NCBI GenBank assembly: GCA_945861615.1
Contig: CAMAVH010000004.1
Span: 1-52,782, forward strand
Source: Rhizobium sp. Q54
Lineage (GTDB): Bacteria > Pseudomonadota > Alphaproteobacteria > SMXQ01
Reading direction: 5' to 3'
Length of the DNA: 52,782 bases
Shown one piece after another: positions 1 to 52,782 of the stretch. The translations under genes and the position numbers were made by a program. Positions within the stretch are counted from its first letter, which is position 1, and every line of letters begins with the position of its first letter. The notes below the pieces were generated by a model that did not search any database, was not told the origin of the DNA, and saw only the letters and a list, made by a program, of their open reading frames with translations.

Positions 1-2
1 AG

Positions 3-929
3 GATACGATCTACGGCGGCAACGGCAACGACCAGCTGCAGGGCAACGACGGCAACGACGAGCTCTACGGCCAGAACAACAACGACAAGCTCTATGGCGG
101 TCTCGGCACCGACAAGCTCTATGGCGGCTCGGGCGACGACGAGTTGCAGGGCAACGATAACGATGACGAGCTCTACGGCGAAAGCGGCAAGGACAAGATT
201 TACGCCGGCAGCGGCAACGACTGGGCCGAGGCCGGCTCCGAGGACGACCAGCTTTACGGCGAGGACGGCGACGACACGCTGTTCGGCGACGGCGGCAAGG
301 ATACGATCTACGGCGGCAACGGCAACGACCAGCTGCTCGGCAACGACGGCGACGATAAGCTCTATGGCGATGCCAACAACGACCTGATCTGGGGCGGCAT
401 CGGCGACGATCTGATGTACGGCGGCAGCAACGACGACAAGCTGCTCGGCAATTCCGGCGAAGATGACATGTATGGCGACGGCGGCATCGACTATCTGTGG
501 GGCGGTGCCGACGACGATTACATGCGCGGCGGCAGCGAAGCCGACAAGCTGATGGGCGATTCCGGCGAAGACGATATGTACGGCGACGACGGCGACGACG
601 TGCTGTTCGGCGACGCCGACGACGATTATCTCTATGGCGGCAACGACAACGATTGGCTCGTCGGCGGCGATGGCGACGACGTGATGTCGGGCGGCGCCGG
701 CTACGACGCCTTCTGGATCACCGTCAATGCCAGCGACGACGACCGCATCAGCGATTTCTCGCGCGGCACCGACGTCATCGATTTGGCGGACTTCGGTTTC
801 GCCGGCATCGGCGATCTGAGCTTCCAGAACTCCGGTAACGGTTCGCTGATTAATCTCGGCGGCGGTCAGAGCATCATGGTCAACTATGTGACCGCCAACC
901 AGTGGACGGCCGACGACTTCCTCTTCTAG
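3..929 (+). CDS. RTX/hemolysin-type calcium-binding repeat protein, 5'-truncated by window edge
   Basis: Frame is open from nt 3. Continuous GGxGxDxLx nonapeptides; C-terminus 'AFWITVN...DVIDLADFG...ADDFLF' is typical of type I secretion substrates. Confidence 0.9.
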   Translation, partial: DTIYGGNGNDQLQGNDGNDELYGQNNNDKLYGGLGTDKLYGGSGDDELQGNDNDDELYGESGKDKIYAGSGNDWAEAGSEDDQLYGEDGDDTLFGDGGKDTIYGGNGNDQLLGNDGDDKLYGDANNDLIWGGIGDDLMYGGSNDDKLLGNSGEDDMYGDGGIDYLWGGADDDYMRGGSEADKLMGDSGEDDMYGDDGDDVLFGDADDDYLYGGNDNDWLVGGDGDDVMSGGAGYDAFWITVNASDDDRISDFSRGTDVIDLADFGFAGIGDLSFQNSGNGSLINLGGGQSIMVNYVTANQWTADDFLF

Positions 930-951
930 CGTCGGCGCGACATGAGTTGAT

Positions 952-982
952 AAAGGGCCGGCATTGCCGGCCCTTTTCTTTT
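952..982 (+). terminator. Intrinsic terminator after first RTX gene
   Basis: AAAGGGCCGGC-ATT-GCCGGCCCTTT followed by TCTTTT. Confidence 0.8.
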
Positions 983-1146
983 GCGCCGCCCCCTATCTGA
1001 GGGCGGACGCCTAAGCGGGTGCCGTGAAAGGCCATGACAGATCGGCGATCAAAGCCCAGGAAAATAATCTTACTTATTGATTTTAAAGACTTTTCTTACT
1101 TTTAATTCTTCTATAAGACGCGGATTCTTCTCGACTCGGCATTCTT

Positions 1147-1170
1147 ATAACGATATAAAGATATCGTTAT
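1147..1170. promoter_or_regulatory. Perfect 10-bp inverted repeat, candidate operator
   Basis: ATAACGATAT-AAAG-ATATCGTTAT in an AT-rich stretch ~40 bp upstream of the second RTX gene start. Confidence 0.45.
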
Positions 1171-1211
1171 GCGTCTCCTCAGGCGGCGCCCCTTTTTGGA
1201 AGCATGGCCTC

Positions 1212-2279
1212 ATGGCTTACGTCCCCGGCAGCAGCGGCAACGATATCCTCAGCGGCAGCAACAGCTCGGACTCCGTGCAGGGCTTCGACGGCAATGACGT
1301 GCTCTATGGCTTGGGCGGCGACGATTATCTCGACGGCGGCCTCGGCGCCGACATGATCTATGGCGGCAAGGGCAACGACGGTCTCCATGGCCAGGACGGC
1401 GACGACACGCTGTACGGCGAGGACGGCAACGACTTCCTCTACGGCTATGCCGGCAACGACACGCTCTATGGCGGCAAGGACGAAGACCAGTTGCACGGCA
1501 ACGATGGCAACGACCTGCTGTTCGGCGAGAAGGGCAACGACTTCATCTACGGCGGCGCCGGCAACGACTGGATCGAGGCCGGCGACGACGAGGACCAGAT
1601 CAACGGCGACGACGGCAACGACACGCTGTTCGGCGACGGCGGCAATGATGTGATCTATGCCGGCAGCGGCGACGATTACCTCCTCGGCAACGACGGCAAC
1701 GACAAGCTTTACGGCGAGTCCGGCAACGACGTGCTGTTCGGCAATGTCGGCGACGATCTGATGTACGGCGGCCAAGACAACGACCAGCTGGTCGGCGGCA
1801 TCGGCAAGGACGAGATGTACGGCGACGACGGCGACGACAAGCTATGGGGCGGCGCCAATGACGACACGATGCGCGGCGGCAACGGCGCCGACAAGCTGAT
1901 CGGCGATTCCGGCAATGACAAGCTCTACGGCGATGGCGGCGACGACGTGCTGTGGGGCGACGACGGCAACGACATCCTCGAAAGCGGCGACGGCAATGAC
2001 TGGCTGATCGGCGGCGCCGGCAACGACACCATGTCGGGCGGCTCGGGCTACGACGCCTTCTGGATCACGCTGAACGGCGGCCAGGACACCGTCGCCGATT
2101 TCAGCCAGGGCCAGGATGTCATCGATCTGCGCGACTTCACCAACATCCACAGCCTCAGCCAGTTGACGATGACGGCCCAGGGGTGGAACACGCTGATCGA
2201 TTTCGGCGGCGGCAACACGCTCTACATCCAATATATCCCGCCGCAGAACCTGACCGACAACGACTTCCTGTTCGCCTAA
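1212..2279 (+). CDS. RTX/hemolysin-type calcium-binding repeat protein (355 aa), paralog of the upstream gene
   Basis: ATG 1212 with GGAAG upstream; the longer TTG-start extension in the ORF track runs through AT-rich intergenic DNA. Nonapeptide repeats throughout; ends 'DNDFLFA'. Confidence 0.9.
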   Translation: MAYVPGSSGNDILSGSNSSDSVQGFDGNDVLYGLGGDDYLDGGLGADMIYGGKGNDGLHGQDGDDTLYGEDGNDFLYGYAGNDTLYGGKDEDQLHGNDGNDLLFGEKGNDFIYGGAGNDWIEAGDDEDQINGDDGNDTLFGDGGNDVIYAGSGDDYLLGNDGNDKLYGESGNDVLFGNVGDDLMYGGQDNDQLVGGIGKDEMYGDDGDDKLWGGANDDTMRGGNGADKLIGDSGNDKLYGDGGDDVLWGDDGNDILESGDGNDWLIGGAGNDTMSGGSGYDAFWITLNGGQDTVADFSQGQDVIDLRDFTNIHSLSQLTMTAQGWNTLIDFGGGNTLYIQYIPPQNLTDNDFLFA

Positions 2280-2303
2280 TCCGGTTCCCGTCGCGACGGC
2301 GCG

Positions 2304-2340
2304 GGCCGGCCCTCCGCCGGGGGCCGGCCGGCGCATTTTT
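2304..2340 (+). terminator. Probable terminator after second RTX gene
   Basis: GGCCGGCCCTC-CGCC-GGGGGCCGGCC stem, T-run 6 nt later. Confidence 0.5.
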
Positions 2341-2515
2341 GCGCCGGGGCCTAAACCGGCGCGATAGGCCGGCAACCGGCCCCTGGCCGCTTGCCAGGCC
2401 CCCTTGCAACTGGTGGCGTTTTGCCGATAATCCCGGCTTCCGGCCCGCTCCCGGCCCCGGCAGACCCGCCGGACCCCCGGCCCCTCGGGCGGCCGCGCAT
2501 ATATCGGACGTTATC

Positions 2516-3541
2516 ATGGGCTACAAAGTCGCCGTCGTCGGCGCCACCGGCAATGTCGGTCGCGAAATGCTGGTCACCCTGGCCGAGCGCAACTTCCCCG
2601 CGGATGAAGTGGTGGCGCTCGCCTCCTCGAAATCCATCGGCAAGCAGGTGTCCTACGGCGAGAGCAAAGTGCTGACCGTGAAGGACGTCGCGACGTTCGA
2701 TTTCGCCGGCACCGACATCGCCCTGTTCTCGGCCGGCAGCAAAGTCGCCGAAGTGCATGGCCCGCGCGCGGCCAAAGCCGGCTGCGTCGTCATCGACAAT
2801 TCGTCCTTCTGGCGCATGGATCCGGAGATTCCGCTGATCGTGCCGGAGGTCAATCCGCAAGCGCTTGCCGGTTATGCCAAGCGCAATATCATCGCCAATC
2901 CGAACTGCTCGACGATCCAGATGGTCGTCGCGCTCAAGCCGCTGCATGACATCGCCAAGATCAAGCGCGTCGTCGTCTCGACCTATCAGTCGACCTCGGG
3001 CGCCGGCAAAGAGGCGATGGACGAGCTGTTCACCCAGACGCGCGGCATCTTCGTCAACGATCCGATGAAGAAGGAAAAGTTCACCAAGCAGATCGCCTTC
3101 AACGTCATTCCCCATATCGACGTCTTCATGGACGATGGCGCGACCAAGGAGGAATGGAAGATGGTGGTCGAGACCAAGAAGATTCTCGATCCCAACATCC
3201 TGGTGACGGCGACCTGCGTGCGCGTCCCGGTGTTCGTCAGCCACGCCGAGGCGGTCAACATCGAGTTTGAGAGCCCGATCAGCGTCGATCAGGCGCGCAA
3301 GGCCTTGCGCGCCGCGCCGGGCGTCGCCGTGGTCGATCAGCGCGCCAACGAAGGCTATGTCACGCCGGTCGAGACGACCGGCGAGGATCTGGTCTATGTC
3401 AGCCGCATCCGCGACGACGCGACGGTCGAGAACGGCCTCAGCATCTGGGTGGTCGCCGACAATCTGCGCAAAGGCGCGGCCTTGAACGCCGTGCAGATCG
3501 CCGAAGAGCTGATCAAAACGCATCTGCGTAAGGCCGCCTAA
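2516..3541 (+). CDS. asd: Aspartate-semialdehyde dehydrogenase
   Basis: MGYKVAVVGATGNVG Rossmann start, IIANPNCST catalytic Cys, DNLRKGAALNAVQIAE; start ATG 2516. Confidence 0.97.
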   Translation: MGYKVAVVGATGNVGREMLVTLAERNFPADEVVALASSKSIGKQVSYGESKVLTVKDVATFDFAGTDIALFSAGSKVAEVHGPRAAKAGCVVIDNSSFWRMDPEIPLIVPEVNPQALAGYAKRNIIANPNCSTIQMVVALKPLHDIAKIKRVVVSTYQSTSGAGKEAMDELFTQTRGIFVNDPMKKEKFTKQIAFNVIPHIDVFMDDGATKEEWKMVVETKKILDPNILVTATCVRVPVFVSHAEAVNIEFESPISVDQARKALRAAPGVAVVDQRANEGYVTPVETTGEDLVYVSRIRDDATVENGLSIWVVADNLRKGAALNAVQIAEELIKTHLRKAA

Positions 3542-3618
3542 CAGCTCGGCTTTTCTCGCGCCGTCGGAACGTCTCGATATCTCAGCACTTCCAGCGGTTG
3601 CTATGTACGAATTCGAAC

Positions 3619-3650
3619 AAAAGCCGCCGTTTATGTAACGGCGGCTTTTT
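3619..3650 (+). terminator. Intrinsic (bidirectional-type) terminator after asd
   Basis: AAAAGCCGCCGTT-TATGT-AACGGCGGCTTTTT. Confidence 0.85.
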
Positions 3651-3794
3651 CTTGCCTACGAAAGTCGGCGATAGGCAGACAGCACAGGCTGTTGCTTCGC
3701 TGCCATTTCGACGAACTTTCATATTTTATTAGGAGATAAAGCCCAAAAATATCACTTCCTATGTACTTCTAATGAAGAGCAAAAGACGTCAGCA

Positions 3795-4619
3795 ATGAGA
3801 TTGGCCCTCTTCGTCGTCGCCATGTCTTGCGCGCTCGGCAGCCTCTCCGGGGCCGCCCATGCGAAAGACGTGCTGCGCATCGGCGGCACCGGCATGGGAT
3901 TGCGCGCCATGGAGCGTCTCGGCGAGCAGTTGAGCGGCTCCGGCGCCGATGTCGCTGTTCGTATGTTGCCAAGCCTGGGCAGTTCGGGCGGCATCAACGC
4001 TCTTCTTGGCGGCGCGATCGACATCGCGCTGACGGCGCGTCCGATCACGCCGGCCGAACGGGACAAAGGCCTGGCGCAAGCCGCCTGCATGACCACGGCG
4101 CTGGTGTTCGCCACGCCTAAGGCCGCTTCCCCGGCGATAGACGACGCCATCACCAGCGCGCAGTTGCCGGCGCTGTTTACCGATCCTCGGCCGCTGTGGG
4201 CAGATGGTACGCCGATGAAGGTCATCCTGCGTTCTCCGGCGGGATCGGAAGTGCCCTATCTGATCGGAAAGATTCCGGCGATGGCGGCGGCCTTCGACTT
4301 GGCCTACAAGCGCGCCGGCATGCCGATCGGCATGACCGACCAGGAGAACGTCGATCTCGCGATGAAGATACGAGGCTCGTTGGCGATCACGACCTTGTTG
4401 CAAATCCGCGCGGAAAACATCGCCCTGCGACCATTGCGTTTCGATGGCGTCGAACCGACCGCGGCGACGTCGGTCGACGGTCGCTATCCGTTGCCGCTGC
4501 AGATGTGCCTATTCGTAACCGAGGCGCCCGCGCCCGGGGCAGTGCGATTCGTCGCCCATTTGAAAACGCAAAGAGGCACGGCGCTCCTGCGGAGCTTCGG
4601 CGCCGCGTTGAGCAAGTAG
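3795..4619 (+). CDS. Periplasmic substrate-binding protein, PstS-like (PBP2 fold)
   Basis: Signal peptide ending AHA; LRIGGTG and [24 protein letters not shown] motifs resemble PstS-family binding proteins. Confidence 0.75.
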
Positions 4620-4632
4620 CAGGGGAAAAAAG

Positions 4633-6009
4633 ATGAACGAGTTTGCCAAACTCGACAGCGTCTTGCGCAAGTTCGCGCTGATTCTGGGCATCGTGGCGGG
4701 CCTCGCCGTGCCGGCAGGATTCGGTGTTGCCGACTATGCCGGCCGGACAAATATGTTGCATCATCAGGCCGAGGATGCGGCGGAGCGCGTCGCGCAATAT
4801 GCCTATGTCTCCGGCGAAACCTGGCATTACAACCGGCAGCGCCTCGCCGATTTGATGCAGTTTTCACGGCACAACGACGCGCCGACCGAGAAGGTTCTGG
4901 AAAATAAAACAGGCCAAATCCTCATCGCGCTCGGCGGCGTCATCGAGCAGCCGGGCCTGACGGCGCGGGCGCCGATCGTCGTCAGCGACGAGACGATCGG
5001 TCATATCTCGCTGACGACGAGCGCGCGGCCTTTCCTGGCGGGCCTCGCGGGGTTCATTCTCGCCGGCCTCGTGTTCGGCTTTATGGTCTATGGCTGCGTC
5101 CATCATCTACCGTCTCGCGCGTTGCGCCGAGTCCTCAAGGACCTGATCGATACGCAAAACGACTTGCGCGATCAGGTCGGCAAGACCAGCAAGGCCTTGG
5201 CCTTCGCCGAAATGGAACAGCATCGCGCCGAGGAAGCAAATCGCGCGAAATCCGAATTTCTCGCCAACATGAGCCATGAGTTGCGTACGCCGCTCAACGC
5301 CATCATCGGCTTCTCGGGCATTATGGAATCCGGCCTCCGGGGGCCGCTCAATGATCAATATGCCGAGTACAACCGGCATATCAGCCAGAGCGGCCAGAAC
5401 CTTCTGCGCATCATCAACGACATCCTCGACATCGCCAAGATCGATGCCGGCCAATTGCAGGCGGAAGCCGAGACTCTCGATGCGGCAAGCGTGGTGGAAA
5501 GCTGCGTCGGCCTGTTGCGCCCGCAAGCCGAGGGGTCAAATATCGCGCTCCGCTATCAGCAGCCGGTCCGCATGGATTGCCGTGTGATCGCCGATCCGCG
5601 TCGGATGAAGCAGGCCTTGCTGCATCTCATGTCGAATGCCGTCAAATTCACGGCGTCCGGGGGGCAGGTTTCCCTGATGATGGCGGCGCGCAAGCCGGGC
5701 ATGATCGACGTGGTGATCGAAGATACCGGCATTGGCATGACGGCGGAGCAGATCGCCGTGGCCTTCCAGCCTTTCCGCCAGGCCGACGGTTCGCTGGCAC
5801 GCAAATACGAAGGCACCGGCCTGGGTCTTGCCCTGGCCAAGCGGCTGACGGAATTGCAGGGCGGCGAGCTCATTCTCGAAAGCGTTTTTGGCGCTGGCAC
5901 CAAAGTCACCTTGCGCTTGCCGGCGGCCGATCCAGCGCAGATCCATGTGCTTCCAGCGAAGAAACGGCGCTTCGGCCGCGTCTGGCCGAGCGGCGCCGCA
6001 GTGGCCTAG
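4633..6009 (+). CDS. Membrane sensor histidine kinase (HisKA + HATPase_c), no receiver domain
   Basis: Two TM segments flanking a periplasmic region; H-box [23 protein letters not shown]; SNAVKFT, DTGIGM, GTGLGL boxes. Confidence 0.93.
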
Positions 6010-6015
6010 CGCCGA

Positions 6016-6199
6016 TAAAGAAAGCCGCCGTTCGGCGAACGGCGGCTTTTAGTGAGGCGTGGCGGGCGATCCAGGACCGGACCTTCTGCGGTTTTCCCCC
6101 ATCAGCGCCACAGCGGGACCGGCTGGTCCTGTATCGCCCGCATCGTCGATTGCCCCTCGCCTGGCGGAGAGGACGACCGCCAGAGGCGCAATCGAGTCT
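6016..6199 (-). ncRNA. Candidate sigma54-dependent small RNA (~185 nt)
   Basis: Begins 12 nt after a consensus -24/-12 promoter. Tiled by hairpin 6146-6195 (loop UCGUCCUCU), hairpin 6062-6141 and terminator 6021-6049. No convincing ORF. Confidence 0.6.
6017..6050. terminator. Bidirectional intrinsic terminator between the kinase gene (+) and the candidate sRNA (-)
   Basis: AAAG-AAAGCCGCCGTT-CGGCG-AACGGCGGCTTTT; T-runs on both strands. Confidence 0.8.
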
Positions 6200-6209
6200 C
6201 CCTGAGCAG

Positions 6210-6226
6210 AGCAACCGTCGTGCCAA
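6210..6226 (-). promoter_or_regulatory. sigma54 (-24/-12) promoter
   Basis: Minus strand reads TTGGCACG-ACGG-TTGCT, an exact match to TGGCACG-N4-TTGC(W); intergenic; A-tract at 6259-6269 just upstream. Confidence 0.8.
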
Positions 6227-6353
6227 CTAGGCGCTGCGGTAAGTGTCGGAAAATTCGCTAAATTTTTTTGCGCGGTGGGAACGCCGCCGGGCGCGGCAGC
6301 GAAATCGGGCAGCGCTGCTCATTTCGCATGCAACGGAAGAACATGCGGCGGGT

Positions 6354-7040
6354 TCAGCGCGGCGCGACGCTGTTGCGTTCCTGGATCGCGCGCTCCATGT
6401 CGTCGAGACCGAGATCGACGATCCCCAGCAGGGACAGCAACAGAAGCGCGCCGAAGGCGAAGATGACGGCGCCGGAGATGCGGCCGATCCACAGCATGCC
6501 GCGATCGGTGACGCGGCCGTGGAACAGCGCGGCGACCGTCGTCAAGGCGAACCACCAGGCGCTGGCGCCGGCGAGCACGCCGACCGTGAGCACGACGCCG
6601 AGGCGCGGATGGTCGGCGATATGCGGGATGTTGATCGCCGCGAAGATCGCCGCGAAGGAGATCACCGTCGTCGGGTTGGTCAGCGTGACGAAAAAGGCGG
6701 AGATGAAATCGCTCAGCAGCTTTTCGCGGTCGCGCGTCGCCGGGGCTGGCGTGCGGCGCGCCAGCATGGCGCGCAGGCCGATGAGGCAGAGCATCGCGCC
6801 GCCGCCGCCGCGCACCCAATCGTTATGGTCGATCAGCGGCGCCATGAGGAAGCCGATGCCGAAGGCGGCGATGGCGCCGTAGATGGCGTCGGCGAGGGCG
6901 GCGCCGAGGCCGGAGACGTAGCCGGCGAGCTTGCCCTGCGCGATCGCGCGATGGATGCACATCACGGCGACGGGGCCGACCGGCGCGGCGATGACCACGC
7001 CGACGAACAGGCCCTTCCAAAACAGCGTGGTGACATCCAT
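6354..7040 (-). CDS. LysE/RhtB family translocator
   Basis: N-terminal 'GVVIAAPVGPVAVMCI', 'GLGAALADAIY', 'TLTNPTTVI'; about six TM helices. Confidence 0.88.
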   Translation of the reverse strand: MDVTTLFWKGLFVGVVIAAPVGPVAVMCIHRAIAQGKLAGYVSGLGAALADAIYGAIAAFGIGFLMAPLIDHNDWVRGGGGAMLCLIGLRAMLARRTPAPATRDREKLLSDFISAFFVTLTNPTTVISFAAIFAAINIPHIADHPRLGVVLTVGVLAGASAWWFALTTVAALFHGRVTDRGMLWIGRISGAVIFAFGALLLLSLLGIVDLGLDDMERAIQERNSVAPR

Positions 7041-7234
7041 CTGCGGACGCAGGCTCCCGTATCCACCGGCTGCGGTTGCGCTGGCCGAACCCCGCCATCA
7101 GCCGAGGGGCCTCGCTTCTTATCGCAGGGCCACGGATCGCACAACTGGCAGCGGGACCCCCGCGGGGACACGGTTGCGTCAGAAACTCGGGAATGGCTGC
7201 GAGAAGGGGGTTGATCGGCGATTCGCCGCCCCGT

Positions 7235-7927
7235 AAAGAATGGAGGCGTCAGGTTGCCCGGTCCCTTGAGGGGGACAGGGCGCGTGCCCGGCAAGACACC
7301 GCCTGACGCCTCGGGAGCCGGCCTGACTCCCGATCCGCAAGAGCCGTCGGACGTTCCGGCCGCCGCTCGGCCCGCTTCCCCAGGGAGAGCGCGCTGCCAT
7401 CCGGCCGCCACGGCCCGCATCCCGGCGAGGGAAGGCGGTCCGTCGTCCCGTTCGGCGCGGCTTTTCGCAAAGCCGGCCTTTCCCCGGAACCTGCCGTTCT
7501 GCGCCGTCCAACGCGCTTCGCGCTCCTTGGCGATCCTCGCTTCTCCGGCCTCCGCGAAGAGGCCTCTCGCAGCGATCCCTGCCTCGGGCGCGGACGCACC
7601 CTCGCGGGTCCGTCCTGCGGCGCCGGCCATCTCCGTCCTTGGAGAGCGGAGACCGGTCGGCCCGGAAGCGCCGGCCTCGGTGCAGAGGCGGCTCATTCCG
7701 TCCGGCGCATCGCCTTGCCGATCCCAACGCCTCGCGGCGCCCGGAGGGCACGGTTTGAGAGATCCTTGCGAATCCCTCGCGCCAGGTTCGGGCTGCTCGA
7801 TCTGTCTTCGCGGGACTTGCGTCCCGCGCGCACCGACCGTCTCGCCCCCGCTGTCGGCTGGCGGACGCAAAACCCGTGAGGGTCTTCGCGGCGTCTCGCC
7901 GGTCTTCAGCGGCACTCTTACTGATCG
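7235..7927 (-). ncRNA. Candidate large structured ncRNA (~690 nt), family not recognised
   Basis: GNRA-capped hairpins on the minus strand at 7458-7475, 7592-7615, 7728-7739, 7757-7778, 7809-7828; closing helix 7915-7927 with 7331-7343; 11-bp terminal stem 7243-7253/7302-7312 followed by CAUUCUUU. Overlapping ORFs are R/P/G/A-rich with no recognisable domain. Confidence 0.65.
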
Positions 7928-7932
7928 CCTGA

Positions 7933-7961
7933 ATGATCGCCAGGACGCGGGAGTTGGACAA
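7933..7961 (-). promoter_or_regulatory. Possible sigma70-type promoter for the large RNA
   Basis: Minus strand TTGTCC-N17-GATCAT; predicted +1 near 7926-7927 coincides with the 5' strand of the closing helix. The -10 is non-consensus. Confidence 0.4.
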
Positions 7962-8043
7962 GCGACGCGCCGGATAGGCCATCCAGAATCTTGTGCATGG
8001 AAAGGCGAGATCCGCACAATGCGCGCACAGGGATTCCACAGGC

Positions 8044-8052
8044 TTATCCACA
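8044..8052 (+). promoter_or_regulatory. DnaA box
   Basis: Perfect TTATCCACA, preceded 3 nt upstream by a degenerate copy GATTCCACA (8032-8040). Confidence 0.55.
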
Positions 8053-8119
8053 TTCGCGCCTCGCCGCGAAGGGAGGCCGTTGATATTGTTCAATCCGCAT
8101 TTTAGACGAGGCTTCCAAC

Positions 8120-8416
8120 ATGCCGCGCAGCCCCCGTGTCGAGATCCTCTACTGCCGGCAATGCCGCTGGCTGTTGCGTGCCTCTTGGATGGCGCAGGAA
8201 CTGCTGACGACCTTCTCCGAGGAGATCGGCGAGCTGGCGCTGCAGCCCGGGACCGGGGGGATTTTCGAGGTGCGGGTGGAAGGCGTTTTGATCTGGTCGC
8301 GCAAAGACGAAGGCCGCTTTCCCGAGATGAAGGAGCTGAAGCAGCGCTTGCGCGACCGCATCGCTCCGGACAGGGCGCTCGGCCATTCCGATCAGGGCCC
8401 TTCCGGACCCGCTTAA
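8120..8416 (+). CDS. Rdx (SelT/SelW/SelH) family thioredoxin-like protein
   Basis: VEILYCRQCRWLLRASWMAQELL (CxxC), PGTGGIFEV, FPEMKELKQRLRD; GAGG RBS. Confidence 0.9.
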   Translation: MPRSPRVEILYCRQCRWLLRASWMAQELLTTFSEEIGELALQPGTGGIFEVRVEGVLIWSRKDEGRFPEMKELKQRLRDRIAPDRALGHSDQGPSGPA

Positions 8417-8855
8417 CTCCCAGCCAGAGCGAAAGGCTTTGGCGAAGCCCAGGGCCGAGAGCGCCCGTAAAGCCTCAAAATCGCCCAAGCCCGTTGAAAA
8501 GGCAGGGATTTCGCCGAACCTGGGGGCCGTGGCGTTGACTTGCCGGGGCCGGGGGGCTACACCCTTCCCGCACCGCAACAGGGCCCCCCGCCCTGGGCCT
8601 TGGATCACCCTCCGGGACCGGCGGCCGCACTGAAGTCTGCGCTGAATATTGGCCGTTTTGGAAATCCGTCGCGCCCGCCTGTCGATATATCGGCCGGTCC
8701 GATCGACAAAGACCGTCGCTCCCGCGCCATGCGTTTCTGATATGCCTGAGGGCCGCCGCTTCGGCTGGTCCTGTTCGGCGCGATCTGCGTAACGTCTTCT
8801 AACTGGTTATTCTCGCCCCGCTTCCGATCCCCGCTTCCGACTAAGGCCCCGCCCG

Positions 8856-9251
8856 ATGGCAAAAACCGCAAGACCGCTCTCGCCGCACATCTCGATCTAC
8901 AGCTGGAAATTCACCATGCTGTTGTCGATCCTGCATCGCGCCACCGGCATCGCGCTCGCTGCCGGCACGCTGCTGCTGGTTTATTGGCTGAGCGCCGCCG
9001 CGAGCGGCGCGGCCGCCTTCGCCGACGCGCAGGGTCTCATCGGTTCCTGGTTCGGCCTTCTGGTGCTGTTCGGCTTCAGCTACGCGCTGTTCTTCCATCT
9101 GTGCAACGGCATCCGCCATCTCTTCTGGGACGCCGGCTACGGCTTCGACCTCGGCACCGCCTGGGCTTCGGCGTTGGCCACCGTCTTCGTCTCCGCCGCC
9201 CTCACCGTCATCGCCTGGCTCGCTGGCATCAGCTTCATGGGGGGCCTGTAA
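8856..9251 (+). CDS. sdhC: Succinate dehydrogenase cytochrome b556 subunit
   Basis: RPLSPHISIY, SILHRATG, HLCNGIRHLFWD. Confidence 0.96.
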   Translation: MAKTARPLSPHISIYSWKFTMLLSILHRATGIALAAGTLLLVYWLSAAASGAAAFADAQGLIGSWFGLLVLFGFSYALFFHLCNGIRHLFWDAGYGFDLGTAWASALATVFVSAALTVIAWLAGISFMGGL

Positions 9252-9652
9252 TGTCCACCGCCAAGAAATCCGCGCCGATGCGCTCGGCCCTCGGCCGTGT
9301 GCGCCATCTCGGCTCGGCCAAGGAAGGCGTGCAGCATTGGTGGGCGCAGCGCCTCACCGCGCTCGCCCTGGTGCCGCTGACGCTGTGGTTCGTCGCCTCG
9401 ATCGCCTGGCTCGCCGGCGCCGACCATGCCGGCTTCACCGGCTGGGTCGCGCGGCCGCATAACGCGCTGCTCATGATCCTCCTGCTCGGCGCGGGCTTCC
9501 ATCACGCCCAGCTCGGCCTGCAGGTCGTCATCGAAGACTATGTGCATGGCGAAGGCGCCAAGCTCGCCGCACTCATCGTCGTCAAATTCGCCGCGCTGCT
9601 GCTCGCGCTCGCCGGCATCTTCGCCGTCCTCAAGATCGCTTTCGGGGCCTAA
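9251..9652 (+). CDS. sdhD: Succinate dehydrogenase hydrophobic anchor subunit
   Basis: ATG overlaps sdhC stop (TAATG); [33 protein letters not shown]. Confidence 0.95.
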
Positions 9653-9656
9653 TCCC

Positions 9657-11444
9657 ATGTCGAAGTACGAGATCATCGATCACGCCTACGACGTCATCGT
9701 CGTCGGCGCCGGCGGCGCCGGCCTGCGCGCCACGCTCGGCATGGTGGCGGCGGGCTTCCGCACCGCCTGCATCAGCAAGGTCTATCCGACGCGCAGCCAC
9801 ACGGTCGCTGCCCAGGGCGGCATAGGCGCCGCGCTCGGCAACCTCGACGGCGACAACTGGCGCTTCCATATGTACGACACGGTCAAGGGCTCCGACTGGC
9901 TCGGCGACCAAGACGCCATCGAATATATGTGCCGCAATGCCATCGACGCGGTGATCGAACTCGAACATTTCGGCGTGCCCTTCTCGCGCACCCCCGAAGG
10001 CAAGATCTACCAGCGCCCGTTCGGCGGCCACACGTTGGACTTCGGCAAGTCGATGGCGCGCCGCGCTTGCGCCGCCGCCGACCGCACCGGCCATGCCATT
10101 CTGCACACGCTCTATCAGCAGTGCCTCAAGCACAAAGCCGAGTTCTTCTCCGAATATATCGCGCTCGATCTGTTGAACGATGCCGAGGGCGGTGTCGGCG
10201 GCGTGATGGCCTGGTGCCTGGAAGACGGCGCGATCCATCGTTTCCGCGCCCAGATGGTGGTGTTCGCCACCGGCGGCTACGGCCGCGCCTACTTCTCCTG
10301 CACCTCGGCGCACACCTGCACCGGCGACGGCGGGGCGATGGCGCTGCGCGCCGGCATTCCGCTACAGGACATGGAATTCATCCAGTTCCATCCGACCGGC
10401 ATCTACGGTTCGGGCTGCCTGATCACCGAAGGCGCGCGCGGCGAAGGCGGCTATGTCACCAACTCGGAAGGCGAGCGCTTCATGGAGCGTTACGCTCCGA
10501 CCGCCAAGGATCTCGCCTCGCGCGACGTCGTGTCGCGCTCGATGGCCATCGAGATCCGCGAAGGCCGCGGTGTCGGTCCGAACAAGGATCATATCCATCT
10601 GCACTTGGAGCATATCGATCCCAAGGTGCTGGCCGAGCGCCTGCCCGGCATCTCCGAGACGGCGAAGATTTTCGCCGGCGTCGATGTGACGAAGGAGCCG
10701 ATCCCGATTCTGCCGACCGTGCATTACAACATGGGCGGCATCCCGACGAACTATCATGGCGAAGTCATTCGTCCGAAGGGCAGCGACAAGGACGCCATCG
10801 TCCCCGGCCTGATGGCCGTCGGCGAAGCGGCCTGCGTGTCGGTCCATGGCGCCAACCGTCTCGGCACCAACTCGCTGCTCGATCTCGTGGTGTTCGGCCG
10901 CGCCGCCGCCTTGCGCGCCGCCGCGACCTACAAGCCGGGCGCGACGCTGAAGGCGCTACCGGCCGACGCCCATGAGCCGGCGCTCGAGCGGTTCGACCGC
11001 ATCCGCAACGCGGGCGGCAAGACGCTGACCGCCGATATCCGCCTCGAGATGCAGCACACCATGCAGAACAACTGCGCGGTGTTCCGCACCGGCAAGGTGC
11101 TGTCGGAAGGCAAGCAACTGATCGAGAAGGCTGCCGCCTCGATGAGCGATCTCAAGGTCGTCGACAAATCGCTGGTGTGGAACTCTGACCTCGTCGAAGC
11201 CCTCGAACTCGACAATCTGATGGCCCAGGCCGTCGTCACCATGCATTCGGCCGAGGCGCGCCACGAGAGCCGCGGCGCCCACGCCCATGAGGATCATCCG
11301 AACCGCGACGACGTGAATTGGATGAAGCACACGCTGGCCTATCGCGACGCGGCCGGCAAGGTCAGCCTCGATTACCGCCCGGTCCATATGTACACGCTGA
11401 CCGACGAGACCGAAGTGATCCCGCCGAAGGAACGCGTCTACTAA
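9657..11444 (+). CDS. sdhA: Succinate dehydrogenase flavoprotein subunit
   Basis: [18 protein letters not shown] (covalent FAD His), QFHPTG, HGANRLG; start ATG 9657. Confidence 0.98.
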
Positions 11445-11502
11445 GCGCCGACCAAGCCCACCCGTATCGATGCGAATTTTGAGAGAGCAAGGAAGATAAG
11501 CG

Positions 11503-12279
11503 ATGGTTGAACTGGCTCTGCCGCGCCATTCCCAGGTCAAGGAGGGAAAGACCTTTCCCGCCCCCGCCGGCGCCAAGACGGTCAAGACCTTCAAGATCTA
11601 TCGGTGGGACCCGGAGACGGGCGAGAACCCGCGCGTCGATTCCTACGACATCGACCTCGACGCCTGCGGTCCGATGGTTCTCGATGCGCTGATCAAGATC
11701 AAGAACGAGATCGATCCCAGCCTGACTTTCCGCCGCTCCTGCCGCGAAGGCATCTGCGGCAGCTGCTCGATGAACATCGACGGCGGCAACACGCTGGCTT
11801 GCATCAAGCCGATCGAAGAATGCGCTGGCGACGTGCCGGTCTATCCGCTGCCCCATATGGACGTGATCAAGGACCTGGTGCCGGACCTGACCAAGATCTG
11901 GGCGCAATATGAATCGGTCGAGCCTTGGCTGCAGGCCGAGACTACGGCGCCGAGCCGCGAGCGCCTGCAGAGCCCGGAAGAACGCGAGAAGCTCGATGGC
12001 CTGTGGGAATGCATCCTCTGCTTCTGCTGCTCGACCTCCTGCCCGAGCTACTGGTGGAACGGCGATCGGTTCTTGGGGCCGGCCATTCTGCTGCAGGCTT
12101 ACCGCTGGATCGCCGATTCGCGCGACGAGCGCACCGGTGAGCGCCTCGACAATCTCGAGGATCCGTTCCGGCTCTATCGTTGCCACACCATCATGAATTG
12201 CACGCGCACATGCCCGAAAGGTCTCAATCCCGCCAAGGCCATCGGCGAGATCAAGAAGCTGATGGTGGAGCGCCGTTAG
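11503..12279 (+). CDS. sdhB: Succinate dehydrogenase iron-sulfur subunit
   Basis: [34 protein letters not shown]. Confidence 0.98.
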
Positions 12280-12306
12280 ACGTTCGTTTGTGAGAGAGAG
12301 CAAACG

Positions 12307-12338
12307 AAAAGGGCCGTGCCAATTGTGCGGCCCTTTTT
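12307..12338 (+). terminator. Intrinsic terminator after sdhB
   Basis: AAAAGGGCCGTGC-CAATT-GTGCGGCCCTTTTT. Confidence 0.8.
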
Positions 12339-12377
12339 ATTTCGGGCGCATGGGTATCGAAGTCGCCGCAAAACAAT

Positions 12378-12465
12378 CGTCACCCTCGGACTTGATCCGA
12401 GGGTCCATCTATCCGGCGCTCAGGCAGTTGAAACATGGATGCTCGGGTCAAGCCCGAGCATGACG
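12378..12465. repeat. REP/RIME-like palindromic element
   Basis: CGTCACCCTCGGACTTGATCCGAGGGTCCAT...ATGGATGCTCGGGTCAAGCCCGAGCATGACG; a related copy lies at 39190-39302. Confidence 0.8.
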
Positions 12466-12479
12466 CTTCCTAAAGCCGG

Positions 12480-13256
12480 CTACTTTGCCGTCTGCTGTTG
12501 CCTTACCCACTCAAACAAACACACCGCCGCGCTCGCGGCGACGTTGAGCGATTCGGCGCGGCCCGGCATCGGGATGCGCACGCGCAGGCCCGCGGCGTCG
12601 GTCAGCTCCGGTGGCAGGCCGGCGCCTTCGTTGCCGAACAGGAAACGGCAATCGGCGGGCAAGGCGACATCATAGAGCGAGCGCGTGGCTTGCAGGTCGG
12701 TGGCCAGCACGCGCGCCGGATCGGCGGCGATGAGCGCGGCGAGATCGGCATGTTCGTGAATAGCCAAGACGAATTGTGCGCCCATGCCGGCACGCAGCGC
12801 CTTCGGCGACCAGGCTTCGGCGGAGCCGGCGGACAGATAAGCGGCCGTGAGGCCGGCCGCCGCGGCCGTGCGCAGCATGGTCCCGACATTGCCGGGGTCC
12901 TGCACGCCGTCGAGCAGGATGGCGGCGCCCACGGTTTGCGCCGGCGTGGGGATGCCGATGCGCGCGACCAGGCCAGTCGGCGTCTCGACTGTCGAGAGCG
13001 CGTTCGCCAGCGCGTCCGGCAGGATCATCACGGCGCGCTCGGGCAAGCGGGCGATCAACGCGGCGATTTCGGGGCTGTCGATGCGCGATTCGGCGACGGC
13101 GAGCAGATCGGGGGCGAGGCCGGCCTCCAGCGCCGCACCCAAGAGATGCGCGCCGTCGAGAATAGCGACGCCGTCCTTGCGGCGCAGGCGCGGCTCGCCA
13201 GCCTGCTTCTTCAGGTCGGCATAGAGCGGATTGGCGGCGGAGGCGACGTGCTTCAT
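12480..13256 (-). CDS. TrmH/SpoU family RNA 2'-O-methyltransferase
   Basis: [45 protein letters not shown] motifs; ATG 13256. Confidence 0.92.
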
Positions 13257-13371
13257 CGCCACAGTTTATCCGCTGGTCCTACAAAACACAGGGCAGAGTT
13301 GCAGCCGCTCGGGTGGACGGGGCGGGGCGGGGTGGACTACTCTCCGCGCGGTTTTCACGGTTTGGCGCCTC

Positions 13372-14604
13372 ATGTCCCCGTCCGCCGACGAGAGTTCTTT
13401 GCAAGGTCCCGTCGCCGCGCTCCGCGAGCGGCGCCGTTCGGGCCTGCTCAAGGTCGATCCGGCGCAGGATCTCGCTGCCGAGAAATTGCAGCAATTGCAT
13501 CAGGCGCTGAAGACCTACCGGCCGATCGACGAGGGCGGCGGCTTCCTCGGTGCGCTCAGCCATTGGAAGACGCGGCTCGGTCTGGCGCGGCGCGACGAGA
13601 CGCCGCCGCAGGGCCTTTACATCTTCGGCGCGGTCGGGCGCGGCAAGTCGATGCTGATGGATCTGTTCTATGAGACCGCCCCGGTCGCCAAGCACCACAA
13701 GCGGCGGGTGCATTTTCACGCCTTCATGATCGAGGTGCATCAGCGCCTGCATGACTGGCGCCAGCGTACCAAGGGTGCCGAGGCCGATCCGGTGCCCAAG
13801 CTCGCCGAGGAGATCGCGCGCCAGACTTGGCTGCTTTGTTTCGACGAATTTCAGGTCACCAATATCGCCGACGCGGCCATCCTTGGCCGGCTGTTCACGG
13901 CGCTGTTCGCCGACGGCGTGGTTGTCGTCGCGACATCCAACCGCGCGCCTGACGATCTCTACAAGGGCGGGCTGCAGCGCGAATTGTTTCTGCCCTTCAT
14001 CGCCCTGATGAAAGAGAAGCTCGACGTTATCGAGTTGGACGGCGGCGAAGATTACCGCCTCTTGCGTCTCAAGGGCATGCCGCTGTGGCATGCGCCGCTC
14101 GGTCCTGCCGCCAGCGCCGCGCTCGACGAGGCCTTCGAGCTTTTGACGCAGGATGAGGACGCCGAGACGCCGCTTTCGGCGAAAGAACGCCAGGCCGGCT
14201 TCAAGCTCGCGCCGCGCGCGCCCGAAGCGCCGACGGTCCTCATGGTGCAGGGCCGCAAGCTGCCGGTGCCGGTCTCGGCTCATGGCGTCGCGCGATTCGC
14301 CTTTCCCGAACTTTGCGCCCGCGCTCTCGGCGCGGCCGACTACATCGCGCTGGCGACGCATTTCCACACGCTGATCCTGTCGGATATTCCGGCGCTCGGG
14401 CCGGAGAAGCGCAACGAGGCCTTCCGCTTCACCACGCTGATCGACGCGCTCTACGAGCATAAGGTGAACCTGATCGCTTCGGCCGCCGTCGAGCCGCGGC
14501 AGCTTTATACCGACGGCGAGTTCGCTTTCGAGTTCGAGCGCACCGTCTCGCGCATCCTGGAAATGCAGACCGACGCCTACCGCCAAGCGCCGCATCTGAC
14601 CTGA
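13372..14604 (+). CDS. zapE: Cell division ATPase ZapE (AFG1 family)
   Basis: [17 protein letters not shown] Walker [24 protein letters not shown]; ATG 13372. Confidence 0.93.
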
Positions 14605-14883
14605 GAGGCGGCCGCCCTGACATCTCAGAGCGGTTTTTCGCCGGCTGTGGCGGAATTGCCACGCCCAGGTCTGCTGAACAACGCCCCCCGAGCGGCTTGT
14701 CACAGATCGGGCCTTGCAGTACCAACAGGGCGCCTTATTTCTTAAGGGACACGGCTCATTGTTCCGGGGGCGGCATTCGGCCGCTCCGCACCCCGATTGT
14801 CGGGGGACTTTACTGTCACTGCCCGCGCGATGCCGGCCATAAGGTCCAGGCGGCGCGGGTCGGAACCGAGGCCCGCCTGACCC

Positions 14884-15936
14884 ATGTCCGACAGTCTGCT
14901 TGTTCCTTCCGCGTCCCCCACGGCGCGCGGTCCGTCTCAACCGACGGTGCGCGCGCCGGTCGATCCGCGCCTCGATCTGGTGGCCGAGATCCATCGCCTG
15001 CGCCGCGAGCGCAACGCCGTGATCCTGGCGCATTACTACCAGGCCGGCGAGATCCAGGACCTGGCCGACTTCGTCGGCGATTCGCTCGACCTGTCGCGCA
15101 AGGCGGCGAGCACCGACGCCGACGTCATCGTCTTCTGCGGCGTGAAGTTCATGGCCGAGGTGGCGAAGATCCTGTCGCCGTCGAAAACCGTGCTGCTGCC
15201 CGACATGGCCGCCGGCTGCTCGCTCGAAGACTCCTGCAAGCCCGGGCCTTTCAAGGCGTTCCGCGACGCCCATCCCGACCATGTGGCGGTGAGCTACATC
15301 AACTGCTCGGCCGAGGTGAAGGCGCTTAGCGACATCATCGTCACCTCGTCGAACGCCGAAGCGATCATCCGCCAGATTCCCGCCGGCAAGCAGATCCTGT
15401 TCGCGCCGGACCGCAACCTCGGCGCTTACCTGGCCAAGGTGACGGGGCGCGACATGACCCTGTGGCCGGGCACCTGCATCGTTCATGAAAGCTTCGCCGA
15501 GCGCGAGCTGGCCAAGCTGAAAGCCCGCCATCCGAAGGCGCTGGTCGCCTCGCATCCGGAAAGCGCGCCGGCGGTTCTGGCCGGCTCCGACCATGTCGGC
15601 TCGACGCGCTCGATCCTGGAATATGTTCTCAAGACCGAGGCCGAGACCTACATCATCGGCACCGACGCCGGCCTGATCCATCAGATGCAGAAGCAGGCGC
15701 CGCACAAGCGCTTCATCCCGATCGCCGGCACCGAAGGGCCTTGCGCCTGCAACGCCTGCCCCTTCATGGCGCTCAACACGGTCGAGAAACTTTACCTGGC
15801 CCTGCGCGACATGACGCCGCATCTCGAGTTGGCCGAGCCGCTGCGCCAGGCTGCCGCGTTGCCGCTCGAACGGATGCTCGCCATGTCGGCGTCGATCCCG
15901 GCCCCGGCGGAGAGCGCGCCAGCAACAGTTCGTTAA
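14884..15936 (+). CDS. nadA: Quinolinate synthase A
   Basis: ILAHYYQ, VFCGVKFMAE, AGCSL, YINCSAEVKA, CIVHE, CPFM. Confidence 0.96.
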   Translation: MSDSLLVPSASPTARGPSQPTVRAPVDPRLDLVAEIHRLRRERNAVILAHYYQAGEIQDLADFVGDSLDLSRKAASTDADVIVFCGVKFMAEVAKILSPSKTVLLPDMAAGCSLEDSCKPGPFKAFRDAHPDHVAVSYINCSAEVKALSDIIVTSSNAEAIIRQIPAGKQILFAPDRNLGAYLAKVTGRDMTLWPGTCIVHESFAERELAKLKARHPKALVASHPESAPAVLAGSDHVGSTRSILEYVLKTEAETYIIGTDAGLIHQMQKQAPHKRFIPIAGTEGPCACNACPFMALNTVEKLYLALRDMTPHLELAEPLRQAAALPLERMLAMSASIPAPAESAPATVR

Positions 15937-15945
15937 CTTTTCCAT

Positions 15946-15974
15946 AGGGCGGCCGCGAGGGCCGCCCTTTTTTT
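15946..15974 (+). terminator. Intrinsic terminator between nadA and nadC
   Basis: AGGGCGGCC-GCGAG-GGCCGCCCT-TTTTTT. Confidence 0.8.
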
Positions 15975-16034
15975 ATCAACGGTCGTGGCGGCCTACGGTA
16001 ACGTGGCCGCCGATTCTTCATTCGACAGGACATT

Positions 16035-16877
16035 GTGATGCAGTTGAACCGGGCGGAAATTCAGCAATTCATCGACCGCGCCTTGAGCGAGGACGTCGGC
16101 CGCGGCGATCTGACGAGCTACGTCACCATCCCCAAGGGCACACAATTCAAGGCCGCCATGGTGGCGCGCCAAGACTTGGTGGTCTGCGGCATCGGCATCG
16201 CCATGGCGGTCTTCAAGCGGGTGATGAGCCAGCTCGAATTCAAATCCCTGGTGAAGGACGGCGACAAGATCGGCCCCAAGACGGTGATGGCCGAAATCGA
16301 GGGCGAAGCCCGCGCGATCCTCACCGCCGAGCGTACGGCGCTCAATATCGTCCAGCATCTCTCGGGCATTTCGACCCTGACGCGGCGCTACGCCGAGCTC
16401 GTCCATGGCACCGGCGCGACGCTGATCGATACGCGCAAAACCGTGCCGACCCTGCGGAATCTGGCGAAATACGCCAGCTATGTCGGCGGCGCGCGCAACC
16501 ACCGCATCCGCTTGGACGACGGCGTTTTGATCAAAGACAACCATATCGCGGTCTGCGGCAGCCTAACGGCGGCCGTTCAGCGCGCCAAACGGCAGACGCC
16601 GGCGCTCACCGTGGTCGAAGTGGAGTGCGACACCCTCGATCAGGTGCGCGAAGCGGTCGCCGCCGGCGCCGGCATGATCCTGCTCGACAATATGGACGTG
16701 CCCGAGCTGAAAGAGGCGGTGAAGATCGCGCAGGGCCGCGCCGTGCTCGAAGCGTCGGGCGGCATTACGCTGGAAACCATCCGCGACAAGGCCTCCAGCG
16801 GCGTCGACTTCGTCTCCGTCGGACGCATGACGCAGTCCGCGCCGGCGGTCGATATCGGTCTCGACTACGGCGCGTGA
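16035..16877 (+). CDS. nadC: Nicotinate-nucleotide diphosphorylase (quinolinate phosphoribosyltransferase)
   Basis: EDVGRGDLT, AERTALN, DTRKT, NHR, LIKDNH, VEVEC, LLDN, EASGG; AGGA RBS before GTG/ATG. Confidence 0.96.
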   Translation: MMQLNRAEIQQFIDRALSEDVGRGDLTSYVTIPKGTQFKAAMVARQDLVVCGIGIAMAVFKRVMSQLEFKSLVKDGDKIGPKTVMAEIEGEARAILTAERTALNIVQHLSGISTLTRRYAELVHGTGATLIDTRKTVPTLRNLAKYASYVGGARNHRIRLDDGVLIKDNHIAVCGSLTAAVQRAKRQTPALTVVEVECDTLDQVREAVAAGAGMILLDNMDVPELKEAVKIAQGRAVLEASGGITLETIRDKASSGVDFVSVGRMTQSAPAVDIGLDYGA

Positions 16878-17309
16878 CCGCTGCGCGCGTTCGCGAGTCG
16901 ATGGTCGAGCGCATCACGCTGCGGCGCGCTCGCGAGTCGAAAAACGAATCAAAAATCCTCTTCGAAGGATCGAATTGCGTGTCGAATGAGTCGCGCGAGG
17001 CGAAAAAAACGACACGAATCGTCTCCGCAACTCATTTTTTTATTTTCTACGATTCATTTTTGGATAATTATGCGCGTCGAGAGTCTGGCTTACGGACTTT
17101 CCGGCGGTGACGAGTGCCGCACGATCGATCGGCAAAGACGACGCGTAAGACGGCCGGTCGATGACGCGAGACGCGCTTCCATCCGAAGCAACCGCTTCGG
17201 TGATCACGGCGAGATCGCGGACGGTATTCGACAAAGCGCTAGGCTTTGATGCTTGTGAATGAAGTGTTGAGCCGCAGTGTCCTATTGAAGATTTCAGTTC
17301 CGTTCGTGA

Positions 17310-18293
<984 letters not shown>

Positions 18294-18358
18294 ATCAGGG
18301 CAGACCAAAGCGTAAAAACGTAGCGGAATATCAACAAACTAACGAAGAGAGCAGAAAA

Positions 18359-18442
18359 ATGGTTAAGAAGCCCGCGAAGAAGAAGGTTGCCAAGAAGAAG
18401 GTTGCCAAGAAGGCGAAGAAGAAGGCCGCCAAGAAGAAGTAG
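18359..18442 (+). CDS. 27-aa lysine-rich histone-H1-like microprotein MVKKPAKKKVAKKKVAKKAKKKAAKKK
   Basis: ATG 18359 to TAG 18442; all 16 Lys codons are AAG, the host-preferred codon; purine-rich GAAGAGAG upstream; below the ORF-track length cutoff. Confidence 0.65.
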   Translation: MVKKPAKKKVAKKKVAKKAKKKAAKKK

Positions 18443-18467
18443 TTTCTAACGAAACTAGTTTGACTAT

Positions 18468-18656
18468 GGTCCGGGACAACCGATCCGCTTCGGCGTGATC
18501 CGGTTCCCGGACCAGCCTTCCTGACCCGCCCCGTCCATCGCTTTTGCGATGGACGGGGCGGGCACGTTTCCGGGGTATGGTTCCGGGCGATGCGTCCAGG
18601 GATGAGGCGGCGCCACAGGCGAAGCCGAGGGCTCAATGACCCGAGCCCAGCGTCCC
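18468..18656 (+). other. Structured RNA element (3' UTR, sRNA or leader)
   Basis: Hairpin 18468-18513 with C(UUCG)G loop; perfect 17-bp stem 18525-18562; multibranch closed by 18599-18604/18651-18656. Confidence 0.5.
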
Positions 18657-18717
18657 GCGACACACACTTATATATATGTGCTGTCCCCCGGTCGCTCTGC
18701 GCTGGCCGTTTCACCCA

Positions 18718-18730
18718 CAAGTTATTGATA
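18718..18730 (-). promoter_or_regulatory. IHF-consensus site
   Basis: Minus strand TATCAATAACTTG matches WATCAANNNNTTR, with adjacent AT tract. Confidence 0.45.
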
Positions 18731-19104
18731 TTAAATAAATTATGACGAGTAGGCGACGTGGGGCGCTACTCGGCCGGCATTCACGCGCGGTTGTGTCGCG
18801 ACGGCCTGTGTCCGGCGTCTTCGTCAAATCCTATGGGGTTAGCGGCCTCGCCAATGCGCCGTGGCTGGGCGGTCACGCGACTGCTGAAAATTACGACAAG
18901 AGCCTGACTTTACGGCGGAAAATGGCGGGAAACCGGGCCTTAGCGGTTGATCGGACAAGCGAGGGTGATAGATTAGCGCGCACCGCACCCGGCGGGATTC
19001 GACGCGTTGAAACGCTCGTGCCCCCAAGCCGGTGCTAGCGTGTTTCCGAAGGCCGCACGGCCGGCTCTCCTGCCGAAGCAAGATCTGCAAATCATCGGGC
19101 AAAA

Positions 19105-20274
<1,170 letters not shown>

Positions 20275-21153
20275 ATGTCCGTTCTGGTCGGCAAAGACAC
20301 CAAAGTCATCTGCCAAGGCTTCACCGGCGCCCAAGGCACCTTCCATTCGAAGCAGGCGATCGACTACGGCACCAAGATGGTCGGCGGCGTGACGCCCGGC
20401 AAGGGCGGCACCAAGCATCTCGACCTGCCGGTGTTCAACACGGTCGCCGAAGCGGTGCACACGACCGGCGCCAACGCGTCGGTGATCTACGTGCCGCCGC
20501 CGTTCGCGGCCGACGCCATCCTCGAGGCGATCGACGCGAAGATTCCGCTCGTGGTCTGCATCACCGAAGGCATCCCCGTGATCGACATGATCGCGGTGAA
20601 GCGCACGCTCGCCGGCTCCAAGACGCGCCTCGTCGGTCCGAACTGCCCGGGCGTCATCACGCCCGACGAATGCAAGATCGGCATCATGCCCGGCCACATC
20701 CACAGCCGTGGCAAGATCGGCATCGTCTCGCGCTCCGGCACGCTGACCTATGAAGCCGTCGCCCAGACCACGGCGGCCGGCCTCGGCCAGACCACCTGCA
20801 TCGGTATCGGCGGCGATCCGATCAACGGCACCAACTTCATCGATTGCCTGGAGATGTTCCTGGCCGACGACGAGACCCAGGGCATCATCATGATCGGCGA
20901 AATCGGCGGCTCGGCCGAAGAAGAAGCCGCCGAGATGCTCAAGGCCTCGAAAAAGAAGAAGCCGGTCGTCGGCTTCATCGCCGGCGTCACGGCCCCTCCG
21001 GGGCGCCGTATGGGCCATGCCGGCGCGATCATCTCGGGCGGCAAGGGCACCGCGGCGGACAAGATGGAGGCCATGCGTTCGGCCGGCATCACCGTCGCCG
21101 ATTCGCCGGCCAGCCTGGGCAGCGCCATGTTGAAAGTGATGACGGGCAAGTAA
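20275..21153 (+). CDS. sucD: Succinyl-CoA synthetase alpha subunit
   Basis: QGFTG, GPNCPG, RMGHAGA (phospho-His). Confidence 0.98.
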
Positions 21154-21385
21154 GCCCTGGTTAACCCTCCCGGGCCGATAATGATCGGCCCGGGCGGCGA
21201 TCCCGCGCGTTGTTTCCCATTATGGTTAACACCATATGGGACAGACAGCGTGGACGCTGCGAGTGAGTCGCAGGCACGGACAAGCGGGCCCTGACCCGTT
21301 CATCACGCTCTTTCAGGGCGATAATCGCCCGAAAAGCGCAGCAAGGCGGGTTCTCAGGGGGAACCCCAAGGTAAGCGAACCCAAG

Positions 21386-24316
21386 ATGGCGACCGAACTA
21401 CCCGACAGCATTCTTTCCGGCGGCAACAGCGCCTTCATCTTCGATCTTTACGCCCGTTGGACCGACAATCCCGGCTCGGTCGATTCCGAATGGGCGGTAT
21501 TTTTCGCCGGCCTCGGCGACGAGGCCCATGCGGCCCTGAAGGAACATCACGGCGCGAGCTGGGCGCCCAAGACCAAGCGGCCCGCAATCAACGGCGCGGC
21601 CTATGATTTCGCCCCCTGGCTCGATCCGACGCCGCCCAAGGGCGCCAAGCCCGCCGCCGGAAAAGACGGCAAGGCCAATGGCGCCGCCGCGCCGGCCGCC
21701 GCCACCGGCGTCAGCGCCGCGCAGATGCGCGCCGCCACCCTCGATTCGATCCGCGCCCTGATGCTGATCCGCGCCTATCGCGTGCGCGGCCATCTGCTCG
21801 CCGATCTCGATCCGCTGGGGCTCACGCCGCCGGCCGCCCATCCCGAGCTCGATCCCAAGTCCTACGGCTTCAACGACGCCGACTGGGACCGCCCGATCTT
21901 CATCGACAATGTGCTCGGCCTCGAGAGCGCGACGCTGCGCAAGATCATCGAAGTGCTGCGCGAGACCTATTGCGGCAAGATCGGCGTCGAATTCCTGCAT
22001 ATGCAGGATCCGGCCGAGAAAGCCTGGATCCAGGAGCGCGTCGAGCGCTCGCGCAACCGCCCCGGCCTGTCGAACGACGAGAAGAAGGCGGTGTTCAATC
22101 ATCTGACGAGCGCCGAAGGCCTCGAGAAATACTGCCAGCTCAAGTTCACCGGCACCAAGCGCTTCGGCCTCGACGGCGGCGAAGCGGTGATCCCGGCCCT
22201 CGAGGAGATCATCAACAGCTCGAGCCGCCTCGGCGTCGAGGAGATCGTCTTCGGCATGCCGCACCGCGGCCGCCTGAACGTGCTCACCAACATCATGGGC
22301 AAGTCCTTCACGGCGCTGTTCTCGGAATTCCAGGGCAATAGCTCGAACCCGGAAGAGACCGTCGGCTCGGGCGACGTGAAGTACCATCTCGGGGCCTCGG
22401 GCGATCGCGAGATCGCCGGCCAGAAGATGCATCTATCGCTCAATGCCAATCCGTCGCATCTCGAAGCGGTCGATCCGGTGGTCGTCGGCAAGGTGCGCGC
22501 CAAGCAGGCGCTGCGCGGCGATCTGGTGCGCGAAAAAGTCGTCGGCGTGCTGATGCATGGCGATGCCGCCTTCGCCGGCCAGGGCCTGGTGCCGGAAACG
22601 CTGTGCTTCGCCGGCCTGCGAGGCTATCGCTCGGGCGGCACGATCCATCTGATCGTCAACAACCAGATCGGCTTCACCACCGCGCCTTCCTATTCGCGCT
22701 TCTCGCCCTATCCGTCCGACGTGGCGAAGGGCTTCCAGGCGCCGATCTTCCACGTCAACGGCGACGATCCGGAAGCCGTCGTGCATGTGTCGCGCATCGC
22801 CAGCGAATATCGCCACATCTTCAAGAAGGACGTGGTGATCGATCTGTTCTGCTATCGCCGCCACGGCCATAACGAAGGCGACGAGCCTTCGTTCACCCAG
22901 CCGATCATGTACCGCAAGATCGCCGGCCATCCGACGGCGCCGGAAATCTACGCCAAGCGCCTGATCGCCGAAGGCGTGATGACCGAGGCCGAGACGACCG
23001 CGACGCAAAAAGCGATGCATGCGCGCCTCGACGAGGCGTTCGATGCCGCCAAGACCTACAAGCCGAACAAGGCGGACTGGTTCGAAGGCGCCTGGCGCGG
23101 CTTCGGCCGCGCCGGCAACGACGACCGCAAGGGCAACACCGCCGTCGAGACCGAGGCCTTGAAGAAGGTCGGCAAGGTCATCAGCAGCGTGCCGCCGGAC
23201 TTCAAGCTGCACTCGCGCATCCAGCGCCAGCTGCAGCAGAAGGCCGAAATGTTCGAGAGCGGCCAGGGCTTCGACTGGGCGACCGCCGAAGCGCTCGCCT
23301 TCGGCACGCTCGTGCTCGAAGGCACGCCGGTCCGCCTGTCCGGCCAGGACTCGGGGCGCGGCACCTTCTCGCAGCGCCATTCCGTGCTGGTCGATCAGCA
23401 GACCGAAGAGCGCTACGTGCCGCTGATGCATGTCGACGCCAAGCAGGCGCAGTACGAAGTGGTCGATAGCCCCCTGTCGGAAGCCGGCGTGCTCGGCTTC
23501 GAATACGGCTATTCGGTCACCGATCCCAATTCGCTGGTGCTGTGGGAAGCGCAGTTCGGCGATTTCGCCAACGGCGCCCAGGTCATCGTCGACCAGTTCA
23601 TCTCGTCGTCGGAAAGCAAATGGCTGCGCATGAGCGGCCTGGTGATGCTGCTGCCGCACGGCTACGAAGGCCAGGGCCCCGAACATTCGTCGGCCCGCCT
23701 CGAGCGCTATCTGCAGCTCTGCGCCGAAGACAATATGCAGGTCGCCTATTGCTCGACGCCGGCGAACTACTATCACGTGCTGCGCCGCCAGGTGCGCCGC
23801 AACTTCCGCAAGCCGCTCGTCATCATGACGCCGAAGTCTCTGCTGCGTCATAAGCTTTGCGTCTCGACGCTCGCGGACTTCGGCCCGGGCACCAGCTTCC
23901 ACCGCGTCATCGGCGAGACCAACCAGCTGGTGGCCGACGCCGAGGTGAAGCGCGTCGTGCTCTGCACCGGCAAGGTCTACTACGATCTCTGGCAGGAGCG
24001 CGAGAATCGCGGCCTGAAAGACGTCGCCATCGTCCGCGTCGAACAGCTGCATCCCTTCCCGGCGGGCACGCTCGCCCTCGAACTTGGCCGCTATGCCAAT
24101 GCCGAGGTCGTGTGGTGCCAGGAAGAGCCGCAGAACATGGGCGCCTGGACCTTCGTCGATCGCCGCATCGAAGCGGTGCTGACCGGCCTGAAGGTAAAAG
24201 CCAAGCGACCGATCTACGCCGGCCGTCCGGAAGCCGCCTCGCCGGCCACCGGTTTGCTGCGCCGCCACAATCGCGAACAGGCGCAGTTGGTGGACGAGGC
24301 GTTGACGGTGAAATAA
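21386..24316 (+). CDS. sucA: 2-oxoglutarate dehydrogenase E1
   Basis: GMPHRGRLN, DVKYHLG, HGDAAFAGQG, WEAQFGDFANGAQ; probable start ATG 21386. Confidence 0.97.
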   Translation: MATELPDSILSGGNSAFIFDLYARWTDNPGSVDSEWAVFFAGLGDEAHAALKEHHGASWAPKTKRPAINGAAYDFAPWLDPTPPKGAKPAAGKDGKANGAAAPAAATGVSAAQMRAATLDSIRALMLIRAYRVRGHLLADLDPLGLTPPAAHPELDPKSYGFNDADWDRPIFIDNVLGLESATLRKIIEVLRETYCGKIGVEFLHMQDPAEKAWIQERVERSRNRPGLSNDEKKAVFNHLTSAEGLEKYCQLKFTGTKRFGLDGGEAVIPALEEIINSSSRLGVEEIVFGMPHRGRLNVLTNIMGKSFTALFSEFQGNSSNPEETVGSGDVKYHLGASGDREIAGQKMHLSLNANPSHLEAVDPVVVGKVRAKQALRGDLVREKVVGVLMHGDAAFAGQGLVPETLCFAGLRGYRSGGTIHLIVNNQIGFTTAPSYSRFSPYPSDVAKGFQAPIFHVNGDDPEAVVHVSRIASEYRHIFKKDVVIDLFCYRRHGHNEGDEPSFTQPIMYRKIAGHPTAPEIYAKRLIAEGVMTEAETTATQKAMHARLDEAFDAAKTYKPNKADWFEGAWRGFGRAGNDDRKGNTAVETEALKKVGKVISSVPPDFKLHSRIQRQLQQKAEMFESGQGFDWATAEALAFGTLVLEGTPVRLSGQDSGRGTFSQRHSVLVDQQTEERYVPLMHVDAKQAQYEVVDSPLSEAGVLGFEYGYSVTDPNSLVLWEAQFGDFANGAQVIVDQFISSSESKWLRMSGLVMLLPHGYEGQGPEHSSARLERYLQLCAEDNMQVAYCSTPANYYHVLRRQVRRNFRKPLVIMTPKSLLRHKLCVSTLADFGPGTSFHRVIGETNQLVADAEVKRVVLCTGKVYYDLWQERENRGLKDVAIVRVEQLHPFPAGTLALELGRYANAEVVWCQEEPQNMGAWTFVDRRIEAVLTGLKVKAKRPIYAGRPEAASPATGLLRRHNREQAQLVDEALTVK

Positions 24317-24458
24317 TCTCCGCTCGTCGGAATCGCCGCAGCCGCGGCGGTTTCGCGGGCTTGTTCAAGGCCCCGCGCAGGTCGCGCGGGAAATAACGAA
24401 AAGCTCCAGGCGATGCGGATCATGACCCTCCGCGCGCCGCACATAGGTGAAAGAAACA

Positions 24459-25724
24459 ATGGCTGTTGATATCGTCGTGCCCACGCTGGGCGAATCGGTG
24501 ACCGAAGCGACCGTCGCGAAATGGTACAAGGCGGCGGGCGACCGCGTGGAGATCGACGAGCCGCTCGTCGAGCTCGAGACCGACAAGGTCGCCGTCGAGG
24601 TCAACGCCCAGGCCGCCGGCGTCATCGACGAAATTCTCGTGCCGACGGGCGGCGAAGTCGCCGTCGGCGCCGTGCTCGGCCGCATCGCCGAAGGCGGCGC
24701 CGCCAAGGCCGCGCCGAAGCCCGCCGCCGCGCCCGCTCCGGCCGCCGCGCCCGCCGCCGCAGCGCCGGCTCCCGTTGCCGCGGCGCCCGCGAGCGTCCCG
24801 GCCGATGCGCCGCTCGCGCCCGCCGTGCGCAAGTTGATCGAGGAGAACAATCTCGATCCGGCCAAGATCAAGGCGAGCGGCAAAGATGGCCGCTTGACCA
24901 AGGAAGACGTGCTGACGCATCTCGAAAAGGCCGCCGCCGCGCCGGCCGCAAGCCCCGCGCCGAAGATCGCCGCGCCGGCCGCCGTCTCGATGCTGGCGCC
25001 CGCCGCGCCCCAGGCCGGCATGGGCGTCCGCGAAGAGCGCGTCAAGATGACGCGCCTGCGCCGCCGCATCGCCGAGCGCCTCAAGGAAGCCCAGAACACC
25101 GCCGCCATGCTCACCACCTTCAACGAGGTGGACATGACCAACGTGATGGCGCTGCGCAACAGCTACAAGGACCAGTTCGAGAAGCGCCACGGCATAAAGC
25201 TCGGCTTCATGAGCTTCTTCGTGAAGGCGGCGATCGCCGCGCTCAAGGAAATCCCCGAGGTCAATGCCGAGATCCAGGGCGACGAGCTCGTCTATAAGAA
25301 CTACTACGACGTCGGCGTCGCCGTCGGCACCGAGAACGGCCTGGTCGTTCCCGTGCTGCGCAATGCCGACCAGATGGGCCTCGCCGATGTCGAGAAGGCC
25401 ATCGCCGGCTTCGGCCGCAAGGCGCGCGACGGCAAGCTGACGATCGACGACATGACCGGCGGCACCTTCACCATCTCGAATGGCGGCATTTACGGCTCGC
25501 TGCTGTCGACGCCGATCCTGAACACGCCGCAGTCGGGCATTCTCGGCATGCACAAGATCCAGGAGCGCCCCATCGTCGTCGCCGGCAAGATCGAAATCCG
25601 CCCGATGATGTATCTCGCGCTGTCCTACGACCATCGCATCGTCGACGGCCGCGAGGCCGTCACCTTCCTGGTGCGCCTGAAGGATTGCATCGAAGACCCG
25701 AGCCGCTTGCTGCTTGAGGTCTAA
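24459..25724 (+). CDS. sucB: Dihydrolipoamide succinyltransferase E2
   Basis: Lipoyl domain ETDKV, Ala/Pro linkers, [10 protein letters not shown]; ATG 24459. Confidence 0.97.
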
Positions 25725-25824
25725 GCGCCTCGCTTCGTGAATATCTGCGCCCTGCCGATTGCCCTGATGAGCGTTGGTAGGGCGCAGTCGTCTCAGCCCC
25801 ATCTTCCGCATTAGGATCGCCCCC

Positions 25825-27252
25825 ATGCCTGATACTCAATCTGGCCAACCCACCTCCTTCGATCTCGTCATCATCGGCTCCGGCCCCGGCGGCTATGTCT
25901 GCGCCGTGCGCGCGGCCCAGCTCGGCCTCAAGACGGCCATCGTCGAGAAGCGCGAGACGCTCGGCGGCACCTGCCTCAACGTCGGCTGCATTCCCTCCAA
26001 GGCGATGCTGCAGGCCTCCGAGAAGTTCGAGGAAGCCGCCCATCATCTCGCCGCCTTCGGCGTCAAGGTCGGCAAGCCGGAGCTCGATTTCGCCGGCTTC
26101 ATGGCGCACAAGGACAAGACGGTGAAGTCGAACGTCGACGGCGTCGCCTTCCTGATGAAGAAGAACAAGATCGAATGGTTCAAGGGCGCCGGCGCGCTCG
26201 CCGGCGACGGCAAAGTGAACGTCGCGCTCAACGCCGGCGGCACGACGGTGCTGACGGCGAAGCATATCGTGCTCGCCACCGGCTCGGACGTCGTCTCGCT
26301 GCCCGGCATCGCCATCGACGAGAAGACCATCATCTCATCGACCGGCGCGCTGTCGCTTGCCGCCGTTCCCAAGCGCCTCGTCGTCATCGGCGGCGGCGTG
26401 ATCGGCCTTGAATTGGGCTCGGTCTGGCAGCGCCTCGGGTCTGAGGTGACGGTGGTGGAATTCCTCGACCGCATCCTGCCGCCGATGGACGGCGAAGTGT
26501 CCAAGTCGATGCAGAAGATTCTCGCCAAGCAGGGCATGGCCTTCAAGCTCTCGACCAAGGTGACCTCGGCGAAAGCCGGCGCCAAGGGCGTGACCCTGAC
26601 GCTCGAAGCGGCGGCCGGCGGCAGCGCCGAAACGCTCGAAGCCGACGTTGTGCTGGTGGCCGTCGGCCGCAAGCCTTACGTCGAGGGCCTCGGTCTTGAG
26701 GCGGCGGGCGTGAAGCTCGATAGCCGCGGCCGCATCGAAACGGACGGCCATTTCAAGACCAACGTGCCGGGCATCTACGCCATCGGCGACGTTATCATCG
26801 GCGCCATGCTGGCGCATAAGGCCGAGGACGAAGGCGTCGCTCTGGCCGAGCGTCTCGCCGGCCAGGCCGGCCATGTGAACTACGACGCGATCCCGAGCGT
26901 CGTCTATACCGCGCCGGAAGTCGCCGCCATCGGCAAGACCGAGGAAGAGCTGAAGGCCGCCGGCGTCGCCTACAAGGTCGGCAAGTTCCCCTATATGGCG
27001 AACGGCCGTGCCCGCGCCATGAACGCAACCGACGGCTTCGTGAAAATTCTCGCCGACGCCAAGAGCGACCGCGTGCTCGGCTGCCATATCGTCGGCGCCG
27101 ACGCCGGCCATCTGATCGCCGAGATTGCGGTCGGCATGGAGTTCGGCGCGTCGGCCGAAGACATCGCGCGCACCTGCCACGCCCATCCGACCCTGTCGGA
27201 GAGCGTGAAAGAAGCGGCCCTCTCGGTCGCCGGCCGCGCGATTCATATGTGA
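25825..27252 (+). CDS. lpdA: Dihydrolipoamide dehydrogenase E3
   Basis: GSGPGG, GGTCLNVGCIPSK, HAHPTLSE; ATG 25825. Confidence 0.97.
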   Translation: MPDTQSGQPTSFDLVIIGSGPGGYVCAVRAAQLGLKTAIVEKRETLGGTCLNVGCIPSKAMLQASEKFEEAAHHLAAFGVKVGKPELDFAGFMAHKDKTVKSNVDGVAFLMKKNKIEWFKGAGALAGDGKVNVALNAGGTTVLTAKHIVLATGSDVVSLPGIAIDEKTIISSTGALSLAAVPKRLVVIGGGVIGLELGSVWQRLGSEVTVVEFLDRILPPMDGEVSKSMQKILAKQGMAFKLSTKVTSAKAGAKGVTLTLEAAAGGSAETLEADVVLVAVGRKPYVEGLGLEAAGVKLDSRGRIETDGHFKTNVPGIYAIGDVIIGAMLAHKAEDEGVALAERLAGQAGHVNYDAIPSVVYTAPEVAAIGKTEEELKAAGVAYKVGKFPYMANGRARAMNATDGFVKILADAKSDRVLGCHIVGADAGHLIAEIAVGMEFGASAEDIARTCHAHPTLSESVKEAALSVAGRAIHM

Positions 27253-27271
27253 TGCGTCAGCCAAGCCCAGC

Positions 27272-27574
27272 ATGACCCGCCCGGCCTGGCTGACCGCCCA
27301 GCTCAAGCGCAAGCTCTACCTGATCGCCGGGACGTTCTTCGTCATCCTCGGCGTGCTCGGCCTGTTCCTGCCGATCCTGCAGGGCGTGCTGTTCCTGTTC
27401 GTCGGCTTGGTGCTGCTGTCGAAGGGCTCGTCGCGCGTGCGCGCGCTGAAGCAGAAGTTCAAGCGGCGCTATCCCAAATGGGGCGCGAAGATCGAGCAAG
27501 CCGAAGCCTGGGCTAAAGAGATGCCGCCGCGCGCGAAGGCCCGCATCAAGCGCTGGTTCGTCAAACAGCCCTAG
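27272..27574 (+). CDS. Small membrane protein (DUF454/PGPGW-like)
   Basis: Hydrophobic hairpin 'ILGVLGLFLPILQGVLFLFVGL' followed by a basic tail; host-like codon usage. Confidence 0.7.
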   Translation: MTRPAWLTAQLKRKLYLIAGTFFVILGVLGLFLPILQGVLFLFVGLVLLSKGSSRVRALKQKFKRRYPKWGAKIEQAEAWAKEMPPRAKARIKRWFVKQP

Positions 27575-28029
27575 CGGCTGTAAAGCCGCTCGAGAATATC
27601 GGTGATGGCGATGATGTCGCGCACCGTGCTCTTGGCGTCCACCAGCATCACCTTGTCGCCGGCGATCAGGCGCAGCAGCGTCGGGCGCAGCGGCAAGCTG
27701 CGCTCCAACTCGGCCGGCAGGCCCTTCTTGGCGACGCCCGGCGGCAGCGGCGCGTTGACGCGGATGGCGCGCGCCAGGCCCGGCGGCAATTCGTCTTTGC
27801 GGGGCAGGCCGGCCGGCACGCCGCCGCCCTTGCCGCGATTGGCCCGCGCCCGTTCCACTTCCATCCGATAGTAGTCGCGGATGATCTGCGTCTCGCGTTG
27901 ATCGAATTGCGCTGCTTGCGCCAGGGCGGCGCGGCCGAACAGCGGCGGCAGGAGCGCCAAGACGGCGACGGCGCCAAAAGCGCGGAAAGCTCCCTGCAGG
28001 ACATGGCGGCGGGTGACGGCATCGGTCAT
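27571..28029 (-). CDS. Exported RcnB/CigR-like protein with twin-arginine-like signal
   Basis: GGAG RBS; MTDAVTRRHVL signal; 'IIRDYY' and LPPGLA/LPPGVAK repeats resemble this family. Confidence 0.6.
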   Translation of the reverse strand: MTDAVTRRHVLQGAFRAFGAVAVLALLPPLFGRAALAQAAQFDQRETQIIRDYYRMEVERARANRGKGGGVPAGLPRKDELPPGLARAIRVNAPLPPGVAKKGLPAELERSLPLRPTLLRLIAGDKVMLVDAKSTVRDIIAITDILERLYSR

Positions 28030-28056
28030 CAGGCGTCTCCTCAATCGGCGCGCGGC

Positions 28057-29013
28057 CTAACGCGCGCGGGGGTGAGCGGCACGGTAAACGTCGAGCAGTT
28101 TTGCCGAATCGACGGCGGTATAGCGTTGCGTGGTCGAGAGCGAGGCATGGCCGAGCAGCTCTTGGATCGTGCGCAGATCGCCGCCGCCGCCGAGCAGATG
28201 GGTGGCGAAGGAATGACGCAGCGCATGGGGCGTCGCCGTCTCCGGCAGATTGAGCGCGCGCCGCAGGCTGCGCATTTCCTTCTGCACGATGGCCGGATCG
28301 AGCGCCTTGCCGCGCGCGCCGAGAAACAAGGGGTCGTTGTCGCCGCCGGCATAGGGGCATGCGGCGAGATAGTCGCGCGCCGCCTCGGCCACCACCGGCA
28401 GCACCGGCACCATGCGGTCCTTGCTGCCCTTGCCGCGCACCGTCATCGATCCCTTGGCCATATCGGCGACGCGCGCGCGCGAAAGACCCAGGGCTTCGCC
28501 GATGCGCAGGCCGCAGCCGTAGAGCAGCAGCAGCACGGCGGCGTCGCGCTTGGCGATCCACGGCTCCTTGGCCATCGCGCCGACATTCGCCATCACCTCG
28601 CGGGCGCCCTGTTCGCTTAAGGGTTTGGGCGCCGACTGCGGCAGCTTCGGCGTGCGCACGGCGCGCACGGCGGGATTGCTGAGAAGATCGCGCTTCTCCA
28701 GGCGGCGGAAGAAGCCGCGCACGGTCGACATGGCGCGCGCCGTCGAGCTTTTCGCCAGGCCGTCGCGCGCGCGCTTGGCGAGCCAAGCGCGAAAGTCCGC
28801 CGCCTTCAAGCCGGCAAGATCGGGCAACGACGGATCGCCGCCGAGATGCTCGGCGAGAAAGCCGAGAAAGCCGGCGAGATCGGTTTCATAGGCTTCGATG
28901 GTGTGGGGCGAAGCGCGGCGTTCGTCGGCAAGCCAGGCGCGCCAATCGGCCAGCGCGCCGGCGAGCGCCGGATCGCGCACCGTCAGGGTCAATCGCGCGG
29001 CAGACCCAGCCAT
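28057..29013 (-). CDS. xerC: Tyrosine recombinase XerC
   Basis: YGCGLRIGE, GKG, TPHALRHSFATH, LGH, TQRY catalytic residues; follows DUF484. Alternative TTG start at 28992 overlaps the DUF484 stop. Confidence 0.9.
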   Translation of the reverse strand: MAGSAARLTLTVRDPALAGALADWRAWLADERRASPHTIEAYETDLAGFLGFLAEHLGGDPSLPDLAGLKAADFRAWLAKRARDGLAKSSTARAMSTVRGFFRRLEKRDLLSNPAVRAVRTPKLPQSAPKPLSEQGAREVMANVGAMAKEPWIAKRDAAVLLLLYGCGLRIGEALGLSRARVADMAKGSMTVRGKGSKDRMVPVLPVVAEAARDYLAACPYAGGDNDPLFLGARGKALDPAIVQKEMRSLRRALNLPETATPHALRHSFATHLLGGGGDLRTIQELLGHASLSTTQRYTAVDSAKLLDVYRAAHPRAR

Positions 29014-29780
29014 GTGCGGATGCAAAGCTCGAGGATGCGCGCCAGGAAGCCGAGCAATTCGGTGCCTTGGCTGACGTCGAAGCGGCCTTCATGGCGCGAG
29101 CCGAGCGCGAGAAGGCCGGTCGGCGAGGTCGCCGACGGGCGCAGGCGCAGCAGCGCCTCGGAGCGCACGAGGGTGGCGCCGCCGCCATAGACCGGGTTGT
29201 GGCTGCGCAAGACGGGCAGCAATTGGATGTCGCGGCCATGGCCGAGGATCTCGTCGACCTCGCCGGGCGCCAGAATATGCACGCCGGCGACGTCGTTGTG
29301 ATGGTGGCCCGCCGGCGCTTCGACGCAGAGCGCGACGACGTCGACGTCGAGCAGCACGGCGAGATCGGTGGTGATCGCCTGGATCAGATTCTCGAAGGTG
29401 GTGGCTTCGAGCAGCGCCAGGATGCCGGCATGGATGCGCTGCTGGCTCGACATGTTGGCGCGGCTGGTGGCGAGCAGTTCGGCCTGCAGGGTGGCGAGAC
29501 GGGCGTTCTCGCCGCGCAAACGATCGACGACGGCCGATTGCAGATCGACGACGGCGCCTTTTCCACGTTGCGTGCCGAAGCGCGCCGGAATCTTCAGCGT
29601 CTCGAGCAACTCGGGGTAATCGCCGAGAAACTCGGGATGGCGGCGCAGATAGCTCGCGACATGATCGGCCGAGACGGCCTGGGCGAATTTTTCTTCGCGT
29701 TCGGCACGCGCGTCCGCCGTCTCGCCCGCATCTTTCGAGGGGGCGAGATCCGCCGGCAGATCGCGCGGGCCGCGGGTCAT
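28989..29780 (-). CDS. DUF484 (YigA-like) protein
   Basis: VASYLRRHPEF, VVDLQ, LLALGS...F..SQGTELLGFLA; canonical position upstream of xerC. Confidence 0.85.
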   Translation of the reverse strand: MTRGPRDLPADLAPSKDAGETADARAEREEKFAQAVSADHVASYLRRHPEFLGDYPELLETLKIPARFGTQRGKGAVVDLQSAVVDRLRGENARLATLQAELLATSRANMSSQQRIHAGILALLEATTFENLIQAITTDLAVLLDVDVVALCVEAPAGHHHNDVAGVHILAPGEVDEILGHGRDIQLLPVLRSHNPVYGGGATLVRSEALLRLRPSATSPTGLLALGSRHEGRFDVSQGTELLGFLARILELCIRTWLGLPRD

Positions 29781-30484
29781 TACTCGGCCGCGGCGGAACC
29801 CGCCGCCTTGTTGGGGCCCGCCGTATCATCGAGAATCGACTGGCCGGTCTTCGCCCAGTCGGCGAGGAAGGAGGACAGGCCCTTGTCGGTCAGGGGATGC
29901 TGATAGAGCTGGCGGATCACCGAGCCGGGCAGCGTCGCGACATGGGCGCCGAGTTTGGCGGCGGCGATCAGATGCACCGGATGGCGAATCGAAGCGACCA
30001 GCACTTCGGTTTTGAAGGCGGGGTACTGCTTGTAGATCTGGCAAATGTCGGCGATCAGCTGCATGCCGTCCTGGCTGATGTCGTCGAGCCGGCCGACGAA
30101 GGGCGAGATGAAGGTCGCGCCCGCCTTGGCGGCGAGGATCGCCTGGCCGGCGGAGAAGCAGAGCGTGACGTTGACCTGGCGGCCTTCGTCGGTCAGCACC
30201 TTGCAGGTCTTGAGGCCATCGGGCGTCAGCGGCACCTTCACGGTGACGTTGGGCGCGATGGCGGCGAGCTTGCGGCCTTCGGCCAGCATGGTCGCGTGAT
30301 CGGTCGAGACCGCTTCGGCGCTCACCGGGCCGGGCACGATGTCGCAAATCTCGGCGATCACGTCGAGCATCTTGCGACCGCTCTTGGCGATCAGCGTCGG
30401 GTTGGTGGTCACGCCGTCGAGCAGGCCGGTCGCCGCCAGTTCGCGGATGTCCTTGGTGTCGGCGGTATCGATGAAGAATTTCAT
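29780..30484 (-). CDS. tal: Transaldolase (FSA/TalC-type small family)
   Basis: [18 protein letters not shown] Schiff-base Lys; SAE Glu and ISPFVGR Phe favour transaldolase over fructose-6-phosphate aldolase. Confidence 0.88.
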
Positions 30485-30633
30485 GTGGAAGGCTCTGCTT
30501 GGCGATGAAGGGTTCGGCGATCAGGGGCGGGTGGGCGCATCGGCGGGCTTTGCCAGCTGCGCGCGTGATAAGCTATGGATCATGGCGCGAGGCCGCATGG
30601 CCTCCGCTGCGAAGCCCGACTAGAGTGTATCCC

Positions 30634-32895
30634 ATGCCTGCGCGTCAAGCCAGTTTCCCGGGCGTTTCCAACGCCGCCGGCCGTCTCGACGACGATGCGA
30701 CAAATGTCAAGCGCGTCAGCGTTTTGCTGCCCTTGCCGCTGGCCGGCGCCTACGATTATTTGGCGCCCGCCGACATCGCGGAACAGTTGACACCGGGCGC
30801 CATCGTTGCCGTGCCGCTCGGCAGCAAGGAACGCGTCGGCGTCATATGGGATCGCCCTGAAGAGTGCGCAAGCGGCGAGGAAGTGCCGCTGGCGAAATTG
30901 AAATTCGTCATCGGCCGGTTGCCCGCCGCGCCCTTGTCCGAGGTGCAGCGCAAATTCGTCGATTGGGTGGCGGGCTATACGCTGACGCCGCCCGGCGCCG
31001 TGCTCAAGATGGTACTCAGCGTACCTGATGCGTTGGATGCACCGACGCCGCTCATCGCCTATCGCCGCGCCGATGATTGGAACGACGAAGACATGCGCCT
31101 GACGCCGGCGCGCGCGCGCGTCATGAAAGTCTTGCAAGACGGCCCGCCGCGCGTGGCGAGCGAACTGGCGCGCGAAGCCGCCGTCGGCGCGTCGGTCATT
31201 CATGGCCTGGCCTCCGCCGGCGCGCTCGAACAAGTCACGCTGGAGCCGCCGTCGCCGTTCGGCGCGCCTGATCTCGCGCGGCCCTCGCCGGTCTTCTCGC
31301 CCGATCAAGGCGCGATCGCCGCCGATCTCGCGGCGAAAACGTCGGCGCGCGCCTATAGCGCGACGCTGCTCGACGGCGTCACCGGCTCGGGCAAAACCGA
31401 AGTCTATTTCGAGGCCATCGCCGCGGCCCTGAAGGAGGGCCGCCAGGCCCTGGTTTTGCTGCCGGAAATCGCTCTCTCGGCGCAATGGTTCGAGCGCTTC
31501 AAGGCGCGCTTCGGCGCCGCGCCGGCGGTCTGGCATTCGGAAGTCTCGCCGGCGCGGCGGCGCGCCACTTGGCGCGCGGCGGCGGACGGCTCGGCGCGCG
31601 TCATCGTCGGCGCGCGCTCGGCCTTGTTCCTGCCGTTCCACGATCTCGGCGTCATCATCGTCGACGAGGAGCATGACGGCTCGTTCAAGCAGGAAGAGGG
31701 CGTGCTCTATTCGGCGCGCGACATGGCGGTGGTACGCGCCCATCTCGGCGCGATCCCCGTCGTGCTCGTCTCGGCGACGCCGTCGCTCGAAAGCCTGGTG
31801 AACGCGCAAGGCGGGCGCTATGCCCATTTGCATCTGCCCGACCGCCATGGCGGCGCGCGCTTGCCCGACATCGAACTGATCGATCTGAGAAAAAATCCGC
31901 CGCCGCGCGGCCAGTGGCTGTCGCCGCTGCTGCAGGCGCGCCTGACGCAAACGCTGGAGAGCGGCGGGCAGGCCATGCTGTTCCTCAACCGGCGCGGCTA
32001 TGCGCCGCTCACCTTGTGCCGCACCTGCGGCCACCGCCTGCAATGCCCGAACTGCACCGCTTGGATGGTCGACCATCGCGGCCGCTCGCGTCTCGAATGC
32101 CACCATTGCGGCCATGTGATGAAGCTGCCGGAGAAATGTCCCTCTTGTAACGCCGACCATAGCTGGGCGGCCTGCGGCCCCGGCGTCGAGCGGTTGGCGG
32201 AGGAGGCCGCGATTCTCTTTCCCGACGCGCGCCGCGCCGTGATGGCGAGCGACACCCTGACCAGCGCCCAGGCCGCCGACGACTTGGTGCGCCAGGTGAC
32301 GGATCACGAGATCGACCTGCTGATCGGCACCCAGGTGGTCGCCAAGGGTCACCATTTTCCGGGCCTCACCCTGGTCGGCGTGGTCGATGCCGATTTGGGC
32401 CTGGCGGGCGGCGACCTGCGGGCTGGCGAGCGGACATTCCAATTGCTGACCCAGGTCTCGGGCCGCGCCGGCCGCGCCGACAAGCCGGGCCATGTCTGCC
32501 TGCAGACCTACGCCCCCGAGCATCCGGTGATGCAGGCCCTGGCCCAGGGCGCGCGCGACGCCTTCCTGGCGGCCGAGGCCGAATCGCGCGAAGCCGCGGG
32601 CATGCCGCCCTATGGCCGGCTGGCCGCCCTGATTCTGTCGGGGCCCGACGCGGCGGCGGTCGATGCCCATGCCCGCCGGCTCGCCCGAATCGCTCCCAAT
32701 GACCCCAATTTACGGGTTCTCGGCCCGGCGCCGGCCCCCATGAGCCTGCTGCGCGGCCGCCATCGCCGCCGCTTTTTGCTCCAGGCGCCGAAGAAATACG
32801 CCCTCCAGGCGGCGATTCGCCGCTGGCTGGCGGCAGCCCCGGAACCGGCCGCCGTGCGCGTCCAGGTCGACATGGACCCCTACAGCTTTTTCTAG
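30634..32895 (+). CDS. priA: Primosomal protein N'
   Basis: GVTGSGKTEVY, DEEHD, Cys-rich Zn region, QVSGRAGR; ATG 30634 or a later start. Confidence 0.96.
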   Translation: MPARQASFPGVSNAAGRLDDDATNVKRVSVLLPLPLAGAYDYLAPADIAEQLTPGAIVAVPLGSKERVGVIWDRPEECASGEEVPLAKLKFVIGRLPAAPLSEVQRKFVDWVAGYTLTPPGAVLKMVLSVPDALDAPTPLIAYRRADDWNDEDMRLTPARARVMKVLQDGPPRVASELAREAAVGASVIHGLASAGALEQVTLEPPSPFGAPDLARPSPVFSPDQGAIAADLAAKTSARAYSATLLDGVTGSGKTEVYFEAIAAALKEGRQALVLLPEIALSAQWFERFKARFGAAPAVWHSEVSPARRRATWRAAADGSARVIVGARSALFLPFHDLGVIIVDEEHDGSFKQEEGVLYSARDMAVVRAHLGAIPVVLVSATPSLESLVNAQGGRYAHLHLPDRHGGARLPDIELIDLRKNPPPRGQWLSPLLQARLTQTLESGGQAMLFLNRRGYAPLTLCRTCGHRLQCPNCTAWMVDHRGRSRLECHHCGHVMKLPEKCPSCNADHSWAACGPGVERLAEEAAILFPDARRAVMASDTLTSAQAADDLVRQVTDHEIDLLIGTQVVAKGHHFPGLTLVGVVDADLGLAGGDLRAGERTFQLLTQVSGRAGRADKPGHVCLQTYAPEHPVMQALAQGARDAFLAAEAESREAAGMPPYGRLAALILSGPDAAAVDAHARRLARIAPNDPNLRVLGPAPAPMSLLRGRHRRRFLLQAPKKYALQAAIRRWLAAAPEPAAVRVQVDMDPYSFF

Positions 32896-33175
32896 CCGAC
32901 TTTCGGGCTGGCTTCGGGGCCGGATCGGGCCTTTCGCGGGCCGTTCCCGCAACGATTTTTCCCTGGCAAAACCGATGGTTGGGAGTCTGGCGAAAGCCGG
33001 CTTCGCGCGGTTGCAACGCTGACGCCCCTATGGTAGCTAACGCACGCCCAAACGGACGGTCCATGGCGGCCGACGCGGTCCTCTGCTGAAGAGGGCGGCG
33101 CGCCCCACACCGACCGTTTCCCGGGCAACATCCCGCCGGCTGTGACCGCCGGCTCATTTCGGGAGCTTTTCCCAG

Positions 33176-33735
33176 GTGCCTTCCAAAACGACAGGCGCAG
33201 CCGGCGTCGCCGGGCGCTACGCCACCGCGTTGTTTGAGCTCGCCGAGCGCGATAAGGCGCTCGATGCGGTTGCGGCCGATCTGCGCGCCCTGCGCCAGAT
33301 GACCGTCGAAAGCGCCGATCTGCGCCGCCTCATCGTCTCGCCGGTCATCAGCCGCGACGAGCAGACCAAGGCCGTCACCACGCTCGCCGACAAGGCCGGC
33401 TTCAACGCCCTGACGCGCAACATTCTCGGCGTGCTCGCCAAGAATCGCCGCCTGTTCGCGCTCGATGCCGTGATTTCAGATTTTCTCGCCCGGCTGTCCG
33501 ACAGCCGCGGCGAAATGACCGCCGAGGTCACCTCCGCCGCCCCGCTCAGCGACAGCCAGCTCAAGGCCGTCGCCGAGGCGCTCCGTGCAGCCACGGGCGT
33601 CAAGGTGTCGGTCGAGACCAAGGTGGATGCTCGTCTCCTCGGCGGCCTCGTCGTGCGCGTCGGTTCGCGCATGGTCGATTCGTCGCTGCGTACCAAACTC
33701 CAGAAGCTTCAGCTCGCCATGAAAGGGATCGGGTA

Positions 33736-33736
<1 letters not shown>
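33176..33736 (+). CDS. atpH: ATP synthase F1 delta
   Basis: [27 protein letters not shown]; first gene of atp operon. Confidence 0.95.
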
Positions 33737-35265
<1,529 letters not shown>

Positions 35266-35293
35266 GCCAACTTAGGACGCCGAGCGCAAGCCG

Positions 35294-36193
35294 ATGGCCA
35301 GTCTCAAGGACCTCCGGGTCCGCATCAACAGCGTGAAGAACACGCGCAAGATCACCTCCGCCATGAAGATGGTGGCGGCGTCGAAGCTGCGTCGCGCCCA
35401 GGAGCAGGCCGAGGCCGCGCGGCCTTACGCCGAGCGCATGGAACGCATGTTGGGCTCGCTGGCGGCCGCCTTGGGCTCCGCCACCGGCGCGCCGGCGCTG
35501 CTGTCCGGCACCGGCAAGGACGACGTGCATCTCGTCGTCGTGTTGACCTCCGACCGCGGCCTGTGCGGCGGCTTCAACGGCTCGATCGTGCGTGGCGCGC
35601 GCGCGCATATCCGCAAGCTGCTCGCCGCCGGCAAGACGGTGAAGCTGCTGACCCTCGGTCGCAAGGGCCGCGATCAGCTCAAGGGCGAGTTCGCGCCTAT
35701 CATGTTCAAGGCCGTCGACGGCCTCGGCAAGCCGCGCCTGCGCTTCGAGGAAGGCGCCGACGTCGCGCGCCTGCTCGTCGACATGTACGCCGCCGGCGAA
35801 TTCGACGTCGCGACGCTGATCTACAATCGCTTCAAGTCGGCGATCGTCCAGGAGCTGACGGTTCAGCAGCTCATTCCGTTCCCGGTGCCGACGCTCTCTG
35901 CCGAGCAGCTCAGCGCGCCGACCAGCGCCGGCGTGCCGGCGGTCTATGAGTTCGAGCCGGACGAAACCGAAATTCTCGCCGAGCTGCTGCCGCGCAACCT
36001 CGCGGTGCAGGTGTTCCGCGCGATGCTGGAAAGCTTCGCCGGCGAGCAGGGCGCCCGCATGGCCGCGATGGACAACGCGACGCGCAACGCCGGCGACATG
36101 ATCAACAAGCTGACCCTCATCTACAACCGCACGCGTCAGGCCGTCATCACCCGCGAGATGATCGAAATCGTCTCCGGCGCCGAAGCCGTCTAA
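35294..36193 (+). CDS. atpG: ATP synthase F1 gamma
   Basis: [30 protein letters not shown]. Confidence 0.97.
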
Positions 36194-37696
<1,503 letters not shown>

Positions 37697-37717
37697 GGCG
37701 AGCGTAGGAACAGCAAG

Positions 37718-38140
37718 ATGGCGGACAGCAAGGTCACCTTCGAACTGGTGGCGCCCGAGCGGCTCCTGGTCTCGGCGGACGTCGACATGGTCGTCGTGCC
37801 CGGCACCGAGGGCGACTTCGGCGTGCTGCCGGGCCATGCCCCGCTGATCGCCGCCGTGCGCGCCGGCGTCATCGACATCTACGAAGGCGGCCTGGAGTCC
37901 AAGTCGATCACCCAGCGCATCTTCGTCGCCGGCGGCGTCGCCGAAGTGACCGAGACGCGCTGCACGGTGCTGGCCGAACAGGCCGCCCCGGTCGGCGATC
38001 TCAAGGCCGCCGACGCCCAGGCCCGCCTGGAGGCCGCCCGCAGCCGCGTCACCGAGGCGGGCGCCGACGAAATCGCCCGCGATCGCGCCCTCAAGGACGT
38101 GGCCATCGCCGAGGCCATGTTGGCGGCCATCGCCGCCTAA
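37718..38140 (+). CDS. atpC: ATP synthase F1 epsilon
   Basis: FELVAPER, GDFGVLPGHAP. Confidence 0.95.
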   Translation: MADSKVTFELVAPERLLVSADVDMVVVPGTEGDFGVLPGHAPLIAAVRAGVIDIYEGGLESKSITQRIFVAGGVAEVTETRCTVLAEQAAPVGDLKAADAQARLEAARSRVTEAGADEIARDRALKDVAIAEAMLAAIAA

Positions 38141-38353
38141 AAGGCGCCGATTTCCCGGTAGCGGCGAACTTTTGCCGCTTCCCATCGTTCTGTACTGAAT
38201 CAAGGCTCTGCGACTTTCGTCATAGAACGAGGGTCGGGGGCCTTGGTTTTATTCCCAATTCGCCCTGGTCAAAGCCGCGGCGCTCTCCATATACTTTTAT
38301 GACAGAGAGGCGACGGCCTCTCGCCGTGACGCGTAGGAGCATCGACGACCGCC

Positions 38354-39166
38354 ATGAAACATTGGACAGCCGACGATATCCCCTGGGACCGCTTCGATGC
38401 CGCGAAGGTCGATCCCGACATCCTCAAGATCGTCAAGGCGGCGAGCATGGTCGAGAAGAACGGCGACGATTATGCCGTCTATCTCTGCAATGTCTTCTCC
38501 GACGATGCCGAGTTTCAGAGCGTGGCGCGCAAATGGGCCGAGGAAGAGGTTCAGCATGGCGACGTGCTCGGCCGCTGGGCCGAGATGGCCGACCGCTCGT
38601 TCGACTTTCCCGCCTGCTTCAAATCCTTCACCGATGGCTACAAGCTGCCGCTCGACGCGACCAAGTCGGTGCGCGGCTCGCGCGCCGGCGAACTGGTCGC
38701 GCGCTGCATCGTCGAGGTCGGCACCAGCTCCTACTACACAGCGCTCGGCGCGGCGACCGAAGAGCCGGTGCTGAAAGCGATCTGCCAGCGCATCGCGGCG
38801 GACGAGCTGCGCCACTACAAACTGTTCTACACGCATCTGCGCGAATATCTCGACCGCGAGGATCTCAACCAGTGGCAGCGCCTGAAAGTCGCGCTCAGCC
38901 GCATGGTCGAGACCGAGGATGACGAATTGGCCTACGCCTATTACGCCGCCAACGGCGATGGCGAGGCCTATGACCGCGAGCGCTGGGCGCGCGAATATAT
39001 GCGCCGCGCCATGCGGTTTTATAAGCCGAACACGGTCGACCGGGCCGTCGCCATGACCCTGAAAGCCGCCGGCTTCAAGGGCAACGGCTGGCTGCATCGC
39101 TGCGTCAGTACGGTGGCTTGGCGTTTCGTCAGCTACCGCCAGAAGAAGCTCGCCGCGGCGGCGTAA
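38354..39166 (+). CDS. Ferritin-like di-iron protein (acyl-ACP desaturase-like)
   Basis: Two ExxH motifs (WAEEEVQH, IAADELRH) plus Glu in 'SMVE' and 'CIVE'; AGGAG RBS. Confidence 0.8.
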   Translation: MKHWTADDIPWDRFDAAKVDPDILKIVKAASMVEKNGDDYAVYLCNVFSDDAEFQSVARKWAEEEVQHGDVLGRWAEMADRSFDFPACFKSFTDGYKLPLDATKSVRGSRAGELVARCIVEVGTSSYYTALGAATEEPVLKAICQRIAADELRHYKLFYTHLREYLDREDLNQWQRLKVALSRMVETEDDELAYAYYAANGDGEAYDRERWAREYMRRAMRFYKPNTVDRAVAMTLKAAGFKGNGWLHRCVSTVAWRFVSYRQKKLAAAA

Positions 39167-39189
39167 AGCCGTGACCTTAAATCTTTGAT

Positions 39190-39302
39190 CGTCATTGCCC
39201 GGCTTGACCGGGCAATCCATTCATCCGCTTGTCCGATGTCTAGAGGGACCGGATCGGTCGAAGGCCGACCTTCGGTCGGCGCGGCCAAGCCCGAGGATGA
39301 CG
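39190..39302. repeat. REP/RIME-like palindromic element with internal extra hairpin
   Basis: CGTCATTGCCCGGCTTGACCGGGCAATCCAT...CAAGCCCGAGGATGACG; same family as 12378-12465. Confidence 0.75.
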
Positions 39303-39315
39303 AGTTAGGTGCGCG

Positions 39316-39834
39316 CTACCGCGCGCCGCTCTCCGCCGCGATGCGTTCGGCATAGGGCGCGAACTCGGCGACCAGCTTTTCGTAGAGCCCGCGCTTGAAG
39401 GGCACGATCAGTTCGGGCAGCTGCGCCACCGGCGCCCATTTCCAGGCGAGAAACTCCGGCTCCTCGGTCAGGATATTGATGTCGCGGTCGCGCCCGGTGA
39501 AGCGCATGACGAACCATTTCTGGCGCTGGCCGCGATAGCGCCCGCCCCAGATCTTGCCGAGCAATTCGGGCGGCAAGTCGTAATCATGCCAGGTCACGCT
39601 CTCGCCGAGGATCTCCGCCTTGTCGGTGCCGATCTCCTCGCGCATCTCGCGAAACACCGCCACCTCGGGCGCTTCGCCCTCGTCGATGCCGCCTTGCGGC
39701 ATCTGCCAGGCTTCCGACGGCATGTCGATGCGCCGGGCGACGAAGGCCTCGCCGCGCGCGTTGAGCAGCATGACCCCGACGCAGGACCGGTAGGGGAGAT
39801 GGGCGAATTCGGGCGGCAGCGGCGTCGCGGTCAT
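39316..39834 (-). CDS. rppH: RNA pyrophosphohydrolase
   Basis: YRSCVG, WQMPQGGIDEGE...REMREEIG Nudix box, RGQRQKWF. Confidence 0.93.
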   Translation of the reverse strand: MTATPLPPEFAHLPYRSCVGVMLLNARGEAFVARRIDMPSEAWQMPQGGIDEGEAPEVAVFREMREEIGTDKAEILGESVTWHDYDLPPELLGKIWGGRYRGQRQKWFVMRFTGRDRDINILTEEPEFLAWKWAPVAQLPELIVPFKRGLYEKLVAEFAPYAERIAAESGAR

Positions 39835-39867
39835 GCTCTCGATCCTTCCGGCGCGCATCTGCGCCGC

Positions 39868-41073
39868 TTAATATTTCTGGCGGTCGACCACGGCGCTGAC
39901 CGGCGCCAACGCGATGCCCTTTTCCTCGAGCTGCTGCACCCATTGGGTGACGCGCTCGATCGTCACCGGATATGGCGCGCCGATGCCGACCGCGACGCCT
40001 TCGCTGCGCGCGATCTGCTCCAGCTCTTCCAGGCGCTTGTCGATCTCGGGCCGCGCCGCCTTGGTGTCGATGAAGCGGTTGTTCACGGCGCGCGGCAGTT
40101 TGATCTCGCCCGCCATCTTGCCGGCGACGCTGTTCAGGCTGGACCGCGAGTCAACGAACAGCAGGCCGCGTTTGTTCAATTCGTCGAGCACCGGCTTGAG
40201 CGGTCCGGCCTCGGTGGTGAAGCGCGAGCCCATCAGGTTGACGACGCCGGAATAGCCGGCAAAGCGCGACATCAGCCAGGTCAGCCGCGCCCGGTTCTCG
40301 GCCTCCGACAGCGAGACGAGCAGGGTGTGCGGGCCGGGATCGTTGGCGGGATAGCCGACCGGTTCCATCGGCAGGGTGAGCAACACCTCATGGCCGGCGG
40401 CGCGCGACAGATCGACCCATTGCGCCAGATTGCGCGCGTAGGCGGTGTAGGCGAGCGTGACCGCGCCGGGCAGGCGCTGGATCGCCGCTTCGGTCGCCGC
40501 CGACGATTGGCCGAGACCGCCGATGATGAGCGCGATGCGCGGCCGCTTGTCGGCCGGGTCGAACGGCCGGCCATAGACCTGCCAAGGCTTGCGGCCGTCG
40601 GCACCGATCTTGGGCAGGAGGCCCTCGGCGGTGCGTTCGATCAGGCCCTGGTCCGGCACCGGAGCAAGCCCGTCGATCTTCGGGAAGGGCACGCGCGTCT
40701 CCGGCGTCGCCATCGACGGCGGCGCCGGGATCGGCGCCGTCGGCGGCGTGGGCGCCGTGGCGGGCGGCAGGGCGGCCTCGTCCTGCGGCGCGGGGCTGGC
40801 AGGCGGCGCGATCTCGTCGGGAACGGCCGGCGGCGGCGGCAGGGCGGGCGCGGTCGCCGGCGGGGCGATGGCGATGGTGACTTCCCCATCGTCCGGCGCC
40901 GGCGGCGGATGGAGGGCGAGCCAGCCGACCAGGCCGGCTGCCCCGGCGAGCAGGAGGACGCCGACGATCAGCGCGGAGCGCAAGCCCCAGGACCGGCCCG
41001 CGCGCGGCGGCGGACGGCGGCGAAGGGGTGGGCGGGGCCCGCTGGCGGGGGCGTCGAAGTTAGGCTCGCTCAT
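39868..41073 (-). CDS. Divergent polysaccharide deacetylase (YibQ-like)
   Basis: N-terminal TM, Pro-rich linker, GHEVLLTLPMEP, NLMGSRFT, FVDSR; adjacent to ctpA/envC. Confidence 0.85.
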   Translation of the reverse strand: MSEPNFDAPASGPRPPLRRRPPPRAGRSWGLRSALIVGVLLLAGAAGLVGWLALHPPPAPDDGEVTIAIAPPATAPALPPPPAVPDEIAPPASPAPQDEAALPPATAPTPPTAPIPAPPSMATPETRVPFPKIDGLAPVPDQGLIERTAEGLLPKIGADGRKPWQVYGRPFDPADKRPRIALIIGGLGQSSAATEAAIQRLPGAVTLAYTAYARNLAQWVDLSRAAGHEVLLTLPMEPVGYPANDPGPHTLLVSLSEAENRARLTWLMSRFAGYSGVVNLMGSRFTTEAGPLKPVLDELNKRGLLFVDSRSSLNSVAGKMAGEIKLPRAVNNRFIDTKAARPEIDKRLEELEQIARSEGVAVGIGAPYPVTIERVTQWVQQLEEKGIALAPVSAVVDRQKY

Positions 41074-41135
41074 CGCATACCTTGCAGATGCGCTCCGCCG
41101 GACGCTGGCGCGTCCGGCGAGTCATTGCCGGCCGA

Positions 41136-42506
41136 TTACGGCGTCGGCTTGCTGTTATAGAGCGTGATGCCACGCAGCACGTCGATGGCGCGGGTCAGCT
41201 GATAGTCCTGCACTTCGGCGGCGACGGCGGCGGCATTCTCGCCGTTGCTGCCGTTGGTGGGAGTGACTGGCGTCGACGGACCGGCCGGCGCTGCCGGCGC
41301 GTTCGGATTGCGCAGCGCGCCGCGCAAGTCGGCTTCGCGCTGACGGCCGCCTTCGCTGACCGCTTCGAGGCGCAGCTGCTCGACCTGGATGTCCGGCTCG
41401 ATGCCGAGCGCCTGGATCGAGCGGCCCGACGGCGTGTAATAGCGCGCCGTCGTCAGCCGCATGGCGCCGTGGCCGGGCAGCGGGATGATCGTCTGGACCG
41501 AGCCCTTGCCGAAGGATTTGGTGCCCATGATGATGCCGCGGCGATGGTCCTGCAGAGCGCCGGCGACGATTTCGGAGGCCGAGGCGGAGCCGGAGTTGAT
41601 CAGCACGATCAGCGGCAGGCCCTTGGCGAGATCGCCGGGACGCGCGTTGAAGCGTTGCGCATCGTCGGCGCGGCGCGTGCGGGTCGAGACGATTTCGCCT
41701 TTTTCCAGGAAGCTGTCGGACACCGCGACGGCCTGATCGAGCAAGCCGCCCGGGTTGTTGCGCAGATCGAGGATGACGCCGCGCATCTTGCCCTTGCTGT
41801 CGGCCTGCAGCTTTTCGATGGCCTTGGTCAAGCCGGCGTTGGTCTGCTCGCTGAACGAAGTGATGCGGACATAGCCGATGTCCTCGCCCTCGATGCGCGA
41901 ACGCACCGACTGCACGGTGATGATGGCGCGCTGCAGCGTAACGTCGAACGGTTCGCGGGTGCCGCGGCGGATCGACAGCTTGATCGAGCTATTGACCGGC
42001 CCGCGCATCTTTTCGACGGCTTCCTGCAGGCTGAGGCCGACGACCTGCTCGCCGTCGATGGCGACGATGAGATCGTTCGGTTGCAGGCCGGCGCGCGCCG
42101 CCGGCGTGTCGTCGATCGGCGAGACGACCTTCACCAGGCCGTTCTCTTGCGTCACTTCGATGCCGAGGCCGCCGAACTCGCCGCGCGTCTGCACCTGCAT
42201 GTCGCGGAAACTTTTTTCATTGAGGTAGCCGGAGTGCGGATCGAGCGCGCTGAGCATGCCGTTGAGGGCGTTCTCGACCAGATCCTTGTCGTCGGTCGGC
42301 TCGACATAGTCCGAGCGCACGCGCTCGAAGACTTCGCCGAACAGGTTGAGCTGCTGGTAGGTGTCGGCGTTTTTCGCCGGCGCGCCGGCGCTCGGGCCGC
42401 GCGAGGATTGGGCGCCGGCGAGGCCGACGAACGGCAACGGGCCGTTGAGAAGCGCACCGACCGCCGCGGCGGACAACAGAGCCGCAACCATATACTTCGT
42501 TTTCAT
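41136..42506 (-). CDS. ctpA: Carboxyl-terminal processing protease (S41)
   Basis: LDPHS, PDZ GGLGIEV, DLRNNPGG, SASASEI, FGKGSVQ. Confidence 0.93.
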   Translation of the reverse strand: MKTKYMVAALLSAAAVGALLNGPLPFVGLAGAQSSRGPSAGAPAKNADTYQQLNLFGEVFERVRSDYVEPTDDKDLVENALNGMLSALDPHSGYLNEKSFRDMQVQTRGEFGGLGIEVTQENGLVKVVSPIDDTPAARAGLQPNDLIVAIDGEQVVGLSLQEAVEKMRGPVNSSIKLSIRRGTREPFDVTLQRAIITVQSVRSRIEGEDIGYVRITSFSEQTNAGLTKAIEKLQADSKGKMRGVILDLRNNPGGLLDQAVAVSDSFLEKGEIVSTRTRRADDAQRFNARPGDLAKGLPLIVLINSGSASASEIVAGALQDHRRGIIMGTKSFGKGSVQTIIPLPGHGAMRLTTARYYTPSGRSIQALGIEPDIQVEQLRLEAVSEGGRQREADLRGALRNPNAPAAPAGPSTPVTPTNGSNGENAAAVAAEVQDYQLTRAIDVLRGITLYNSKPTP

Positions 42507-43945
42507 CCGCTAACCTTACCAGTGAGTGTGCGCGTCGGGGCGGCGAGCCATGGGAGAGGATTGACCGGCCGGTTGTTCTGCCGCAGTTCCAAGTAGAGCC
42601 GCGGGTTGCCATCGGTCGGCCGGGCCATGACGCCCACCGGCTCGCCCGCCAGCAACGTCTGGTTGACGGCGCTGTCGATGCGCTCCAACCCCGCCAAAAG
42701 ACTATGGTATCCCCCGCCATGCTCGATGATCAAGAGAAGCCCGTAATCGCGGAAGGGTCCGGCGAAAACGACCTGCCCATCATAGGGCGCGATGACCTGG
42801 GCGCCGGGCCCCGTCTGGATGGTGATGCCGCGCGTTTCGCTCGACCCATCGCGTTCGCCGAAGCCGATCACCACCCGCCCTTGGGCCGGAAAGGCGAGGC
42901 TGCCCTGGGATTGGGCGAAGGGCCGCGCCGGCCGCATGGTCGAGAGCGCCGCCACTTCACTGGAAGTTGATGACCGGGCCGCGGTCGGACGGGCAGGGGC
43001 GGGTTCGGGGGCCGGTGGGGATGTGGATTCGGGGGCGATCTCGGCCTGCTGCTGACCGCTCTGGGCAGCCCGGGCGCGGGCTTCGGCCTGGGCCTTGGCG
43101 CGCGCTTCGGCCGCCGCCTTGGCCTGGGCTTGTGCCCGGGCGCGGGCTTGCGCTTCGGCGCGGGCGCGCTCTTCGGCCGCCTTGCGTTCGGCCTCCAGGC
43201 GGGCTTTGCGTTCCGCCTCGATGCGCACCATCAGTTCGCGCAGGTCACCGGCTTCCTCGGCGAGTTTCTTGGCGGTGGCGGCGGCGCGCTCGCGTTCGGC
43301 ACGGGTCTGGGTTTCCAGCGAGGCTTTCTTGGCGAGCAGCTGGCCGAGCCGGGCGCGCTCTTCGCCGAGCGCCTTGGCCTGGGCTTCCTGAGCGCGGCGG
43401 CGCTCGTTGATCTCCTCGCGCAGGTCGGCGAGGGCGCGGATCTCGCCGCGCAGGGCATTGGCCTGTTTTTCCAGTTCCGGCACCGCGTTGCGCAGCAGGA
43501 TGGCGCTGCGCAACGTGTCGGTCGGCGCGGCGGGCAGCGCGATCATCGCTTCGGGCGGCAGGCGGGCGAGCCGCTCGAGCGCGCCGAGCAGCTCGCTCAA
43601 GCGCTCGCGCTTGCCGACCAGGGCGGCGGATTTCTCGCGCTCTTCGGCGTTCAGGGCGGCCAGGGTCTGGGAAATTTCGGCGAGCGCTTGCTCATGACCT
43701 TGCGCCGTGCGTGCGGCCTTGATCAGTTCGCCGCGCATCTCGGCGACTTCCTCGGCGAGCGCGCCGGCTTTTTCCTGCAGGCTGCTGTCCTGCTTGCGGC
43801 TTTCGGCGAGCGCGCGCTCGATGTCCTTGAGGCGGTCGTTGACCACGTCGGTGCGCGCCGGCGGCGGCTCGACGGCCGCTTGCGCGGGCGCGCAGAGCAG
43901 CCCCGTCGTCAGCGACAGCAGGGCGAGAGCGACGGCGCGGTTCAA
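42503..43945 (-). CDS. envC: Murein hydrolase activator EnvC (coiled coil + degenerate M23)
   Basis: Signal peptide, long coiled coil, M23 fold (IIEHGGGY, LYLELR) lacking Zn ligands. Confidence 0.85.
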   Translation of the reverse strand: MNRAVALALLSLTTGLLCAPAQAAVEPPPARTDVVNDRLKDIERALAESRKQDSSLQEKAGALAEEVAEMRGELIKAARTAQGHEQALAEISQTLAALNAEEREKSAALVGKRERLSELLGALERLARLPPEAMIALPAAPTDTLRSAILLRNAVPELEKQANALRGEIRALADLREEINERRRAQEAQAKALGEERARLGQLLAKKASLETQTRAERERAAATAKKLAEEAGDLRELMVRIEAERKARLEAERKAAEERARAEAQARARAQAQAKAAAEARAKAQAEARARAAQSGQQQAEIAPESTSPPAPEPAPARPTAARSSTSSEVAALSTMRPARPFAQSQGSLAFPAQGRVVIGFGERDGSSETRGITIQTGPGAQVIAPYDGQVVFAGPFRDYGLLLIIEHGGGYHSLLAGLERIDSAVNQTLLAGEPVGVMARPTDGNPRLYLELRQNNRPVNPLPWLAAPTRTLTGKVSG

Positions 43946-43951
43946 AGGGGG

Positions 43952-45544
43952 TTAGGCGCTGACTGGGGCGCTGACGCGGGCGGCGGGACCGCCAGCCTTG
44001 ATCAGCAGCGAATGGCCGCTCATCTCGCGCGGCTGCGGCAGGCCCATGAGATCGAGCACGGTCGGCGCCACGTCGGCGAGCCGGCCGCCGTCGGCGATCC
44101 TGGCGACCTCGGGGGCGTTGACGAGCAGCAGCGGTACCAGATTTGTGGTGTGCGCGGTGTGCGGCTGGTGCGTCACCGGATCGCTCATCATCTCGGCATT
44201 GCCGTGATCGGCGGTGATGATCAACACGCCGTTCATCTTTTTCACGGCGGCGGCGAGCCGACCGACGCAGGCATCGACCGCTTCGACCGCCTTCACGGCA
44301 GCTGCGAAAATGCCGCTATGGCCGACCATGTCGGTGTTGGCGTAATTCACCAGGATGAAGTCGAACTTGTCCGATTCGACGGCGGCCACCAATTTGTCGG
44401 TGACTTCCGGCGCCGACATTTCCGGCTGCAGATCGTAGGTCGCGACCTTGGGCGAGGGGATCAGGATGCGCTCTTCGCCGGGGAATTGCTTTTCCTCGCC
44501 GCCGTTGAAGAAGAAGGTGACGTGAGCGTATTTCTCGGTCTCGGCGATGCGCAGCTGCGTCTTGCCGGCGCTCGCCAGCACTTCGCCGAGGATATGGCTC
44601 AGCGGCGTCGCCGGAAACAGCACGCCCATCAGCTTGCCGAGCGTGGAGGAATATTCGACGAGGCCGAGGGCGGCGGCGAAGCGCGGCGTCTTGGCGCGCA
44701 CGAAACCGTCGAACGCGGGATCGAGCACGGCCGAGAGAATCTCTCGCGCGCGGTCGGCGCGGAAATTGCCTATCAGAACGCCGTCGCCGTCCTGCATGCC
44801 CTGATAGCCGGGCAGGATGGTCGGCAGCATGAATTCGTCGGTCTGGCCGGCGGCGTAGGAGATGTCGATGGCGGTCTCGGCGTCGGCGGCGATCTGGCCT
44901 TCGGCGAACATCAGCGCCTTATAAGCCAGCTCGACGCGGTCCCAGCGCTTGTCGCGGTCCATGGCGTAATAGCGGCCGCTCACCGTGGAAATCGTCGCCT
45001 TACCTTGCAGGTCGGCGATGAATTTTTCCATGAAGCGCTTGGCGCTCGATGGCGGCGTGTCGCGGCCGTCGAGATAGGCGTGGATCAGCACCGGCACGCC
45101 GGCGTCGGCGACATAGCGCGCCAGCGCGGCGATCTGGTCCTGATGCGAATGGACGCCGCCGTCGGAGATCAGGCCCATGAGATGGCAGCTGCCGCCGCTC
45201 GCCTTGAGCTTGGCGACGAAATCGGCGAGCACCGGGCTGGCCTTGAGCGAGCCGTCGGCGATGGCGGCGTCGATGCGCGGCAGGTCCTGCATCACCACGC
45301 GGCCGGCACCGAGATTCATATGACCGACCTCGGAATTGCCCATCTGGCCGGTGGGCAGGCCGACGAACAGCTCGGAAGCGTTCAGCAGGCCGTGCGGCGA
45401 GCTTTCGCCGAGGGCGCGCAGATTGGGCGTGCGGGCGTTGCGGATGGCATCGTCGGCCGTCACCTGGTCGCGATAGCCCCAGCCGTCGAGGACGCAGAGC
45501 ACGACCGGGCGGCGGGGACGGGAATGGGGGGGCATTTCGTTCAT
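43952..45544 (-). CDS. gpmI: 2,3-BPG-independent phosphoglycerate mutase
   Basis: LDGWG, QMGNSEVGH, AETEKYAHVTFF, TADHGNAE; start ATG 45544 or 45535. Confidence 0.96.
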   Translation of the reverse strand: MNEMPPHSRPRRPVVLCVLDGWGYRDQVTADDAIRNARTPNLRALGESSPHGLLNASELFVGLPTGQMGNSEVGHMNLGAGRVVMQDLPRIDAAIADGSLKASPVLADFVAKLKASGGSCHLMGLISDGGVHSHQDQIAALARYVADAGVPVLIHAYLDGRDTPPSSAKRFMEKFIADLQGKATISTVSGRYYAMDRDKRWDRVELAYKALMFAEGQIAADAETAIDISYAAGQTDEFMLPTILPGYQGMQDGDGVLIGNFRADRAREILSAVLDPAFDGFVRAKTPRFAAALGLVEYSSTLGKLMGVLFPATPLSHILGEVLASAGKTQLRIAETEKYAHVTFFFNGGEEKQFPGEERILIPSPKVATYDLQPEMSAPEVTDKLVAAVESDKFDFILVNYANTDMVGHSGIFAAAVKAVEAVDACVGRLAAAVKKMNGVLIITADHGNAEMMSDPVTHQPHTAHTTNLVPLLLVNAPEVARIADGGRLADVAPTVLDLMGLPQPREMSGHSLLIKAGGPAARVSAPVSA

Positions 45545-45688
45545 CGGCAGGCCTGAGAACGCGAGAAACAGAGGGTCAACGGCCGAGCGGACCGTCCATT
45601 CCGTAATATAGGCCATGGCAGGCCGATTCGGTAGCGGTCCGCCGCGATATTTCCGTGTTTCCGCGCCGTTATTGGGCGGCGGTTCCGC

Positions 45689-46144
45689 TCATTCCCGATG
45701 ATAGGGGTGGCCGGCGAGGATTTGCTGGGCGCGGTAAAGCTGCTCGGCGAGCAGGCCGCGCACCAGCATATGGGGCCAGGTCAACGCGCCGAACGCCAGC
45801 TTGCGGTCGGCGCGGGCCAAGAGGGCTGCGCCATGGCCGTCGGCGCCGCCGATGGCGAAGGCAACGTCGGCCCCCTGGTCCTGCCATTGGCGCAGCCAGC
45901 CGGCGAGATCGGCGCTGGAGGCGGCGGTGCCATGTTCGTCGAGGGCGCAAAGCTTGGCCCCCGCGGGAATTTGCGCCAGCAGCAGGTCGGCCTCGCGCGC
46001 CTTGAGGGCGTCCGCCGCCAGCTTGCGCTTTTCTTCCACTTCGATCAGGCGCAGCGGCCAGCGCAGGCGGGCGGCGTAATGCTCGTAGAGATCGCGCTGC
46101 GGTCCGGCCTTGGCTTTGCCGACGGCGAGGATCGTGACGCGCAT
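45689..46144 (-). CDS. rlmH: 23S rRNA m3Psi1915 methyltransferase
   Basis: FAIGGADG, LTWPHML, EQLYRA, GHPYHRE. Confidence 0.95.
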   Translation of the reverse strand: MRVTILAVGKAKAGPQRDLYEHYAARLRWPLRLIEVEEKRKLAADALKAREADLLLAQIPAGAKLCALDEHGTAASSADLAGWLRQWQDQGADVAFAIGGADGHGAALLARADRKLAFGALTWPHMLVRGLLAEQLYRAQQILAGHPYHRE

Positions 46145-46156
46145 GTCCTGTCCTGT

Positions 46157-46999
46157 TTAGTGCCGGCGCTTGTTGCGCTTGCGGAAGTCCGGCTTGCCGC
46201 CGCCACCGGGATGCTGACCTTGGCGCTGGCCGCCGCTCTGCTGGCCATCGCGCTGATCGCGCTCCGCGATGCGTTCCTTGCGGTCCTTGAGCAGGCCTTC
46301 CATGCCAGTCGGGCTGTCGGCGAAGGGCTGGCTCCACATCTTTTCCAGATTATAGACCCCGCGCACTTCCGGGCGGAACAGATGCACCACCACGTCGCCG
46401 GCATCCAGCAGCACCCAATCGCCCTGGGTCATGCCCTCGGGATGCGGGATGCGTTTGCCGGTCATCTTCAGCTGCGTACGCAGGTTTTCGGCGAGCGCGG
46501 CGAGCTGGCGCTGCGAGCGGCCGGTGGCGATCACCATGTAATCGGCGATGGCCGATTTGCCGGCCATATCGACGGCGACGATGTCCTCGGCCTTGCCGTC
46601 ATCGAGCACGCGCGTGATCTGCGCCACCAGCTGCTCGACCGGCGAGAGAATTTTGGCCGGCTTTTTCGCCTTCGGCGCGGCGGGCGCTTTGGCTTTCGTC
46701 GCGACGGCTTTCGTTGCGGACGCTTTCGGCGCAACGGCCTTCTTCGGCGCGACTTTCTTCGCGGCGACGGTTTTCTTCGCCACTGCCTTCTTCGGCGCGG
46801 TGGCTTTTTTCACCTTCGGCGCAGCGATCTTCTTGGCCGCGACCTTCTTGGAGGCCGCCGTCTTCTTTGCCGTGGCGACGGCCTTCGCCAGCGCCTTCTT
46901 CAGCGGCGGCCGCTTGGAGGAGCTGTCTTTGGCGAGAAGTTTGGCCGTTTTTTTGGCGGCTTTGGCTTTGGCAGTGGGCTTGCGGGCGATGATAGTCAC
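46157..46999 (-). CDS. rsfS: Ribosome silencing factor with long Lys/Ala/Pro-rich N-terminal extension
   Basis: Core LDDGKAEDI...ADYMVIATG...WVLLDAGDVVVHLF...YNLEKMW; between nadD and rlmH; GTG start. Confidence 0.9.
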   Translation of the reverse strand: MTIIARKPTAKAKAAKKTAKLLAKDSSSKRPPLKKALAKAVATAKKTAASKKVAAKKIAAPKVKKATAPKKAVAKKTVAAKKVAPKKAVAPKASATKAVATKAKAPAAPKAKKPAKILSPVEQLVAQITRVLDDGKAEDIVAVDMAGKSAIADYMVIATGRSQRQLAALAENLRTQLKMTGKRIPHPEGMTQGDWVLLDAGDVVVHLFRPEVRGVYNLEKMWSQPFADSPTGMEGLLKDRKERIAERDQRDGQQSGGQRQGQHPGGGGKPDFRKRNKRRH

Positions 47000-47005
47000 C
47001 TTGAA

Positions 47006-47659
47006 TTAAAGAGCGGCTTTGCCGAAACGACCGGCGATACGCCGGCCTCCCTTGGCATATTGGGCACGGATGCTGGTGGCCGAGGCCGGATGGCGGCGAA
47101 TATGGAAATAGGCCCAAGCCGGCGGCGCGATCTCGGCCAGTCGGGCGGCGTTCTCGACGCCGACGCGCTTGGCGCCGTAGCGCCGCGCGGCCTTGCCCGA
47201 CAAGGCGGGGAAAACATAGGTGCCGCGGTCGAAGATCGCAACCGGCACGGCGGCGAAGATTTCGGCCCACCGTTCCCATTTTGGGATTTGCGCCAGATTG
47301 TCGGCGCCCATGATCCAGACAAAATGGGTGCGCGGATAGCGCCGCTTGAGGGCATGCAGCGTATCGGCGGTGTAGCGCGTATGCAGCCGGGTTTCGATGT
47401 CGGTGACCAGGATGCGCGGATGGCGCGCGACCTCGCGGGCCGAGGCCAGGCGCTCGGCGAAGGGCGCCATGTCGGTCTTGGATTTCAGCGGGTTCTGCGG
47501 CGAGACCATCCACCACAGCTCGTCGAGCTGCAGGTACTTGAGGGCGAGCAGGCTGATATGCCGGTGCCCCTCATGGGCCGGATTGAACGAGCCGCCGAGC
47601 AGGCCGACGCGCAGGCCCGCCAGCGCGGGGGCCGAAAGGGGCGAGGCGGGAGACTTCAT
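47006..47659 (-). CDS. nadD: Nicotinate-nucleotide adenylyltransferase
   Basis: GLLGGSFNPAHEGH, WIMGADNL, SATSIR. Confidence 0.95.
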   Translation of the reverse strand: MKSPASPLSAPALAGLRVGLLGGSFNPAHEGHRHISLLALKYLQLDELWWMVSPQNPLKSKTDMAPFAERLASAREVARHPRILVTDIETRLHTRYTADTLHALKRRYPRTHFVWIMGADNLAQIPKWERWAEIFAAVPVAIFDRGTYVFPALSGKAARRYGAKRVGVENAARLAEIAPPAWAYFHIRRHPASATSIRAQYAKGGRRIAGRFGKAAL

Positions 47660-48936
47660 CAGGGGCGTATCTGCCCTGCGCCGTGAATGACGTATTTGTA
47701 ACTGGTCAATTGTTCGACGCCGACCGGTCCGCGCGCATGCAGCTTGTCGGTGGAAATGCCGATCTCGCCGCCGAAACCGAACTCGCCGCCGTCGGCGAAT
47801 TGGGTCGAGGCATTGTGCAGCACGATGGCGCTGTCGACTTCCGCCAGGAATTTCTCGGCGACGGCGACGTCATCGGTGACGATCGATTCGGTGTGCTGCG
47901 AACCGTGATCGCGAATATGGGCGATGGCCTCGTTCACACCGTTCACCACCTTGGCGGCGATGATGGCGTCGAGAAATTCGGTATCCCAATCGGCATCGGT
48001 CGCGGGCTTCACGCCATGGTGGATTTTCTGCAGCTGCGCATCGCCGCGCACTTCGCAGCCGGCGGCGATGAGATCGTCGATGATGATCTTGCCGTGGCTG
48101 GCCAGCGCCCGCGCGTCGATCAGCAGCGTCTCGGCGGCGCCGCAGACGCCGGTGCGGCGCATCTTGGCATTCAGGACGATCTTGCGCGCCATCTCGAGAT
48201 TGGCCTCGCCATCGACATAGACGTGGCAGTTGCCTTCGAGATGCTTGATGACCGGCACCTTGCTCTCGGCGATGACGCGCTCGATCAGCGACTTGCCGCC
48301 ACGCGGCACGATGATGTCGATCAGGCCGCTGGCGGCCAGCATGGCGCCGACGGCGGCGCGGTCCGTCGTCGGGATCGATTGGATGCAGGCGTCGGGCAGG
48401 CCGGCGGCCTTCAGGCCCTCCTGTAGCGCGGCGAGAATCACCGACGACGAACGGAAGCTTTCCGAGCCGCCGCGCAGGATCACCGCATTGCCCGATTTCA
48501 GCGTCAGCGCCGCGGCGTCGGCCGTCACGTTGGGGCGCGATTCGTAGATCACGCCGATGACGCCGAGCGGCACGCGCACGCGCGAGATTTTCAGGCCGTT
48601 GGGCCGCGTCCATTCGGCGATGGTCTCGCCGACGGGGTCTTGCAGCTTGGCGATCTCGTCGAGGCCCTTGGCCATGCCTTCGACGCGCGCATCGTTCAAT
48701 TCGAGGCGGTCGAGCATCGCCGACGATAGAGCGCCGGCGGCGGCCATGTCCTCGGCGTTGGCGGCGAGGATGTCCGATTTGCGGGCGCGGATCGCGGTCG
48801 CGGCGGCGCTGAGCGCCTTGTTCTTCTGCTCCGGCGTGGCGCGCGCCAAGGCACGCGAGGCTTCGCGCGCGGCTTTACCCAAGCGCGCGATCAGCGCGGT
48901 AGGGGTCTCGGACTTGGCAGAGGCAGCGACTGTCAT
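47659..48936 (-). CDS. proA: Gamma-glutamyl phosphate reductase
   Basis: [32 protein letters not shown]. Confidence 0.97.
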
Positions 48937-48952
48937 GACGGGCTCGGTTGCT

Positions 48953-51261
<2,309 letters not shown>

Positions 51262-51297
51262 TCAATCCCTGCCGACAGGGAAATGGGCCGGCGGGAT

Positions 51298-51555
51298 TTA
51301 CCCGCGCGGCAGGACCGACACGTACATGCGGTCTTTTTCTTTGCGCTGGAAGGTCACCTGACCGTCGATCTTCGAGAAGATCGTGTGGTCGCGGCCCATG
51401 CCAACGTTGGCGCCGGGATGGTACTTGGTGCCGCGCTGACGGATCAGGATGTTGCCGGGAACGGCGATCTCGCCGCCGAACAGCTTGACGCCGAGGCGGC
51501 GGCCTTCGCTGTCGCGACCGTTGCGGGAACTACCGCCTGCTTTTTTGTGAGCCAT
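51298..51555 (-). CDS. rpmA: 50S ribosomal protein L27
   Basis: [16 protein letters not shown]. Confidence 0.98.
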
Positions 51556-51570
51556 GCTGCGATCTCCTAA

Positions 51571-52050
51571 TTACGACTTGGCCTTGGGCGCGGCTTTCTT
51601 CGCCGCAGCCTTCTTGGCGGGAGCCTTCTTAGCCGCCGGAGCGGTCTTCTTCGCGGCGGCCTTCTTGGCCGGCGCGGCGGTTTCTTCCGTCACGGCGGGC
51701 TTCGGCGCCTTGGCCTTCTTCTCCGGACGCTTGGAAGCGTCGGCGAGGATGCCGGTGATGCGCACGACCGTCAGATCCTGACGATGGCCGTTCTTGCGGC
51801 GATAGTTCTGGCGGCGCTTCTTCTTGAAGATGATGACTTTGTCGCCGCGCGCCTGCTCGAGCACTTCGGCGGTGACGACCGCGCCGGAGACGAGGGGCTT
51901 GCCGAAGGTGGTAGCGGCGCCGTCATTGAGCGCGAGAACGTCGGTAAAATCGATGTCGTCGCCGGCCTCAACCAGCAATTTCTCGATAATAATGACGTCA
52001 TTCTCGGCGACTTTGTACTGCTTGCCGCCGGTACGGATGACCGCGAACAT
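51571..52050 (-). CDS. rplU: 50S ribosomal protein L21 with Lys/Ala-rich C-terminal tail
   Basis: [30 protein letters not shown]. Confidence 0.97.
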
Positions 52051-52132
52051 ATCTTAATCCTGTTCTTCCAAAGGTCTGCGCGCCCGGCCATGGGCCTGGG
52101 CGCGCCACTGGGAATTCCCGAAAAGTGGGCGA

Positions 52133-52160
52133 AATATATAGACGGTCCTCTATGAGTCAA
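52133..52160 (-). promoter_or_regulatory. Probable sigma70 promoter of rplU-rpmA
   Basis: Minus strand TTGACT-N16-TATATT; a GANTC site overlaps the -35. Confidence 0.5.
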
Positions 52161-52404
52161 CCCATTTCGGGGTGCCATGAATCGGCGAGGCCGAGGAAAA
52201 CTGGCGGAATTCCGCCATTTCCTGGCAAGAGCGCGCCCACTGGGGGCAAGGCTGCCCGCGGAGTCGATATATAGAGGTCCGAACGGCCGACCGGGCGGAT
52301 TATCCTAGTATAAACTCCCGGTCGCCGCTGGCCCGCTCAAACCGCCACGGAATCCGGCCTGTCCTGGCCGGCGGCCTCGGTCCGCGAGGGTGGCCGCGCG
52401 GGGT

Positions 52405-52433
52405 TTGCATCACCGGAAGAGATTGGGTAGTGT
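52405..52433 (+). promoter_or_regulatory. Probable sigma70 promoter of tRNA-Ser
   Basis: TTGCAT-N17-TAGTGT followed by GC-rich discriminator CCGCGCC. Confidence 0.55.
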
Positions 52434-52549
52434 CCGCGCCCTTGATCACCCTCGGCCTGCGATTGGGCCGATGGGCCGGGTCCGGTTCGCTACGGCGAGC
52501 CCGCGACGGACCCGTTCTCGCGCTGCCGGTTCCCGGCGGCGATCCCTGC

Positions 52550-52639
52550 GGAGGGGTGCCAGAGTGGTCGATCGGGACGGTCTCGAAAACCGTTGTGCCT
52601 TCACGGGTACCGTGGGTTCGAATCCCACCCCCTCCGCCA
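52550..52639 (+). tRNA. tRNA-Ser(CGA)
   Basis: GGAGGGG/CCCCTCC acceptor stem, G discriminator, encoded CCA; ACGGT-CT-CGA-AA-ACCGT anticodon arm; long variable arm; GTTCGAATC T-loop. Confidence 0.97.
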
Positions 52640-52782
52640 TTCCTTTTCTCTTTAATATCAATCGTGAGACGCATTTTCTCGGTGCCGCAAGCGCGCGGAA
52701 GGGCCGTTCCGCAATCCAGGTCGGCCGCGGACATGCAGCCCGTCCCGCGATGCTGGATTTGGAACGCGCCGGCCGCACTCAG

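Follow-up and report, generated by a model that had tools for sequence, protein, structure and literature searches.

The interval from 6016 to 6226 of the window (the whole stretch of 52,782 nucleotides of Rhizobium sp. Q54 DNA that was analysed) contains no gene on its minus strand, which raises the question of what, if anything, it encodes. An earlier note, made from the letters, had proposed a small RNA (sRNA) transcribed from an exact sigma-54 consensus on the minus strand, with a start near 6199. The RNA was said to fold into three helices, including a terminator with a U-run, to display a loop resembling an anti-Shine-Dalgarno (anti-SD) sequence, and to be regulated by nitrogen, flagellar or stress signals through the enhancer-binding activator that sigma-54 requires. 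A 13-codon open reading frame (ORF) was held to be a weaker alternative, and an Rfam comparison, a homolog search and target prediction for the loop were suggested. Here we ask whether the locus is a gene, what may switch it on, and how its product may act.

We predict an RNA of ~183 nt on the minus strand, from about 6199 to about 6016, and we are confident that an independent gene for a structured non-coding RNA, absent from catalogues so far, is real. The features on which this prediction is built, and the two flanking genes, are listed in Table 1.

Table 1. Features of the predicted RNA gene and its neighbours, in window positions (SL, stem-loop).
Feature	Position	Strand	Basis and remarks
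LysE-type exporter gene	6354-7040	minus	Pfam LysE, E 6.7e-22; upstream of the RNA
Promoter-distal dyad, TGC-N11-GCA, 17 bp	6332..6316	minus	Centre about -125; kept in 6/6 copies
Promoter-proximal imperfect dyad, TGC-N11-GCC here, 17 bp	6311..6295	minus	Centre about -104; kept in 6/6 copies
A-tract between enhancer and promoter	6269..6263	minus	Run of at least 5 in 5/6 copies, shorter in G001
Sigma-54 promoter, -24 GG and -12 GC	6225..6210	minus	16-nt consensus, conserved in 6/6 copies
SL1	6195-6146	minus	Fold and alignment; 9-nt CU-rich loop at 6176-6168
SL2, long, interrupted by internal loops, apex G-rich	about 6145-6058	minus	Fold
Intrinsic terminator	6049-6021, U-run to about 6016	minus	Fold and consensus scan; bidirectional
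Histidine kinase gene	4633-6009	plus	Convergent; downstream of the RNA

The promoter matches the TGGCAC-N5-TTGC arrangement at all 12 specified positions. Its -24 GG lies at 6224-6223 and its -12 GC at 6212-6211, which puts the predicted +1 near 6199. The strict form of the pattern (TGGCACG-N4-TTGCW) has four sites in total in the 2.98-Mb genome, where ~0.8 would be expected by chance (an arithmetic estimate from base composition, GC 0.646). Among six copies of the locus, one has TGGCAT for TGGCAC, a common variant, and the spacer differs at one position. A consensus scan of 5900-6500 found no sigma-70-like promoter. The genome encodes one rpoN gene (Sigma54_DBD match, 233.9 bits), and transcription of the RNA is likely to depend on sigma-54.

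The fold of the 184-nt stretch has a minimum free energy of -102 kcal/mol (z = -5.62), and none of 200 dinucleotide shuffles was as stable. The terminator, which the scan of 5900-6500 detected on both strands, also serves the convergent kinase gene. At gathering score, Rfam finds one tRNA in the whole window and nothing else. A permissive Rfam scan of 5500-6900 gave best E values of 0.079-10, to unrelated miRNA and sRNA models matching generic hairpins. Much of what the earlier note described is upheld by these results: the promoter is an exact 16-nt match on the minus strand with its start where predicted, the interval is free of genes on that strand (LysE ends upstream and the kinase gene is convergent), all three helices fold as claimed, and the Rfam comparison returns no family.

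The region might instead encode a small protein, from the 13-codon ORF or from a second frame of 17 codons inside SL2, both of which are open in the window. Only three of six aligned copies retain the ATG start of the 13-codon ORF, however, and deletions of 2 nt in G005 and 4 nt in G001 disrupt the 17-codon frame. Indels of 1, 2 and 4 nt shift the frames, neither ORF has a ribosome-binding site, and both are buried in stems. We rejected a peptide product because of the non-conserved ATG and the frame-breaking indels, and regard it as extremely improbable; the low rank originally given to the 13-codon ORF is borne out.

A BLAST search of 61 related genomes, the homolog search that had been suggested, recovered full-length matches with 84-86% identity in three genomes of the same genus (G001, G002 and G005). 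In G003 and G004 the terminator alone matches. Two further copies, L046 and L047, were found on metagenome contigs by a gapped pattern scan. Together with those of G000, G001, G002 and G005 they make up the six-copy set, which represents one genus. We ran a covariance model built from the six copies over 31 genomes of the family (six of the same genus and 25 of other genera). It gave one match each in G000, G001, G002 and G005 (146-177 bits), no match in G003 or G004, and no convincing match in the 25 genomes of other genera (a hit in G013, E 0.049 and 26 bits, was treated as noise). Four of the six genomes of the genus carry the RNA, and the gene was found solely in this one genus of uncultured soil Alphaproteobacteria. 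One sequencing run yielded a single 232-nt contig from a related strain, spanning 6012-6129. The exact 19-nt loop pattern occurs at 24 loci on genome contigs, three of them in the same-genus genomes already known. We rejected the other 21, at which the BLAST match is limited to the short pattern; the two of these that were inspected (L020 and L031) are coding sequence.

In the six-copy alignment, an invariant block of 19 nt holds the SL1 loop, and the stems vary. Standard pairs fill 96.7% of pair cells over the six copies, versus 34-48% after a shift of the partners by 1 to 3 columns. Three pairs have changed on both sides, all in helix 3 (the lower helix of SL2), and nine have changed to or from G-U. 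The covariation score was equalled by one of 500 shuffles (six sequences, one genus). SL2 also contains helix 4, which is 100% paired with four wobble changes, and G005 has matching 1-nt deletions on both SL2 arms. SL1 has some mismatches and zero compensatory pairs: helix 1 is 91% paired, with three wobble changes, and helix 2 is 96.7% paired. G001 lacks three outer SL1 pairs because its predicted start is closer to the stem. Covariation support for the fold is real but thin.

The LysE gene is directly upstream in all seven related loci examined. Wherever the RNA module is present, it lies between the LysE stop codon and the LysE terminator. G003 and G004 have the same terminator ~35 nt after the LysE stop, without the RNA, and the ~300-bp module (enhancer, promoter and two hairpins) therefore corresponds to a clean insertion or deletion. 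The kinase gene adjoins in three of the seven loci, one of which (G004) has no RNA; on that count we rejected the kinase as a partner and take it not to be linked to the RNA. A search for related loci that used the neighbouring kinase as query found two distant relatives and no more.

The stretch from the LysE stop (6354) to the RNA holds no terminator. Transcripts that read through from LysE would therefore include the RNA, and a second, processed route to it from the LysE transcript is possible. The hairpins could even be an element of the LysE mRNA 3′-UTR, involved in stability or processing or giving a UTR-derived RNA, with the sigma-54 site contributing little. The uninterrupted path from LysE and the constant position of the module would both suit such an element. 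A passive UTR, however, has no need of the perfect sigma-54 promoter and enhancer that are kept in six of six copies, and G003 and G004 keep the LysE gene and its terminator with the module absent. We consider a 3′-UTR element quite improbable. The independent sigma-54-driven RNA gene proposed in the earlier note is supported by the joint retention of promoter, enhancer, hairpins and terminator in all six copies.

An RNA gene of this kind would need an activator bound upstream. The two dyads in Table 1 are 21 bp apart, centre to centre, and together form a 29-bp near-palindrome (6327..6299). All six copies share the outer triplets of the distal dyad and its inner A/T-rich block without change, and four positions after TGC vary. 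It is the sole TGC-N11-GCA within 230 nt upstream of the RNA promoter; the genome-wide density of this pattern is 0.21 per kb. The A-tract that follows is possibly a bend or an IHF region.

TGC-N11-GCA with an A/T-rich centre is described as the NtrC motif, which lies at -101 to -116 of the Sinorhizobium meliloti nfeR1 promoter (PMC10746234). Among 25 sigma-54-like promoters inspected, the motif occurs ~90-110 nt upstream at the RNA and at glnK alone. At glnK the dyad region, A/T-rich centre included, is conserved across the six genomes of the genus. The RNA enhancer and that of glnK agree in outer triplets and spacing and differ at the inner dyad positions. A further TGC-N11-GCA dyad was seen by eye upstream of glnB. 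Most of the other sigma-54-like promoters, many of which precede TctC/Bug-type binding proteins, have no dyad, so the NtrC motif is poorly defined in this lineage.

The full 29-bp palindrome occurs once in the genome. Searches with the palindrome, its half-sites and a four-copy matrix found no second site near any of 40 sigma-54-like promoters scored. Two look-alikes were rejected, one on contig C40 that is a terminator hairpin and one on contig C9 that overlaps a stop codon. A unique palindrome defines no regulon, and its binder could be a different DNA-binding protein.

A second type of upstream motif, GGCA-AAAAC-TGC, occurs both at the promoter of the flagellar hook operon and at a sigma-54 promoter on contig C84, and resembles the Caulobacter ftr element. 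The region upstream of the hook-operon promoter is conserved, motif included, in all three genomes aligned. The C84 promoter and its motif are kept in six of six genomes, including G003 and G004. The motif is absent upstream of the RNA, where GCA and TGC are 4 nt apart, not 5. The RNA enhancer looks like the NtrC type, as at glnK, and unlike the hook-promoter motif.

The genome encodes five PF00158 proteins, of which three (NtrC, the FlbD-like protein and a PAS-type activator) show GAFTGA in their translations. It is missing from NtrX and from the fifth, a response-regulator paralog. The FlbD-like gene is inside a fliF-fliG-fliN-flbD-flhA cluster; the closest named relatives of its product are from Rhodospirillales (Oceanibaculum, Elstera and Lacibacterium, 61-72% identity). 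The presence of rpoN and of GAFTGA-bearing activators agrees with the activator requirement assumed at the outset. NtrC, NtrX and FlbD make up the set in G001 and G005, and G002 (99% complete, 20 contigs) has these three and a non-GAFTGA paralog. In G003 and G004 we found NtrC and NtrX and no other paralog. The PAS-type activator is found in G000 alone, and the GAFTGA-bearing paralogs found in G001, G002 and G005 are NtrC and FlbD, with no others. The conserved activator would therefore be NtrC or FlbD, barring a gene missing from all assemblies.

If FlbD activates the same RNA gene, the RNA would belong to the middle-class flagellar regulon and tune motility genes. FlbD, encoded within the flagellar cluster, was found in four of four genomes with the RNA and in neither of the two without it. 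An A-tract lies ~50-60 nt upstream at both the RNA and hook promoters, and Campylobacter jejuni has an RpoN-dependent sRNA of the flagellar system that carries an anti-SD motif (PMC11187230). The co-occurrence is unreliable, however. Flagellin genes are present in G003 and G004, neither fliF nor fliG was found in either genome, and in G003 the contig breaks off in flhA, at the very point after which flbD is expected. These two assemblies therefore probably lack the whole flagellar core cluster, and we dropped the co-occurrence as evidence. The motif of the two likely FlbD enhancers is also absent upstream of the RNA, and the mRNA starts of flbD, fliF and flhA pair with the RNA loop at background level. 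We judge FlbD an unlikely activator, and membership of the RNA in the flagellar regulon rather unlikely.

NtrC has, in our estimate, an even chance of being the activator, and the probability left after NtrC and FlbD falls to some other protein. With moderate confidence we favour a nitrogen-regulated sRNA. The choice of nitrogen, flagellar or stress regulation offered in the earlier note is thereby narrowed to NtrC or FlbD, leaning towards nitrogen. G003 and G004 have NtrC and lack the RNA, so the RNA is dispensable for the nitrogen response.

For its mode of action we looked to the loop. The genome encodes hfq (Hfq match, 110.8 bits) and the RNA has an intrinsic terminator with a U-tail, so that both of these traits of Hfq-type sRNAs are present. 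With the invariant CU-rich loop, they fit an Hfq-type base-pairing sRNA that would mask purine-rich ribosome-binding sites. A duplex scan with the 13-nt loop, a crude search of one whole genome, located plausible sites at the ribosome-binding sites of genes for three glyoxalase-fold proteins, a Rieske oxygenase, an amidohydrolase, a Transgly_assoc protein, an NMT1-like binding protein and PhaR. Three top targets were tested, and their extended complementarity is found in G000 and G004 only, not in G001, G002 or G005. G004, the nearest relative of G000, keeps the target complementarity yet has no RNA. The best non-self match, on contig C104, was rejected: it is antisense to an apparent dnaA start, and the dnaA mRNA carries the loop sequence, not its complement.

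We also compared pairing at the mRNA starts of candidate regulators and neighbours with that of random windows. Pairing is no better than the 5% tail (-16.1) for ntrB, ntrC, ntrX, glnK, amtB, glnA and rpoN, nor for flbD, fliF, flhA and LysE. The starts of ntrY (-17.6) and glnB (-16.5) alone pass that tail, and none of the regulator mRNA starts tested, these two included, reaches the 1% tail (-18.6). The loop may act as an anti-SD seed. It is invariant, which fits a pairing seed, but its best matches at ribosome-binding sites are not kept in the three other carriers, and the target prediction that had been suggested gave no conserved target among the three top sites tested.

The lack of a conserved mRNA target for the loop would also be expected if the RNA mainly binds or titrates a protein or another RNA, as a sponge or decoy, and the conserved SL2 is its functional part. 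SL2 is long, and both of its arms are conserved in sequence well past the needs of pairing. No known protein-binding motif was recognised, however (the loops have no GGA, for example), and it is the SL1 loop that is most strictly conserved, as is usual for a pairing seed. The search for targets, moreover, was a crude one over one whole genome. A sponge or decoy seems to us improbable. Pairing through the SL1 loop is the action we prefer, at slightly less than an even chance.

Our model of how the RNA would be transcribed, activated and used builds on the conserved sequence elements, on the fold, on the lack of coding potential and on the finding of rpoN, ntrC and hfq genes. Sigma-54 RNA polymerase would bind the perfect -24/-12 promoter and would require an enhancer-binding ATPase at the two 17-bp dyads near -125 and -104. 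NtrC is the likeliest candidate for this role, in which case the RNA would be made under nitrogen limitation. The RNA is predicted to fold into two hairpins and the terminator, the first hairpin displaying the invariant CU-rich loop. The loop most probably would pair with purine-rich ribosome-binding regions of mRNAs and lower their translation, with Hfq probably bound at the terminator tail. Taken as a whole, this account of a sigma-54/NtrC-driven RNA gene of ~183 nt that pairs via its loop falls just short of an even chance. More tentatively, the RNA may be an NtrC/sigma-54-activated trans-acting sRNA of Alphaproteobacteria that was recently born as a complete module inserted between a stop codon and a pre-existing terminator.

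Sigma-54-dependent sRNAs are key nodes in Gammaproteobacteria, where Qrr sRNAs act in quorum sensing, GlmY/Z in cell-wall sugar supply, and NrsZ in nitrogen and motility. A literature search found no experimentally shown sigma-54-dependent sRNA in Alphaproteobacteria. Its sole lead was a software-predicted sigma-54 promoter for Met2624 of Methylorubrum. If the account above is true, an NtrC-activated RNA would be the mirror image of NfeR1, the one well-studied nitrogen sRNA of the class, and its origin would show how an old regulon can gain a new riboregulator that takes over an existing terminator. Clean, conserved and with two possible activators only, it would make an easy system in which to study the post-transcriptional extension of nitrogen (or flagellar) signalling in soil Rhodospirillales-like bacteria. 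Its presence and absence among close relatives also offers a dated example of how an sRNA gene is gained or lost. Practical impact is modest, since the lineage is uncultured and the family tiny. We regard the RNA as one more representative of a type of regulator already known; the gene prediction is well supported, and the nitrogen link is plausible but unproven.

The RNA has no gathering-score match to AbcR, Qrr, GlmY/Z, NrsZ, alpha-r14/NfeR1 or any Rfam family; the systems compared below are its nearest analogues in function. The Qrr sRNAs of Gammaproteobacteria are sigma-54-dependent. GlmY and GlmZ of Gammaproteobacteria are likewise described as sigma-54-dependent sRNAs (PMC3045617). The RNA here resembles both systems in having a sigma-54 sRNA promoter together with an upstream activator site of its own, of a kind that the genome holds rarely or just once, and it has no similarity to either by Rfam. 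Their activators, LuxO and GlrR, are known, and GlrK/GlrR are encoded beside glmY, whereas no activator gene is adjacent to the RNA here.

FlmE (CJnc230) of C. jejuni is an RpoN-dependent sRNA with an anti-SD stretch that tunes motility genes; it arises by processing of the flgE mRNA, and the promoter of its own is of the RpoD type (PMC11187230). Like our RNA, FlmE occupies the 3′ end of a protein gene, and it can be produced by read-through as well as from its own promoter, as ours may be. FlmE belongs to a flagellar locus, whereas the RNA here lies behind an exporter gene in a different phylum-level lineage.

NfeR1/alpha-r14 of alpha-rhizobia is a nitrogen-linked trans-acting sRNA whose hairpins have CU-rich anti-SD loops. 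It has a sigma-70 promoter, is activated by LsrB and repressed by NtrC, and carries an identical CCUCCUCCC motif in three hairpin loops (PMC10746234). The two RNAs share hairpins, CU-rich loop sequence and a TGC-N11-GCA dyad ~100-115 nt upstream, which is an NtrC site in NfeR1 and a candidate one here; a nitrogen-linked trans action is predicted for ours too. They differ in that NfeR1 is driven by sigma-70 and presents its motif in three loops, whereas the RNA here has a sigma-54 promoter, one CU-rich loop of different sequence and a G-rich SL2 apex, with no Rfam match to alpha-r14.

The last comparison is with NrsZ of Pseudomonas aeruginosa, an NtrC- and sigma-54-dependent sRNA that is induced by nitrogen limitation and acts by base-pairing. 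NrsZ is gammaproteobacterial and has no similarity to the RNA here in sequence or by Rfam model. It is processed from repeated modules, whereas our RNA consists of two unlike hairpins. Both are sRNA genes standing on their own under a sigma-54 promoter, with an upstream site that resembles the NtrC type in our case, and on our side the likeness would extend, as predicted, to expression and action.

The gene for a 376-residue Pro/Ala-rich protein, to which Pfam assigns no family, has a sigma-54 promoter with the same enhancer motif as the flagellar hook operon (GGCA-AAAAC-TGC, likely an FlbD site). Both promoter and motif are kept throughout the genus (six of six genomes), and the protein could be a component of the flagellum or the cell pole that has so far escaped notice. 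Upstream of the three flagellin genes of Rhizobium sp. Q54, no sigma-54 site scoring at least 9/12 was flagged, and CtrA-box-like sequences resembling TTAA-N7-TTAA were seen by eye in two of the three regions. On these sequence features, we suggest that sigma-54/FlbD dependence is limited to the hook class in this organism.

In most members of the genus, the only competent activators found, that is, GAFTGA-bearing sigma-54 enhancer-binding proteins, are NtrC and FlbD. The Q54 genome also encodes a PAS-PAS sigma-54 activator, found nowhere else in the genus. A good sigma-54 site lies just upstream of its start and points away from the gene; possibly, activator and target were recently acquired as a pair. 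Among the best sigma-54 promoters of the genome are several that stand before genes encoding periplasmic binding proteins of the TctC/Bug type, and none of these has the NtrC-type TGC-N11-GCA dyad.

Features discussed, by location in the Q54 genome (C, contig) or in the window
Feature	Location	Strand	Remark
Pro/Ala-rich protein gene	C84:9569-10699	minus	sigma-54 promoter at ~10739
Flagellin upstream regions with TTAA-N7-TTAA-like sequences	C30:2600-2700; C92:9150-9200
PAS-PAS activator gene	C13:32779-34692
Sigma-54 site	C13:32655	minus
Sigma-54 promoters before TctC/Bug-type genes	C2:66325; C7:4435; C19:16263; C34:4525; C9:34525; C71:8054		outside window
PBP_like_2 binding protein gene (periplasmic)	window 3795-4619	plus
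HisKA/HATPase kinase gene	window 4633-6009	plus	orphan
Start of dnaA-like gene	C104:3185-3206		12-nt loop match
Repeat copy	C84:10846-10934		locus L089/L090

Within the window, a HisKA/HATPase kinase gene lies directly 3′ of a PBP_like_2 gene, and no response regulator gene adjoins it. The CU-rich loop of the predicted sRNA shares 12 nt with the start of a gene on another contig, which resembles dnaA on visual inspection of the encoded N terminus. The match is identical rather than complementary and is probably due to chance.

The contig with the Pro/Ala-rich protein gene also carries a copy of a repeat of approximately 90 bp with two GC-rich hairpins. This element is multicopy throughout the genus and occurs in both orientations on many other contigs of the six genomes, with 30 matches in Q54 and 39, 62, 83, 5, and 9 in G001 to G005, respectively; it resembles intergenic repeats of the REP/MITE type.

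Follow-up and report, generated by a model that had tools for sequence, protein, structure and literature searches.

Results

The window, by which we mean the whole 52,782-nucleotide stretch of DNA analysed here, carries at 7235-7927 of its minus strand a covarying RNA structure of about 690 nt, whose 5' end was placed about 7 nt past a -10 hexamer and whose 3' end was taken as the U-run behind a terminal stem, both being predicted positions. The genes that neighbour this locus are metabolic (sdhCDAB, Rdx-family, citE-like, mesaconyl-CoA hydratase and LysE genes), and in the window lysE (6354-7040, minus strand, Pfam LysE) begins about 195 nt after the RNA end. An independent, large and ornate minus-strand non-coding RNA had been proposed here by the first-pass annotation, and that proposal is now supported by conservation, covariation, strand asymmetry, a conserved promoter-like element, a terminal stem with its U-run, and contigs from RNA libraries.

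Upstream of the RNA, at 7933-7961 of the minus strand, lies a promoter-like element already pointed out in the earlier annotation, in which TTGTCC (-35, 7961-7956) and GATCAT (-10, 7938-7933) are separated by a 17-nt spacer. A simple sigma-70 scan (TTGACA, 16-18 nt, TATAAT, with at least 9 of 12 positions matched) returned no sites, because this element matches 8 of the 12 positions and falls below the threshold; its TTG and AT.AT letters, however, are kept at fixed spacing in 19 of 19 aligned upstream regions, across genera, and the element probably functions as a promoter. Further upstream (7992-8052, minus strand) is an array of boxes that is absent from the first-pass annotation, and that we call DnaA-type based on what we take to be the DnaA box consensus. 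Four direct boxes, spaced 11-12 nt, are found at 8052-8044 (TGTGGATAA, perfect), 8040-8032 (TGTGGAATC), 8029-8021 (TGTGCGCGC) and 8018-8010 (TGTGCGGAT), all on the minus strand, and are followed by an inverted box at 8000-7992 (CCATGCACA), which is degenerate in the source window. Only one of these five boxes is perfect in the source window. Among 31 unique full modules, at least one perfect TGTGGATAA is found at fixed offset in 28, two perfect boxes in 6 and no perfect box in 3, while an inverted T[TA]ATNCACA sits at fixed offset in 19; perfect boxes across the whole source genome (G000) number only 16. The promoter and box module was identified upstream in 39 of 42 loci, the three misses being contig-end cuts, as well as in all 10 loci of other families, and it occurs once in G000. 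At the level of sequence, four direct and one inverted DnaA-type boxes about 20-130 nt upstream of a putative TTG-N17-(G/A)ATCAT promoter therefore form a fixed module, and it is to this array that DnaA would be expected to bind.

All five of the GNRA hairpins that had been described for the minus strand are present. Written in plus-strand letters, they read CGGCTTT-TCGC-AAAGCCG (7458-7475), GGACGCACCC-TCGC-GGGTCCGTCC (7592-7615), CGCC-TCGC-GGCG (7728-7739), GAGAGATCC-TTGC-GAATCCCTC (7757-7778) and CGCGGGAC-TTGC-GTCCCGCG (7809-7828), and all five loops are GCGA or GCAA on the minus strand only. The closing helix suggested earlier, which we refer to as P1, was recovered by RNAalifold as its helix 1, with a 5' strand (7915-7926, minus) that pairs with the 3' strand at 7332-7343 (minus); 8 of its 11 pairs changed on both sides and 88.2% of the cells are paired among 33 homologues, and P1 is also present in the minimum-energy fold of a natural 272-nt short form. 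Between the two strands of P1, the GCGA-capped core hairpin (7458-7475, minus) is retained in the short form, and a further hairpin exposes the loop CUCUCCCUGGGG (7378-7389, minus), which is invariant in 33 of 33 sequences on a covarying stem (7401-7391/7375-7365; helix 19, 8 of 10 pairs changed on both sides). Distant families carry related loops at this position, such as UCUGCCCGGGA. A CCCCA loop is a candidate for tertiary pairing with UGGGG of the invariant loop, both sides being invariant.

Directly 5' of the terminal stem, the hairpin CGGGAG-loop-CUCCCG (7313-7331, minus; helix 21) is paired in 93.2% of cells, with 3 of 7 pairs changed on both sides, and takes the form GGRGC...GCUCC in distant families. 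The terminal branched domain (7235-7312, minus; helices 22-25) consists of an 11-bp stem, GAGGCGUCAGG/CCUGACGCCUC (7312-7302/7253-7243), and of the two hairpins that it encloses, and is followed by CAUUCUUU (7242-7235), so as to resemble a terminator. This stem, also noted in the first-pass annotation, is paired in 100% of cells in 33 sequences, and was found, always with a U-rich tail, in 23 of 23 sense matches (the first 23 rows of alignment A4, seven low-scoring antisense rows being left out), with compensatory changes in distant families. A simple terminator scan made no call at the terminal stem because the stem encloses a branched insert rather than a loop of 3-8 nt; the same scan gave one unrelated terminator-like site on the plus strand, at 7788-7800.

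The middle of the RNA is made up of an expansion domain (7480-7910, minus) that holds most of the GNRA hairpins (7592-7615, 7728-7739, 7757-7778 and 7809-7828), two conserved stretches (CGCCGGACGGAA and GAGGCCGGCGCUUCC) and a hairpin whose loop reads CUCUCCAAGG; the helices of this domain (2-17) covary. About 430 nt of it (approximately 7910-7480) are absent from locus L006 of genome G001, a natural short form of 278 nt, and the domain is also missing from an RNA-library contig of 294/325 nt that skips 7456-7847. That the middle is dispensable in natural short forms had been missed by the earlier annotation. Measured from promoter module to terminator, homologues are 278-818 nt long. The RNA thus has a core of about 280 nt, formed by P1, a multi-branch domain with loop CUCUCCCUGGGG, the GGGAG hairpin, and the terminal stem GAGGCGUCAGG/CCUGACGCCUC with its U-run, and the GNRA-rich expansion domain of about 430 nt is an optional part.

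The consensus structure obtained from 33 full-length homologues has 128 pairs in 25 covarying helices. In this consensus, 84.6% of cells are paired, compared to 77.0 +/- 0.3% in shuffled controls (0 of 500 reached the observed value) and 41.7-50.1% when the structure was slid along the alignment, and the covariation score is 0.292, compared to 0.182 when shuffled (0 of 500) and 0.083-0.132 when slid; changes on both sides were seen in 68 pairs and 344 cells. The shuffle control ignores relatedness, and its 77% baseline is high because the sequences are G+C-rich, while the alignment of the 33 sequences was generated with MAFFT, which is not structure-aware, so that variable helices are poorly tested. 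When RNAalifold was run on a first 3' alignment of 11 sequences, only 3 of 35 pairs had changed on both sides, as that part is nearly invariant. These comparisons show, at the level of sequence alignments, an RNA secondary structure that is conserved through compensatory changes.

Several counts point to the minus strand as the RNA strand. Over 7225-7965, the folding energy of the minus strand is -413.6 kcal/mol (z -4.82; 0 of 20 shuffles as good), versus -381.4 kcal/mol (z -1.91; 1 of 20 shuffles as good) for the plus strand, and the natural 272-nt short form has a z-score of -4.75 (0 of 200 shuffles as good). On the RNA strand, G.U cells number 590 and A.C cells 151, and pairing is 84.6% as opposed to 73.5% on the opposite strand. 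When loops closed by at least 4 pairs were counted in the 33 homologues, GNRA tetraloops were 166 on the RNA strand and 15 on the opposite one, and UUCG tetraloops 38 and 2, respectively.

The region could also be read as a protein-coding or decayed gene, as long open frames exist on both strands and the RNA is overlapped by three of them, 363, 304 and 283 codons long. Frames of such length, however, are expected in DNA with 65-70% G+C, none of the three long ORFs matches a Pfam family, and no reading frame is conserved: in pairwise comparisons within the genus, only 9 of 265 gap runs have a length divisible by three, and single bases account for 197 of the other 256. The coding reading is contradicted by these data, and we give it practically no weight.

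We searched Rfam 15 (4227 covariance models, including OLE, ROOL, GOLLD, HEARO, raiA, group I and II introns, and riboswitches) at family gathering thresholds, and the only match in the whole window was a tRNA at 52550-52636. Within 6900-8300, relaxing the cut-off to E<=10 yielded five chance-level matches, none of them above 16.7 bits where the thresholds are 35-112, and 13 homologous loci, distant families included, had no Rfam match. The earlier statement that no known class could be assigned is hence borne out at both cut-offs, and no Rfam intron model matched the locus, contrary to the decayed intron named there as a refuting outcome. Three common RNAs were rejected as identities: the source genome has its RNase P RNA (G000:C72:12817-13202, 292 bits) and its alpha tmRNA (C80:1259-1585, 260 bits) elsewhere, and 6S RNA, which was not found in G000 (a genome 92.3% complete), occupies another locus in 5 of 5 relatives in which the large RNA is found as well.

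Homologues were found in all 5 genomes of the same genus, with about 80% identity over 0.9-1.07 kb and synteny kept. Of 31 genomes of the order, covariance model R1 detected the RNA in 29, which represent 10 of 11 genera and include 23 of the 24 genomes of high quality, whereas blastn did so in only 12 of 31 genomes of the family; the covariance model also found it in 12 of 149 genomes from other families of Alphaproteobacteria, and in 0 of 150 genomes from a phylum-wide draw outside those groups. The RNA is therefore nearly universal in one uncultured order from freshwater, soil and drinking water, and occurs in about 1 in 12 across the other alphaproteobacterial families sampled. As to mobility, a MITE, IS, prophage or plasmid part was rejected based on a single match to the RNA locus in the whole source genome, which also answers the earlier concern about a multicopy element, on the lack of any match to the RNA in plasmid and phage collections, and on synteny that is fixed across families.

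Synteny also bears on an alternative raised in the first-pass annotation, in which the RNA is a leader of very large size for the downstream gene, acting in cis and possibly as an attenuator. Such an arrangement would suit the source window, where lysE is co-directional and follows the terminal stem by about 195 nt, and where the stem and U-run could serve as a regulated terminator. This co-directional order with lysE is seen only in the source genus and in g3 (L010), though, and the stem and U-run are found everywhere, while the next gene is on the opposite strand in most other lineages. In the order relatives L030, L034, L039 and L040, it is in fact a citE-like HpcH/HpaI gene in the opposite orientation, and 8 of 10 loci from other families have a convergent next Pfam-matched gene (mesaconyl-CoA hydratase, citE-like or GGDEF-EAL). 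In L123, the convergent gene comes after an unmatched co-directional ORF, and the downstream ORF of L122 has no Pfam match. Moreover, the stretch from the terminator to lysE contains a genus-conserved block at 7108-7131 that resembles a control region belonging to lysE itself. The leader reading is thus contradicted by synteny, and we deem it highly improbable.

The RNA sequence was found in assembled contigs from 4 metatranscriptome runs belonging to 4 studies. Of 16 contig pieces, 15 are listed, and 12 of these 15 fall within 7273-7914, inside the predicted RNA ends; two of the other three come from long foreign contigs that match over 35 nt, at 6758-6792, and the last is the joint partner of the short-form contig. 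This short-form contig (294/325 nt) had word depths of 43.8 and 91.6. Besides the 35-nt foreign matches, no listed piece lies on the flanks with lysE and the Rdx gene, uncovered parts not being evidence. From assembled contigs of this kind, neither the strand nor the ends or level of a transcript can be read, and DNA may be carried over in RNA libraries. The word shares of these runs (0.09-0.14) hold no information on habitat.

Because the locus carries a perfect DnaA box, we also tested whether it is an oriC, and this reading was ruled out by the hemE-adjacent region and by the GC skew of G023. A box cluster is indeed there, in the form of the conserved five-box array (7992-8052), and neither an AT-rich unwinding element (G+C is 0.687 over 6001-8000) nor a GC-skew switch is found at the RNA locus; a relaxed search for clusters did not single the locus out, as it gave 1 box there when one mismatch was allowed and 2 when two were. 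The hemE-adjacent region, with 5 relaxed boxes and an AT-rich stretch, is a better origin candidate, and lies 256 kb from the RNA in G023 and 199 kb in G044. The GC skew of G023 changes at about 2.28 Mb, where hemE is, and not at 2.02 Mb, where the RNA is; along G023:C2 it is -0.021 before the RNA, -0.014 from the RNA to hemE, and approximately zero only beyond hemE. On two shorter contigs, G013:C13 and G002:C4, skew differences amount to about 1.5-1.7 standard errors by our own estimate, and any trend would be a cumulative maximum at the locus.

It could still be argued that the functional unit is the DNA, as a DnaA-titrating or recycling locus or a secondary origin, and that the hairpins are incidental or form DNA cruciforms, given the conserved array upstream of the RNA, a further box within 45 nt past the terminal stem in 10 of 31 unique loci, and a position 199-256 kb from hemE, the likely origin. 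We consider this very unlikely, as pairing kept by G.U on one strand (590 versus 151 cells) and one-stranded GNRA and UUCG loops are properties of RNA and not of duplex DNA, the locus lacks the unwinding element and skew switch of an origin, and its sequence is present in RNA libraries. The array itself may also work at the level of DNA, in addition to driving the promoter.

Discussion

Based on these results, our preferred reading, to which we assign a probability of roughly 70%, is that the minus strand of the window encodes, at approximately 7927-7235 and as a gene in its own right, a large non-coding RNA with a compact fold, which would act in trans and whose synthesis would be coupled to DnaA. 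This RNA appears to be previously undescribed, as neither Rfam 15 nor the openly accessible full-text literature searched holds a match to it, or a report of a large RNA of this kind in Alphaproteobacteria or of a link between such an RNA and DnaA.

Among known systems, OLE of the Bacillota is in several respects similar. Both RNAs measure about 600-700 nt, are single copy, and fold into an intricate branched structure in which highly conserved stretches separate the covarying helices, and neither has an established biochemical function; both also seem highly expressed, a likeness drawn here from RNA-library contigs, which cannot show level. The alphaproteobacterial RNA, however, belongs to another phylum and matches no Rfam model, OLE included, no partner-protein genes adjoin it, and it is further set apart by the DnaA-box module at its promoter and by a 430-nt domain absent from some species. 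GOLLD was first seen in lake samples, and ROOL and GOLLD are likewise large ornate RNAs that emerged from environmental data, rich in GNRA-type hairpins and with no known function. Both are described as forming RNA-only homo-oligomers (PMC12286853). Our RNA differs from them in having no Rfam match and in being chromosomal, at a fixed site beside sdhCDAB, with no phage or plasmid matches.

Other comparisons concern the DnaA-type boxes. CcnA is a small RNA encoded at the origin, driven by CtrA, that works by base-pairing. Its gene, in Caulobacter crescentus, is described as lying among sites for cell-cycle master regulators (PMC8959179). Both are thus alphaproteobacterial non-coding RNA genes amid sites for such a regulator, DnaA-type in our case and read from sequence, but the RNA studied here is large (278-818 nt), its gene is 199-256 kb away from the likely origin, and its boxes are DnaA-type; it is by these descriptive features that it is set apart from CcnA here. 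DnaA is also reported to be a transcription factor (PMC8203912). Like our array, the datA and DARS loci of E. coli and the DnaA-box clusters of B. subtilis are groups of DnaA-type boxes that occupy a conserved place on the chromosome outside the origin; our array differs from them in keeping a fixed spacing to an RNA promoter. We know of no datA, DARS, B. subtilis cluster or DnaA-regulated promoter that is associated with the gene of a large structured RNA. The RNA II primer of ColE1-type plasmids is structured, about 550 nt long, and has a DnaA box near its 3' end, which recalls the box found just past the terminator in 10 of our 31 unique loci; the RNA described here, in contrast, is chromosomal, single copy and absent from plasmids, shows no GC-skew switch, and ends in a terminator-like stem and U-run.

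As for function, our best guess is a trans-acting, compactly folded RNA with DnaA-coupled synthesis. DnaA bound to the array would set the transcription rate of the RNA, and because the boxes lie upstream of the -35 hexamer we guess that its effect would be activation; RNA level would then track the replication-initiation state of the cell. The terminal stem and U-run would end the transcript, and the RNA would act in trans as a folded scaffold or as the component of a ribonucleoprotein, with the invariant loop and the invariant stem sequence possibly serving as contact sites for a conserved partner. Such a scaffold or ribonucleoprotein role is suggested by size, GNRA density, sequence invariance and tolerance of the 430-nt insertion only.

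Rhizobial sRNAs act through anti-Shine-Dalgarno loops, and a base-pairing regulatory RNA should be considered here as well, in which two invariant loops rich in pyrimidines, CUCUCCCUGGGG and the expansion-domain loop CUCCCCAAGG, would pair with the purine-rich ribosome-binding sites of mRNAs. Two C/U-rich hairpin-loop motifs that are invariant or nearly so in the order, a predicted promoter and terminator of its own, and abundance in RNA-library contigs would all fit an sRNA. We find this explanation unlikely, however, as the corresponding loops in distant families, UCUGCCCGGGA, CAUCUGGGGCA or UCUUCACGGGA, do not resemble anti-Shine-Dalgarno sequences, and as a length of 278-818 nt, together with 25 helices that covary and numerous GNRA loops, greatly exceeds the needs of an sRNA that pairs through a seed. 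The RNA is thus probably neither a base-pairing sRNA nor a cis leader.

A more ambitious and rather doubtful extension of our preferred reading, which we put forward tentatively, is that array and RNA together make up a replication-cycle control module. With the array at a fixed 200-250 kb from the origin and duplicated early, DnaA-ATP would switch on a large folded RNA. This RNA would in turn exert feedback on the cell cycle or on initiation, for instance through binding to DnaA or a DnaA regulator, or through assembly into a multimeric RNA body. If true, such a module would be an RNA-based counterpart of datA/DARS-type loci.

To our knowledge, there are few bacterial RNAs of large size and intricate fold for which no role is known, and the classes found so far, such as RNase P, OLE, ROOL, GOLLD and raiA, have each opened new biochemistry or structural biology. 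Within the literature searched, the RNA described here is the first large ornate RNA found for Alphaproteobacteria, and its natural minimal form of about 280 nt suits structure work. The promoter behind conserved DnaA-type boxes provides a testable regulatory handle, and the array would link a structured RNA to the replication initiator, a connection that, in the literature searched, has not been reported before.

The RNA gene and its structure

The minus-strand RNA at about 7927-7235 of the window is the large, structured product of a stand-alone, single-copy gene, and it belongs to none of the described RNA families. Its interval, 7041-8119, is flanked by a LysE-family gene (lysE, minus strand, 6354-7040) and by an Rdx-family (SelW/SelT-like) gene on the plus strand (8120-8416), beyond which lie sdhC, sdhD and sdhA. 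None of the three long ORFs of 363, 304 and 283 codons that overlap the interval has a Pfam match, no Rfam family matched it at gathering thresholds, and an Rfam search at E<=10 returned only five matches, all at chance level. The sole Rfam match in the whole window is a tRNA gene at 52550-52636. The region occurs once in its genome and is not a multicopy element. No reading frame is conserved: only 9 of 265 within-genus pairwise gap runs are multiples of three, 197 being single-base runs, and along the alignment blocks of identity alternate with variable hairpins and many 1-2-nt indels.

The five hairpins listed in the first-pass annotation (7458-7475, 7592-7615, 7728-7739, 7757-7778 and 7809-7828) are all present, with GCGA or GCAA tetraloops on the minus strand only. 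For 7225-7965 the predicted folding energy is -413.6 kcal/mol on the minus strand (z -4.82), which none of 20 shuffles matched or bettered, and -381.4 kcal/mol on the plus strand (z -1.91), which 1 of 20 did. From a MAFFT alignment of 33 full-length RNAs, RNAalifold derived a consensus of 128 pairs in 25 helices, in which 84.6% of cells are paired, compared to 77.0 +/- 0.3% after shuffling (reached in 0 of 500) and 41.7-50.1% when the pairs are slid by 1-3 columns. The corresponding values were 0.292, 0.182 (again 0 of 500) and 0.083-0.132 for the covariation score, 68, 53.1 and 46-60 for pairs with changes on both sides, and 344, 144.6 and 121-165 for cells with such changes; because relatedness is not modelled in the shuffle control, nor structure in the alignment, the figures are to be read as strong support rather than as a probability. 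The closing helix proposed at first pass (P1, 7926-7915 with 7343-7332) is among the helices that covary, with both-sided changes in 8 of 11 pairs. The strand is also indicated by 590 G.U cells vs 151 A.C cells, so that pairing across the consensus drops from 84.6% on the RNA strand to 73.5% when the other strand is read, by GNRA loops closed by at least four pairs (166 vs 15 on the opposite strand), and by UUCG loops (38 vs 2).

The core runs from P1 through a multi-branch domain and a hairpin at 7331-7313 to an 11-bp stem. Within the multi-branch domain lie, on the minus strand, a GCGA hairpin (7475-7458) and a loop, CUCUCCCUGGGG (7389-7378), that is identical in all 33 sequences. The terminal stem, GAGGCGUCAGG/CCUGACGCCUC (7312-7302 with 7253-7243, minus strand), surrounds two covarying hairpins, with a U-run after it; all 23 sense matches retain the stem, which shows compensatory changes in distant families, such as GUCGGG/CCCGAC and GCCAAG/CUUGGC. 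The middle of the RNA is an expansion domain of about 430 nt that natural short forms lack: in one relative (G001, locus L006) the equivalent of about 7910-7480 is cleanly absent and both flanking parts are kept. A natural 272-nt short form folds with z -4.75 (0 of 200 shuffles as good) and contains P1, the GGGAG hairpin and the branched terminal stem. Measured from upstream module to terminal stem, 32 distinct RNAs range in length from 278 to 818 nt and in G+C from 57 to 73%.

Distribution and gene neighborhood

By BLASTN, homologs with the same synteny were found in all five same-genus genomes, at about 80% identity over 0.9-1.07 kb, and pieces of the region in four other genera. An exact-motif scan of a species-representative genome collection yielded 21 loci, 11 of them duplicates of loci already collected and all from metagenome-assembled Alphaproteobacteria according to record titles; a similar scan of metagenome contigs yielded 20. 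With a covariance model built on the 3' domain, matches came from 29 of the 31 order members in the collection used (a single family there), among them 23 of the 24 of high quality, and from 10 of the 11 genera; the two genomes without a match are 86% and 91% complete. The model also matched 12 of 149 genomes drawn one per family from the rest of the class (E 3.5e-11 to 4.1e-4), and no further genome in a phylum-wide draw of 151. Rfam matched none of the 13 homologous loci searched, distant families included. One other-family genome carries a tandem pair (G158:C67:35159-35322 and 36029-36185, L117), each with its own box/promoter module, and one genus of the order a weaker second copy (G017:C182:9250-9401, L116; G007:C106:9911-10062). 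Separately, 6S RNA was found in 5 of 5 relatives and had no match in the source genome (92.3% complete), which is probably an assembly gap.

The possibility that the RNA is a giant leader of lysE, also raised at first pass, draws on a co-directional lysE directly 3' of it, an arrangement seen only in the source genus and one other. It was not borne out, as the next gene is convergent in most lineages. The general order is sdhCDAB (divergent), at times the Rdx-family gene, the box array and the RNA, followed in most of the order by a convergent citE-like gene, and in other families by a convergent mesaconyl-CoA hydratase, citE-like or GGDEF-EAL gene. Between RNA end and lysE start, a block conserved in 6 of 6 genus-level sequences, GGGGCCTCGCTTCTTATCGCAGG (7108-7131), probably serves lysE itself as promoter or operator.

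Upstream boxes and proposed function

Upstream of the RNA, 8052-7992 reads on its strand TGTGGATAA-gcc-TGTGGAATC-cc-TGTGCGCGC-at-TGTGCGGAT, then CCATGCACA 9 nt later; these are DnaA-type boxes, the DnaA-box consensus being TTATCCACA/TTATNCACA. The promoter-like TTGTCC-N17-GATCAT noted at first pass is indeed there, about 30 nt beyond the array. A+T-richer relatives have perfect TGTGGATAA in boxes one and two, and TTATGCACA or TTATACACA as the last box. A perfect box stands at a fixed offset at least once in 28 of 31 unique full modules and twice in six, and 19 modules carry an inverted T[TA]ATNCACA. A profile of the module matched 39 of 42 loci, the other three having 345-666 nt upstream before the contig ends, and all 10 loci examined from other families have the module too. 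In the source genome (2.98 Mb) perfect boxes number only 16, and the whole module occurs once. The pattern suggests that DnaA may bind these predicted boxes.

GANTC, the CcrM methylation site of Alphaproteobacteria, lies within box 2 (TGTGGAATC) of the window's own array, and in several relatives (e.g. L007, L033, L040, L044) within a -10 reading GAATCAT. A TTATCCACA-type box follows the U-run by at most 45 nt in 10 of 31 unique loci (L029, L030, L033, L040, L044, L068, L070, L076, L084, L085), and other families have a CAACAA...TTTTGTG-like inverted repeat past the terminator.

The idea that the RNA locus is itself a replication origin was rejected, as the distance to hemE in two relatives and the GC skew in one of them point to hemE, upstream of which alphaproteobacterial origins usually sit. 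Long contigs of two relatives put 256 kb and 199 kb between the RNA and hemE, and in one of the two (G023) the skew is -0.021 +/- 0.004 before the RNA, -0.014 +/- 0.003 from RNA to hemE and +0.001 +/- 0.003 beyond hemE; being near zero only past hemE, it places the switch there. In the source genome the intergenic region upstream of hemE (contig C49, about 8133-8617), with five relaxed DnaA boxes and a 49%-G+C stretch containing ACAACTACAACTACAAC and TTATTAAGATTCTTAGATTGTAGTAG, is likely the chromosomal origin.

The RNA's sequence does occur in RNA samples. Six metatranscriptome runs share 9-14% of sampled words, and contigs from four of the six, belonging to four studies, were placed on the window. 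Pieces at 95-99% identity cover 7502-7652, 7578-7774, 7688-7911, 7749-7881, 7752-7901 and 7764-7914, and a diverged contig (294/325 nt; word depth 43.8 and 91.6) corresponds to the short form, joining 7273/7280-7456 to 7847-7896. Apart from these, the placed pieces comprise just two 35-nt matches, at 6758-6792, from long foreign contigs. Because neither the strand nor the ends nor the level of a transcript can be read from contigs, and DNA can be carried along in RNA libraries, all they establish is presence in RNA samples inside the predicted bounds.

Full-text literature searches returned no report of such an RNA; supplementary candidate lists of comparative-genomics papers could hold one. 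A term search of PMC11109978 gave no mention of sdh, succinate dehydrogenase, DnaA, proteobacteria or mesaconyl. As to function, the main rival to a structural role is a base-pairing role for the C/U-rich loops. In the reading we propose, DnaA would control transcription of the RNA gene through the box array, the transcript would end at the terminal stem, and the RNA may work in trans, as a ribonucleoprotein or a folded scaffold. The grounds are the density of GNRA loops, one loop and one stem sequence more invariant by far than pairing requires, and the tolerance of a 430-nt insertion.
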